A DNA stretch of 64,000 nt from Parasitella parasitica NRRL 2501 (taxonomy: Eukaryota; Fungi; Mucoromycota). A program made the translations under genes and the position numbers. The notes beneath the pieces are model-generated. The model worked only from the letters and a program-made list of their open reading frames with translations, had not been told where the DNA came from and made no database searches. This document shows, in pieces, positions 1 through 64,000 of this stretch; position 1 is the stretch's first letter, and every line of letters starts with the position of its first letter. The stretch is from NCBI GenBank assembly GCA_025201805.1, contig MU619256.1, positions 267,225-331,224 on the forward strand, in the 5' to 3' direction.

Positions 1-1520
1 TCCAGGACAGAGTGGAACTGAATGAAGAAGAGCAGCTGCTGATCATCAAGCGTCTCCACAAAGTTTTGAGGCCCTTTTTGCTGAGACGTTTAAAGAAGGA
101 TGTCGAATCAGAACTGCCGGACAAAGTGGAGACCGTGATCAAATGTAAATTATCTGCCCTGCAAGCAAGGTTATACTCTCAAATGAAGAAATATGGTGTG
201 CTGTTTGGTGGAAATTCGCATAATGGGTAACTGCATAATAATAGTAAAGGAGTAATATAATTTTAACAATGCTTCTAATTTACAGAAAAACGAGTATCAA
301 GGGCTTAAATAACGCAATCATGCAATTGAGAAAGATCTGTAACCATCCCTTTGTGTTTGAGGAGGTGGAAAGTGTCATCAATCCTTACAAGGTCAGTAAC
401 GAGCTACTGTATCGAGTGTCTGGTAAGTTCGACCTGCTGGATCGCATTTTGCCCAAATTACGAGCTACAGGACATCGTGTAAGTAGTAGTAGTAGTAGCT
501 GCTATGCTGTTATGCTGTTGTCGAAAATGCACAGAATCACTCACTCGCCAATAGGTTCTCATCTTTTTTCAAATGACTCAAATCATGGATATTATGGAGG
601 ATTTCTGCCTGTATCGAGGTTATCGTCATTTACGACTTGACGGTTCGACAAAATCTGATGATCGCTCCAACTTGTTGCAAGTATTCAACGCCCCTGACTC
701 GCCTTACTTTATGTTTCTGCTTAGCACTAGAGCTGGCGGCCTAGGTCTCAACTTGCAAACAGCGGATACTGTCATCATCTTTGACTCAGATTGGTACAGA
801 TGTAGACTGAGAGAAAGAGAGTGTGTGTAGCTGCTGACAATCATTTAATGCAGGAACCCTCATCAGGATCTTCAAGCTCAGGATCGTGCACATCGTATTG
901 GGCAGACCAAGGAGGTTCGCATTTTCCGATTAATTACAGAAGATTCCGTAGAAGAAAACATCTTGGCTCGTGCTCAGTACAAGCTGGACATTGACGGTAA
1001 AGTGATCCAGGCGGGCAAGTTTGACCATCGCAGCACAGAAGAAGACCGCGAGGCGTTTTTGAGATCTTTGCTGGAGGACAAGGGAAGCGCATCAGAGGAG
1101 GCGACTGAAGTCGAAGAAGAGAGTGATGAGCTAGACGATGAGGAACTCAACACTATTTTAAAACGTTCTGACCAGGAATATGCTATATTCACAAAAATGG
1201 ATTTGGAAAGACAACGAGCCGACGCAGAAGCATGGCGTCGCAAATACGGCGACAATGGCAAGAAGCCAGAACGGTTGATTCAGGATTGGGAGCTGCCCGA
1301 CATGTACCGCTATGACCAAATGGCCGAGTACAACAAGAAGCAAGAAACGTTGGTTATGGGGAGAGGTCAGCGCCCAAGAGACAGCGTAAGGTATGACGAT
1401 GGCATGACTGAAAAGCAATGGCTGCGACAATTTGAGAACGACGGCAGTAGTGAGGCTCCTTCTCCGTCCTTGGACTCAGATGATAGGGCTTCCAAGCGCA
1501 CTAAATTTAACAATCTCTAA
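1..1520 (+). CDS. SNF2-family chromatin-remodelling ATPase (Snf2/Sth1/Snf21 type), 3' part; exons ~<1-226, 286-478, 555-793, 854-1520
   Basis: [96 protein letters not shown] helicase-C motifs; SnAC-like region ([10 protein letters not shown]); GT-AG introns restore the frame. Confidence 0.95.
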
Positions 1521-2385
1521 GACTATTAATAAAACACTGCTCTAAATATATAACGATAAATGGCTTTTTTTTCTGATGAAACCAGAAATGCCATGGCCCT
1601 CTTGACATGAAGCAGCTTCCATGCAAGCAGCTCAAGTAATGCAAAGCCTTGCGACAAACAAGAGAAGAAGAAGCCCAAATGGTCGTCGACAAACAAATAA
1701 ACAAAAAAAACAAAAAAAACAAAAAAAAGCCGACTTAAAGCCTACCACATATGCAGCACAATTAGAAAGAAACATGATGTTCATCCCACCCAAAGCAATA
1801 TCCCAAAATACGGGATTTTGTGTATAAATATCCACATTCCTATGGAAAAAGGACTAAAATAAATAGGACGGGCTGAACATTCTTGAATAAATAACGTGTG
1901 CAATACAACTGGATCTTAGTGGTCGAAATCACGATAAACACTCTATCACTCGCTGTATGTGTCAAACAGCATGCAGTGGTAAACAACTGGCACTTGACTT
2001 GGTTTGTGTGGAACGTACACCGTTATTTTAGCTATAGAGTAATGCTCGCACGTGTGTATGATGCTTCTAACAAGTGAAAAACGCAACTTGCCTTGTAGCA
2101 CAAAGAAACTCTATATGGACATCTTGTGAACAACTAAGAAGCATCCAATCAGACTTGTTTTAAAAGTTCATGATGTAGGTTGATTGGCCTCGTTTCCCTT
2201 AATTTATAAAAAGCAAATGGTCCCCCCCCTTAAACAAGCCATTTAGACAAATCCATCAAGAGATAGTAGAGTAAATGGCTGTATATATAATCCTCCTTTT
2301 TTTCCGCTTTCCTCTCTTTCTTTCTTTCTTCTCAACTCTTTCTTAAGCCTGTTACTGTTTCATGTTGATTTAGAGACACTCAATC

Positions 2386-2610
2386 ATGCAAGACATTTTC
2401 GACACTCCTCCACCTTACCAAGCACAGGATGACAGCATCTACATGTCCGACATGGATCTGAACGCATGGCCCTCCAGCTACTATGGCCGAACCCGCAGGA
2501 TCGACCTGGCCAAATTCTATCATGACATTTTAAAAGCAAGCGGCCCTGGAGATGTTGCTGCATCAGATCAAGAACAAGCAGAGGATCTTGCATGCATCAA
2601 TCGCATCAGC

Positions 2611-2644
<34 letters not shown>

Positions 2645-3282
2645 GCAGCGAAGCATCCGATGGAGAAGACAGTAGCCATATATTACAGCAATTCAGCCAG
2701 TGGGATCGCATTGGCGGTGAACTGACTAGACAAAAGAAGCAAGTTCGATTTTCAGAGGAGCCCCCAATGGTTTATGAATACGAGCCCGAGTATCCCTTGC
2801 CTTTGACTAATAGGGATCATTCACTATTCGATGACGGCTGGCCTGGACGGACCAAGACTGCCATGAAATCATCAGGATTCATCGACTTCAAGTCCAAAAT
2901 TGAGGCCAAATTGGGCGCAATCAACGATCCTGCACTCATATCTCAACTCGATTCGAGCAATGCTGATGTCGACGAAAGCTCGCTGCTGTACAATCGTCAG
3001 GACTCGCCTTTATACCGTGGATATTACCGAAACCGCAAAAGCCCTCTTGTAAAGAAACTTAATCTCCGGCCTATTCCTAATGAGCCAAGCTTGATATTTG
3101 ACACATCGCCCTCGCCTTCTAATTCATATACAGACTCGCCACTGACACCAAAGGACAACCACCATTTACCCATCCTTTCAATAGGCGAGTCGATCTCCAC
3201 TACATCGTCGTCGTCCAATTCGAGTACCACCACAAACATTTGGCTCAAAACTTTGTCGAGAATTAGAAATAGTTCCAAATAA
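2386..3282 (+). CDS. Hypothetical Ser-rich protein with KKQVRF (RVxF-type PP1 docking) motif
   Basis: 298-aa intronless ORF with coding-like composition; poly-Ser from an AGC repeat; KKQVRFSEEPPMVYEY. Confidence 0.7.
2607..2649 (+). repeat. (AGC)n microsatellite encoding poly-Ser
   Basis: Direct reading of the sequence. Confidence 0.9.
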
Positions 3283-3596
3283 TGGCAAAAAAAAAACTGT
3301 ACATAGTATCCTATCGTTATCTCTCTCTCTCTCTCTCTCTCTCCCTCCCCCCCCCATATCCATAATCACAGACTTTTCATACAACAATAAAGAAATACAT
3401 AAAGAAAGATATAAAAAGCATAAGCGTAATTAAGCCAATCATCGTCTTTTCTGTTAATTCAAATAAGGCTGTTGTTGTGTTGCTGTCCAAATGAGGAAAG
3501 CACATTTTTTGCAAGTATATTAAACTTGGGATGCAGTGTTGTCCAAGTATCATTTTCTTCTTCTTTTTCATTCTTGTACCATTTCAATCACATACC

Positions 3597-6551
3597 ATGT
3601 CAGCCATGGATCCTCAGTTTTTTCCTACACAACCAACATCATCGTCATCATCATCTGCTGCTGCTGCTGCTGCTGCTGCTGCCACAATGAGCAACGATAG
3701 CCCTCCTTCAACACCAGGCCCCTCTCAACTTAATCTTCAGCAACAGACACAGGCGCAGAATCGACTGTTGAATAGAGTGTCGACGTTGTTTGGCGGTGGT
3801 AAAAAGAAGGCTGCAGACAACGGCGCTTCCTCGTCGTCTACTGCTCCTGCGATACCAGAAAATGATGGCGATGATGCTAGCCTGGCTCCATCTCAAGCAG
3901 ACTCTGTATTCGGCGATGAGAGAAACGACTCTTGCGTCGATTCAATGTACTCTTCCATCCGCTCACGCCGATCAAACTACCCACCTGTGCCAAACCCAAA
4001 CACACCTCCTCCGCTAAGAACTGTACAGTTAGACAGCCCAATTGTGCATTTACCCACACCGCCACCCAAAGATCCCCCAAAAAAGACAGCCATCAGACCG
4101 ACGAGCGCCTCTTCCTCGACGTCGACCTCCTCAATACCACACACGCCATCCCCCGCAGTAGAACAAAGAAATGAAACGCCATCAGATCCCTCTTTGCAAA
4201 AGATCCAGGACGTCGAAAAGCAATTTGAGCTGTTATTGGCAAGTATTTTTATCTGCTCAAGTACACAATGAAATCCGTATGTTAATTAATTAAACAGAAA
4301 GAATACGCTCCTTCAGCCGACCACATCAGCAGCGTAAACAGCCTGACTATAGAGCAAAAGGAGATGCTCCTTCGCTCCTCAAAGTCGCTAGCGTTGCTCA
4401 ACAAGAACTCGACTTTTTCAAACGTCTTTTCGCTCAAGACTACGTTTGGTATCAAAAACAAAAAGAGCAGAGGCAACAGTGTGGACCAGCAGCAGTTCTT
4501 CAACACTGTCGCCAACAGCCGCTCTTTTGCCAGCGAGGTGGAGTTGGTCAACGGCAATGCTGCCTCTGCAAAGTCTGGAAGCAGCAAGACGAACGACACA
4601 ACCAAAGCAAATACAGCGCCTGGACGGTATATTCGCACCAGAGTCGCCCTGCCCCGTCTTGGAAGCAGCAACTCCATCAAGTCGCATGGCAAAAATACAT
4701 CCAGAAGCAAATGGAAGTCTACGCCAGAGTATTTCGTCCACATGTTGCAAGAAACGCCAGCGAGAGAGTTGGAGGACTCTGAAGTGCTTGACCTGCGTGT
4801 CTTTTTACGCAGTGTCGTTGTCAGGTGAGTCGTTGTGAGAGTGTTGCTACATAACCCTCGCATCATGTGTTAATGCTCCATGTTTGTTTAGTTGGACGAG
4901 CGAGTTTCTGGACAAAGGCGGCTACCAAGCAATCGCAGACCTTTTCAGACAGATGAAAGAAAAACCTAAACGATCGCCAAAGGACGACAGATATTCACAA
5001 GACCAGAAGGATAATAGGATTTTGGAGCATCTTGGTAAATGTCTCAAGACAATCATGACGCATCAGGTAAAAAAAAAAAAATAAGGCCTATTGTTGTTTA
5101 TTGGCTGGTGTATTCTAATACGTTTTTTTTCTAATGCCCAGTCCAAAGGCACTCAGATTGTGCTGACTGACCCAAGCGCCCTCTGCCATATTCGAGACAT
5201 TTTGTTTGGCCCTGCCAGCAAGAAGCAAAAGCAAGTGTCGGGGCTGGAGATCAGCACAAAAAGCCTGCTGCTAAACTTGATGTGTACGTTGGCTACTATT
5301 CAAACTACTCGCACCTGTGAGACAGAGTATGTCCATGGCTACGATGTGCTCCGCCGCTTGTTGCTGGATCGTCCCAGCGACACTGCCTCCAGCGACGAGG
5401 ACGACAAAAAGAGCCAGCCCAAACACATCTCGCCATTCCCCACCACTCTCAAGACGGATCCTCAGGAAATCCTGCAAATGATCATGGAAAACGACCCGAA
5501 TGGATCAACTATTGGCAGAGAGTACGAATGGAACAGAGACGAGCTCAAACCTCGCTACACTTCGTGGATGAGGGAGCTCGAATGCACGGTAGAGAAACAC
5601 ATTGAAAAAATCACGTTTTTGGCCAACGTATTCGGCTACCCCTTCCAAAGCGCCTACCGTCAAATCCACGCAAGACAGACTGGTGGTGCTGACCCTTCTC
5701 GTAGTGGCTCCGGGGAGTCTGGTGCTGTCATGACAGAAGAAGGCGTCGTCGATTACATCATTACCCACTTGCGTCTTATTCGCACCATAGTTACCACTCA
5801 GCCTACCAGTTACACGGGCAACTATGACGAACGTGAGCAAGAAAAAATGCGACTGGAACTGATGCTCTCAGGCTTTGACAAAATCTCCAAGGTTTGTTTG
5901 CATGTGGCACGGCATTTCTGTGTGTATCCAACTGACATGTTTTGTTTATTTTTTCCTTTTTACTAGGTCTTGATCCAGTGTCCTCATCCTCTAGTGCACT
6001 CGTCCTACATCAACTATCTGAAGCCTCTCTTGAACCCATGCGCCGATCTATCCGCTCCTAGTGGATCCACTGCTAATCCAGATGATTTACTTCCTCCGCC
6101 TCTACCTGCGCGCAACCAGCAGCCTGCTGCCATCGCTTCTGATGCTGCCATCACCGCCGACAGCAACGAGGACGATGAAAATGATTACGAGATTTTGGTT
6201 TATGCAGACAACGACTTGAACGAGCCTCTTCAGCATCATCTTTCTCCAAGACGCCAACAGCAGCTGCACGAACAAGCAGAGGAGGGACCCGCAGTCGTAA
6301 CCCAGTGGGGATTTGCGTCAGATCCTGATTATGACCAAGTATTTTACGATGATGACGAGTATCTCGATGACCATTTCAACACGGATGACGAGTATGAGGA
6401 TGGCGATCAGTCCAACATTTCTGGGAGTCGTCTCGAATGCGCTTCTCACAGCGAAGAAAACGATTCTATTTACAGTGCTCATGACAGACAGCACTTTACC
6501 ACTTCATCCACAAAGATCGTTGACCTCGGCGCAACCTCCCAGCACTCGTAA
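3597..6551 (+). CDS. Formin GTPase-binding domain (Drf_GBD/FH3, armadillo-like) protein lacking FH2; exons 3597-4238, 4298-4824, 4892-5066, 5142-5891, 5967-6551
   Basis: VEKQFELLL..SLTIEQKEMLL, PEYFVHML, LDLRVFLRSVVVSWTSEFLDKGGY, LEHLGKCLKTIM resemble the diaphanous GBD; splice junctions keep the frame (first intron GC-AG). Confidence 0.7.
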
Positions 6552-6974
6552 AAAGAAAAAAGAAAAAAAAAAGACTAGTGTCATATATACCTTTCCCTTT
6601 CTGTCTATTACCCATTCTTTATGTCTCTATCTATCTTGTATAGTTTTACATACATTTCTTATATATCATCCCTTTTTCTTTTTTTTTTATCAAATAAATC
6701 ATTTACATATCAGAGACATCATATCATAAACTATCCAGAGAAACCAAAAGAGAGGGAGGGGGTAAGGTATTAATGTCTGATGGCGAACCAGTAGAGTGCG
6801 CTGTATCTATCATGCTTTCTTTTCAAACAAGAGGTATTTTGAGCCAAAGAAAGCTTAAGCGGTGTTGCATTGCATGTGTGCATGACCTGCTATCGATACA
6901 TGTCATTATAACAAATCGGCATGAAAACAATCCTTGTATTTAGTATATAGTATTCAAGGAGGCTGTGCATTCAG

Positions 6975-7002
6975 ACATTTTGCATTTTGCATTTTGCATT
7001 TT
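6975..7002. repeat. (GCATTTT)n short tandem repeat
   Basis: gacattttgcattttgcattttgcattttt. Confidence 0.7.
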
Positions 7003-8384
7003 TAAATTTACAGGTGCACGTGACAAGTTTTGAAGCCAATCAATCTTTGGTCAAGCAGACAATGGTCGAGGGATGATTGGGTTGTGTGCCATGTATTGAC
7101 ATGCGGAGGGCTCTCGAAAAGCTAAATATAGGCAAGCAATTCATTGTCAATTAGTCTGATTCAAGCAATATAATATCTTGCATTTGATCACTTGTTTTTG
7201 AGTTGTTGCATCATCGTCATCATCACCTGCAACTGTAGTAGAAGCACATAGTAGAGGCCGCAGAAACAAGAGATTAATGAAACGACAAAAAATGATTTTC
7301 TTTCAAGGCCAAGGTTAGTCGGTTGACTGTTCTCGCTTTCAATGGAAGGAAATATGGGCAACTGAAGAAGATGCATAATAATGACAATTTAAAAACTAAA
7401 GGCAGTTTCGATAAGTGCATCTTGATTATATTTAAGTATGTGTTTCAATCGCATTGGAAGCTGTGTGGTAGTATTGTTAATATAGACTAAAACAGAAATT
7501 TACCCCGTATGCATTTTACGGCTTTCTTCAACTATTGTCAATGGCTAGTGCTTTTCAAATAGCTTTTCGAAACATCCTCGTATTGAATTCTCTTTATGAG
7601 GCAGAATTTATCCTGCCACCTTGATTGATAGATTAGGTTTTTTTTTTTTTTTTTTTGGCATCATTAGATAAGCACTGGAATCGATTAAACAAGATTCATG
7701 TAAAGCGGATACTCTATCAACAGTACGTTTTTTTTAGTACTTCCATGATGACAAATGGCAGCAGCAGTAATATAGATCATCTATTTTTTTTGATTGCCCA
7801 CTATGGTTGTTGTTGTATTTTCATGTTCACATGACCCTCCATGAATATTTTGTTTGAAAGACGTGGACGGACATCATCATCAAGTAAGCATTCGAACTGG
7901 TACCTTTGAATAAGCTTAGACAGGTAGCCTTGCACCGAAGTTTCTGTGTAGACTGTAAATCAAGGTCTTCAAGGCCATCAATAGCAAATAATATAACAGT
8001 TATACAGGAGGTTAATTCAGTCAACATGCATTATATAAGAATGATTCCATCAAGTAAGTAGTCAGTCGTCAGGGAAAAAAATGCCAATTATGAAAATCAA
8101 GAAGGGGGTTTTTTTTTATATTTTATAGATATAGTATAAATGTACGGGATGTAGGTGTGTATATAATATAAGTAGTGTTTGCAAAGAGCAGACACTGTTG
8201 ATATCATCTGGTTCAGATCCATAGTGGGGATATGCTCTTTGACATGTTCTTTTTTTTTTTTTTAATGTGTCAACTTGTTCGATTGCCCTATCGACATGTT
8301 ATTTAGTAAGCTTTGGACAACTAAAAGGAAGAAAGAAAAAAAAAAGAAAAAAGAAAACATAGGTCAGTAAAGCAATTAGATCAG

Positions 8385-11300
8385 TCAAACCATGTCAACA
8401 AACTTACTAACTGTTTCGTCAGCAGAAGAATGGCTTAATGAGAAAAGAGCAGGGAATTCTAAAGGCTTGTCTATACCGTTTGTTGCAGTTGTAATCGCTG
8501 TGGTAGATGAAGATGTGCAAGGTGTTGTCGCAGCAGAAGATGAAACGGCAGCGGCAGCTAATGTAGGGGTTGAGACAGATGTGGATAATGCAAATTGAAC
8601 GGCAGCAGAAGAAGACGAGGCTAATCCGCTTGTACCGGTCGTGGTTGCCGTAGCTGACGGATAGATCAATGGTGGCGGTGGATTTTGGGTATGAATACTG
8701 TAATTGTTAACTTGAAAAGGTAAATTGGCAGTCTTTTTGGGCGAAGAGGAATCCAACATGATGTCAGGCATAGACTGACTCGAGTGCATTGAACTGTTGT
8801 TGCTGCCTGTTGAAGTAGATGAGGTAGGGACAACATAGGCATTATTAAATTCGGGTTTGTTGCCGAGAGGTTGATAAAATCCACTATTGCCATTGTGATG
8901 GTGAAGATTATGGCTGCTATGGTGATCCATCGAATACAGCATGGAATGCTGCGATTTAGAGTCGGAAAAACCTGATAAGGGAGGGCTGCCAACATAGCCA
9001 TTCAGGGAGACCTGCTGAGGCGGGTTAGACCATATGTCTAAACCGTTTTGACTGGTACTGCTGGTAGGAGGCCCCCCACGAAAGCTCAGAGGAGACACCA
9101 CGGAAATAGAAGCGGGTCGAGGTGGCTTGTTTGCCTCTGGAGAATCAAAAATCGCACGAATGTTTTCAACAGTCTTAGGCGAGTTCATATCTCTAAAGTT
9201 TTTCCAAGAAGCATCAAACGCATTTCCGCCGGTTGAACTAGGATAATCAAACAGCGAATAGCTCTTTAAACCACTATTCATTCCTGACAATGGCGGAGGT
9301 GAAAAGTCGTTCAATAGCGAGGACGAGGAAGATGGTGTGGGAGATACCAAATCTGACGGTAATGCCGATGGCATCATTTTGCTATCGAATGCAACCGCAG
9401 TAGAGAAAGGGTAATTGATTGAGTTTGGTACCGGATTACCACAAGCGGAAGCAGCAACAGCAGAGGTAGTGGTGCGCGCAGCATGTCGAACAATTGAGCT
9501 ATCTTCGTACAAATTCACCTGTTGGCTCTTGAGGTAGCTGATCAAAATTTCCAAAGTGACATTCAAACAATCCAGGTTTCCCTTTGTCATTTTGTACACA
9601 ATGACTCGGTCACTTTCGTTTTCGTGCTCTCGGTGCTTCTTGGGCTTCAGCTCCACAGTGACATGGTAATCGGTGGCAATACGTTGAACAACCTCTTTGT
9701 ACGACTCAGATTCCAAAACTGTGTTCAAATGAGTCGAGTATGGTAAATGCACATGATACTCTTCGGGCACAACTGCTCTGACCATCTGGACAGCCAAACA
9801 CACTTGCGATTCAGGGCCAACCAGTGTCAACGAATCGCTTGCTGCTTCATTGTCAGGCCAAATCAAGTGTGTGTTGGTTTTCTTGGTCATCTCAGCAAAA
9901 TAAGCGGCTTGATCATGGATCAGCGTACGATGCAACCAGAAAGGAACGTCAAACAGCGTCTGCTCGATACAGTCTCGATCCTTGGGGTTGATTAGATCCA
10001 TTACAGCATGCCGCAAGTTTTCCAGGTTAACTTGGTTCTTCATTGGCGTTCTCGCCACCACATTGTCTTCGTTGTCGTAGTAGCCGCCCAAAGCAGCAAA
10101 CTCCTCGGCATTTGAGAATTTCACATAGACGCCGTATTTCTTCATGATGCGTTGGATGTTTTTGCCACCAACGCCAATGATCCGTTTGTGATACACCTCT
10201 GGTACATAGAACGATATCTCTGCAGGCAATTCCTCTTGCAACAAAGTGAGCCCATCCAATGCCTTATTAAAGTTGTTGCTCTCGACCTCGATGATAAAGT
10301 TGTATTCGCTGAACGGCACAAATTTGATCTTTGCACCAGACGTCTTCATGATTTTGTTGATTTTTCCACTCTTTTTCCCGCTAATAAACTCGCGCTGCTC
10401 GTTCGACAGCTCGACATTGAATACGGTGCTTTGGTGAAAGATCTTCAAGAACGACATGTCATGCAAGCGCTGGTATACATGGCGAATAGCTCTTTCTGTG
10501 CCGTAGGCTTCAATACAGCCAGAATCTGCTTTGTAAGCAACTTCAGCGCCCGAAATTTGCGATAGTTGGGAGACCAGAGCTGCGATGTTTACACTCGAGT
10601 TGAAAAACGTATGGGCTGCTGCTTCCGCGCCATAAATAGCACCATCGCGATTAAAATAGAAACATGCTTCGTAGATGCAACAGGCCTAACGATTTATTAA
10701 AAGGTTAGCACGTTTTACTCCCCAAGTATGGAATCATGTTGTTGTTGCTGCTTACCAAAAAATGGAGGGAGCGAAGAGTGCGCTCGGCATTCACTCTACT
10801 TTCAGCATAGACAGTAACGACATTTCCCCCAGACCCCATTTTTGGAAATGATACAAATGAGCCGTTATCTCTCATTATTTTCCTTAGATCGCTTCTGCGA
10901 TGTAACAGCATCCAGTCTAATTTTCTAGGGTGCAAAACAGCGTCTTTATGGTACATAGACTGAGCCTTTTTGTCATGTTAGTTTTCTGAAAAAAAAAAAA
11001 AAAAAAAAAAAAGTTTACATTTACCTTTTGTGTAGCTAATTTCGTCAACATGTCTTTCACGCGTGCGACATTGCTTGATTCTCCAGTGACATAAATTGGA
11101 GGAGAATATTCGTCATTAGACTTTTCAAAAATAAATGGAGATGGAAAGTAAATCGATGTAGCTGTTTCTTCTAAAATTGCTTGAAGGCCAGTACGCTTCC
11201 TTCCACAAATCAAATAATGTAATTTGTAAGGGATTTCAACAGTATCTACATCTAATTGTGACTATAGCGAATGGTATGAGTGGAAAATGAGAGCTGAATA

Positions 11301-11758
11301 AAACACATGAGACCCACCATTTTATCTAACATGACAAGTGTATGAACTCGAGCGAGATCAGCATTGTCGGGTATACCAGTTATAAGAATATTCACAGTAT
11401 TTTGAAAGGCAAAGGACGATTGTGGGATAGGTTCAGTGATTGAGATAGATGTACTTGTTTCGTTTGCAATTTTTTCGCATTCGACTCGAAGTTTTGTACA
11501 GTCTTGATCAGGGATTTTCAAGTTGAGATGAGTCTATAGTGCCAAGCAGTTAAAAAATTTTCATGTGCCAAAAAAAAATAAAAATAAAAAAAAAATTACT
11601 TTTGTAGGATATAAATTCAAAATCTCGGTTCTACTTGCCATGACATTCTCTTGTGGACCTGTTAAAGTGAGATTTGTACCCTCTACAACTATTTGACAGG
11701 TCAAAGAAGCAGGCAGTTTGTCTGCTTGTCCAAAACAAAATGAAAAAGCACAGGTCAT
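8385..11758 (-). CDS. Multi-KH-domain RNA-binding protein (Mug60-like) with a long Ser/Pro/Asn low-complexity C-terminus
   Basis: KH GxxG-type loops: ICGRKRTGLQAILEET, FISGKKSGKINKIMK, HKRIIGVGGKNIQRIMKKYGV; multi-exon model starting MTCAFSFCF. Confidence 0.8.
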
Positions 11759-13044
11759 GATTGATTTCGTAATAATATAGCAAATGTTGTGATGGTATCT
11801 TTTTTTTTTTTTTTTCGTAATTGTATTGTTTCTTCCTGTATCTGGAATTCCTCTTTCTTTTTCTTTTTCTCTTTCTGCTTTTTTTCTCTGATGTAAAGTG
11901 GGTAAATATCTAATCAATATAAATCTGTGTAAAAAGTATAGTTTATACTAATATACAAAAATATATTCAATAGATGTTGTGTATAAAATGAATTAGAAAA
12001 AAAAAGGTTAAAAAAAAAAAGAAGAAAAAAAGGGGGATGGATGATATAAGAAATGAAATAGAAAGTTAAGAAACAGTTATAAGAGAAAAGAATGCACTTT
12101 TTTTTTATACAGGAAATCAAACGAGAAAAAAAGAAAAAGGAAAGGAAAGGAAAGGATGTTACCGTACAAAAAATCAAGGCCTTTTTAATTTAGCTATTAT
12201 CAAAACGAGATGTAGAACCAAAATCTTGTCTAGAATTGAAAAAACTAGTTGTAATTCACGACAGAAATCTCAATTGAAATCGTTGTTGGATTATCTTGTC
12301 CATCATTTAGTGCTCTTTGGTTGCGTTCGGTTGATTAAATGTAGAAGAGAGACCCCCTTGTAGCAATTGTTGCGTACTTATTGGCTATGTTTCGAACAGT
12401 TGAGCCTCTCTCTCCCCTTTGCAGTCACCAAAGACGAAAAGTTTTCTCAAAAACTATAAACTCGTAACAAACAGCATGATGATTATGTACCAAAAAGCAT
12501 GCACAAGTAGACAGGAACCCAAACAAACCTTCATCTTTTAATATAAACTTAAAAAGTAGTATTTATAAACAATCATCTACTGAAAATATAAACTCCATTT
12601 CGTACCAATGTTAGTAGCAGATTGTTTTTGTATACTCAGATTTGATACGGTATCATTCAATAGATGATGGCAAATCTCGATCTACTGCGGTTCCCATAGC
12701 AACGGTATTTGGTTGCCAATGACAATAAGAGTAATTGACAGCAGCAATTTAAAATATTCAGATATAGGGATTCAGCTTTCGACTTTATTCAAACGCTTCA
12801 TAAATGGTTTTGTTTTTGTCATTTGACATTCATATTACAAAACTCGTCGTCAATGTTTCGCGCAGGCTAATATTTCCTATTTGTAAATGTATCCCTTTTT
12901 TATTTTTTTTTAACCCAATCAGATTTCCATCATAAATGTAGTGATTGTGTGCGTATGGCACTGTCCACAATAAAAATATTCCATTTCTTTCTTTCGTCTC
13001 CTCTTCACAGTAACAACAACAACAAAAACGTATATATTGCAACA

Positions 13045-14325
13045 ATGTCAGACATGTCAGACGACGATTTCCAGCCTCTCGAGCCCACCCTTCAAAATGT
13101 GTTGGATCAAAACTCTCTTCATTGGATTTTTGTCGGTGGTAAAGGAGGTGTAGGTATGTGATATTCAAGTATTTCTNNNNNNNNNNAAAAAAAAAAAAAA
13201 AAAAAAAGGCAAATGACTAAGGAAATAAAACTAGGCAAAACAACCACTTCATGCTCTTTGGCTGTTCAGCTTTCCAAAGTTCGTGAGTCAGTCCTGTTGA
13301 TCTCTACCGACCCTGCTCACAATCTTTCTGACGCGTTTGGCCAAAAATTCTCCAAGGAAGCTACTGTCGTCAATGGTTTTGATAACTTATACGCCATGGT
13401 AATATACCGGATGTGTTGAAGGCTAATTTTCATTCCTACTCATGTTTCTGTACCTCAGGAAATCGATCCTACTTCGAGTATCCAGGAGATGGTTGAGCAA
13501 TGTAAGTGGGGAAAGAGATGGTTACATACAGATGTATTCAAATCGATGCGATAAATTACATTAATAGCTGATCAGAATAACCCAATGGGTGGAATGATGC
13601 AGGATTTAGCCTATGCTATTCCTGGCGTGGACGAGGCAATGGGTTTTGCCGAAGTCATGAAGCAAGTAAAGACCATGTCATACTCTGTCGTCGTTTTCGA
13701 CACTGCACCAACAGGTCATACTCTTCGCTTCTTGTCCTTCCCCACGGTCCTCGAGAAGGCCCTGGCAAAAATCAGTGGGCTCAGTAGCCGTTTTGGACCT
13801 ATGGTCCAACAAGTTTCAGGTATGATGGGTATGAATGCCAACCAAGAGGACATGTTTTCAAAATTGGAGGAGATGCGTTCTGTTATTACCGAGGTCAACA
13901 ATCAATTCAAGGATCCCGTAAGTCGTATATACAAATATCGTTACAAAGGGAAGGCTTTAATATGGGTCATATATTAGAATACTACCACCTTTATTTGTGT
14001 CTGTATTTCCGAGTTCTTGTCTCTGTACGAAACTGAACGTATGATTCAAGAATTAACCTCATATCACATTGATACACACAATATCGTTGTCAACCAATTG
14101 CTATTCCCCAAAGAAGGTTCAAATTGTGAGCACTGTACTGTCAGAAACAAGATGCAACAAAAGTACCTGGACCAGATTTATGATCTTTATGAGGACTTCC
14201 ATATTGTTCGCATGCCCCTATTAACAAAGGAAGTCCGTGGTGTTGAGGAGATCAAGGAATTTTCAAAGATGTTGGTAGAGCCCTTCCAACCGCCACAATC
14301 AACCAACCAGAATAAAACTGAATAA
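13045..14325 (+). CDS. GET3: ATPase GET3/ArsA (tail-anchored protein insertion)
   Basis: [19 protein letters not shown]-loop, [32 protein letters not shown], CxxC (CEHC). Confidence 0.96.
13177..13186. other. Assembly gap (10 N) inside GET3 intron 1, next to a poly-A run
   Basis: N run in the sequence. Confidence 0.95.
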
Positions 14326-14748
14326 ATGAAGAATAGAAAGACATTTACCCTTTCATATAAATTGTACACTATTATTGCTCTTTCTTTTCTTTGTTTTTTT
14401 TGTTTTTTTTTTTTGTGTCAGTGTGCTATTATGCATCTGTAATGTAGCTATTCACACAACATTGCTGTAGTGTCTGCAGCCACAATTGGGACGATCAGTT
14501 TAGGTTAAGATACTTTAAAATATCCTCAATATTTTGTACTATGCGTATATAATATCTCTTCTTAAGTGTATAAATATGATTATTATTCGTATTCAATGCG
14601 CATTATTCTTTTCATAATACGTCTAAATAAATATTATCCCAGACATTGCAAATATCAGAACACTCAAGCATGATACTACTTTTGGGAACTTGGCGTAGCA
14701 GTTTCCAAGTTCTCCTGTATAGTGTCCAGCCTCTGTTAACCACACAGT

Positions 14749-14776
14749 CGTCAGCCGTCAGCCGTCAGCCGTCAGC
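14749..14776. repeat. (CGTCAGC)x4 tandem repeat
   Basis: cgtcagccgtcagccgtcagccgtcagc. Confidence 0.85.
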
Positions 14777-15789
14777 GAAACCTGATTAAAAGCCCGACGC
14801 ATTTTGTAGAAATGGGTTATCTTTTTCATGTTTGTTTTGGCCAACTGAGACCATGATTTGACAGTTTCTCACGAATATCTCGGCATTTTATTAACAAAAT
14901 TTATGTTGTGATTTAAACGCTATTTGCGTAGAACTAGACTTCAAATCAAATGGCACAACTTTTAGAAGACTCTTCCTCCAAAATATTGCGCAATTTGCAT
15001 ATTCAATAAAACGCTTTTTTCGACAAAACCTCAAAATTTTGCATAGTTTATACCTAAAAATAGCAGTTGTATGTAAATATTCGATGCTCTAGGATCATTT
15101 TCGATTAATATATGCTATAGTGAAAAACTTCGTTTTCGGGATCAAAACGCCATGGAAAGAAAATCCATGATCTTTTCCTTGTGTTTACAAGGGAAAAATG
15201 GTCAAAATTGATTGATTTTACATCGAACAATTTTTTTTGTGCAAATGCATCAGGTTTTAACTACGTGTTCTGAGGAGTCATTTGATGCGGTTTTGGGCAT
15301 TTAAATAGGTGGGAAAGGTTGTTAATTATGCCATCAAAGATACGAAAAATACCTGTTCGTACGTTTTACAGCATCATTTTACTTGAATTAGGGTTTTTAT
15401 TTAAAGCTATTATTCATCTGTAAAGATGTGTCATCGTAATCAATGTACAATGATAATGCGTGTTGATCCAAAAAAAAAAAAAGATATCAAAAATTTAACT
15501 ATTTTTCTGCAAAAAAATATCAAGTAATGCACCTTGAGAATCGGTAAAGTACCTTTGTTTTATCACATACGCTTCGAGCTGCTATGTATGCTGTAGAGCC
15601 TTTTAGTGCTTGCGTTTTAGCGGGTCTGCCCAAAGCAAACAACAAATTTGATAGGCCTTGAATAAATTGGTTTGCAACCAATAAGGCTGTTACAGTACCT
15701 TTTTTTTATAAGCCTTCCACTCACCTTCCCCCCCCCCCCCTCCTCCTCCTCCTCCTTCTTTTTCTTTTTAAAGATTTTCTCATTATAGC

Positions 15790-17163
15790 ATGGTTGCTGA
15801 ATCAAAATATTATGATATTTTAGGTGTTGATCCTAATGCTAGCGAAGCAGATCTCAAGAAAGCTTACAGGAAACTTGCTTTAAAGTATCATCCTGATAAG
15901 GTAAACACGGTTTAATAGTATTACGACGGTAAACTGGAAACTATCTAACGTTGAATCTACAAATACTCGTAGAATCCAAATGCCGGAGACCAATTCAAGG
16001 AAATCTCCCATGCGTACGAGGTCTTATCCGATCCTGAAAAGAGAGAAATGTATGATCAATATGGTGAAGAGGGTCTCAGTGGTCAAGGTGGCGGCCATGG
16101 TGGTATGAATGCCGAAGACTTGTTTTCTCAATTCTTTGGAGGTGCTAGTAGTATGGGAGGAGGCGGCTTCTTTGGAGGCATGGGAGGTGGTCGCCGTGGT
16201 CCTCAGGGTCCTCGCCGTGGTAAGGACGTTATGCATACACTGAAGGTTAGCCTCGAGGAACTATTCTGTGGAAAGACCAGCAAGCTTGCTATCATAAAGA
16301 ATGTCCTTTGTAGCGGATGCGATGGTAGAGGTGGTAAAGAAGGTGCTGTTAAGACATGCGGCTCATGTAAAGGTCAAGGTATCCGTTTGTTCTTTCGTCA
16401 AGTGGGTCCTATGACGCAGCAAATACGACAACATGTAAGTAATTTTTTTTTATTGAACGAAAGGTTGGCTAATTCTGTAAAGTGTGAGGATTGTCATGCT
16501 ACTGGTGAGGTTATCAGCGACAAGGATCGCTGTAAGCAATGTATAGGCAAGAAGATCACAAGCGAAAGAAAGATTTTGGAAGTACATATCGATCGTGGTA
16601 TGGCTCCTGGCCAAACCATCACTTTTGCTGGTGAAGGGGACCAAGCCCCTGGAATTACTCCCGGTGACATTATCATCAAAATCGACCAAAAGGATCACCC
16701 TCACTTTACTCGCAAAGGCAATGATCTTGTCTATAACGCCAAGATTGACTTATTGACTGCATTAGCTGGTGGTCAATTTCCTATTCCTTTCCTTGATGAT
16801 AGCATTCTCTTAGTTAACGTGATTCCTGGTGAAGCTATTCAACCCAATATGGAAAAGCTTGTACCTCATCATGGTATGCCTATTCATCGCCATGGTGGGC
16901 ATGGCCACCTTTTAATCAAATTTACCATCGAATTTCCTGGACCAGATTGGGCCATTGATGAGAAAAAATTGAAGGAATTGGAGAGAATTTTGCCCGCTCG
17001 CAAAAGCACTGAACATCCACTTGGAAATAGACACGTTGAGGAGGTTGTCTTGGCTGACGCTGATTCTTACCAACGCAAGGCTGGGTCAAACGTATATGAT
17101 GATGAGTATGAAAATGAGGGCCATCAACACGGCGGTGGTGGCGTTCAGTGCGCTCAGCAATAA
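15790..17163 (+). CDS. YDJ1: Type I Hsp40/DnaJ co-chaperone (Ydj1/Mas5); introns 15901-15972 and 16435-16482
   Basis: J domain with HPD, G/F-rich linker, CxxCxGxG zinc fingers, C-terminal CAAX box CAQQ. Confidence 0.93.
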
Positions 17164-17262
17164 TCTAGACAATGTATACAACATATTCCCATCATTGACG
17201 CAAAAAAATAAATTAATTAAAAACAAGGAAAGCCACGCTGGTGTGCATGTTTGATTTATTGA

Positions 17263-19361
17263 CTACAACTTGGCCTCCACAGACGGGGCCATTGAAGCAG
17301 GAATTTCGACATCTAAACCACTCAAACAAAGCTGAGCATAGGTTTTACCTTGTCTGTCAACCACCAGAGAGCTGAGACCACCGCCTCCAAGGGAGTGCGT
17401 CAGAACAAAGTTCAAGGCATTGGGACCAGGCAATTCGAAACGAGTGACAGTGCCTTTGCATAAATGCTTCATGTAAGCAGTAACTGCCTTTGCAGTGATA
17501 GAGCGCTTTATGTAGGGTAGATATTTAGGGTCACGAGCAATGATACCCACGTTGCAGACATCTCCCTTATCGCCGCTACGGCCATATGCGACATTGATCA
17601 AGCGAGTCTTGACAAGAGGGCCAGTGAGGTCGGCTTCAGGTATCGCAGGGACAGAAGTAGGTTGGCTATAGGTGGCATTATTATCCCAGGCGCCCCAGGC
17701 AACTGTCTTGATAGCACTCTTTCCGACAATATAGCTTGTTTTAACTTGTGTCTTGGGGATCAATAATGGAAAATGAACCATGTTTGGAACTGGTTTTGGA
17801 CGTCCAGCACCCCCTCCTGTAATTCCCGGAGCCATGCAAGTTGCAGACTACAAAATAATATGCATTTGGGTTAGTTATTTGACGTACTTTTTTATACGAC
17901 GATTTGTGATTCTTACGGGGATTGTTTCCAATGCAACAAGTCCTAACGCTTTGGGGTCATCGTGATGGGCGGTTAGCCTCATCATGACTTCGCGCGTGTC
18001 ATTAGCTCTTGAATGGGGACTATAATACATACGTTCAGATCACAGTATGGCAAGATACATCAAGGAAACATACCCAAAAAGAGACTCGCCGCCGAGAGCT
18101 TCAACATTTACGTTTCTGAAACCTGGAATGCCCATTTTTTTGTATATGACTTCAACTCGTTTGACAATGGCTTCGCCGACAGCATGAGCCTTCTTTTTAG
18201 CATCAACGCCTCCAATCAGCATCTCACCAGTGATTTTCCAACCATCCAAGAAGATGCCCGAGCATTTGAGGTAAGGCGTGGGTTTTAGACCTTTAGCACC
18301 GGTAACAAGCACACGGTTATTACCTACTTGAGACAGTTTAATCTGACGCATATCCAAGATAACATCTGGCAACAGGTACAACGATGGATCTAGAATCTCG
18401 TACAAAATCTGTTCTGACACAGTAGCAGGAGTAACCAATCCTCCGGTTTTCTCAGGCTTTGTCACGACAAATGAGCCCGATATGTCGAACTCGACAATAG
18501 GGTAACCCATATTAGAATATCCGCCAAATGGCGACTGAGCTGCCAAATGCCAGTCTGTAAAGTTACCGCCCGTAGCATGACAACCGCACTCTATAACATG
18601 GCCTGCTAATGAAGCAGACGCCATCAGATCATAGTAGTTGGCAGTTTTTCCTTCTTCCCAACCATATTCGTACATTAGCGGAGCGACAACAAGAGCAGAA
18701 TCAACTACACGGCCAGTAACGATGATCTGGGCGCCTTCCTTTAACGCAGCAGCAATAGCATTGGCACCCAGGTATGCATTCAAAGACACAATAGGCTCGT
18801 CCTTGTCCGGTAAGCGATCTGAATCTTTAGTATGGTCGACTGAAGAGATGGTCGAGAAAGAGTGAATATCCTTAAATCCAGCTAAGGTACGATCTTCTTT
18901 ATCGGCCAAGACGTCATCGCCGACAACAGCAGCGACACGAACGTCTTTGATATTGAGTTTCTCTAGTAATGCCTCGATGGCTTCTTTGCATCCTATTGGG
19001 TCCAATCCTCCAGCATTGGTGATAACCTTGGTTCCATTCTTGACCAACTGAGGCAGGTTTTTGCTTAACACACGGCTAAGAAATTCTGCAATGTAATCCT
19101 CGCCTTTGTCAGCCTTTCCGCTCATGATGCGACGTTGACGACGAGCAGCCAAGATACCCATAGTGATTTCTAAATACAATGCCAAAATAAGCCAATGTCT
19201 TTGCTAAAATGCAATGGCCATTTTTTACCCGCTAAATAGTCAGCAACAAGATAGTCCAAGTTTTTTCCTTCATGCTCAATTAGCTGATCAGCAGCAAATG
19301 CAGAGTCGCCCCAAAATGCAGAATAGCAGCCGATACGGATAGGACGATTTTGAAAAGACAT
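17263..19361 (-). CDS. Acyclic terpene utilisation AtuA-family (DUF1446) protein with C-terminal AtuA-like domain
   Basis: [99 protein letters not shown]. Confidence 0.88.
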
Positions 19362-20329
19362 GATGAAAATGAAGAAAATATGTAAACTGTGAGAGATGCG
19401 TGCCTTGGTATATATACAGCACAATAGCACAAAAAATTGGGGTGAGAAAAGTTAAAGCATTTTCTGCGTGCAATCCTAGTGGGAAAGGCACATGGTGGAA
19501 CTACAATTTGAATGAGCGATGGCAATTCATTTTGATTTGGATGTTTCTGTTGCATACAATTGACTGGGCGTTCTGTTTTATGGCGTACTAGATTAGTCTG
19601 AAGCGATCTTACCCGGTTAAACATTCGATGCTTGGTCCGTCTTTTTCTAAAAAGAACAATGAACAGTAGTGCCAATTCGTTGAATTTAAGATTTTTCGCC
19701 ATTTTTGCTCCAATAGTCGGCTGGCAATAATATTTTTTGAGAAAGCCAACAAGAGATCATTTGCATTGAAATAACAGCAATCAGACTGTATAGATTTTTG
19801 AAGTACAATGAACACTTTTTGGGATGTATTCTATTGCTTAATGTAGATCAATATGCATTATCCAAGAGTTGAAATCGTTAAATAACTGTTCAAAGAAGAG
19901 GAATGGGAACGGATTAATTGATTTTATACTAGCCAAAAAAAAACCGCAAGTCTCTAGACAAATGATCTGACATTTACATCCAATGGCGGCGGCCAATCCT
20001 CAAAGTTCTCAATGTTCAAGTCCTCATCTTGAAGGCGCAGATTGCTTTTATTCTAGCAGAATATAATACAAGTAGGAAAGAGACATTTAGTGGTATATGT
20101 TTGATGGTTGGATACAATGATGATGCATGTGATTGCTGGAGATCCGGCTTCAGAAAGATGCAAATCATTATTATCGGCTGTTTCCACTCTTCATTGTAAT
20201 TGGCGTTGCGATTATTACTGCAGCAATGATATCTGAGACACAGCAAAAAAAAAGCTATATAAGTGCAAATGAAAACAACCATTTATTTTTTCGAACACTC
20301 TTAAAATTATTTGTAATAGCAAATACAAA

Positions 20330-21117
20330 ATGGCTGATGTAAAATGGTTTTTTATTAAGCATTTAAACACAAATAAAGCAATTGCTTCTTGCTCCTATGA
20401 CGACAATAACAATTTGATGAGATCGCAAGTGGTTGTTACTAAGCCAATGCACACTGACAACGAATTATGGTGCTGGGATGACCAGCAACTTCGAAATAAA
20501 AGCACAAACCTAGTGCTTGATATTCGTAAGGGTAGGTTCTTGCCATGACAATGTCTGTTGAAAAAAAAAAAGACCTTGCTGTTAATTTGCAGCCATATCA
20601 AAATCTAGGCAGATTGCGTTTTATGGAGGATACAGAAATATGCCTTTATTATAAAAAGTCAGAGCAAGATTCTCAAAATCAATTATGGGCTGTCCAAACC
20701 GAGCCTCGACCTGCTCAACACCCATTAGTAAGACGACGATCGTCGCAAGAGTCTCCCAAAGGATGCGTCATTCATTCCGTTGCCAATAGCGATTGGGTAC
20801 TGGATGTATGCCCTGAAGGCCAAAAACTTATTCTATTCCCATATCATCAAGATTTAAATCATCAGCAAAGATGGATCTTCACACCAGAAAAAGATGTATG
20901 CTCGACAGAAAAGTCTACTGCGTTGTTTGACATTAAGGCAAAAGATCCATATTCATATTACGAAGCATACTATACCAATCCCAACTGGGCAAGCAGTACT
21001 AGTATCAGTGGTAGCTCATTTTCTTCTGATGGCTCGACAGAATTTGCCCATGGCTTATCTCCTGCCAAAAGATCGTTTTCTCAATCTTCCCAGACGTCTA
21101 GCCGCGAAAACAGCTGA
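20330..21117 (+). CDS. Ricin-B (beta-trefoil) lectin-domain protein; intron ~20532-20608
   Basis: WFFIKH, NELW, LRNKSTNLVLDI, NQLW, WVLDV, QQRW (QxW-type repeats). Confidence 0.75.
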
Positions 21118-21436
21118 ATCGCTTACATTTGAATCCATCTCATACGTATAAATTTTGTAATTTTTCATCTAAATAAACCTTTCCAATCAGTGCATGTATA
21201 ATTAAAAGACAAATCCAATGTAATTCCTAAGAAGAACTTAATTTTATTAGATTACAATATCGAATTTGTTGTAGATGTTTATGTGCGATTTTTGGTGCGT
21301 GTCTGCATGTGATTTGGTGGTGTGCGTCGTTGTTGAGTCCAATTTGAAGGTGGTTTGATTACTACACATCTGCATCCTGCTATCAAATAATAAACACTCC
21401 TACATTTCAAGCTGGTATTTTATATACATTCTATGA

Positions 21437-21807
21437 TTAATTGGCAGCATCTTGCTTGAATTTCTTGGCTAATTCCATCCAAGGTTTAGGGGCTTGTGGC
21501 ATCAGGTCAGCCTATATTGCATGAAAACGTCAACACAGTAGTATAATGGCACCATCCTTTAACGCATTACCTTGACTAGCAATTTCTCAACAGATTCTGA
21601 AGGTTGAGCACCAACAGTTAACCAATATTTAGCACGCTCGAAGTTCAAGTTGATTAATTTGTTGCCTGACTCGTCAGCAATAGGGTTATATGTGCCGATC
21701 TTTTCGATGGGCTTGCTATTGCGTCCAGTTCGTGCATTAGCAACAACAATTTGATAAAATGGCAAATTGCGGCGACCGTGACGAGCAAGACGAATACGAA
21801 CAACCAT
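21437..21807 (-). CDS. MRPS16: Mitochondrial ribosomal protein S16 (bS16m)
   Basis: MVVRIRLARHGRRNLPFYQIVVANAR...IEKIGTYNP...LNFERAKYWLTVGAQPS; one 3' intron. Confidence 0.95.
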
Positions 21808-23609
21808 CTTGTAATATATAAAGTGTTGATCAAACAGAAAAAATAAAGAGGTAGGTCCCTTGCTTGACAAGAATCCCCCGTACAAACATGGTCAATGGTG
21901 GTCACTTGTCTCACAGCGGTCACTGAGCTCTTTTGAGTTCTGAAAACTTTGAAGGGTTGTTTATAGCTGTTTGTTACATGCTAAATTAGATTATCCACTC
22001 TAGACTTGAACTATTGATTGTCATGTCAATAATCTTGCTTTTCGTTTTACAAAACCACTTTTTTTTAACAAAAATATTCTTTGTCAAAAAGCAACAGTGC
22101 AATCATTTATATGAGCGGTTATCAAAAACAGAACCTGTAAATCGATCCTAGAACGCTCGTGACAATAATGGCAAATGTTAACATCCACATCTGGTGTTCG
22201 AAGCCTCGCATAGTGCATAATTTGGTATCTTGTAAACAAAAATGCTGTCATAATAATAATACGTGTGAGTAATGGCTTTGCTATTTTGAGAAATTGGTTT
22301 GGGGCATAGATTGGCTAGCAACCATTAAACATTGATAACATTACATATAGCCGCATTGCCAAATAGTTCACCACTTGAAAATAATTTAAACTGATGGTTT
22401 AGCTGTACTCGTTTTTTTTACGGTTAACGAATACAACAATCACTACTGATGCTCAAAGATACATGCATACTGCATGTTGTCGAAACTGAAGTTGATTTTG
22501 ACAAATATACTTGAATTATTTAATTATGTGGATTAACAATACTATATTGTTGACTGCAATCCAGTGGCAGATCAACAGCAAGATAGCACCCACCAGTACA
22601 AACCTAGCTATTACTGGCTATTTCGTTTCTAATCACTCGAGCTTTAGCATCGCCAAGCAAAAAAACACCAAAATAACGTAATGGTTTCATTATATGATGC
22701 ATACAATTGCAGCAGTTGTCTTGATCTCTGCCAAAGAAGGAAATTACTATGAAGACAGAAAATTTAGTGCAAATTCTTTTACAAAGACTTAAAATTAATA
22801 CAATGAATTTCTAGAAACAAGCTACGATACATAAATCTGCTAGCCAAGCAGGTGTCCAAAAATAATACAATAATGAAGCAGATGCAAGTATCAATCTCCC
22901 TAATTCTTACAATGAAATAGCAAAGTAAGAATGATTGAAATACTTTTTTTTTCCCAAAATAACTACAATAAATTCACATGTACGAAAAGCTTGGAGTTGA
23001 TCTCTCTGATCTTCGGAGAAATGAATCAAAAAATCAAAAAATAACACGATTGAGTTGTCGTGGTCAGGCAATCTGCCTTTGTTTTATCGTAGACTAGGTT
23101 TTACTATTCAATTCTTCACATAATTTTAAAAATAGAAAAGCCTTCGAAAATAAGATAGATGAATGATTTTAACATGTCCATACAGAGTACATTTTTATTA
23201 GCGTTTTTTTCTCTATTATAAGTAGACCTTCTTCTGAAACAGGTTAATGTTTATCATCAACAAAGATACCCTGAATCCTCCCGAGTCATTCACAGCAACT
23301 CACTTTTCTCTTTAAATCGTGGAAAAATAATGCAGCATATTATTGCTTCTATCATTTCGAAACAAAACAGATGTACTTCTCACCAAAAAATAAATAAATA
23401 AAACACGCTGCGAATGTAATCAGATGTTGTAATAAAAGTCTGCAGTAATTTAATATGCTTAATTAACCTAGTGCTGGCACGTATTTGCCGCCAAACAATA
23501 AAAGCTTTAATTAGGGTTTCGATTTATTATTTATTTAAAGGCATTGTTATGTTATGTAGATCAACCAATCTGGAATGACACCGTTAATAACTATAATGCA
23601 CTTATGCCA

Positions 23610-23615
23610 CACGTG
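23610..23615. promoter_or_regulatory. CACGTG E-box (candidate Pho4-like bHLH site) ~260 bp upstream of the phosphate transporter
   Basis: Exact hexamer; function inferred from the yeast PHO regulon only; other CACGTG copies occur elsewhere in the window. Confidence 0.25.
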
Positions 23616-23876
23616 TTGTCTTGTGGGTACCATTCAAGCCAATCATTGCATGTTTCTTGAAGGAGATGCAGGCTACACAACCCGGAGCATTTTGGTGCCT
23701 TTGTACATAATCGTTTCTTTAGACTCCATCTTCGAAAATATATAAAATGAAGCGAGAAATCCTTCAAATTAACAAACAGTTCTTTTCTCAATCAATCTTC
23801 TTTCTTGATCTCTTTTCCACAAAACTTTTTTTTTACTTCCGTATCTTTCACAAATAACTCTCCTTAATCTTCCAAA

Positions 23877-26239
23877 ATGAAGTTCTCCCATTCACTGCAA
23901 TTCAATGCGGTACCTGACTGGACCGAACATTATGTAGCGTAAGTTATCAGTATGTAATGCCTTATGTTCTGGCTCTGATGAAAAAAAACAACATAAATAG
24001 TTACGATCAATTGAGAAAGTTGATTTTCCAAATTGAAAAGGACAAGGTGGATGCTGTCAACAATGCCATTGATCCCGAGAAGGAAGTGGCTTCAAATGCT
24101 CAAAATCAAGACAAATTCTTAGCTCAACTCGATTTGCAACTTGAAAAAGTGTTCGACTTCTACTCTCAAAAGGAAGCTGAGCTTTACAACAAATTGGATA
24201 GTCTTCGGCATTCTATGTCCAATCATACCTCCTATGAACTTGAAAATCTCAATTACAATACTCCTCTTTCCAGCTTAGATTCCACTGTCAATCTGCCCAA
24301 TAGCACAAGCTCCATCGATGAGAAGACCGCTAGAATGTCTTTTGAATCTCACATGTCTACCGCATCCAAAGACACCCACCACGTTAACTATGTGGAAAAG
24401 TTGGTTGATCTCCGAAGCCAGCTCATTTCATTGTATGTCTGCTTATCCGAGCTCGACTCCTACGTAGAATTGAATCGCATGGCTTTCGAAAAGATCCTAA
24501 AGAAGCATGACAAGGTTCTTGACTCTGATCTAAGAGCACAATACCTGCGAAAGATGGTGTGTGAGTCTAGACCTTTCATGCCCCAAACTGTTCAAGTACT
24601 CCACGCTCAAATCGAAAGAGTCGAACACATTTATGCAGATGCATTTTGCAACGGGCATTTGGCTCTTGCCGTACGTCAAATGAAGACAAATTTGCGCGAT
24701 CAGATTGTTTACGATCGTAATTCTGTATGGAAAGATATGGTCGGTCAAGAGCGCAAAACCTTAGATGCCCACGTTAAAGAGAGTAAGCCCGAGAAATTTT
24801 ACAATATACCGCTCACCAGCCACAAGATTCGCGCCGAGTTGCTCAACACTATTTTTGCTTGCTCATTCTCTACCATCTTATTTATCATCTTGCTCTGCGT
24901 GGATCTCTTTGGCAACCGCCAAGAAAACTATTGCTTTGCCCTGCTTATCTTTGCTGCTGTCATGTGGGCTACAGAAGCCATTCCTCTTTATGCTACTTCT
25001 CTCATGGTCCCTTTCCTGATTATACCCTTAGGCATCATGCGCAATGCTGACGGAACTCAAATGGCTGCAAAGGCTGCTTCAAAAGCTGTCTTTGAGCACA
25101 TGTTTAGTGGAACAATCATGATGTTGCTGGGTGGGTTCTCGCTCGCTGCTGCTCTCTCAAAGTACGGTATTGCCAAGGCATTTGCTTCTCATGTATTGTC
25201 TCGTGCTGGTACTCGCCCTCGTTGGGTCTTATTAGCTATTATGTCTGTTGCTGCCTTTTTATGCATGTTCATCTCAAATGTAGCTACTCCTGTACTTTGC
25301 TTTTCATTGATTAACCCTATTTTACGCACTTTGCCTGATGGTTCTCCTGTTGGACCCTGTCTCTTGCTTGGTATTGCATTGGCTAGCTGTATCGGTGGCA
25401 TGGGCTCTCCTATTGCATCTCCTCAAAATATCATTACCGTTCAATACATGAATCCCAATCCTGGCTGGGGCATCTGGTTTGGTATTGCACTCCCAATCAT
25501 CGTCATCAGTCTCCTTTGTTGTTGGGGTATCTTGTTGCTTGTATACAAGCCCGACAAAGCCGTGCCTCATTTGAACAAAGTCAAGCCTTCTCGCGATAAA
25601 ATCACCAAAACTCAAGTTTTTATTATAGCAATTTTCCTGCTAACTATTGCTCTCTGGTGTGCTGAAACATCTCTTGAATATGCACTTGGCGACACTGGCA
25701 TCATTGCAACCATTCCTTTGTTTGTCTTTTTCGGTACTGGTATCCTCGGTAAAGATGATTTGCATGCTTTCCTTTGGTCAGTCATTGTCTTGGCTCAAGG
25801 CGGCTTGGCCCTTGGTATTGCTGTTACCTCCTCTGGTTTATTGGAAGATATCGCGCTTCATATCAAGGATGGTGTTAAGGATTTGGAGCCTATTGCTATT
25901 CTTGCTATCTTTTCGTTCTTGATTTTGGTTTTCTCCACTTTTGTATCTCACACTGTCGCTGCTCTTATCATCGTACCTATTGTGCAACAAGTCGGCCAAA
26001 GTTTACCTGTTCCCCACCCCAACTTGCTGGTTATGGGCGCTGGTTTAGCTTGTTGCGCAGGAATGGGTTTACCTGTTTCTGGCTACCCCAATATGTCTGC
26101 TGTAATGATGGAAGATCAAACTGGTAAACCTTACTTGAAGACAAAAGACTTTTTAATTGTTGGTGTCCCAACGAGTGTCATCGTTACACTGCTCATCTTT
26201 ACTATCGGCTACGGTGTCATGGTTGGTGTTGGTTTCTAG
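23877..26239 (+). CDS. SPX-domain low-affinity phosphate transporter (Pho87/Pho90/Pho91, SLC13/CitMHS family)
   Basis: MKFSHSLQFNAVPDWTEHYVAYDQLRK (SPX start), LNRMAFEKILKKHDK, WATEAIP, MFISNVATP, SPIASPQN, VSHTVAALI, SGYPN. Confidence 0.94.
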
Positions 26240-27386
26240 GTACTTGCCCTGACCTTCTTCTACTCTTTGTAATATAGACATATATTTCTCCAAATTTATA
26301 AAATGTATATAATAAAAATGCTTCTATCATGCATAGTTGTAATTTGTTCAAAATCACTGTTAACCATTGCCATATTTTGTGTCGTTTTGCGGGTAACTTC
26401 TGCATTTCTCCTAGTAACAATAATGCATGCATATATCAAGTGTTGCGTTGTATACATGCTGTAAATACAACGATGAAAAACATGTGTAATATGCCATGTA
26501 TAACTGTGATCACATATTTCCACATTATATGTATGTTGAACAAACAAAATGTAATTAGCGGTTACATACAATAAATAATCAATATGTACTTGCACCTTCA
26601 CGCTCATAATGTCTCAGGACATTATCGTGTATCATATATCGCCTGCAAATAATGCTTCTGGCAATCTTGAGTATCGAGAGACTTATATTGTAATAATAGC
26701 CGCATTTTGTAGATTATTTTTAATCAGACTATTTCATATTTCATCTAGGAAGTGTAGGCCTGGACACAAAATGTAAATGATTAATCACCATATTCGGAAT
26801 AGAGGTGTGGAGTATAATCAAGGATTTTTATTTCTACATGAAAAATATCAATCGGTGATATTTCTAGTTAATTTATGTCATAAATCTTTTGTTCAAAACT
26901 TTTTTTTATTTATTTCTATCTAGGGCCTAGCTTTCTCTTTTTTGACCATAACTTTTGCTAAATGGGCTGCCTTTAATTATGGTCATCCTATGTATATGTT
27001 ATTCTTACTGCACACCCAAAATATAAAAAGTCAAGAGTAAAAAGCCTTTAAATTTCCAGTATTTGCATAAAAGCATACAACTGATGTAAAAAATATTGCG
27101 CAAACTTGTGAACATGACTTTTACTCTTGATGTACCTATACATACCATTACATCTCTATTTAAATCAATTTTTACTTGAATAAATTTGAAAATATTTACG
27201 AAATAAATAAACCTGATTTCAATAGCACTACTTTGGGCTAATCAAATATCTGCCAATTCTTTCAGCAATTCTGATTCAGGCATATAACATACACCGCAGT
27301 ATATTGGAGCTCATGACTGCGGTAGGTCGGCCAAACATAAAATACAGTAAGCTTTCCTTCCTCTTTTGCTCAGCAAAAACGTAGCA

Positions 27387-28255
27387 ATGACTAAATCAGT
27401 TTTGAAAAAGATACCTAGCAAACTTCCCAAGATGATAGTATTCGACTTAGACTACACATTATGGCCAGAGTGGTATTGAACATAGTATGACAGATGATAA
27501 GTTTGAGCTCACGTCCTTTTCTTATTTTTGTAAACTTGTAGGATTGATTGTACAAGTGGTAAAGCAAATCAAAAATGATTTTTGTAAACTTGGAATTTTA
27601 ATATTATTCTCGTCATATATAGGACCACCTTATGTTTATGACGAATTGTCAAACTCGGTTATTAACCCGTAAGACATTTAAAGTATTGCGCAGATTCTTC
27701 TTGATAGTCAACACCAAGTATAAATACAATTAGATCGGGAGAATCACTTGGGTTTTTTGAACATACAGCGACAATTATTGCTCTAGTCAAAGCATTTCCT
27801 GATATTCGAATTGGAATCGCATCGAGAACACATACGCCTGAATGGTAAAATTATTATTATTTTATTCAGCAACCAACATATATTCTAACGACGAGATGAT
27901 CAGGGCAAAGAGCGCAATTGGACTTTTGCGTATTCCTGAACTCGATAACTCTACGCTGATGGAAAATGTTGATCATCTTGAAATTTATCCAGGCAGTAAA
28001 TTAAAACATTTCGAGTCTCTTTCCGAGAAATCAGGCATTGCTTGTAGCGATATGCTCTTTTTCGATGATGAAAGTAGAAATAGAGAGGTGTGTAAATTGG
28101 GAGTTCATTTCGTACATGTAAACACAAAGACTGGAATCACACCATTCCAATTTGAAAATGCCTTGCATGCGTTTGCTACTAATTCCGGTTCAACACAGAC
28201 AAAAATGGACAGATTTTTTATCACCAGCAAAAGCAAACAGAAGTTGAAAAGTTAA
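27387..28255 (+). CDS. Magnesium-dependent phosphatase 1 (HAD class IIIC), multi-exon
   Basis: PKMIVFDLDYTLWPEW (DxDxT), ASRT, EIYPGSKLKHF, MLFFDDESRN. Confidence 0.9.
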
Positions 28256-28425
28256 CCCACGTGTTTAGATTGCATTGAATATAGATTTAAATGAAATATA
28301 GAGTACGTATCTGTTAATATCGATCACTTTTAATTAATAAAGGTCCCGGGAAACATTGCGCAGTTGATTTTTCACCAAGCCAAGTTTTTAATGAATGACA
28401 AGATGCATGTAGGAGTCGACATATA

Positions 28426-28546
28426 CAGTCAAAAAAGGTTGGCCCAATAAAAAAAAATTGGTTAGCTTGAAATGAAAATGGGTCGCCAAGACAAAAATGG
28501 GTCACTGTTTTGAAGATGGATCATTTAATACGAAAATGGGTCACCA
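28426..28546 (+). repeat. Left TIR with three AAAATGGGTC direct repeats
   Basis: Reverse complement of 29806-29922; DR copies at 28475, 28494, 28533. Confidence 0.9.
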
Positions 28547-28599
28547 GTAAAGAGAAGCTAAGAGGAAGACCAAACCTCACTCCGAAGAGCCCCCACCCC

Positions 28600-29769
28600 T
28601 TGATGTAGTAAAAAAGGAAAGGGGATCATACATCACTAAGAACGAAGCAAAGGTAGTCAATTTGATCAATTTATTGCAAGAATTTGAGAATATGTCTATC
28701 AGTGAAGCGGGTAGAAAGGTAGGGCTCTCCAAGTCAACAGCTATTCGTAAAGCCAAGCAGTGGAATCAAATGACAAGCGAAATAGTTGAAAAGGGATTCC
28801 CTGATTCTATCGCAACCAAAGTAGGAAAGGGACGACCAGCAATACTCAAAGACGAACATACTGTATTTATCTTTGAGCTGCTAGCTAATGAGCCTTTTTT
28901 TTTTTGTGTATGAAAAAAGCTAGCTAATGAGCCAACATTGACAGTCGAAGCTGTTACAGACAACCTGTCAAAAGAATTTAGAGATATACAGATCACCCTT
29001 AGATCAGTGGAAAATCATATGAAGAAGAAGTGTCGCCCAACCTACAAGCGTATCATTCCTAGATATTATGGCAGGAACACGGATGAGACTGTTGCCAAAA
29101 GACGAGATGCGGTAGCATACTGGGTTAGCCAGAACATAGATTTTATAATTAAAGGGTGTTCTTAGATGAAGCTGGATTTAATAGGAATATGTATCGCTCA
29201 TATGGATGGTCTGAGGCTGGAACACCTTGCAAAATTGATGTTCAAACGAAGGGAGCAAATGTTAGCATCTTGGGTGCTATTTGTAAAAGTGGTTTAATCA
29301 ACATTATCCAGAAAAGAAGTTATACTTGGTGCTAGGAGTGGAAAGCGAACTCTAACTGGTGAGAAATCTCAGGCCCTCAAGAAAAAGGGTACTACCAGCA
29401 ATAACTTTTTTGAATACATAGAGCAAGTCCTCACGACACTTGATACGGCTAACATGAGCTACAAATATCTAGTTCTTGACAATGCATCCAATTCACAAGG
29501 CTGCACTTATTGAAGATTGGGTTGGTCAACGTGGCTATAAACTTCTCTTTTTGCCCCCTTATTCTCCTTTTTTGAATCCAATCGAAGAGTTTTGGTCCAA
29601 GCTGAAGACTGTTGTAAATAATGATCCCTCTTCTGTCAGGCAGAATGAAAAAATCTCTGATCGTATTCGCAATACATCATTTTACATCAGCAGAGAAGAC
29701 TGCGAGAATTGGATAAAGCATTCTTTGACGTTCTGGCAGAGATGCTTGAATTGTGAAAAAGGATTATAA
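28600..29769 (+). pseudogene. DD34E Tc1-like transposase pseudogene (HTH + DDE_3), with several frameshifts and an insertion
   Basis: HTH (MSISEAGRKVGLSKSTA), GRP, DEAGF, VLDNA/PIHK, LFLPPYSPFLNPIEEFWSKLK, split across reading frames. Confidence 0.9.
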
Positions 29770-29805
29770 GAGGCAACCTAAAAAGCATGCATTAAATTTC
29801 TATAT

Positions 29806-29922
29806 TGGTGACCCATTTTCGTATTAAATGATCCATCTTCAAAACAGTGACCCATTTTTGTCTTGGCGACCCATTTTCATTTCAAGCTGACCAATTATTT
29901 TTTAACCTTTTTTCGTTGACTG
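29806..29922 (-). repeat. Right TIR of the Tc1 element
   Basis: tggtgacccattttcgtattaaatgatccatcttcaaaacagtgaccc... inverted match to the left end. Confidence 0.9.
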
Positions 29923-30989
29923 CAGTAAGGCTCTGATAGGGAACAGAAAAATATAAGCGAAATCAATGTTGAATATGTGATAATCAAATAGATCACTTGG
30001 CTGTCCATTTCTTTCTAACAACACCTGCTGCCATTTCATAGTAGCTTCTATCTTTGTTAATCAAGAAAAACTCAGCATGTTGTATAAGTTTAGCTAGTAG
30101 CGCGAACAACATAGAGCTATAGATGGATTAATGATTCCAACGCAATCATGTGTGTTATAACAAATTTGAACTTCATAATGTGTATAAGTATTGCTGATTA
30201 TCGCATTTATCACTTCATTTGGTTATTTTTTAAGGCTTTGCAGTTTTAGAATTTGTGTACTTTCACATAAGCATCCATATTATGTAATATACACAGACGC
30301 ATCGCTTTTATTTACCAAATGTACTACGTATCATGACTTGAATACTCTGAATACGACATGCATAACCAAATAGCGTTTTACACTAAGTTATCGGCTTCAA
30401 TGCTTGCGTTGGCATCAACTTATCTGCAATAATGTCAGCTGTCAATGCAGTAAATATTCATGCTACGGCATTAGTATCAATGACAGATTAGCTCGTACCA
30501 ATTGTTTGTTTGTGTGTCTTTTTATCTAAAATTCTTATTTTATCCGTATGGTTTACATCTCATAAGATGCGACTATTTGACCTGCTCAAATAGAACTACT
30601 AATGTTGTCTATAACGCAAAATACAGTATTTATTTAGGGGCTATACCTCAAGCATCTCCTTGGCTATTTGATGGCTCTTTTCTTATATCTAAGAATTCTG
30701 GCCCACATAATTACCTATACAATATCTTTATTGATACCTGTCCCAGGCGACCAGTTCTCAGTGCAAGTGTATTCAACCTGATGTTACTGAATGTGTTGTA
30801 TCAAAGATCAATCGTAGATGGAAAAGCCCGAAGAAAAACAAGACCCACATAAAAGACCCAGTCCATGATAACACAAAAAACAAGCGCATGACGCACATAC
30901 TTTGATTCTATGTCATTATAATGAGATAAAAATCTTTCCTTCCACTTTTTTCCACTCGCCTTTTTTCTCTGAAAAAAACTCGCTCTCCA

Positions 30990-32085
30990 ATGTCTGAACA
31001 TCAGGCACACGATTTGATTTCACAAGCTGAGAAAAAATTAAATAGCTGGACCTGGTTTAATTCAAACAACAAACAGGAGGATGCAGCAGAAATATACGAA
31101 AAGGCAGGAAACACGTTTAAACTGGCTCAAAGATGTTTGTTTATAAAATATGGAGTATTGATAGCAGCGTGTACTGAGTTTCCGTTTGAAATCTAGGGCA
31201 GGATGCGGGCAACGCCTATTTCAAAGCTGCAGAGCTGTATAGAACGACGCCTGATTTGCAGTACGAATCCTCAAAGTCATTTGAAAATGCGGCCAGATGC
31301 CTGAAACGTATTGATGCCCGAGGTAGGCTGAACTTGATGACTGGAGTCTCTCTTTAAACTAAAAAGATCGATCAACAGCTTCCATAGAAGCCCTGAAGTT
31401 TGCTATTCAAATAGACAAAGAATCATCAAATTTTAGAAATGCGGCAAAGCATCATCAGGAAATAGCCGAAATTTATGAAGCTGAAATTATAGATTTAAGT
31501 GAAGCAAAGGACAACTGGAAAAAGGCGTCTGAGCTATACATGGCTGATGATTCACAAGCGTAAGTGTAGTTACATTCTGTCTGAAGCCCTGTCTTGTGCT
31601 AAAAAAATCGTACATGTAGAATGATCAATAAATGTTTATTAAAAGTCGCCCACTTTGCAGCCCAATTAGAACAATATAACGAGGCAATTGACAACTTTGA
31701 ACGAGTAGCAACGGATTCGATGGATAATCAACTGACAAAATGGTCGATAAAGGAATATTTCTTGAAAGCAGGTCTATGCTCCATGTGTATTGGGGTCCGT
31801 ATTGCTTACACTGATTTTCCATGACAAGCAACTAATCCACAATGTCACATTTAGGATACCGTAAGATGCCATCAATTGTTGAATAAATACTGCAACATGG
31901 ATTTATCATTTGAAAATACCCGAGAACATCAATTCTTACTAGGCATTCTGGGTTGTTTGGAGAACGGCGATCAGGATTTATTCAACCAGAAAGTCTTTGA
32001 GTTTGACCAAATGACAAAATTAGATAATTGGAAAATAAGCATATTATTGAAAATTAAAAAATCAATGGATTTATCCATCTTGTAA
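30990..32085 (+). CDS. SEC17: Alpha-SNAP (soluble NSF attachment protein), 5 exons
   Basis: AEKKL..W.WF...[61 protein letters not shown]. Confidence 0.92.
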
Positions 32086-32181
32086 TATGACGATTTGAAA
32101 CAAAAATTGATATTTTATTTGGGGTTTCACCAGAAAAAGAAAAAAAAAAAGCTGGTTGCTTTTCTTCCTTTCTTTTCGCTA

Positions 32182-34063
32182 ATGTCCAGTCCAATTAATA
32201 CTTCTTCATCAAGGCATAGACCTTCTTTATCTTCATCATCTATTCCAATGCCACCTCCTCAGTCACATTCTCCAACGCACCCTACTCACTTGAACCCCTC
32301 TCAAGATCTGTTGTCTGTCAATCGTTCATCTGAAAGAAGGAACTCCCAATCTCAGTTATCGTCGAGTGCTCCCTCGTTTGGATCCTTTTTAAATGGGCAG
32401 CACCAGTCAAATGGTGCCAATGATCAGTCTTCTAATCGCAGTAGTACCAGTTCCAACAGAAGAAGGGATAGTTCAGCTGTTGGTACAGGTAACAGAAGGG
32501 AAAGCATCACGCCGTCAAATTCTCCAATGTTGACTATAGAATTTGACGGCGGCAATCATGTCATTGTACGCCCCAATCGAATTATTCGAGGAAAGGTCAT
32601 ACTGAACCTATGCGAAAGAATTCATGTGACAAGAATTCGAGTCAAGGTAAAGCAATGAAAGCTTTTGTTGAAATGGTTGGGTCAGTGTGTATCTAACATT
32701 CTACGCAATCTTACAGTTTCGTGCAGAAGAAGCAGCCATGGTCAAAGTAGACGAAGGCGGGGCAGATGGTAAAGGTGAATGGATTCATGAGATGATTACA
32801 ACTTTTTTTGAAACTGAATGGAAGTTGCACGGACAAGAAGTTTCTCGTATGTATTCAAGCACCAAAGAATGACGCGAATACAGACGGCAACGAAAATTAA
32901 CTTTGCTTAGCCTATTCTCAGTGCGCATGGGATGAAATTGAGCCTGGACATTACGAGTATCCATTTGCACTAAAGGTAGCTTAATGGAAATTACTGCTAC
33001 AAACACAAATTTCTTAAAAGTTGATATTAGTTTCCAAATGTAAATTATCCTCCCTCGATGGAAGAGCCTGCTGGCTTTGGTATCCGGTATATCTGGACAG
33101 CACAGGTTGATGGACCTGCACTTCAATCTGGATTGAAGAGCAGAGAATACATTACACCTTATAGACCTATCATTGTTTCTATTGCCGGTAAGTTCTTTGT
33201 GTGGCGGCACAAGTTTTGTTCGAGATGCTCAGTTCTCTGTTTTATTGTTATTAGATAAGGAATGGATATACAAAACAACATTGATGAAAGGAAAGAGCCA
33301 AGCTTTAGCTGAAGTGCAGGCAAAATTGTACAAGCAAACTTACTGCCCGGATGAGCCTTTCAAAATGCAACTCAACATGATGATCTTACATTCTGATTCA
33401 AAAATTACAAGCATTGTGTATCGATTCCGAAAGCATCATGAAGGCAAAATGTTGGTTCAGCAGGGTACAGCATTCCGAGAAAATATCAGAACTGTCATCC
33501 AAGACGTCGTTTTACTTCCTTCCACATGCGATTTGACTCAGTTATCAGAGACTATAAAATTTGACGTCCCTACTAGACTTGTATCACCCTCCTTCTTATC
33601 GCGCCATACAAGAGTTCACTATGACCTTTGCTTCCAAGTAACCATTGAGCAAGGTCATTTGTTCAAAACAAGCCATGTCAATGAATTCGCTATCCCTCTC
33701 ACTATTGCAAATTTACCCTACAATCAACTATTGAGAATTCCAGACCTTACAGCGATCCAACACTACCAACAATCCACAGAATGTCCATTGTTCTTTGATC
33801 CAGCACTGGAAGAGCCACCAGCGCCTCAAGGATTGCCTAGCGAACTTATTGGACCTCTGACAGCTGCGTTAATGAGTCCGAACTCATCAGACGAGCAACC
33901 ACCTAGTTATTTCAGTTTGCCTGAATTACCTCCTCAATTTGAGTTGCGAAAAGAGAGAAAAGAAAGAACTGTGTTTATGACAAGACAGGCTCGTGGTGCA
34001 TATCACGGACATGATTTGGGTGAAGCCACCGTCATTCCCGGATTATATGATGAGGATTGGTGA
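32182..34063 (+). CDS. Arrestin-domain (ART-like) adaptor protein, multi-exon
   Basis: RGKVILNL...IRVKFRAEE, PGHYEYPFALKFPNVNYPPSME, VSPSF....VHYDL, C-terminal PPSY (PY) motif. Confidence 0.8.
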
Positions 34064-34172
34064 TTCCCTTCTTGTACATTATAGGAGTAACTCCTGTTCT
34101 TTACAATAGATAAAATGTCAATTAAATGAATCTGATACTTTTGCACAAAAAAAAAATATTCATTTTAATTTT

Positions 34173-35692
34173 TTAATTCCACCCCCACACTTCTTTGACC
34201 CATTGTCCTAAATCCATGTCTATATTCTGCCATTTTAATATGAATGGATGTTCAAGCATGCGGGCAGGTGTTGGTCGATAATTAGGGTCTTTTGTCAAAC
34301 TATCAGCATGAATAAGTAACCAAACAAACTACACACACGCATAAGCCAAATTAAAACACTCACCAGATAGCTACAAAGTTTTTACATTCATCTGAAATAT
34401 GGTCTCCTTGAATTTCTGGTACAGGCTGGCGTACAATGAAATCGAGTAACTCGAAAATTGAGAGATGAGGTTGATCTGGAGGAGGCAAAGCTGGCCGATT
34501 TTGTGATACTTCAATTAAAGTCAAGCCAAGTGACCAAATATCAGATTGCACGGCATAAGCATTGCCCTGAATACGCTCAGGCTATATATGCATAAGGAGT
34601 TTACAGGTTAAAAATAAGTTCAATGTTTACGTTGTGCTTTCTGCTTACAGCCATATAATATTGAGTGCCTGTAAATGTCTGTGCGATAGAATTGATCAAT
34701 TCACCAGATACACCGAAATCACATAGTTTAATCTCTCCCTCTCGTGTCACCACAATATTGGATGGTTTTATATCTATTTATAATATTACGTACTTGCTTT
34801 TGAAGTAATTGCTGTTATGTACGAACCTCTGTGAATTACTCGTTTTGAATGTAAATAAACTAGACCTTTGCAAACCTATCACCATATGTTAAACATATAT
34901 ACGATGCTTTTCGACCAAAAAATAATACCGATTCTGCAATGCGCTCCAAAACTGGTTCACCAATTACACCTCCTAAAGACCTTGCCCTTTTGTAAATATC
35001 CTCCAGGCTTCCAGCCTCACAATATTCCATACATAGCGAAACAGTTGTATCTCCATCGTCTAAAAATACACCATAAAATGATACGATGTAAGGTGAATCA
35101 CACGTTTTCAAGAATGCCAATTCACGCAAGATTTGGCGTTGAACGACTGGATTAGGTTCAGTAGAAATGGACTAGAGAATCAAAGCATCAAAAGATGGGC
35201 AACCCCTTTCTTATTACCAGAATCAAAACAAACCTTTTTGGCCATCACTTTTTGAGTTGGTTTGTGAAATACTTTACGTACGGTACCTGCCGCACCTTCG
35301 CCTAATCTAGACAACGTTTCAAGGTCGTCTGCTTTTATTTCCATGAAATGCGAGTTTGCTTCTAGTACTTGTTGATTGGCGTTGATGGAAGGTGGAGGAA
35401 GAGGAGGCTCACGTAAAACAGGGATATCTTGATTTCTAACGTCTTTTTGCTGTTGTTGTGATGATGGTGGTGGCAGTGGCTGGGCGAACAAGTAAGAAGC
35501 AGCCAAAGAAGGCTCTTCTTTCTCAACAACCGGGCCACTGTAATTTTCTCCATTTACAATGTTTGTAATTTCTAGTCGAAATCCGGAAGATGGAGAAGAG
35601 GTCGATTGAAGATGTTCGGAAGTTAAGCGAAGTCCGGGCTTACGTTTACCAGATTTTGGTTGACCTAGAGTGATTCCAGGTGGATGTGACAT
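34173..35692 (-). CDS. MAP kinase kinase, Mkk1/Pek1 type
   Basis: [69 protein letters not shown]. Confidence 0.92.
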
Positions 35693-36411
35693 TTGTGTTG
35701 TATGAAGATTATCAACAAGAAAGAAAGAATAATAAAAAGGGTTACAGACTCGGATTTCCTCCCGTTTTTCTATCATTGCTCAACTGGTTGTAGGAGTCAC
35801 GAATCTAAATATGCTAAATATGTTGTCTTGCTCAATTACTTTGTATCTCACCTTGATCAAGCCAATTGAACATCTATTTTGATGTTGCACTAGCTTAAAA
35901 TTCTACTTATCGTTTGCTTTCTTTTTTCAACTAATGATACTTTCATTGTCTCTATTCGCAAATACACATGCAGCAAACGTAAGCTTTGTCTGAGTTCTGG
36001 GGATGAGTAGCACAATGAAACACTAGAAATTAAATCATTTCATTGCATGCAAAAAAAAAAAAGAGTTATTTTTACTCTCGTGCATTTCCAATATCAATAC
36101 ATGAATCAATTAGGGGTATCAAAAGTGCTATCTAATCCTATATCGTACTGAGTCGAGATTTTTTAATGCTTACGAAAGGCTAACGAGACCTTGTGAAATA
36201 CATATATAAAGATAAACATTTACATCAATACTCACGCAAGTTGCAATGTATGCCGCGCGTGTATAAGTAATGTCGTAAGGTTTTATCTAGAAGACGCTCT
36301 ACAGAAAGGAATAATAATCCTCAAATAATACATCTAATGCTACAAGCGGTTTTTATTTTGAAACAAAGACAAAGCTAAAATATGAAACTTAAGATCAATA
36401 AAAAAAGTTTA

Positions 36412-37792
36412 TTATAGGAGGATATCATCATATCTTAAATCTCTTCTTTGTCTCTCTTCTCGTACAAATGCGAGGTAGGATTGATGGGTAGCAGAATTGG
36501 CAGAGCTTTGATCAGTAGAGCTTTCGAACGAAATGGGTGTATTAAATTTAGGCATGTGCTGGTATTCCAAGTCAACAGCAATGTTGATACCTAGACAGCC
36601 ATGATAAATGTCAATGAGTAAAAATTCCAAAAGAAAAAGTTATATGTTTATATTCACCTGCTGAAATTTTCTCTGTCCATAACAACATTGCAGCACTAGT
36701 CTGTACATGAAAGAGTATTTGTGGCCCATTCTCGGTTATAATACGAAACACATTTTGCTTCTTAGTGTAATCCGTAGCTGCTTGCACCTTGGCATTTGAC
36801 AAGGATAGATTGGTCAATGGAGTAAAGCTGCTATTCTGTTGGTAATATGGTGTCATGGTCGGTAAATATCGATAACCTCCGAGTGAAGGTGAGGTATTCC
36901 TTGCTTCGTAAATCTTTAATACAGTTCCACTGAGTTCCATATAAATATCTCTGTGTGCAAATGTTAGCTTGACTGTTTGAATTGCTAATGCTCATATTGT
37001 AGCATATCTCCAGTTTAATACATACCTCCAAGGACGTCGCTTAGGCCTAACGCTTGGAAGATCATATTCAATTTTGGCTGACGCCTTGCCCATTTTTTGC
37101 ACGGAACAAGAATACTTGGGCAGCGCTTCTTTGCCTTCTATGTTCTGTTTTGGAAGACTTCTATTAACGTTTGTGTATGAATTTCTCCTTCGTTTGTCCA
37201 AGATGTAATCACAATATTCCGGAGGATTCAGAGATGGTAGCGAGAAACGTCGACTGTTATCGTATTTGGGTGGATCAGCAGCAAACTTTATCCTCTTATG
37301 CGCTGACTCTTTAATTGAGTTTGGCCAAATTTGTTCTTCATTGTTGTGGTTAGTGGTGCTTGAGGCCGCAGTAATTGAATGGGTTCTTTGTAATATATCT
37401 TCTACAATGTTTGTATTATCTACGTTGTCTTGATTGTCACTTGAAGGAGGGTAAGGTATGCCATCGTTTTGATCTTCTTGCGTGGGGCTAGATATGAGAT
37501 AATCACTTGTGTTTTGAAGAATGTCGTCATCGTCTTCAGATTGACTGAACGAGGATAAGCTACTTGTCAGCGATGATCTACGAATAGACTGTGCAATTTT
37601 TGACAATTTTCGACAATCTCTTTGTTTACGGATGCCGAACAACTTGAAGTCTTTTTCGTCTGTCATTTGCATAAATTGATCCAAATCTACGCCTTTTAGA
37701 TGTGAACTATAGCGTAATAATTCGACTTGATTAAGTACATCGTCTACAAAATTGACTGTCAGTAAATATTGCAACATACTAAACAAAGACAT
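36412..37792 (-). CDS. SAM + PH domain protein
   Basis: N-terminal SAM-like (LNQVELLRY...DFKLFGI); PH (RPWR..YMELSGTVLKIY, DYTKKQNVFRI, MLLWTEKISAGINI). Confidence 0.75.
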
Positions 37793-40700
37793 GTCTTATT
37801 TACTGGTTGTTGTTGAGATGTTGCCGTAACAACTATCTTGGACGATTATAATAGGGGATTGCAATTGTTTAAGCATAGTTTAAAACTAACAAATAAATTG
37901 ACGCTTAATGTTTTCATGAAAAGGCCTCCTTTTATCAAAATTTTAAACATTATGCAGCCTGTGTTAAGCGAATGGTGCTTCTCCAATGGTGCGTCATTTG
38001 GAAATTCTGAAATGAAATTTCTTTCTACGAACGAATTAATGTTTTATGTTATTTTCGATAGGTTTTGCATGCGCCAAAAAGAACATTATCACACAATGAT
38101 ATATTAGAAAAGTCCAAATTGTTATATCCCTTTATAATAATATATAAGTGCAAAGTGGTTTTGACGATTTTACCAAGAGCATTGACGTGAGTTTTGTTAA
38201 GACTTATTTTACCAGGACAGCTTTTCAATCTTTTATCATGAATTCTTTTCACATTTGCCAATGTAATAATGCTTCATATAATAAAAATATTTCATACAGT
38301 TTATCATCTTAGCTTCTTGTCATGAATAGCGGATATGTTAAACAAGTCAATTCAATGAATTCTATATTTTAGTCACAGCCTCTCTTGATGAATACTAATA
38401 AATTTCCAACTAGTCTGTATTAAGTTATACTCTACATTAAAGATCCTGTCTTTTTATGACTAAGTCGCCGGATCTGTTTTGCATTAATACCCTTAACCAT
38501 TATTTCCCAATCATCCTATTTGGTAGGTACATTATATACTTTGAATAAACCAACTCCAGCGTTTTGCCCTTTGCTTTTTCATAGTTAAACCTCTGGTATA
38601 TACTAGGAGGATTTCTTAAACTCCAGCAAAATCTTACAATCTTACTTTACTGGTGTTGATAGGTTTGATCCTAGTAGGATTTAAACCACTAGTCCAGAGA
38701 TTTCTTCACAAGCAATAGATACTTTTCAATGCCATTTAGTATAATAAGTTGCAGTTCCTGAAGTGAACTAGACTAGATTTCCATCATTAAATATTGCCAT
38801 CATCCCAATAATAGCAGCTATCTTTACAAATTTAAACAAATAGCAGGGATAGGAATTGACATATGCCAAAACAGCATGTTATGCCGTAAACCAAGCTTGA
38901 AAAGGAACATTTTATCAAATAAATGAAAGCCTCCTAATCGCATTAGGAATAAAAGCATGTTCCTTGATTCATCGTTAGTTCAACTACATCAATAAACAAA
39001 TCAATATTCACACTCACGTAAGATAAGGATAGCTATGATGAAATTATTCTATTGTCCTGATGACTGACCATCGCTAATAAACACAAGTAGTATAATAGTG
39101 CATTTAGTCAGAACGGCTGATTAAAAATTAAAACATAACATGAAGAATAACGGAACCGATAAGAATTAACGATATAATAGTTTGCTAGTCAGACGATATC
39201 CAAATAATAAAAAAGAGATGTACAATAGCAGCTTATTGCACAAGAAAATACACTTTCAAAATAAAGAAGGATTCTAACCGAATCTTTTTTTACTGCGTTT
39301 CATTGCAGCTACGATTTAATAACATTTTTCACTTCCTGTCAAACTCCAAATGTTATACGATAAATATTGATTAGAATATATTTTAGTATAAATAGAGATC
39401 ATACTCTAATGTCAAGAAAAGTCCTCAGTTTTGTATCTGATTTTACTCAGAGTGTTATGTCAAAACTCTGATAAAATAAATCTGCTAAATAATTACTCTT
39501 CTATCCTTAAAAGACCTCTCAATGTATTGATCCACACATTCAACACACAAGGGTCCTGCTGTCTGACTGATGCACACCATGATCACCCGCCCTGATTTAC
39601 TTTATAAGACCCTGAGCTGATCTGGGAATTTGACGTAAAGACCTTACCATGTTATTGAAATAACACAGAGAATGTCTATATTTATTTTATTCATAAAATT
39701 TTCACTACATTTCGCTGTGCTCTTCACACTGGCACAACAAGCACTACCCTAAAAATGATAAACTACGACCATGAAAACATAGTGAAATTGAAAGGCTTTG
39801 AGATCTGAGATGTACAATGTGAATTCCGAAATCGTTTGTTTTTTTGCGGCGTTCAAAGCACCATTGAGAGCAGAAAATTTTGATGCTATATGGATTAGAT
39901 TCACGTAAGGTACAGGAATTAATGTACTTTGCTACACTAAAATACAGTCAGAATTACAGCTTTTTGCTCGTTACCACGGATAGAAACATCACTAGGAAAC
40001 CAAGAAAAGTGGCGTAATTGGTATGGATTGAATATCCGAAGTTTATTGTTGACAACTACAATGAGATTTTATACTTTCGCTTTGGAATCTAAACCATAGA
40101 TAGAGTCGTATAATACAACCACTACATTGATCTGCTTTCCACTTTTAGATTCATCTAGTTACCTTTAAACTGATATAGACTACATATATGCACAGTTAAT
40201 AAGATGTACAATACAGATTTATACTATATAAGATATAGGCTAGGGATCGCACCATTAGGATGGATGACGCTATAGACCTTGTACTTGTATCTCGACTTGG
40301 GTCTTAGACATTTACTTGGCTTGGTATGTGCTACGAGCTTAAGCCATATAAGATCTATGCTTCAGATGCGTATTTCCGCTTTCCAGGTACACACTACAAG
40401 ACATCTACTTATATTCATGATGCTCTACAGATATATTATGTACTACAGACTTGTAGATAAGTGCAATGCTATGGATATGTTTATGACATGCTATATACAT
40501 GTTACTTAAAAATATACACTTAGGCATGTACTATTAATCTACTAAATTGGAGTACACTAGAAATGATATACGCTTATGGATCGATATTAACGTACTCTAT
40601 ATGGAAGATTAATCAGGGTACCTCTATCTACTCACTTAAACAGATCAAAGTTATCTTTAGTCTGCTGAGGTGTCGTTTGGCACGAAATTAAAGATACTAA

Positions 40701-41456
40701 TTAATCAGAACTGTCTTACACGTTTAATTATGATAGTAAAGCGTTTATATAAAGATTCATCTTTCTGGCCAGCAGATGGACTAGGGCTTTATGCACCTGT
40801 CGATTTGATATCAATATCTAAGCCTTTATCAAGTTGCCATTTTTTTTTTTTATTTCTGCTGATTTGATAAACTAGTTTGTGAAGATAAATTTCAATGAAC
40901 AAGCAGCTTTGGCCATTGATGACTATTGCAAAGCTTAAAATCATGGATGGTAATCTGTTGAATTTCATTTAAAATTGAGGAATTATATACTTAATTGTAA
41001 AGTAGTTTCAAATATGATACAAGCAGCATTTTTTGTCACAAATAGAAATTTCAGGTACGTACACTGTACTGAAATTTGTGAGAATATAAACATTGATTCC
41101 CTGGCAAATGTAATCGTTTTTTGTTCATTGTTACATGTCATTCCACCCTTCTTCATCTCTTAAAACCTTGCGATTTATAATCTCGATATGAAATAACGCC
41201 TATCTCCGATATTTGAAACTGGGAAATGGCAGGAAAACCTGGAGTTGGTTTTGTAAAATTATTTAAAAAATGGTTCTCTTTGTCGAGTGTCAGATCTCTG
41301 GATTTCTCCATTCCTTTTCTTTCATTATTATATCTTACCCGTACGATCAAATTAAAGGGGCTCTAGACAACACAAAAGATAGGATATTTTATCGATTCAG
41401 TGAAAGAAAACCCTCCAGAGCAAGCAAAAATCAGAAAATATTACAAAGGACATTTT

Positions 41457-43698
41457 ATGAAAAGCTCTTCCCTCTGGAGGGCATATGTTATTTGCGGGTA
41501 TGTGCAGGAAGTTAGCTGCTGTAATATATTTGTACATTTTTATTAAGCCGTTGTTAGATTTTTAGGTATTGGTGGATTTATGGTAACAATAGATAATAGA
41601 AATAGAATTGGCAAATTTAATCCTAAACATGTTTTATTCTCTCTCGTAATCTGAAACTTTTTTAGTATGGGTGAGTGGAAGAAGAATTATATCACGTTGT
41701 TATTTATGTCAATTGTTCATTTTTAGTTATGATAATGGTGCTTTGGCTGGTTGCCTAGTGATGGACGATTTCCAAAAAACATTTTCATTCAACAGCAATG
41801 CAAAAAGTGCCGTCATCTTGTCCGTTCCATTAGCAGCATCTTCTGTGATGTCCATTGTGAGTAGCATAGCATATTATTCTCGTTATATTACTCGTATTTT
41901 AACAGAATCAAAAGCTGTCAGGTCCGATTGGAGATACAGTCGGTAGAAAGAGGTTTCTTTTCATTGCAAGTATAATACATACAATCGGAACGATCACACA
42001 ATGTGCAGGTCGATCTTTTGTTGCTTTTTTAATTGGAAAATTGATTGCTGGGTTTTCTCTGGGGTAAGTTTATTTGTACATTTACACATATTTATATCCA
42101 TATTAAAAGCATAATATCTAGCATGTTTAGTGTCATGTGTCCATTATGTATGTACAGTTAGAAGCATGTTGCCATTTGATTCTATACTAACCCTATTTTA
42201 GATCAGAGTGAAATATCATTACCGGAACACAGAGGCCGAATGATATCAATGCATCAGTTTGGTGTCACCATTGGATTTTGCCTAGCATTCTGGGTCACAT
42301 ATGGCACCTTCAACCTGGATCATGATTTATCGTGGATCATACCTTTGGGTATTCAAGTTGTGCCACCTTTTGTATTGATGTTTGGGCTATATTTTATCCC
42401 AGAGAGCCCTAGATGGCTGATCTATCAGGGCAGGTTCTCAGAGGCAAAGCATATTTTACAGATACTACGGGCAAAAAAGGACACAGACGATGTAGAGCTG
42501 AGGATGGAATGTACGGGCATTATCCAGGAGCGAAATTACGACCGAAAGTATTCGTCGCAGAGCTACACATATTTAATCTCCAAAGGGATTGACAATAACC
42601 GTAAACGAACAATCCTGGGTGTTGGTCTGCATATTATGACACAGCTGACTGGGATCAATGCTCTATTGTACAGTAGTAGACGATACACTATAACAACGGT
42701 ATTTTACTAACAGCATTTTTTTTTTTTTTTTTTTTTTTTATGATGCGATAGATTTTATTTGCCTTATATACTTGAATCCACTGGCATAGCGCAATGGAAT
42801 TCGGCTTTGTTGGGCAATGGCATTAGTGGCATGGTGAATATGTTGGCAACCATCCCTTCATTTCTCTACGTACGTGTCGATGTTTATGTTATACATTAAC
42901 ACTGTTTATGCTAACGCCACAAATCTAGATTGATAGATGGGGACGACGACGTATTATGATTATAGGAGGGATAGCAATGGCCATTTGCATGACTATCATC
43001 GCAGCAGTTCAGGGGACGTATTCCACCAGATTACCAGCTAACAAAGTGCAAATGTTTCCTGGGTCTGTATTTCCGATAACAGAGCACATTGCTGACAGCA
43101 GAGCATCATTCTGCGTATTGGTGTTTCTGTGTTTGTTTTTGGCTTGCTTTGCTTTGAGCTGGGGTTCAATGGGTTGGATTTACCCTGCGGAAATTTACCC
43201 TCAATCCATCCGTGCAAAGGGCTTGGGTGTCACTACTGGAGCTAGCTATGCCACCAGCATTTTTATTTCCCAAATTGCACCTGTGCTGTTCAGAGATATT
43301 GGATGGGGGACTTATCTTTTTTTTGGCGCTATTTGTCTGGTTCAGTCCTACATCGTCCACCAGTTCTACCCAGAAACCAGAGTAAGTGATTGCCATGAGA
43401 TCAAAATAAGGTTATTGAAACAAAAAGCAACGTTTAGGGTAGATCACTTGAGGAAATCCATTTGATTTTCAGTGGTGCATTGATTGATCAAAGTCCAGGG
43501 GCGCATCATCCTCAAACCGCATTTGAAGCGCTGTCGCACCTTAAACAGTTTAACATGAACAATGGCATTGATCTTTCAAAATCGTCTCTCCACGAAAGCA
43601 CGTTAGCTGCATCATCGTCGTCAACCGTGATCCAGCCAATAATATACCAACAACAACAGCAGCAGCAGCAGCAGAAACGTGAATCTATACTGGAATAA
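41457..43698 (+). CDS. MFS sugar porter (hexose transporter family), many small exons
   Basis: GGFMYGYDNG, DTVGRKR, YQSEISLPEHRG, PESPRWL, QLTGINAL, DRWGRR, WIYPAEIYP..IRAKG, PETRG. Confidence 0.92.
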
Positions 43699-43739
43699 CA
43701 GCAGTAGAATTAAAACCTTTAAATTAATAGATACGCCCA

Positions 43740-43823
43740 TACATATATACATATATTCATACACACATATACATACATACGGACATACATACATACATAC
43801 AGACATACATACATACATACATA
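43740..43823. repeat. (ACAT)n-type microsatellite
   Basis: acatacatac... in the 3' flank of the transporter. Confidence 0.85.
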
Positions 43824-44312
43824 CGCTTTAAACATCTTCTTTTCGATACCAAACAATCCAAAACAAGCAAAATTAAAATTTCCTCTCGGAATACTGGATT
43901 GAGTAACCCTGAAAAAGAGGCTATCAAATTTGAGCGGCATGTCTATTGCGAGTGTTCCACAAACGTTTTATTGTTACAAATCCATAACGGGTATTCCGAG
44001 AGTAATACTTGCCTTTTCATTTTCTAATGAAACACGTCTTTGACAAGTTTTGATACAGAAAGAAGGGGACATGGAAAGAGAGGAAGCCCGTAATGTTGCC
44101 AAATGTCTAATACAGCAGCTTATTGGAAGGCTTATTGTTGATTTATTATTATTTTTTATTGTTGTTAGGGAGTTTTATCTTTATAGGCAAATTGGGGGAG
44201 GGGGGAGGAAGAGAGGCTTTGATGAAAGTGTATAAATAAGCGACGGAACCGCCATTTTGTGCAAATTTTTTATCTTCTTTTTTTTCCTTTTTCTTTTCGC
44301 ACAAATCATAGC

Positions 44313-45006
44313 ATGCTCCAGCAGCCTTCTCCGTCATACAATTTTACCATCACTCGATCACATCAACTTCCATCGCCCTCCAAAAATGCCAGCAACAGCA
44401 AAATCCCATCGGTTTTAATTGGTAGGTCCATTACATGGATAAAAAAAAAAAAGCAAACCTTGTACTAAAATTTGTGCGCATTGATCTTGTAGATTTCACT
44501 GCAATGACGCTGTGTGATTTAATAAAGACAAGAAGCAGCAGCAGAAAAACCCGCTCTCTGCCAGAATTTGTATTCTTCGTTCAAAAAGTAACACATCTAG
44601 CCAATATAAATGTGAGAACATTACTGGTGGCATTGATCTACTTGAAGAGAGCCAAATCTAATTTGCCTAAAAGAGCAATTGGCAGTGATGGTATGTGTTT
44701 ATAGACAAACAATAAGAATAATGATGATTTCATATATGCTTACACAATCGTTTTTTTATAGACACTAACCATCGCATGTTTCTGGGCGCTCTGCTGTTAG
44801 CCTCCAAATTTTTGAAGGACACCACCTGGACGACGCACACCTTGAGCAACAGACGTGTTTATGAAATTTGCGGTGGCCTGTTCTCTATGGAAGACGTCTA
44901 TCAATTAGAAAGTGCCTTTCTCAAGCTGATTCAATATGACTGTTGGGTCGATGATGATATCTTGAATCGGTTTGTTGAATTGCATCGCTCTGATTTCTCA
45001 TTGTAA
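44313..45006 (+). CDS. Pho85-type (PCL/Pho80-like) cyclin, 3 exons
   Basis: LPEFVFFVQKV, TLLVALIYLKRAK, HRMFLGALLLASKFLKD, VYQLESAFLKLIQYD cyclin-box motifs. Confidence 0.85.
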
Positions 45007-45358
45007 ATTTCTCGCATATTATCAACTCATTTGTAACTACAAAACAAAAACACAAACACAAAACATCATCATGTAAATACACAAACACGCTATGCCCTTT
45101 ATTCTTTACTTTCCATCACACTCTATGTTTTTATGTTTTTCTTTGAAACCATACACCCATTATATCCCTCACATTCCCACCCTACTGTATTCTATATAGC
45201 TTGACACTGCAGTCATATTTAGGCCTAAAAGTTAATAAACATCATTATGATCATTCTTTATTTTAAAAATAACATAATAATGAAAATTTTCATATGTTGT
45301 CGATCTTGTAACTTTCGGATGATGCATTCCGAAACTGTTTGCGGTGTAACATTCTTAT

Positions 45359-45571
45359 TTATTGTTGTCGACTTTCCTTAATAGCATCATCTGGCTGTTG
45401 CTTTCCATTTGGACTATCGCTTTCTTTTCCAACGTCCACAGGTTTTGGATTTGCTGGTAAATCGTAATCGCCTAGCACCCAATGACTCACATTTTCCTCT
45501 GGTTTAGAATCGAAAGATCTAGATTTGGTGGTATTTTTACTTTCAGGAATAGTAGTATTTCCAATATCCAT
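45359..45571 (-). CDS. Small hypothetical hydrophilic protein (70 aa)
   Basis: ATG after an A-rich context; coding-like composition; no recognisable motif. Confidence 0.4.
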   Translation of the reverse strand: MDIGNTTIPESKNTTKSRSFDSKPEENVSHWVLGDYDLPANPKPVDVGKESDSPNGKQQPDDAIKESRQQ

Positions 45572-46969
45572 GATGATGTTTTGTAGTAAGATTGCGCAAG
45601 AGTTTAAGTAGGAATATATTTAAAATGGAGGGATATACCTGTTACAAAGAAGAAGGGGAGAAAAGAGAGTTAAAAAATGTCTGGGGTTATTATCTTGCAA
45701 TATCAAATCCTTTTTATTTACTCGGGGAATCTGTGCTATGTAATGTAAAGATCTCAATACATCACAGCTGCGAATGAGATGTACTAATAATAAAAGAATC
45801 GCTGGAAAGGTTACATAACAAGTCTTTCTTCCAAACGCCCTTTTTTTTTGTTTAACTCTGAAACAAATTGCAGAGTATTCAGGGAATATAGAGACATCAT
45901 GATCAGTGAAAATGACATGTCTTCTCAATTATCAGGTGAGCTTACAAAAGCTTATTTCAGTCGGAACAGACGTGAAAGCCTTCCGCAGGTCATCTTCCTC
46001 GTTTTTTCAATGTGATGTTAGTGTGATGCAACGCCAGCCAAGTGTTTAGAACAGGTGCTACTATATAGACCAAATTCTTGTCAGACATATCACTAGTGCT
46101 ATATTAGAAGCTGTGCTTGCATTATATATGGATCAATAGGAGTCTATAGAGCGATCTGAAATTCAAGGATTTCTACATTATACATGCGTCTTTTCAAATC
46201 AAATAAGTTATACATTTATTCAAGCCTTTAACAATTAACTAAAGTTTTATTCTTTAGAGTTTAATTCTAAAGCCCGAGGTCCGGCGACAAGCTCGCTATT
46301 CCACTTACACAGAATGTAAAGCAAACAGCGTGTTTCTGGAGAGGTTTTTAGTAGTCTTGGGAATGATAAACATATCCAGCACTTACTTGACGGCTTTTGA
46401 TGGGAGTTCCAGGATAGCCAAAGAGAAGTAGCGACAAATATCTAGAGCATTTATATGAAAACACGAGGATCCCAAAACGATTCCCTTCCCATGACAACCC
46501 AGGCGATCGTTTTACATGCGTAACTTGTAGTCTGTCTGATCATCTTCTGTTATATCACACTTTAACGGGTAGCCTTTACTTTCCACCAATATATCAGAGT
46601 TCAAGGTGTAGTGGCTTAAGCCAGCGAGAGTCTTAGGTTGATAGTTTCGACCACATCTTTCAGAGTTCTGACACTTTTTTAGGATCAGGCTTACTTCTCA
46701 TATGCTGCTCTCGTCTTCATTACTATCATTGTTAGTTTTAGTAACTAGCGTTCTGTTTTGAGAGAAAGCTGGCCATTCCGATTTATTTTGTTGCTTTCGA
46801 CGTATCAGTATATAGCAGGAAAAAAATTGTGTCAAGATGAATTAAGAGTTTACAACAGATGCAATCCCGGCTTTTCAAAAGCCAACTGGCTGGAATGACT
46901 TGAAAAAACAAACATATTTCATTATATAAGTTTTTTCATTATAGTATTACAATTTCAATTTTCCGGAAG

Positions 46970-48730
46970 TCATCCAATTATAGGCAGATCACTGTCATTA
47001 TCATCTTCAGAAGAAGAGGTAAAAGGACTTACAGACTCCTCATGAGCAGGGCTAGAGGATAACGTACCACTTGATAAATTCTGCAATGTGGTCTCGTTCT
47101 CATCCATGTAACATGTAGCAGCAGTGACAGGAGGCAAGCAGGCTACAGTTTTCCCGGCAGTTCTAATTGACCCTCTATGAGATCTACACGATGCTTTATC
47201 ATCTGAAGGAGAGTCTGCTTTCCGTGCAACCTTTTTCTTTCTGCCTCTGCGATTTCGCTTTAAAGAAGTTTCATTCTCGTAAACTGTGTAATCCTCTTCA
47301 TTGCTGCTATCATCATCAGAGCTCTGGTCTGTTCCACAGCCTGTTGAATCAGAATTTTGCGATTGCCATCCTCTACTTGGTATTACTCTAGGGACTATAT
47401 CCAGCTTATGGTGGTTTGATGAGACTTTCATACTCGTAGTAGTAGTAGTTGTAGCAGTAGCAGAAGATTCTTCGTAATCTGTAGTAAATGTAATTTGTCC
47501 GCTAAAATCGAAAAGGTTCGCAGCTTCGAGGATTTGATTTACTCGTTCGTCTTGCTGATCTTTTTCAATGTCAGTGTCAAGGGGTGGTTTGTGTGATCGA
47601 TGTGATGGCAGTGGCAGTGGTGGTGTTGATGATGGCGTCAGTTGATGCGATGATGATACTGGCGGTCTTAATGGCAGTATTCTGTGCAGCGCTCTCTTGT
47701 CCTGGACGCAATTTGTGCTGGTTGTGTGCGTTTGAATTACATATCTGTCTTGCTGCGTTTGAGAAGGTCTGAATTGAGCGATCTCCCTTGTGGTCGTGTA
47801 TATTTGATTTATTTCGTTTGACCTTGCAGGAATGTTGGCTGCTAGCATTCAAAAGCTGAGTTACGCACAATTCTTATATGATTGCAAGAAAATACACTTG
47901 CCTATAAAGGTTCCATGTTCGATGCTGACTGCATGTCTAAAGTTTTCTGGATCTTTTGAATTGTATTCACTGTACGACTCAAAGTACGATCCGTCCTTTA
48001 ATGCGCTCATAAAATGATCATCTAGCCGTGGTACAAAATATTTCGAATCTAATCTACCACTGCTAAGAGAAACCTGGTCGGGTAAGGCGTATTCATTCCT
48101 CATATCTGTGCTTGTTTTGATGGCGTATTTTTCAGGTTGGTAATGTGGTCCTGAAAATACAGAGATGTCCAAACGTCTCTTTTGTGTGCCAGACACTTTT
48201 GACGGAATGCATGGCTCCGGTTTCAATGTTAATGTTGTTGTTCCTTTGTGCATGTTTCTCAGGGATTGGTTTTTCGGGGCAAAAGATGGTATAACACTCA
48301 CTCGAGTTTTGTATGGTATATGTGATTGCTGGCCATTTGCTTTGTCCATGGGAGATGGAGATGAAACGGCTTTCGTTTCGCTGGACGACGTCGGCATCAT
48401 GGCAAAAGATACTGCTGGAGACTTTGTCCGTATAATGGCAGTTTTATAAAACGTATCAGCGTCTTTTGGTTGCTGCTGTTTCTGTTGCTGTTGTTGGATC
48501 ACAGTTGCTGGAGAATGGACTAATGGAGGCAAGTGGATATATAAATGATAATACTCTGCGAAATGCGAGTATTGCTGTGTATCGTGATAGAGTGCTCCAA
48601 GGTATACACATGGTTTTTCTCTACAGTTGTCATCAGATGGATGGAATGTTGGATAATAATGTCGAATGGCTTACGGTATGGTAATGTCTTTATTGTCGGT
48701 TGCTATGGTTTCGTCTATTTGAACGTTCAT
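46970..48730 (-). CDS. Hypothetical low-complexity protein; exons ~48730-48675, ~48620-47902, 47841-46970
   Basis: Two long ORFs joined in frame by a GC-AG intron (47842-47901); 5' exon MNVQIDETIATDNKDITIP joined by a GT-AG intron; NLS-like KRNRRGRKKK. Confidence 0.65.
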
Positions 48731-49018
48731 AACTTTTATTTCAAAGTTGTTAGTTTACAAGTGTAAAAAATGTGAATGGTTGACCCTTGAATTACCGTGC
48801 TTTCAATAGAGAAAAGGATGTTTACAAGGAATCGGCTGCTGTCAATTGAAGCATTGCAATCTAAAAAACAAGGGAAAAAAGATTGGAAATTTCAATACGC
48901 GTCAAGTTTGAGCAAACGGTAGATGCTATTGCATCATAATGTTTGCTCGATAAAAAAAGGTGTGTGTGTGTTCCATTGGTTTTCGCACAACTTCTTTCGT
49001 GTTTAATTCATATTTAAG

Positions 49019-49658
49019 ATGGTGGTAAATGCGCATCCTTTCTACTGCAAATCATGGAAGCTAGTTTATTAACAGATATGTTTAGCTTGTTCTTGCTATT
49101 GGGGATTTGCATATTCCTCATCGAAGCTATGGCCTTCCAGAAAAGTTTAAAAAGCTCCTCGTTCCCGGAAAGATCCAAAAGATTTTGTGTACAGGAAATA
49201 CAGTTGACAAGGAGACTTTTGATTACTTGCGAACTATTGCAGGCGATACTGTTGCTGTGAAGGGCGATTTCGACGATACAGCTAGCAAGCTACCTCAGGC
49301 TAAAGTTATCACAGAAGGCGAGTTGAGGATTGGCATTATTCATGGCCATCAAATTATTCCTTGGGGAGACCCTGAAGCTTTGGACATCACAGCTAGACAG
49401 ATGGAGGTGGACATTCTATTATCTGGACATACTCATAAATTTGAAGCGTATGAATATAATGGACGATTCTTTATCAACCCTGGCAGTGCCACTGGCGCAT
49501 ACTCTTCTATACCCGATGCTACAGAGCCTATTCCTTCCTTTGTATTAATGGACATTCAAGGCAGCTCGGTTGTCACCTATGTCTACAAGTTAATAGATGA
49601 TGAAGTCAAGGTCGAAAAGCTGGAATACAAGCGTCCTGCCGATGCAAAAATGTTGTAA
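49019..49658 (+). CDS. VPS29: Retromer subunit Vps29; 6-nt first coding exon, intron 49025-49085
   Basis: [57 protein letters not shown]. Confidence 0.96.
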
Positions 49659-49813
49659 TAAAAATAATCTCCCTTTCTCTCACATGTACCACTCTTACTT
49701 GTGTATGTTTCTGATTGTTCTGTCTAAAAAAAAAGTCGAGGTTTCCTTTGCTTTTTCGCCCCTTCTCCTTTTTTTTAATCTTTTATTTCTCTTTCTCAGC
49801 AGCTATATACAAC

Positions 49814-50935
49814 ATGTCATTGTCGACTTTAAAAGAGAATGGCTACATTCAAGTGGCCAAGGAGAGAGAGAACCCCCCAGTCAAGATTTACTATGAACTT
49901 CATGGCGATGGCCCTGAACATGTCGTTCTTATCATGGGTATGAGTACAAACATGTTTTTTATCGCACACTGTAACTAAAAATTACCTCAAATAGGACTAA
50001 ACTCTTCATGTTTCGCTTGGGAATTACAAACAAAATATCTGGCAGACACTGGGAAATACACAGTGCTGATTTTTGAGAATCGTGGTATGGGCCTATCCGA
50101 TGCGCCAAGGGGTCTTTACAGGTAAAAACTATTAATAATAATAATAAAAAACCCCCCATGCGAGCATCGTATTGATTGCCTGGTATGCATCTATATAGCA
50201 CTTCACAAATGGCCCAAGATGTCATTGACTTGCTGGATCATCTTGGTTGGAAAGAAAATGTGCATTTAGATGGTGTTTCAATGGGCGGTATGATCTCTCT
50301 TGAGCTAGTATCTACTTGGCCTGAAAGATTCGCATCTCTCGTTCTGACAAGCACAACTTCTGGCAGACAGATCCCTCCCGTAAGCAGCTATATATTTGTA
50401 TTTGTGCATTCATAAATTGACATGTAAGCTAATTTTACCCACACAGTTGAAAGCAATTACAACCTTAGGTAGATTAGTGTTCGTAAAAGATCCCAAGGTC
50501 AAAGTTAGTTCTGCCATAGATCTTGTGTATCCCCCTGAATGGTTATCAGCAACGCCATCCATAGATAGCCCTGAAATGGCTAAATTCGAGACCAATAGAG
50601 ACATGCTTGTGTCAATGGCTCTGGCAAGAATCGACCGTAGTAGGCCACAAACGTTAGGCGGTAACTTGGGTCAAATGGCAGCCTGCCTTCGCCATTATGT
50701 ATCTGATGAGCGACTTTTGAAGATTAGACAATCTGGGATACCAGTTTTAGTTATTACAGGAACATGGGATAACTTGGTTAATCCTCAGAACTCTTTCCAT
50801 CTGAGCAAAGTACTGGATTGCCAACTTGAGCAGTTCCAGGGTAGCGGCCATGGCTTACCGGGCGAGCAACCTGTTCGCTACAACAAACTACTAGATGAAC
50901 ATTTCTCCAGAGCAGCAGCTCCCAAGAATAAATAA
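49814..50935 (+). CDS. Alpha/beta-hydrolase fold protein
   Basis: YYELHGDGP, ENRGMGLSD, GVSMGG nucleophile elbow, GTWDNLV, GSGH catalytic His. Confidence 0.88.
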
Positions 50936-50972
50936 ATAATCTGTGAAAATAGAAAACAAAACGAGGTCTTTA

Positions 50973-53900
50973 TTAAATCCAAATGGCACGCTTTATCTTG
51001 TATCCCATCTTTTTAAATATGCCATCTGTCTTTTCGGCCTGATCTAAACTAATGATTGGCTTTTGAAAAACAAACTGTGTATCATGTTCATCGTGTTTGC
51101 AGGCTTTAGCAATGGCTTTGACAATGTCCTGGATCTGTTTTTTGCAGGTCTCGACTTGTCCGTCCAGCTCGCCTAAAATGTTGTATCTGACTGCCTTGAA
51201 ACTGACGGAATCGGTTCCTTCAAATGCGTCTTTTACGGCCGGAATGGTTATGTCGTTGTCTTTATGATCAATGTTGATGTCTCCGAGACTTTGATTGTGA
51301 ATACTACCTGTATTCCATCGAACATGCTCGCCGTCTTTGGAATGATTGATGATTAAACCGTAGTTTTGGTCTTCTGAGCGAGAAGCAGGCGTAAGAGACG
51401 ACAGAATATATTCGCCCATTTGAATGGAGATGATAGTGTCTAAACCGAGCCTCTTGAATTGAATTACTTTTTCCAGGGCGTAATTATAACTACAAATGTA
51501 TAGCGCCTTTTCGGTCAAGAGCAGTACCTTTTCTTGGAACTCTTTTCTGGGTGATCTGTTGTACATATATGTAAGGTCAGTATCTATGTACATGTACCTT
51601 TCATTATCATGCACACTCTATACCTTTGTTTGCCTGATTCTTCACCAGTAGGTGAAAGCAATGTCCAACCTTTAATCAGATTCTCTTCGTCAGATACGAC
51701 TATTTCACTGCTGATACCAACTATATACATCCAGGAATACTTTGTGTTAAACGCTATGCCAATCATCAACATAAACAACTTACTAGCATCGGATCGAATC
51801 TTGGCCCATCTTCTTTCAATGCCAGGCTCGGCAGACATTTTCGTACTCTGAGGCACATGTCTAAATATTTCTGATTTATGATAGCCCAAAATATAATCCA
51901 CAGTAGCCTGTCTCCAGAAATCTTTGATGGTATTAAAATAAAGTCTTGCTAATGAATTGGACGCATCGTTCATCATGCCAGTGATATTTCGTTTACCGGT
52001 TCTATGTATCAATACCACGAATATCGGTATACATGATGTTGGTGACAATCCCTCCCATTGCTTACCTCGTAAAATCACCCTTTAAGGCACTTGTACCTGC
52101 ATACATTCTGGATATCATATCGCCGTTGTTTGCCCACGCTTCGTAAAACATAATAAGCGTTTAGATATACATGTATATGTAAATAAAGAGAGAGAGAGAG
52201 AGAGATTACCATTGTTGAATATTTTTTCAAATTCATCATAGTATTTTATGCCTTGCTCTGGGTATTCGGTGATACCGAAGCGCATCAATTGCAAATTGAG
52301 TACGCTACGGCCAAATGCACTCTACACGACAAAAATCAGCACATGTGCTACAAATAAAATGATTTGTTTGTACCTGAACTACATTTGTTCGATCTAGGCA
52401 ATCCATGCAGTTCTACAACACCAATTTAGCTTCAGTTGGCATCAAACTAATGTTAATGTAACCACACGTACTGTTCTAAACACACCAGATTGTTTGCAAT
52501 AAATTATTGCCTCGCCATCAATACTAGCCGTTTCCCAGAAATATCTATCCATAATGAATTGAAGTGTCAGTAATTGATCACATTGTTGGACATTGTGCAA
52601 CGTACTGAATTCTCGAAAGGTCATCGTATAAACTTTTGCTTAATTTGCTAATATTCTCAAATTTCATCCCTTTGGTTTCTTTGTGAAAATCAAATTCGAC
52701 GTATCTATAAAGTTTTGAGCGAGTGAGTATTTGGTGATTCTGCTGACACATATCACACGTACTTAATGTTGGGGTCTGCTAATTCTTCCACATGATGTCT
52801 GTATTCTGCACCAACGATCGCCTCTCTCCCTGTTAATTCTGTCAAATTAACAATGATTTGTTTACCGTAGAGCTTTTCTTGTGTTTTGAAATGCTCGTGA
52901 AAGGCCGAATGGTTTTCTTGTTGCGATCTTTCCAAGCTTGGAACAGGGTGTAAGCTGTAAGGGGATTGGGTCCAAAACACAGGTACTGTGTAGTCGTAAC
53001 ATTGTTAGTAAAGAACGCTCGATCAGTTTGTCTGTGTGTGTATTTTACTTGATCCTCGAGTTTGAATAAACGAAGCCACATGAGTTATTCCATCTTTCCG
53101 AAAAATAACAGATTGCTCTGTCTCGACAAAATTGGCAACTTGCCCGTCTTCATTCACGCCTCTTCTTTGATATCTCATGCCTGCTCTCTCACGACTTCTT
53201 CTTGAAATCAATACAAAATCAAAGTCGTACCCATCAATTTGGCACGGTTCGATTTGCAACGTTCCCTGCATCACAGGTACTATCCATTCATCAAGCTAAG
53301 GTTACACCTTAGCATATGCCGATTTCTTCTGTCCTTTTCTTACTGTTTTTACCTTTTGAGTTACAAAATCACGAGTAAGGTGTTCATTCCACCAAAATCG
53401 TTTATCCACCTTTTTCCACATTGGAATATTGGGATCATCATATTCAGAGCTTTCTTGGCCCTTTTCGAGAGATCGTTGGAAGCTGTTTGTGATATCTAGA
53501 TACTCAATATGTAATTCAGCGACCAGCCACCCTCTTTTATATATTCATATATATATATATATATATATCTTGAACGCTGCTGCTCTTACCACAAGTATTG
53601 GAATATAAAAACATGGATCGACTAAACATTTCAGTCACTTGTCTAATTAATCTCTGCTCCAAAGCATCTTCCTCGTTATTATCGTCATCATTGTCGTTGT
53701 TTTCAAATGATGATATAGACAAGGTGGAGGCAGATGAATTTTGCGAAATGGAAGAGGAATTGGAAGGAACCAATAGACTAGGATCCGCCAAGTCTATCGG
53801 TTCCTTGTTTATTGCATCCAATACTTGTGGCTGATCAATCAATGTATCCTCATCCATCGACAATAGATCAGCACTACTCCTCTTCTTTGCAAATGTCTTT

Positions 53901-54547
53901 TTGATACGAGTCAGGAACGAGTTGGACTGTGTTAGTTGCACGGGCGGTTTTCTCTTTGCTGCTTCCTGATCCGCTTCCTGCGTTGTCGTTACTGCTTCTT
54001 GCTCGTCGTCCTTTTTTTTTTTTTATGCGCATCAATATTTGGGTTACATGAGAAAATGCCTTGCTATTGTTTACCTTTGTGTCCAACTTTTGGCACGCCT
54101 TGCAGGGATCAAAGCTCAAGCAACTCACGCCGCTTATCACATACACAGGATTCCCTAGTAAATGACCTCGACGTTGAACAGAGGATATCACGACCATGTA
54201 TTTTTCTATAAACAGAAAAAGTGGTCAGCTACACTTGACTTGAAGTCATCTTCCTGGCACTTCTTCCCACCTTTGAACCCCTCAATGAATCCAACAACAC
54301 CATAGATGTTGTACTTTTGAACAACATCTTTTGGTTCAAAAGTGTCTAGCATGATTGCTTAATTGTCATGATTGCGTTTTAATATTAAATAATGCTGTTT
54401 ACCTCTCCGAGTCATTTTATGCCCATCAAAATGGATCTCTAGAATTCTATCGTCTTTAACAAGCACAAACGAGCTTGTAGTAACATAGAGCTTAATCGTT
54501 TCGTTCTTTTCAGTTGCACCATGTGAGCTATCTGAGGTACAACGCAT
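50973..54547 (-). CDS. Sac1-domain phosphoinositide phosphatase with C-terminal hSac2 domain (INPP5F/Sac2-like), multi-exon
   Basis: LISRRSRERAGMRYQRRG, ANFVETEQ, QTRGS, RTNCMDCLDRTNVVQ (CX5R), WANNGD.ISRMYAGT; C-terminal VLLLTEKALYICSYNY. Confidence 0.9.
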
Positions 54548-55211
54548 ATTGAATGTATTGAATGTCTATAAGAAAACGTAAAGAAAAAAGAAAAGATGTG
54601 AACAGCACCGATTTTTATATTTGTACCCAGCTGCTTTGCTTGATGCAATCACGCTACTACACAACTACACAATACGCACGAAATCAAGCACTACGGTAAT
54701 TGGGAATAAATGATACGTTTCGTTGGATATCCACACAAATGTGTGTGGTTCTACACTCATGTTTTGAGCATCTTGTTCAATTAAAACGGCTCTCTATGTG
54801 ATAACTACAAGTGATCACCGTTGTATACGGAGGCTCGGGAGTTACAAGGGGGGCGCTGAGCACATTAACTATGCCTCTTAATAACTGGTTTGTCTTTCCA
54901 TTTGGTTTAGCAGGGTTTATGAGATTATGTGTCCTTTGAAATTATATAGGTTTCCTATGCCGCATTACTGCTCAAGAGAAACTCTAAACTTTTGGAATCG
55001 TATTGAATCCTCAAACAAAATCGGTGGGTGGCCTACCAACATGCATTGAAGTAGCACTCTGAATTCTAACTTTGAACAAAAATACGTACGCTAGTATTGA
55101 AAGCCAACGATATAAATGCCAATACAACGACTATACACATCAAAATCTTTTGCGTGAAATTCCATAAAACTAGGTTTGCCCAGACTTTTTTCAAATAGTC
55201 ATGCAATGTCC

Positions 55212-55251
55212 AATGGCACATTTTGTAACAGAATGGCACATTTTGTAACAG
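55212..55251. repeat. Perfect 20-bp tandem duplication AATGGCACATTTTGTAACAG x2
   Basis: Direct reading of the sequence. Confidence 0.85.
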
Positions 55252-55594
55252 GCGAGTAAAATAATTGTTTTTGAAATGACAGTTGACAATGTGTATTCAT
55301 GAGGTCGTAAACTGCAAATCGTATACCATCCCTTGCTTTGCATAGGTTATAAATATAAGATAAGGAACTGTTGCAAGATGGTTGAATTTAATAATAAAAG
55401 AAAAATCATTATTTTGCTGAATCACAGAATATTATTGTTTACGTGCTAATGAATACAGATACTCTCTCACCCAAATTGTCGCATAAAAGACTAGAGCCAC
55501 TTGCATTGATTGTAGTACAGTCATGCTTATAGAAATTGGCGTTATGTCACAATCAAAATTTTGCTTTTCAAAGATCCTCTTTAAAAAAAACAAA

Positions 55595-57625
55595 ATGGAA
55601 GAATACATAATCGAGAACTACCAGGACTTCGATCCTATAATATGCTTTAATTCCATGAAATACCAAACCACAAGAGGGCTTGCAGAAGCTGAATTCGAGT
55701 CGGTCATTAACAACTTACGTAACAATGAAGACCTTAGTGTCCGATTGATAAAATGGTGTAAAAATGTGGTCGAAAATGATTTTAACGTAAGTATAATAAT
55801 ATAGCAAACATAAAAGCTTATTTGGTACTGACTTATTTCTCGAAAAGGTCATTAAGACAAACGAGGCGCTTGTATATTGGGAGCTAAAGACAAAGGCGAG
55901 AGAAGAGATCACTAAATCATTGAATAAGGCAGAAGAGAGTCTCAGTAAACGCGAACTAATTGAAATTGAAAAGAAGAATGTTTTGAAGACCGTACGTGAC
56001 AAGATGACGCTTGTGAATAAGCTAAAGAGGAAAGCAGAAACCATTGAAGCAGCAAGCCAAGAAGTAATAAATTTAGATAGAACACAATTGCTATACTTTG
56101 AAAGTTAATAATTTGTTATATTTACTTATCAATATAGGAGCAAGACCCTGTGTTGTTTGGGAGCAAGAGTGTTGGTACGATATTAAAGAATGCTGGAGAA
56201 AACGAGAGCAAAAGGTTTTGGAGTTTGAATAAGAAAGAGCAATACATGATAAGGTATTTGACTTTAGTTAGATTAATTATTAAAACCTAATGATCTGCTG
56301 TAGTTTATGCTTGAATTCGATTCTTGATCTATCTGATGAACGTGAGAGCTCTCAGAAACTATTATTTACCGATGAAGAATGGAAACTTATTGCAGGCCAA
56401 TATGGCCGTAAATTTTTTTTCAATCGTAAGAAAATGGAACAAAAAACCAAAGAAGTGAACAAGGTTTTTATTATTTTAAAGTTATTCTAAACTTTTGCTG
56501 AAATGATTTTTATTTTTAGCATTTGCGACAAGGCGACCTTGACAGGGCGTATACGGTATCTAGAAAGCTTGAACTTGATAATTTGAATGGACCAGATGAA
56601 GCATTGTATTTCATATACAGTCATATGTAAATATAAAATACAAATATATACTTGCAATGCTTACTATTTTTAATTCTATTTTAGTGTAAACCTCTACCGA
56701 AAAAGAAGAGATGTTTTAAACCCAAAGTCGAAGAAAACCCCCACAGAGTACAATTACATTACTAAAATATGGGTGAATATTTTAGAGGCATTGTTCCCTG
56801 AAGACAAGATCTATATCAAATGGTAAATATATCTTCATATCCACATCTTGATACCTTTAAACTGACCTTCATACTTTAGGGGGGAATCACATTCGGCAGC
56901 ATGCAAAGATGACTACAAAGTCGATGCCAGAATCATCGTCCAAGTGAATGGGGAAGTCAACAATCTGAGTAACATGGAGGCCTCCAGACAATTGACGAAT
57001 CAGAAAATTGACGAGGATCATCTGAAACTCATCATTGAAAGCAAGTGCGCCTTGGACAACATCATCATGAAGACCTCCTCACTCGTAGAAGAGAACTTGA
57101 ATGTTTTATTTATTCAACTTAGTGGTAATTACACATTTTGAGAGCTGATGAAATCAAATACAAAGTAACGAGCTCTTTTTGCGTTTTACTAGGCGCTCAG
57201 TGTGAGGTGAATATATTATCTCTTCTTGCACCAGGGCTATATGTTGTAAATCAATATTGCAATCTCAACATCACCAACTCCCTACCTGAGTTCGCCGATA
57301 ATGCTTCAAAGTGGTTTGCATCCCTCTTTGCGATTAAGGTCAGAACTATTATAACGTATATTTTACTTCTTTAAATCTAACGTCAATAATATTAACAATA
57401 AAGGAAAGTCTCTATAAACTTTCATCATTAGTCGAGGTAAATACTCCCAAATCCGCCACCTACAACGAGCATTTCCGTAGACACACCCACACTGATAACT
57501 TCAGTTATGCCGAATGGATAAGAAGCACCTTCTATCCCCCAAATGAAGATAACACCTCCTTTAGTCTCCCCCAGCATTTGTATGATGCACCAACCGCTCA
57601 ATCACGTAAGACCACTAAGCACTGA
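55595..57625 (+). CDS. Multi-exon hypothetical protein with a C-terminal restriction-endonuclease-like (PD-(D/E)xK) motif pattern
   Basis: Spliced reading: TEYNYITKIWVNILEALF, WGES, YKVDARII, NMEAS, KIDEDHLKLIIESK, IQLSGAQC, GLYV, WIRSTFYPP; GT-AG introns link the ORF fragments. Confidence 0.55.
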
Positions 57626-59891
57626 AGTATTTTTATAATTAGTGTATTCAAAAAAGAATACCAATTATATCCTAATGACAAATGAATGAGCAAAATGTAT
57701 AAGGTACGTTATAAAAAAATAGGGGAAATTATTTTTGGTATTATTGTCCTTTGGAAGCCTTAAATAACAATTCAATAATAGCTCAAACTTGAGTTCTTTT
57801 ATAAATAATGTTAATCCTTTAGTAATAAAATAAATGAAATTTATTCGATTTGTTTGTATGTATGATAAATTAAGTAATCTACAGGTTGAAATTAATCACA
57901 CAATATGAGAAGAACCATAAACTATAGCATTTGACAAAAGAACTTTTTTTTTTAATTTAAGCTAGGTAAAGGGGGAGTAAAATACTTTGGAATAACCAAT
58001 TTGTAAAAATGATGAAAGGCAATATACAGTCTTTTTATGGTTTCTGTAAAAAAAAGTTCAAATAAATGATATTGTCATGGTGTTCGCGATGATATATATT
58101 AGGGTTTCCGATCAGAAACTTTTTATGTCTGATAAAGGCCAAGAAGTTTCTGATAAAAGCTGAGAGAAAGTAGATTAAAAATGCAAGAATAGAGAACTTT
58201 TATAATGACAAGCGAAATTGCGACGCCCTGACTAATTTATTTTTGATCAAACAGCCATTGTGCAAGAGCAATAGGTATGACTCTCATTGTTTTTTATTAC
58301 CTCAAATGAAAATTTATCAACACCATCGACATGTACTTGAGAACCTGAAACTAAACAATCACCAACGAGCCACAATAAAAAATTGTTTGAATTTCATAAT
58401 CTTTAAATGTTGATAAATTATTTCAGATGTATCCGTATATTAGACATCGAAATAAGCTCAAATATTTAGACAAGTCTATAGACCTGTAAAGGTATTTAAA
58501 CTATATTACAAAACTACCAAGGCATTAAGTTGTACTACCTGTCAAATTGTGCATTTACACAATGGCAGTTTATCCCTGAATCTAAGTTTAAACCAACCAT
58601 TTCATTCTGTTTTCTCCTCTAATTATATGTCTTTTCAAAAACCATAGCAGATTTTTATAACTTCGCATTATCATTTTATGTTACATCTGTCAAGTCAGCC
58701 ATATTTAAAATCAAAGAAAGAATATATAGTCGGGACTCGTTATCACGGACGGGTTGGTGTACAAAAATGTGTTTGGTATAGCGAGTTATTCCCTATTCAG
58801 AATTTGACACTCTACAGCCCAGTGTCTGGAACCTGGAACCTACCAATCTACCAGAAGCTTATTATGAAGCTTAACTTTTGTTAGTAAAATTACCCTTAAT
58901 CTCAATCCTAGCCTCTATTTACTTTCTATTTTACATGTTTAGCACTATAATTACAAAAAAGGAGCTCTTGCACTGACACTAAGCATTATTATAAGCAGCA
59001 ATGGAAATAGGGCTTCTCTGTCATAAGCAATTAGCAACTTATGAATTATTTACAAATAACAAGGGGTTCTTTCAGCAAAACATTGTATTCATTAATTATC
59101 CTCTTCCGCTTCCAAATCGATGAGCCATACCTGTTTCTCATATTACTATGAAGAAAGGTATACTTACTTTATAGAGCTGTATCATGTACTAGAATTGTTA
59201 TTGACGTGATATCATCTCCAGATAGATATTTTTTACAGCTTAAAAGCAATTTTTTTAGCTTAGAGCGTCATTTTTTGACTGATTTTCATAATCAAAAGTG
59301 CCCTGAAAACGCCAGAAATAATATCAATTGGGAAAAAACTATGTTATATATGATTTTGGTGCAATTTGAGCATGATTTTTTTTTCGATGCAAAACCACGG
59401 ATTTTTTCGATTTTTTCCCTGTATGAAGGTATAGCCATAACTATGGTAAACTTCTCCAATAAGAATCGTTTCAGAAACTTTTAAAGCCAATAGGAAAGCC
59501 TCCACAAAGTAGAGGACCCAATCAAAAGGTCGCCACATCGATTGAATTATCCAATTGACAATTGTCCAAAAAGATCCAATCAATGAACTTCGATTGGTAT
59601 GAAAGTTTCGTATGTCGCCCTGCATATAATAATATGAATGTATAGAATGAAGTATATTCACCGCATACATTAGATTCATTTAAATTTTTCTTATTGATTG
59701 GAAAGATAAATTCTTCAATAATACATATATATTGATTCAAGATATGAATTTACCACTTCAAATTAAAAACGGGGTTCCTGAATTTGACAGTTCACCTCGT
59801 GCTTGATAACCAAAGTTTTTTTTAAAGGGACATATAAAAGTCAAGATAATCAGTGCGTTTGATATTTTTTAATTTTATTTCAAATAATACC

Positions 59892-62800
59892 ATGCCTCGT
59901 TCAGGAAGAAATTCAGTTGTTGGTGGTAAAAGAGGCAGACGACCAGGCGCAAAGAATCCAAATGCAGGTAGACGTCCTCAAATTAAGGCCTATAATAGCT
60001 CTCAGAATCAAACAAGTTTGTTATCACATTTTGGTGCTGGTGCTAGTAGTTCCGGAAGCAATAGCAGTATTGAGAACAGCTTGAATAATTCTAATAATAA
60101 TCCTGCCAATGTTGCAGAGATTCAGCCCAATGACTTTGCCGAGGAAAATGACTCCTCTGATGAAACGATGAGAGATACAGAAGAGGTACACAATCAATCA
60201 AAATAGATCTTAAATAATATGTGATGACCTCTAACTTGAGTATACTTCCTATCTTTAAAGATGCAAATTGATTGCGACCAGTCTTCCGAAATTAACACAT
60301 ACGGCATTGATATTGAGTACAATGGATCCGAACAAGAAGTTGACGTCGATAGCGATATGTTCGATAGAATTGAAGATGATATTACAAGCAGTGCTGACTC
60401 ATCGTATATAACTGAATACCTGAAATCAATTCAAGACAAATTCAGACGCAATGAAATGCCCCAGGCCTACAAAGATGGCACATTCTGGTATTCAAATCAA
60501 GCTGCCTTCTTCAAGTTGAAAAAGGATGTAAACGCTGATCAAAGAAACCTACTTCAGCCCAGGGTTTTTTTATGGTTTCCTCATTATCTATTTTATGAGG
60601 CAGACAAGAAATTCAAATGCCCTGAATGCTCCAAGAACAAGACTGCGCCTGAGTTTATGAACAATGATGGTTATACCAAGAATCCCCTAGCTAGAAGAAT
60701 CATTGACATTAAAGAGTAAGTACTATATACCGCTTTTCAGACTATCCACTGAATTAATAGTTACATAGTTGCTTTTATCTCATGTCATGCTTTTATAAAT
60801 GTAATAAATGCAGCTGCAGGATTATTGGAACAGATATTGAGCTGATCAGACAATTGCCAATCATTGCACAAGCTGAATTCCCTGCCTTCTTGACTAAAAA
60901 AAGTGGTATATCAAGAGACCTTGCAGATTTGATGCGTCCCCTTGTACAATCCTCGACTGGTCCACTACGATTGAGCAATATTTTGCAGGAGCTACATACC
61001 AAACGATATGACACGCTTCAATACCAATATCTAGCAAATTATAAATTCAGAGTCGACAATCCTGGCTTGAGATCTCTTGCGGTTCCTGCACCAGAGTTTT
61101 CCAAATTCAACGACAAAAACGGCTACAATGGATATTATCCATCTGCCAATTATATCAGCTTCGTTTACACGTCTTTAATGGAAGTATTCCGCCAACATTT
61201 GGACAATCAAATAATGAAAGTAGATGGAACTATCCTTAAAGGTGACCACACTTTCAAAGCAGCTAGCAACATCAGCTCGATCAAGAATGGTGTCAATGTC
61301 TTTGGTGCTCTATACACTGTCACCAACGAATATGAAGAGATTCGACTACAATCATTTGTGCCAACTAAATCTCTTATTCACCTGATAACTTCCTTTGACA
61401 AGATGTGGAATGCTTATAACATGTACGGGTACGAGCAGCCAAAACTCTTTTACACTGACAATGTGCGGTCTGATCGCCATTTTCTAGAGGAGCACCTGCC
61501 ATCCTTGCTTGAAAACGTACAACATGTCGATGGACTCCCAGTCGCTGTGATTCCCAACAACGTGAACATTTTTGTTAATGATACAGTGCAAGAAATCAAC
61601 GAATCTTGTGAAAGAATCCTTCGGGATTACTCTGATCTTCCGGTGCTTGTTCATTTTAAGAGATGTACCAACAATGGACGCTCCATTGCCCGCGTATCAA
61701 TTGGAACCTTTAATTTTGAAGTTTTTATATTCAAAATAATTGCCAATACTTTTCCAATTTGTTTACGAAGACTATTTGAAGACGAAAACATCAACAAGAT
61801 TGGACATAGACTAACTGCGCTCACAACAAGTCTAAACGAGCAATACCCTGCGTTGCAATTGCAGTTGAAAAATGCGAATGAGTGGTCTACATATTGCAGC
61901 AATCGTTGTATCAACAGTTCCGGTCCCAAATTAAAAAACCTTTGTCAGGATCTTCTCAGTGAAGAATTCCCTAGAGAGCCTACGCTTGTTGAATCTGGTA
62001 GATGGGAGCTTGATGTTCTTGACAATGCCCAAATCCAGAGGTTAGCCTTGGAAACTTTCTACATGATGAAAACCTATTCAAAAGCCAAAACAATTGAAGC
62101 TTCGTTTACTAGCTTTGATCAGGTCCCGTCTGTAGACACATATGTAGCAATATTCCCAAGGCATTCGGTAACAATGACTCCCTCGGCGTATGGCTATATT
62201 AGAGACAAGTCTTCTCAAGAATTTGGATTACCCATGAGAAGACATTTGCTGAGCAATGTAACAGTGTTGATTGAAGTTACGAGGGTCATAAAACCAAACA
62301 TGCGTCTTCCTGAGCATGGACCCAAAAAAACATTGGCGGATACTGGTTGCTCTCACTCATTTGTAGTGGTCAATAAGTCTATGCTTCGTAAGTGCTCAGA
62401 AAATCACGATTCTAGTAATGTTGAAGAAGTAATGGATGACCATATCAGAAGCATTGATGATGCAGGTGATTTGCAGCATTATGAAGAGCAACTCTCCAAT
62501 GATGATATCGCCAGTCATCCCCTACCTACGAATGATACTGTGGTCCGCAAGAGCAGAATTTTGAAAGATGTGTTTCATCTTATTGATATGCTGAAAATAC
62601 CTATCAAACATTCCTTGTGTGCCGAATTTAAGCGGAAATACAGAGACATCCTCTTGGTGCCTGATCTAGTCGACAAGGCCAATGTCACTCGCGTTCTTTT
62701 ATCTACAAATACTACATGGGAATACAAGATTGCGTCGAATCCTTCTTGGGTCTGGAAACGGGTCAAGCGTTGTATTCCACAGCCCGAACAACTGATTCCT

Positions 62801-64000
62801 CTTCTTAAAAAGCTCTTTGAAGACTATGGTCCTATCATCTGTGATGATATTAGGAAACCATTGTTTGATAGAGAGGCGAAGAGAACCGCAGAAAACATAC
62901 TGGAAACAGTTCGGCTGGGACATGTATCTGACCCTGAAGATATCCCACTGTATACCTTGTACGCTTATGACAAAAATGGTCTTGCCAAGTATCATTGTTG
63001 TCGTGGCACTAATAGCCTTGAAGGTAAAAGATATATGTAAATACTTTCAAATACAAGCAAACCTAACACTTTATTTGGCACAGGCGGCGTGCATTCTAAT
63101 ATTGTGAGAAAATTTTCAAGTATCAATGGCAGTATACGCCTTGCTGATGCTGCTCTTGCCGACTACCGCTTGAGACACAATGCGAATGTAAGTATATAAT
63201 ATACTACAACTATTTGAACGCATAGCTGAATATTTGGTATTAGGTTGGCTCAAGGCATAGATTGAACAAGAAATATGTTGGACATTATGATCCTTGGCTG
63301 ATACACTCAATCAATGCTCTTCGCTACCACCTTCTTTTGCCTAAACAATCATCTTATTTTTGTATTAATAATCTCTCGCCGGTCGACTTCGATTCTTCAA
63401 AAGAAACTTTTGGTATAACTCCTCTCCCACACGCTCTCATTTCGTTCTTTTCCATGGAAAGCTATATACCAACTATTCCGCTAAGAATTTCGAGCCGGTC
63501 AACTAACATTCAACGGAGATCTACCACCACCTCTACAATTACATCACCCACGACTTTGACGGCATTTTTAGCATTATCAGCTCTACCACTTGCAGCATTT
63601 ACTGCAGAAGTTGACACTAACCTAACAAACTATAACTACCTTGCTGAACATCAAGGAACCAAATATGCAGTCGTTCATGTACATACCTCTGAAGAAAAGG
63701 CAATATTTAGAGATCTAATTTTCACGCAAATCAACAATCAATTCAATGATTTTGGAAGAAGATCCTCTCCAGACTTCTTGAAGCTATGCAAACATTGGTC
63801 TCGCATCAGCAATGGCATGACTATCTTCTATAAAACACCTGAACTCTTAAGAAATTACTACAACAAAAGACAACAGGCAAAAAAAAATTGTTGAGGCTGA
63901 GAGATCAAATAGGCTGACAATCCGCAGGATGAATGTTCTTGTTCATAACCCCTCAAGAAGTGTCGTTGTACCAGAAAACTCTCGTGTCAACGCTCAAGAG
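59892..64000 (+). CDS. Large DUF6729-type DDE transposase-like protein with an inserted 3'-5' exonuclease-like domain; exons 59892-60185, 60261-60715, 60769-63023, 63084-63187, 63244->63894; probably continues past the window
   Basis: VFLWFPH, CPEC..Y.CNKC zinc ribbon, ARRIIDI, EFPAFLTKKSG, GDHTFK (D), YTDN (D), KDVFH (DxxH), RGTNSLEGGVH (E), GHYDPW. Confidence 0.7.

What the first reader, a model, noticed from the sequence alone, without database searches (positions are those of the whole stretch)
59892..64000. Intron-containing DUF6729-type DDE/DxxH transposase with an apparently dead DnaQ/WRN-like exonuclease nested inside its catalytic core
Seen in sequence: the spliced protein (>1200 aa) has a CxxC...CxxC zinc ribbon, then candidate catalytic residues D (GDHTFK, 61244), D (YTDN, 61457), DxxH (KDVFH, 62567) and E (RGTNSLE, 63020). 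Established knowledge: this D-D-(C/D)xxH-E layout belongs to the MuDR/hAT/P/Kolobok/Dada/KDZ group, where in MuDR-type enzymes the DxxH sits only a few tens of residues after the second D. Here ~370 aa separate them. The first half of that gap (~61560-62090) reads like a WRN/RNase D-type 3'-5' exonuclease (FPICLRRLFEDENINKIG, LKNLCQDLL, SGRWELDVLDNAQIQRLALE). The ExoI D-x-E, ExoII D and ExoIII YAA-D positions appear replaced (VHFKR, HRLTALT, RLALE). Inference: a poorly characterised DNA-transposon lineage, or a domesticated derivative, that captured a nuclease fold and kept it as a non-catalytic nucleic-acid-binding module. This is the best candidate for an undescribed system in the window.
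Basis: partly seen in the sequence, partly recalled or inferred. Interest (0 to 1): 0.78.

Follow-up and report, generated by a model that had tools for sequence, protein, structure and literature searches.

The report
Dada transposase with a dead exonuclease
This is a multi-copy, spliced fungal gene with the layout of the known Dada DNA transposases; the exonuclease-like domain nested in its core has lost its catalytic residues and is likely a decaying passenger rather than a new module.

Summary
Kojima & Jurka 2013 (PMC3706591) describe Dada transposases of Laccaria and Ectocarpus with a DnaQ exonuclease between the second D and DxxH, and a 2017 survey implies Dada in Mucoromycotina. The window is Parasitella parasitica by a host gene. 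All four introns appear in one RNA-like run. D409, D480, DxxH850 and E1001 are intact. The insert folds like WRN exonuclease (Z 21); the core matches the IS256/Mutator enzyme ISCth4. What is new is the dead state. 127 of 169 relatives keep DEDDy, while this clade and at least two agaric clades lost it separately and kept DDE. The dead domain stays in frame but drifts faster than live ones: 53% identity at 82% core identity, against 68-86% in live pairs. That fits a relaxed structural passenger better than a co-opted binding module. Several diverged and broken copies exist, which favours a mobile element over domestication. Termini, target-site duplication and target gene were not found.

The parts
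59892..64000 (+). Dada-type transposase gene, five exons within the window (59892-60185, 60261-60715, 60769-63023, 63084-63187, 63244-64000); runs off the window end; at least 1288 codons
   Evidence: four GT..AG joints in the RNA-like run X7; one X7 contig goes on about 620 nt past 64000
60618..61099 (+). N-terminal CxxC...CxxC zinc motif (C218, C221, C261, C264) and DUF6729 region
   Evidence: Pfam PF20499 E 2.6e-11 over the first 113 residues of the exon-3 frame; motif positions
61226..61500 (+). RNase H half 1: strands 1-4 with catalytic D409 (61244) and D480 (61457)
   Evidence: secondary structure of the model; D2 invariant in alignments A1-A3; D1-D2 spacing 71 against 68 in Dada-U6_DR
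61532..62098 (+). DnaQ/WRN-type pseudo-exonuclease: ExoI D-x-E lost near 61655, ExoII D is L601 (61820), ExoIII Y/D are R674/E678 (62039, 62051)
62099..62545 (+). small beta-rich segment plus acidic low-confidence linker between the exonuclease and strand 5; function not assigned
   Evidence: secondary structure and pLDDT; present in relatives with intact exonuclease
62546..63023 (+). RNase H strand 5, DxxH (D850 at 62567), helical insertion domain and catalytic E1001 (63020)
   Evidence: ISCth4 match; DxxH and E columns conserved
63871..63894 (+). A-run with one extra A in the window, giving a premature stop; probably an assembly slip
   Evidence: one A fewer at 63879 in X1-X5 and X7, at full depth in each; frame then open
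59424..59891 (+). presumed 5' non-coding arm of the element; left end likely between 59424 and 59464, not fixed
   Evidence: multi-copy depth from 59474 on; contig starts at 59464 in X1 and X5; a TA-flanked repeat ends at 59421

Best explanation
This is likely a copy of a Dada-superfamily cut-and-paste transposon of Parasitella, whose transposase keeps the D-D-DxxH-E residues while its inherited DnaQ exonuclease domain has lost its own catalytic residues and likely persists as a folded passenger. Shown: the exons and splicing, the intact DDE/DxxH residues, the exonuclease homology and its lost residues, several related copies, and descent from relatives with a live exonuclease. Inferred: the RNase H core cuts and joins DNA with two metals as IS256/Mutator-type enzymes do. 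The exonuclease sits between the helix after strand 4 and strand 5 of that core. Any frameshift or unfolding there would destroy the transposase, so the domain stays in frame and folded after its activity became dispensable. The 2013 paper guesses that the live exonuclease trims cleaved 3' ends; in this lineage that step would be skipped or left to host enzymes. Insertion into tRNA or snRNA genes, usual for Dada, is expected but was not shown for this family.
For: Published Dada layout identical. Fish Dada motifs G-x-I-L-x-x-D-x-T-x-K, [TS]-V-x-N-E-[WY] and Y-x-D-N, read by eye from a paper's dataset, all match this protein and 51, 54 and 78 of 169 relatives, against 0, 0 and 3 of 120 control transporters. 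Atlas neighbours of an exonuclease-less relative are chordate DUF6729 proteins at 0.95-0.96, then Mutator. Core fold: ISCth4 Z 10.5, rmsd 5.6, 252 aligned for this protein; Z 9.6, rmsd 3.5, 246 aligned and Foldseek E 1e-4 for the exonuclease-less relative, followed by P element, integrases and Hermes. 127 of 169 relatives have DEDDy intact; 92 of 169 show the whole D-D-DxxH-E set, most others being partial. The dead clade (support 1.0) nests among Mucorales relatives with intact DEDDy (0.90-0.95). Relaxation: 53% exonuclease identity at 82% core identity, against 68-86% in the 7 intact pairs with core 75-90%. dN is 0.35 in the exonuclease against 0.06-0.09 in the core, with synonymous sites saturated. 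Three Apophysomyces gene models lack the domain. Copies: summed depth 3-6.5 times the unique flank in X2 and X3; contigs at 90-99% identity; frameshifts, deletions and truncations in sister copies.
Against: No terminus, target-site duplication, target gene or empty site was found; no genome was available and the right end lies outside the window. No tRNA or snRNA lies in the window. No full-length comparison with a named Dada protein could be run; the link rests on architecture, short motifs and Atlas neighbours. Summed contig depth is not a copy number, and a segmental duplication could explain the near-identical copies. The dead domain is still under purifying selection (dN/dS roughly 0.09-0.2, a rough figure because dS is saturated), which a binding role would also give. 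The Apophysomyces losses may be gene-model artefacts. RNA support comes from one run, and those contigs may come from sister copies.
Confidence: 0.72

Rival explanations
1. The dead DnaQ domain has been co-opted as a non-catalytic DNA- or RNA-binding module that holds transposon ends or helps find the target gene, as pseudo-DEDD domains do in Exd1 and Egalitarian (their roles are recalled).
For: In frame and folded over a distance that saturates synonymous sites. The same dead motifs occur in all 11 full-length members of a sister cluster. At least three separate dead clades exist, several with E at the ExoIII D position. Exd1 and Egalitarian are among the fold matches.
Against: It evolves faster than live exonucleases at equal core distance. 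It has gained no positive charge. Its position inside the catalytic fold is enough to explain retention. Relatives without the domain exist as gene models, and the paper reports the domain in only two host species.
Confidence: 0.15
2. It is a domesticated, immobile host gene derived from Dada, like dDada of carps and minnows.
For: Spliced transcripts exist. No termini were found. A domesticated Dada is on record.
Against: DDE and DxxH are intact here, whereas dDada often mutates them. Many diverged and broken copies exist. Introns are normal for mobile Dada. It lies next to nested high-copy repeats. Sister-cluster proteins sit on isolated 5.1-6.0 kb contigs in 9 of 11 full-length cases, as collapsed repeats do.
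Confidence: 0.07
3. It belongs to a separate, unnamed DxxH superfamily that only resembles Dada.
For: The N-terminal cysteine spacing (x2...x39...x2) differs from Dada-U6_DR (x4...x34...x2). Fungal C-terminal zinc motifs are mostly CCCC rather than CCHC. No small-RNA target was seen.
Against: Same exonuclease position, the same motifs at D1 and D2, and the same spacings once the insert is removed (D1-D2 71 against 68; D2-E about 189 against 176). Relatives are abundant in agarics, the group of the type elements.
Confidence: 0.06

Closest known systems
Dada-1_LB / Dada-2_LB (Laccaria bicolor) and Dada-1_ES (Ectocarpus siliculosus), Kojima & Jurka 2013, PMC3706591
   Same: Intron-containing DDE transposase, N-terminal four-cysteine motif, DxxH, and a DnaQ/WRN-like exonuclease between the second D and DxxH.
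   Different: Those keep all four DEDD residues; here ExoI is deleted and ExoII and ExoIII are replaced. The host is Mucorales.
Animal Dada families (Dada-U6, -U1, -tRNA, -5S), PMC3706591 and PMC8869645
   Same: Motifs round D1 and D2, D1-D2 spacing, and core length without the insert.
   Different: Dada-U6_DR has only 176 residues from D2 to E, so no exonuclease; those families have proven small-RNA gene targets and 6-7 bp duplications, not shown here.
ISCth4 transposase (IS256/Mutator family, PDB 6xg8)
   Same: Best solved fold match for the core.
   Different: About 11% identity; bacterial; no exonuclease insert or DUF6729 region.
WRN exonuclease (PDB 2e6l) and pseudo-DEDD domains such as Exd1 and Egalitarian
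   Same: Fold of the insert (Z 21.1, 15.9 and 15.6).
   Different: WRN is catalytically active; the binding roles of Exd1 and Egalitarian (recalled) are not shown for this domain.

Membership tests
Dada superfamily | DDE triad in an RNase H-type fold with DxxH after the second D | tested here: met
   residues conserved; fold match to ISCth4; distances between the three acids could not be read from the models
Dada superfamily | Sequence similarity to named Dada transposases | tested here: inconclusive
   three short motifs from a fish Dada match and Atlas neighbours fit; the 2013 protein alignment file could not be read, so there is no full alignment
Dada superfamily | N-terminal CCCC zinc motif | tested here: met
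   C218, C221, C261, C264, 145-191 residues before D1; inner spacing differs from Dada-U6_DR
Dada superfamily | C-terminal CCHC zinc motif | not testable with these tools
   lies beyond the window end; 36 of 110 relatives over 900 aa end in a cysteine cluster, mostly CCCC
Dada superfamily | Introns in the transposase gene | tested here: met
   four GT..AG joints
Dada superfamily | Insertion in a tRNA, snRNA or 5S gene with a 6-7 bp duplication | tested here: inconclusive
   no such gene detected in the window; a 13-nt tRNA 5' stub would escape these scans; the hexamer TAGCCA at 59432 is within chance; right flank unavailable
Dada superfamily | No terminal inverted repeats | not testable with these tools
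   only one end lies in the window
Exonuclease-bearing Dada subgroup | DnaQ domain between the second D and DxxH | tested here: met
Active DEDDy exonucleases | All four acidic residues plus the ExoIII tyrosine | tested here: not met
   columns read -, -, L, R, E
Domesticated Dada (dDada) | Mutated DDE/DxxH and a single copy following host phylogeny | tested here: not met
   residues intact; several diverged copies

The most novel reading that the evidence does not exclude
Fungal Dada transposases have repeatedly (at least three times) turned their nested exonuclease into a non-catalytic nucleic-acid-binding domain that changes how ends are processed or which small-RNA gene is targeted, giving natural live, dead and deleted versions of one transposase module.
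Probability: 0.15. Interest if true: 0.6.

Novelty: new variant of a known kind. Interest (0 to 1): 0.33.

Why it matters
The role of the Dada exonuclease is only a one-line guess in the 2013 paper. Natural lineages with the domain alive, dead or absent, all with an intact DDE core, show that it is probably dispensable. They also give a ready comparison: do duplication length, end trimming or target choice differ with exonuclease state? The work also links the orphan Pfam domain DUF6729 to Dada-type transposases. It is a modest addition to a known superfamily, not a new system.

Tried and rejected
No whole genome was held, so there was no genome-wide copy search or flank alignment. Rfam and ARAGORN found no tRNA or snRNA in the window or in two relative-bearing contigs. 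A PDB sequence search with the single protein gave nothing significant, and Pfam does not see the dead exonuclease. No relative was found in viral contigs. The two hits in prokaryote genomes are short intron-bearing contigs in one MAG, read as eukaryotic contamination; a Sporosarcina-labelled cluster member is read the same way. Runs with 0.00 share looked like empty-site strains, but the one laid (X10) lacks the unique flank too, so it is another organism or lineage and says nothing on empty sites. No RNA holder is on record; X7 is a guess that behaves as RNA. Horizontal transfer was considered and dropped: the window itself is Parasitella by a host gene at 100% identity. The TA-flanked high-copy repeats at 58027-59421 were considered as the element's left arm and read instead as unrelated Tc1/mariner-type derivatives. 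TAGCCA at 59432 as a tRNA nucleotide 8-13 target is within chance, 0.12-0.23 expected per 41 nt. Earlier findings of the scan: none. Literature: DUF6729 gave 0 papers. Dada with exonuclease gave only the 2013 paper and one casposon paper, seen as a listing only. The inactive-exonuclease query gave 0. Repbase itself and most subscription papers are not searchable, so a dead-exonuclease Dada may be recorded there.

Full report
Observation. The region holds one long gene on the + strand. Splice signals give five exons: 59892-60185, 60261-60715, 60769-63023, 63084-63187 and 63244 onward. Contigs of one public run that behaves as RNA (it also splices the host genes) skip exactly these four introns with GT..AG ends. 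The window's frame stops at codon 1253. All six runs of this organism that cover the place carry one A fewer in an A-run, and that reading is open to the window end; I read the stop as an assembly slip. A host phosphate-transporter gene is 100% identical to a Parasitella parasitica protein and 83% or less to the next hits, which include Mucor species.

The insert. An AlphaFold model of the exon-3 frame matches WRN exonuclease over residues 258-446 (Foldseek E 4e-9; Z 21.1, rmsd 2.4, 182 aligned). That model was built on an alignment rich in live exonucleases, so I also tested by sequence. An HMM from 119 intact family exonucleases scores this protein at 42.9 bits, against at most 1.4 for 200 shuffles. 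ExoI D-x-E lies in a short deletion, ExoII D is L601, and ExoIII Y and D are R674 and E678. One acidic residue out of four remains, so by established knowledge of DEDD enzymes two-metal catalysis is very unlikely.

The core. The model's secondary structure shows strands 1-4 with D1 and D2, then the insert, then strand 5, DxxH, a helical domain and a final helix bearing E. The first non-exonuclease match is the IS256/Mutator transposase ISCth4 (Z 10.5, rmsd 5.6, 252 aligned). A relative without the insert (an Apophysomyces gene model, pTM 0.75) gives ISCth4 first (E 1e-4; Z 9.6, rmsd 3.5), then P element, integrases, Transib and Hermes at weak scores. The tools do not return coordinates, so convergence of D/D/E in space was not measured.

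What it is. Kojima & Jurka 2013 (PMC3706591; I read parts 1-3 of 4 of the text and supplements S1 and S4; the protein alignment file was unreadable) define Dada as intron-containing DDE/DxxH transposons. They state that the Laccaria and Ectocarpus elements carry a DEDDy exonuclease between the second D and DxxH with all four residues kept. The fungal survey PMC5751038 (passages and one section) reports 1,023 fungal Dada in four phyla, and Dada is not among the superfamilies it lists as missing from Mucoromycotina. PMC8869645 (passages, two sections and part 1 of 109 of its supplement) adds targets and a domesticated fish Dada. Three motifs that I read by eye from a fish Dada sequence there match this protein and 51, 54 and 78 of 169 relatives, against 0, 0 and 3 of 120 controls. 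D1-D2 spacing is 71 against 68 in Dada-U6_DR. The nearest Atlas clusters to the insert-less relative are chordate DUF6729 proteins. So the architecture is known.

What is new. A profile search found 1,861 cluster representatives at E below 1e-30. Of the 169 proteins in hand (the query, 24 word-search hits and the new ones among the best 150 profile hits), 127 have D-E-D-Y-D intact; 138 have a residue at all five columns. A tree on core columns only (139 of 169 rows long enough; 48-row subset for supports; FastTree) puts this protein, two Parasitella gene models and an unnamed sister family in one clade (support 1.0). That clade nests among Mucorales relatives with a live exonuclease (0.90-0.95). 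Two other dead clades, of seven and two agaric proteins (Marasmius, Lentinula, Hymenopellis, Mycena), branch separately with supports 0.999 and 1.0, and most of their members keep D-D-DxxH-E. The exonuclease is thus ancestral and was switched off at least three times. Three Apophysomyces models lack it altogether, which may be real or a gene-calling artefact. I found no paper reporting the dead form, with the caveat that Repbase was not searchable.

Passenger or module. Against a sister-family locus, synonymous sites are saturated (pS about 0.8) while dN is 0.35 in the dead domain and 0.06-0.09 in the core. The domain is constrained, but four to six times less than the core. At 82% core identity the dead domains share 53%, whereas the 7 intact pairs with 75-90% core identity share 68-86%. 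An agaric dead pair behaves the same way (77% and 45%); the two-member Mycena clade does not (64% and 58% over 81 columns). Net charge is neutral, like live domains. This favours a relaxed passenger that must stay in frame and folded because it interrupts the catalytic fold. A binding role is not excluded.

Mobile or domesticated. In two runs whose contigs equal the window over 47000-58265 with no difference (they may not be independent of the window's source), depth is 26 and 39.6 on that flank and 3-6.5 times higher over the gene. Contigs identical to the window at 62182-62556 have 1.8-2 times flank depth. Summed depth is not a copy number, but the runs also hold contigs at 90-99% identity with frameshifts, deletions and loose ends, and NCBI has three further partial Parasitella models. 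This is the pattern of a transposon family with young and decayed copies. The left end probably lies at 59424-59464, next to a nest of TA-flanked high-copy repeats. No duplication, target gene or empty site was found, and the right end is outside the window.

Verdict. It is a new variant of the known exonuclease-bearing Dada transposases, of modest interest. Its value is that live, dead and deleted versions make the untested role of the Dada exonuclease open to comparison.

Noticed in passing
window 28427-29913: Decayed IS630/Tc1-type transposon with 106-nt inverted arms at 96% and frameshifted DDE_3 pieces (Pfam E 3.5e-13 and 4.7e-9).
   Followed up: partly
window 58027-59421: Nest of high-copy repeats (summed depth up to about 200 times the unique flank), starting TA-CAGTC and ending CCCTG-TA; probably non-autonomous Tc1/mariner derivatives.
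   Followed up: partly
window 62031-62877: A truncated, frameshifted sister copy (about 93% identical) lies inside a 2.4-kb contig of the RNA-like run at depth 349, far above the 2-18 seen for the rest of the gene: a transposon fragment carried in an abundant transcript.
   Followed up: no
window 55487-57625: Multi-exon ORF set upstream with no significant Pfam match, single-copy by depth and covered in the RNA-like run; not identified.
   Followed up: no
run X10 laid on window 47000-64000: Related repeats in this other organism or lineage differ mostly by C>T (114) and G>A (30) changes, which may reflect methylation-driven decay.
   Followed up: no
L002, L003 and protein P0170: Fungal-type, intron-bearing Dada relatives sit on short contigs in records labelled Alphaproteobacteria and Sporosarcina MAGs; probably contamination by collapsed fungal repeats.
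   Followed up: partly
window 59425-59453: Imperfect palindrome near the presumed left end, containing the hexamer TAGCCA; could be a subterminal repeat or a tRNA 5' stub, but is within chance.
   Followed up: partly
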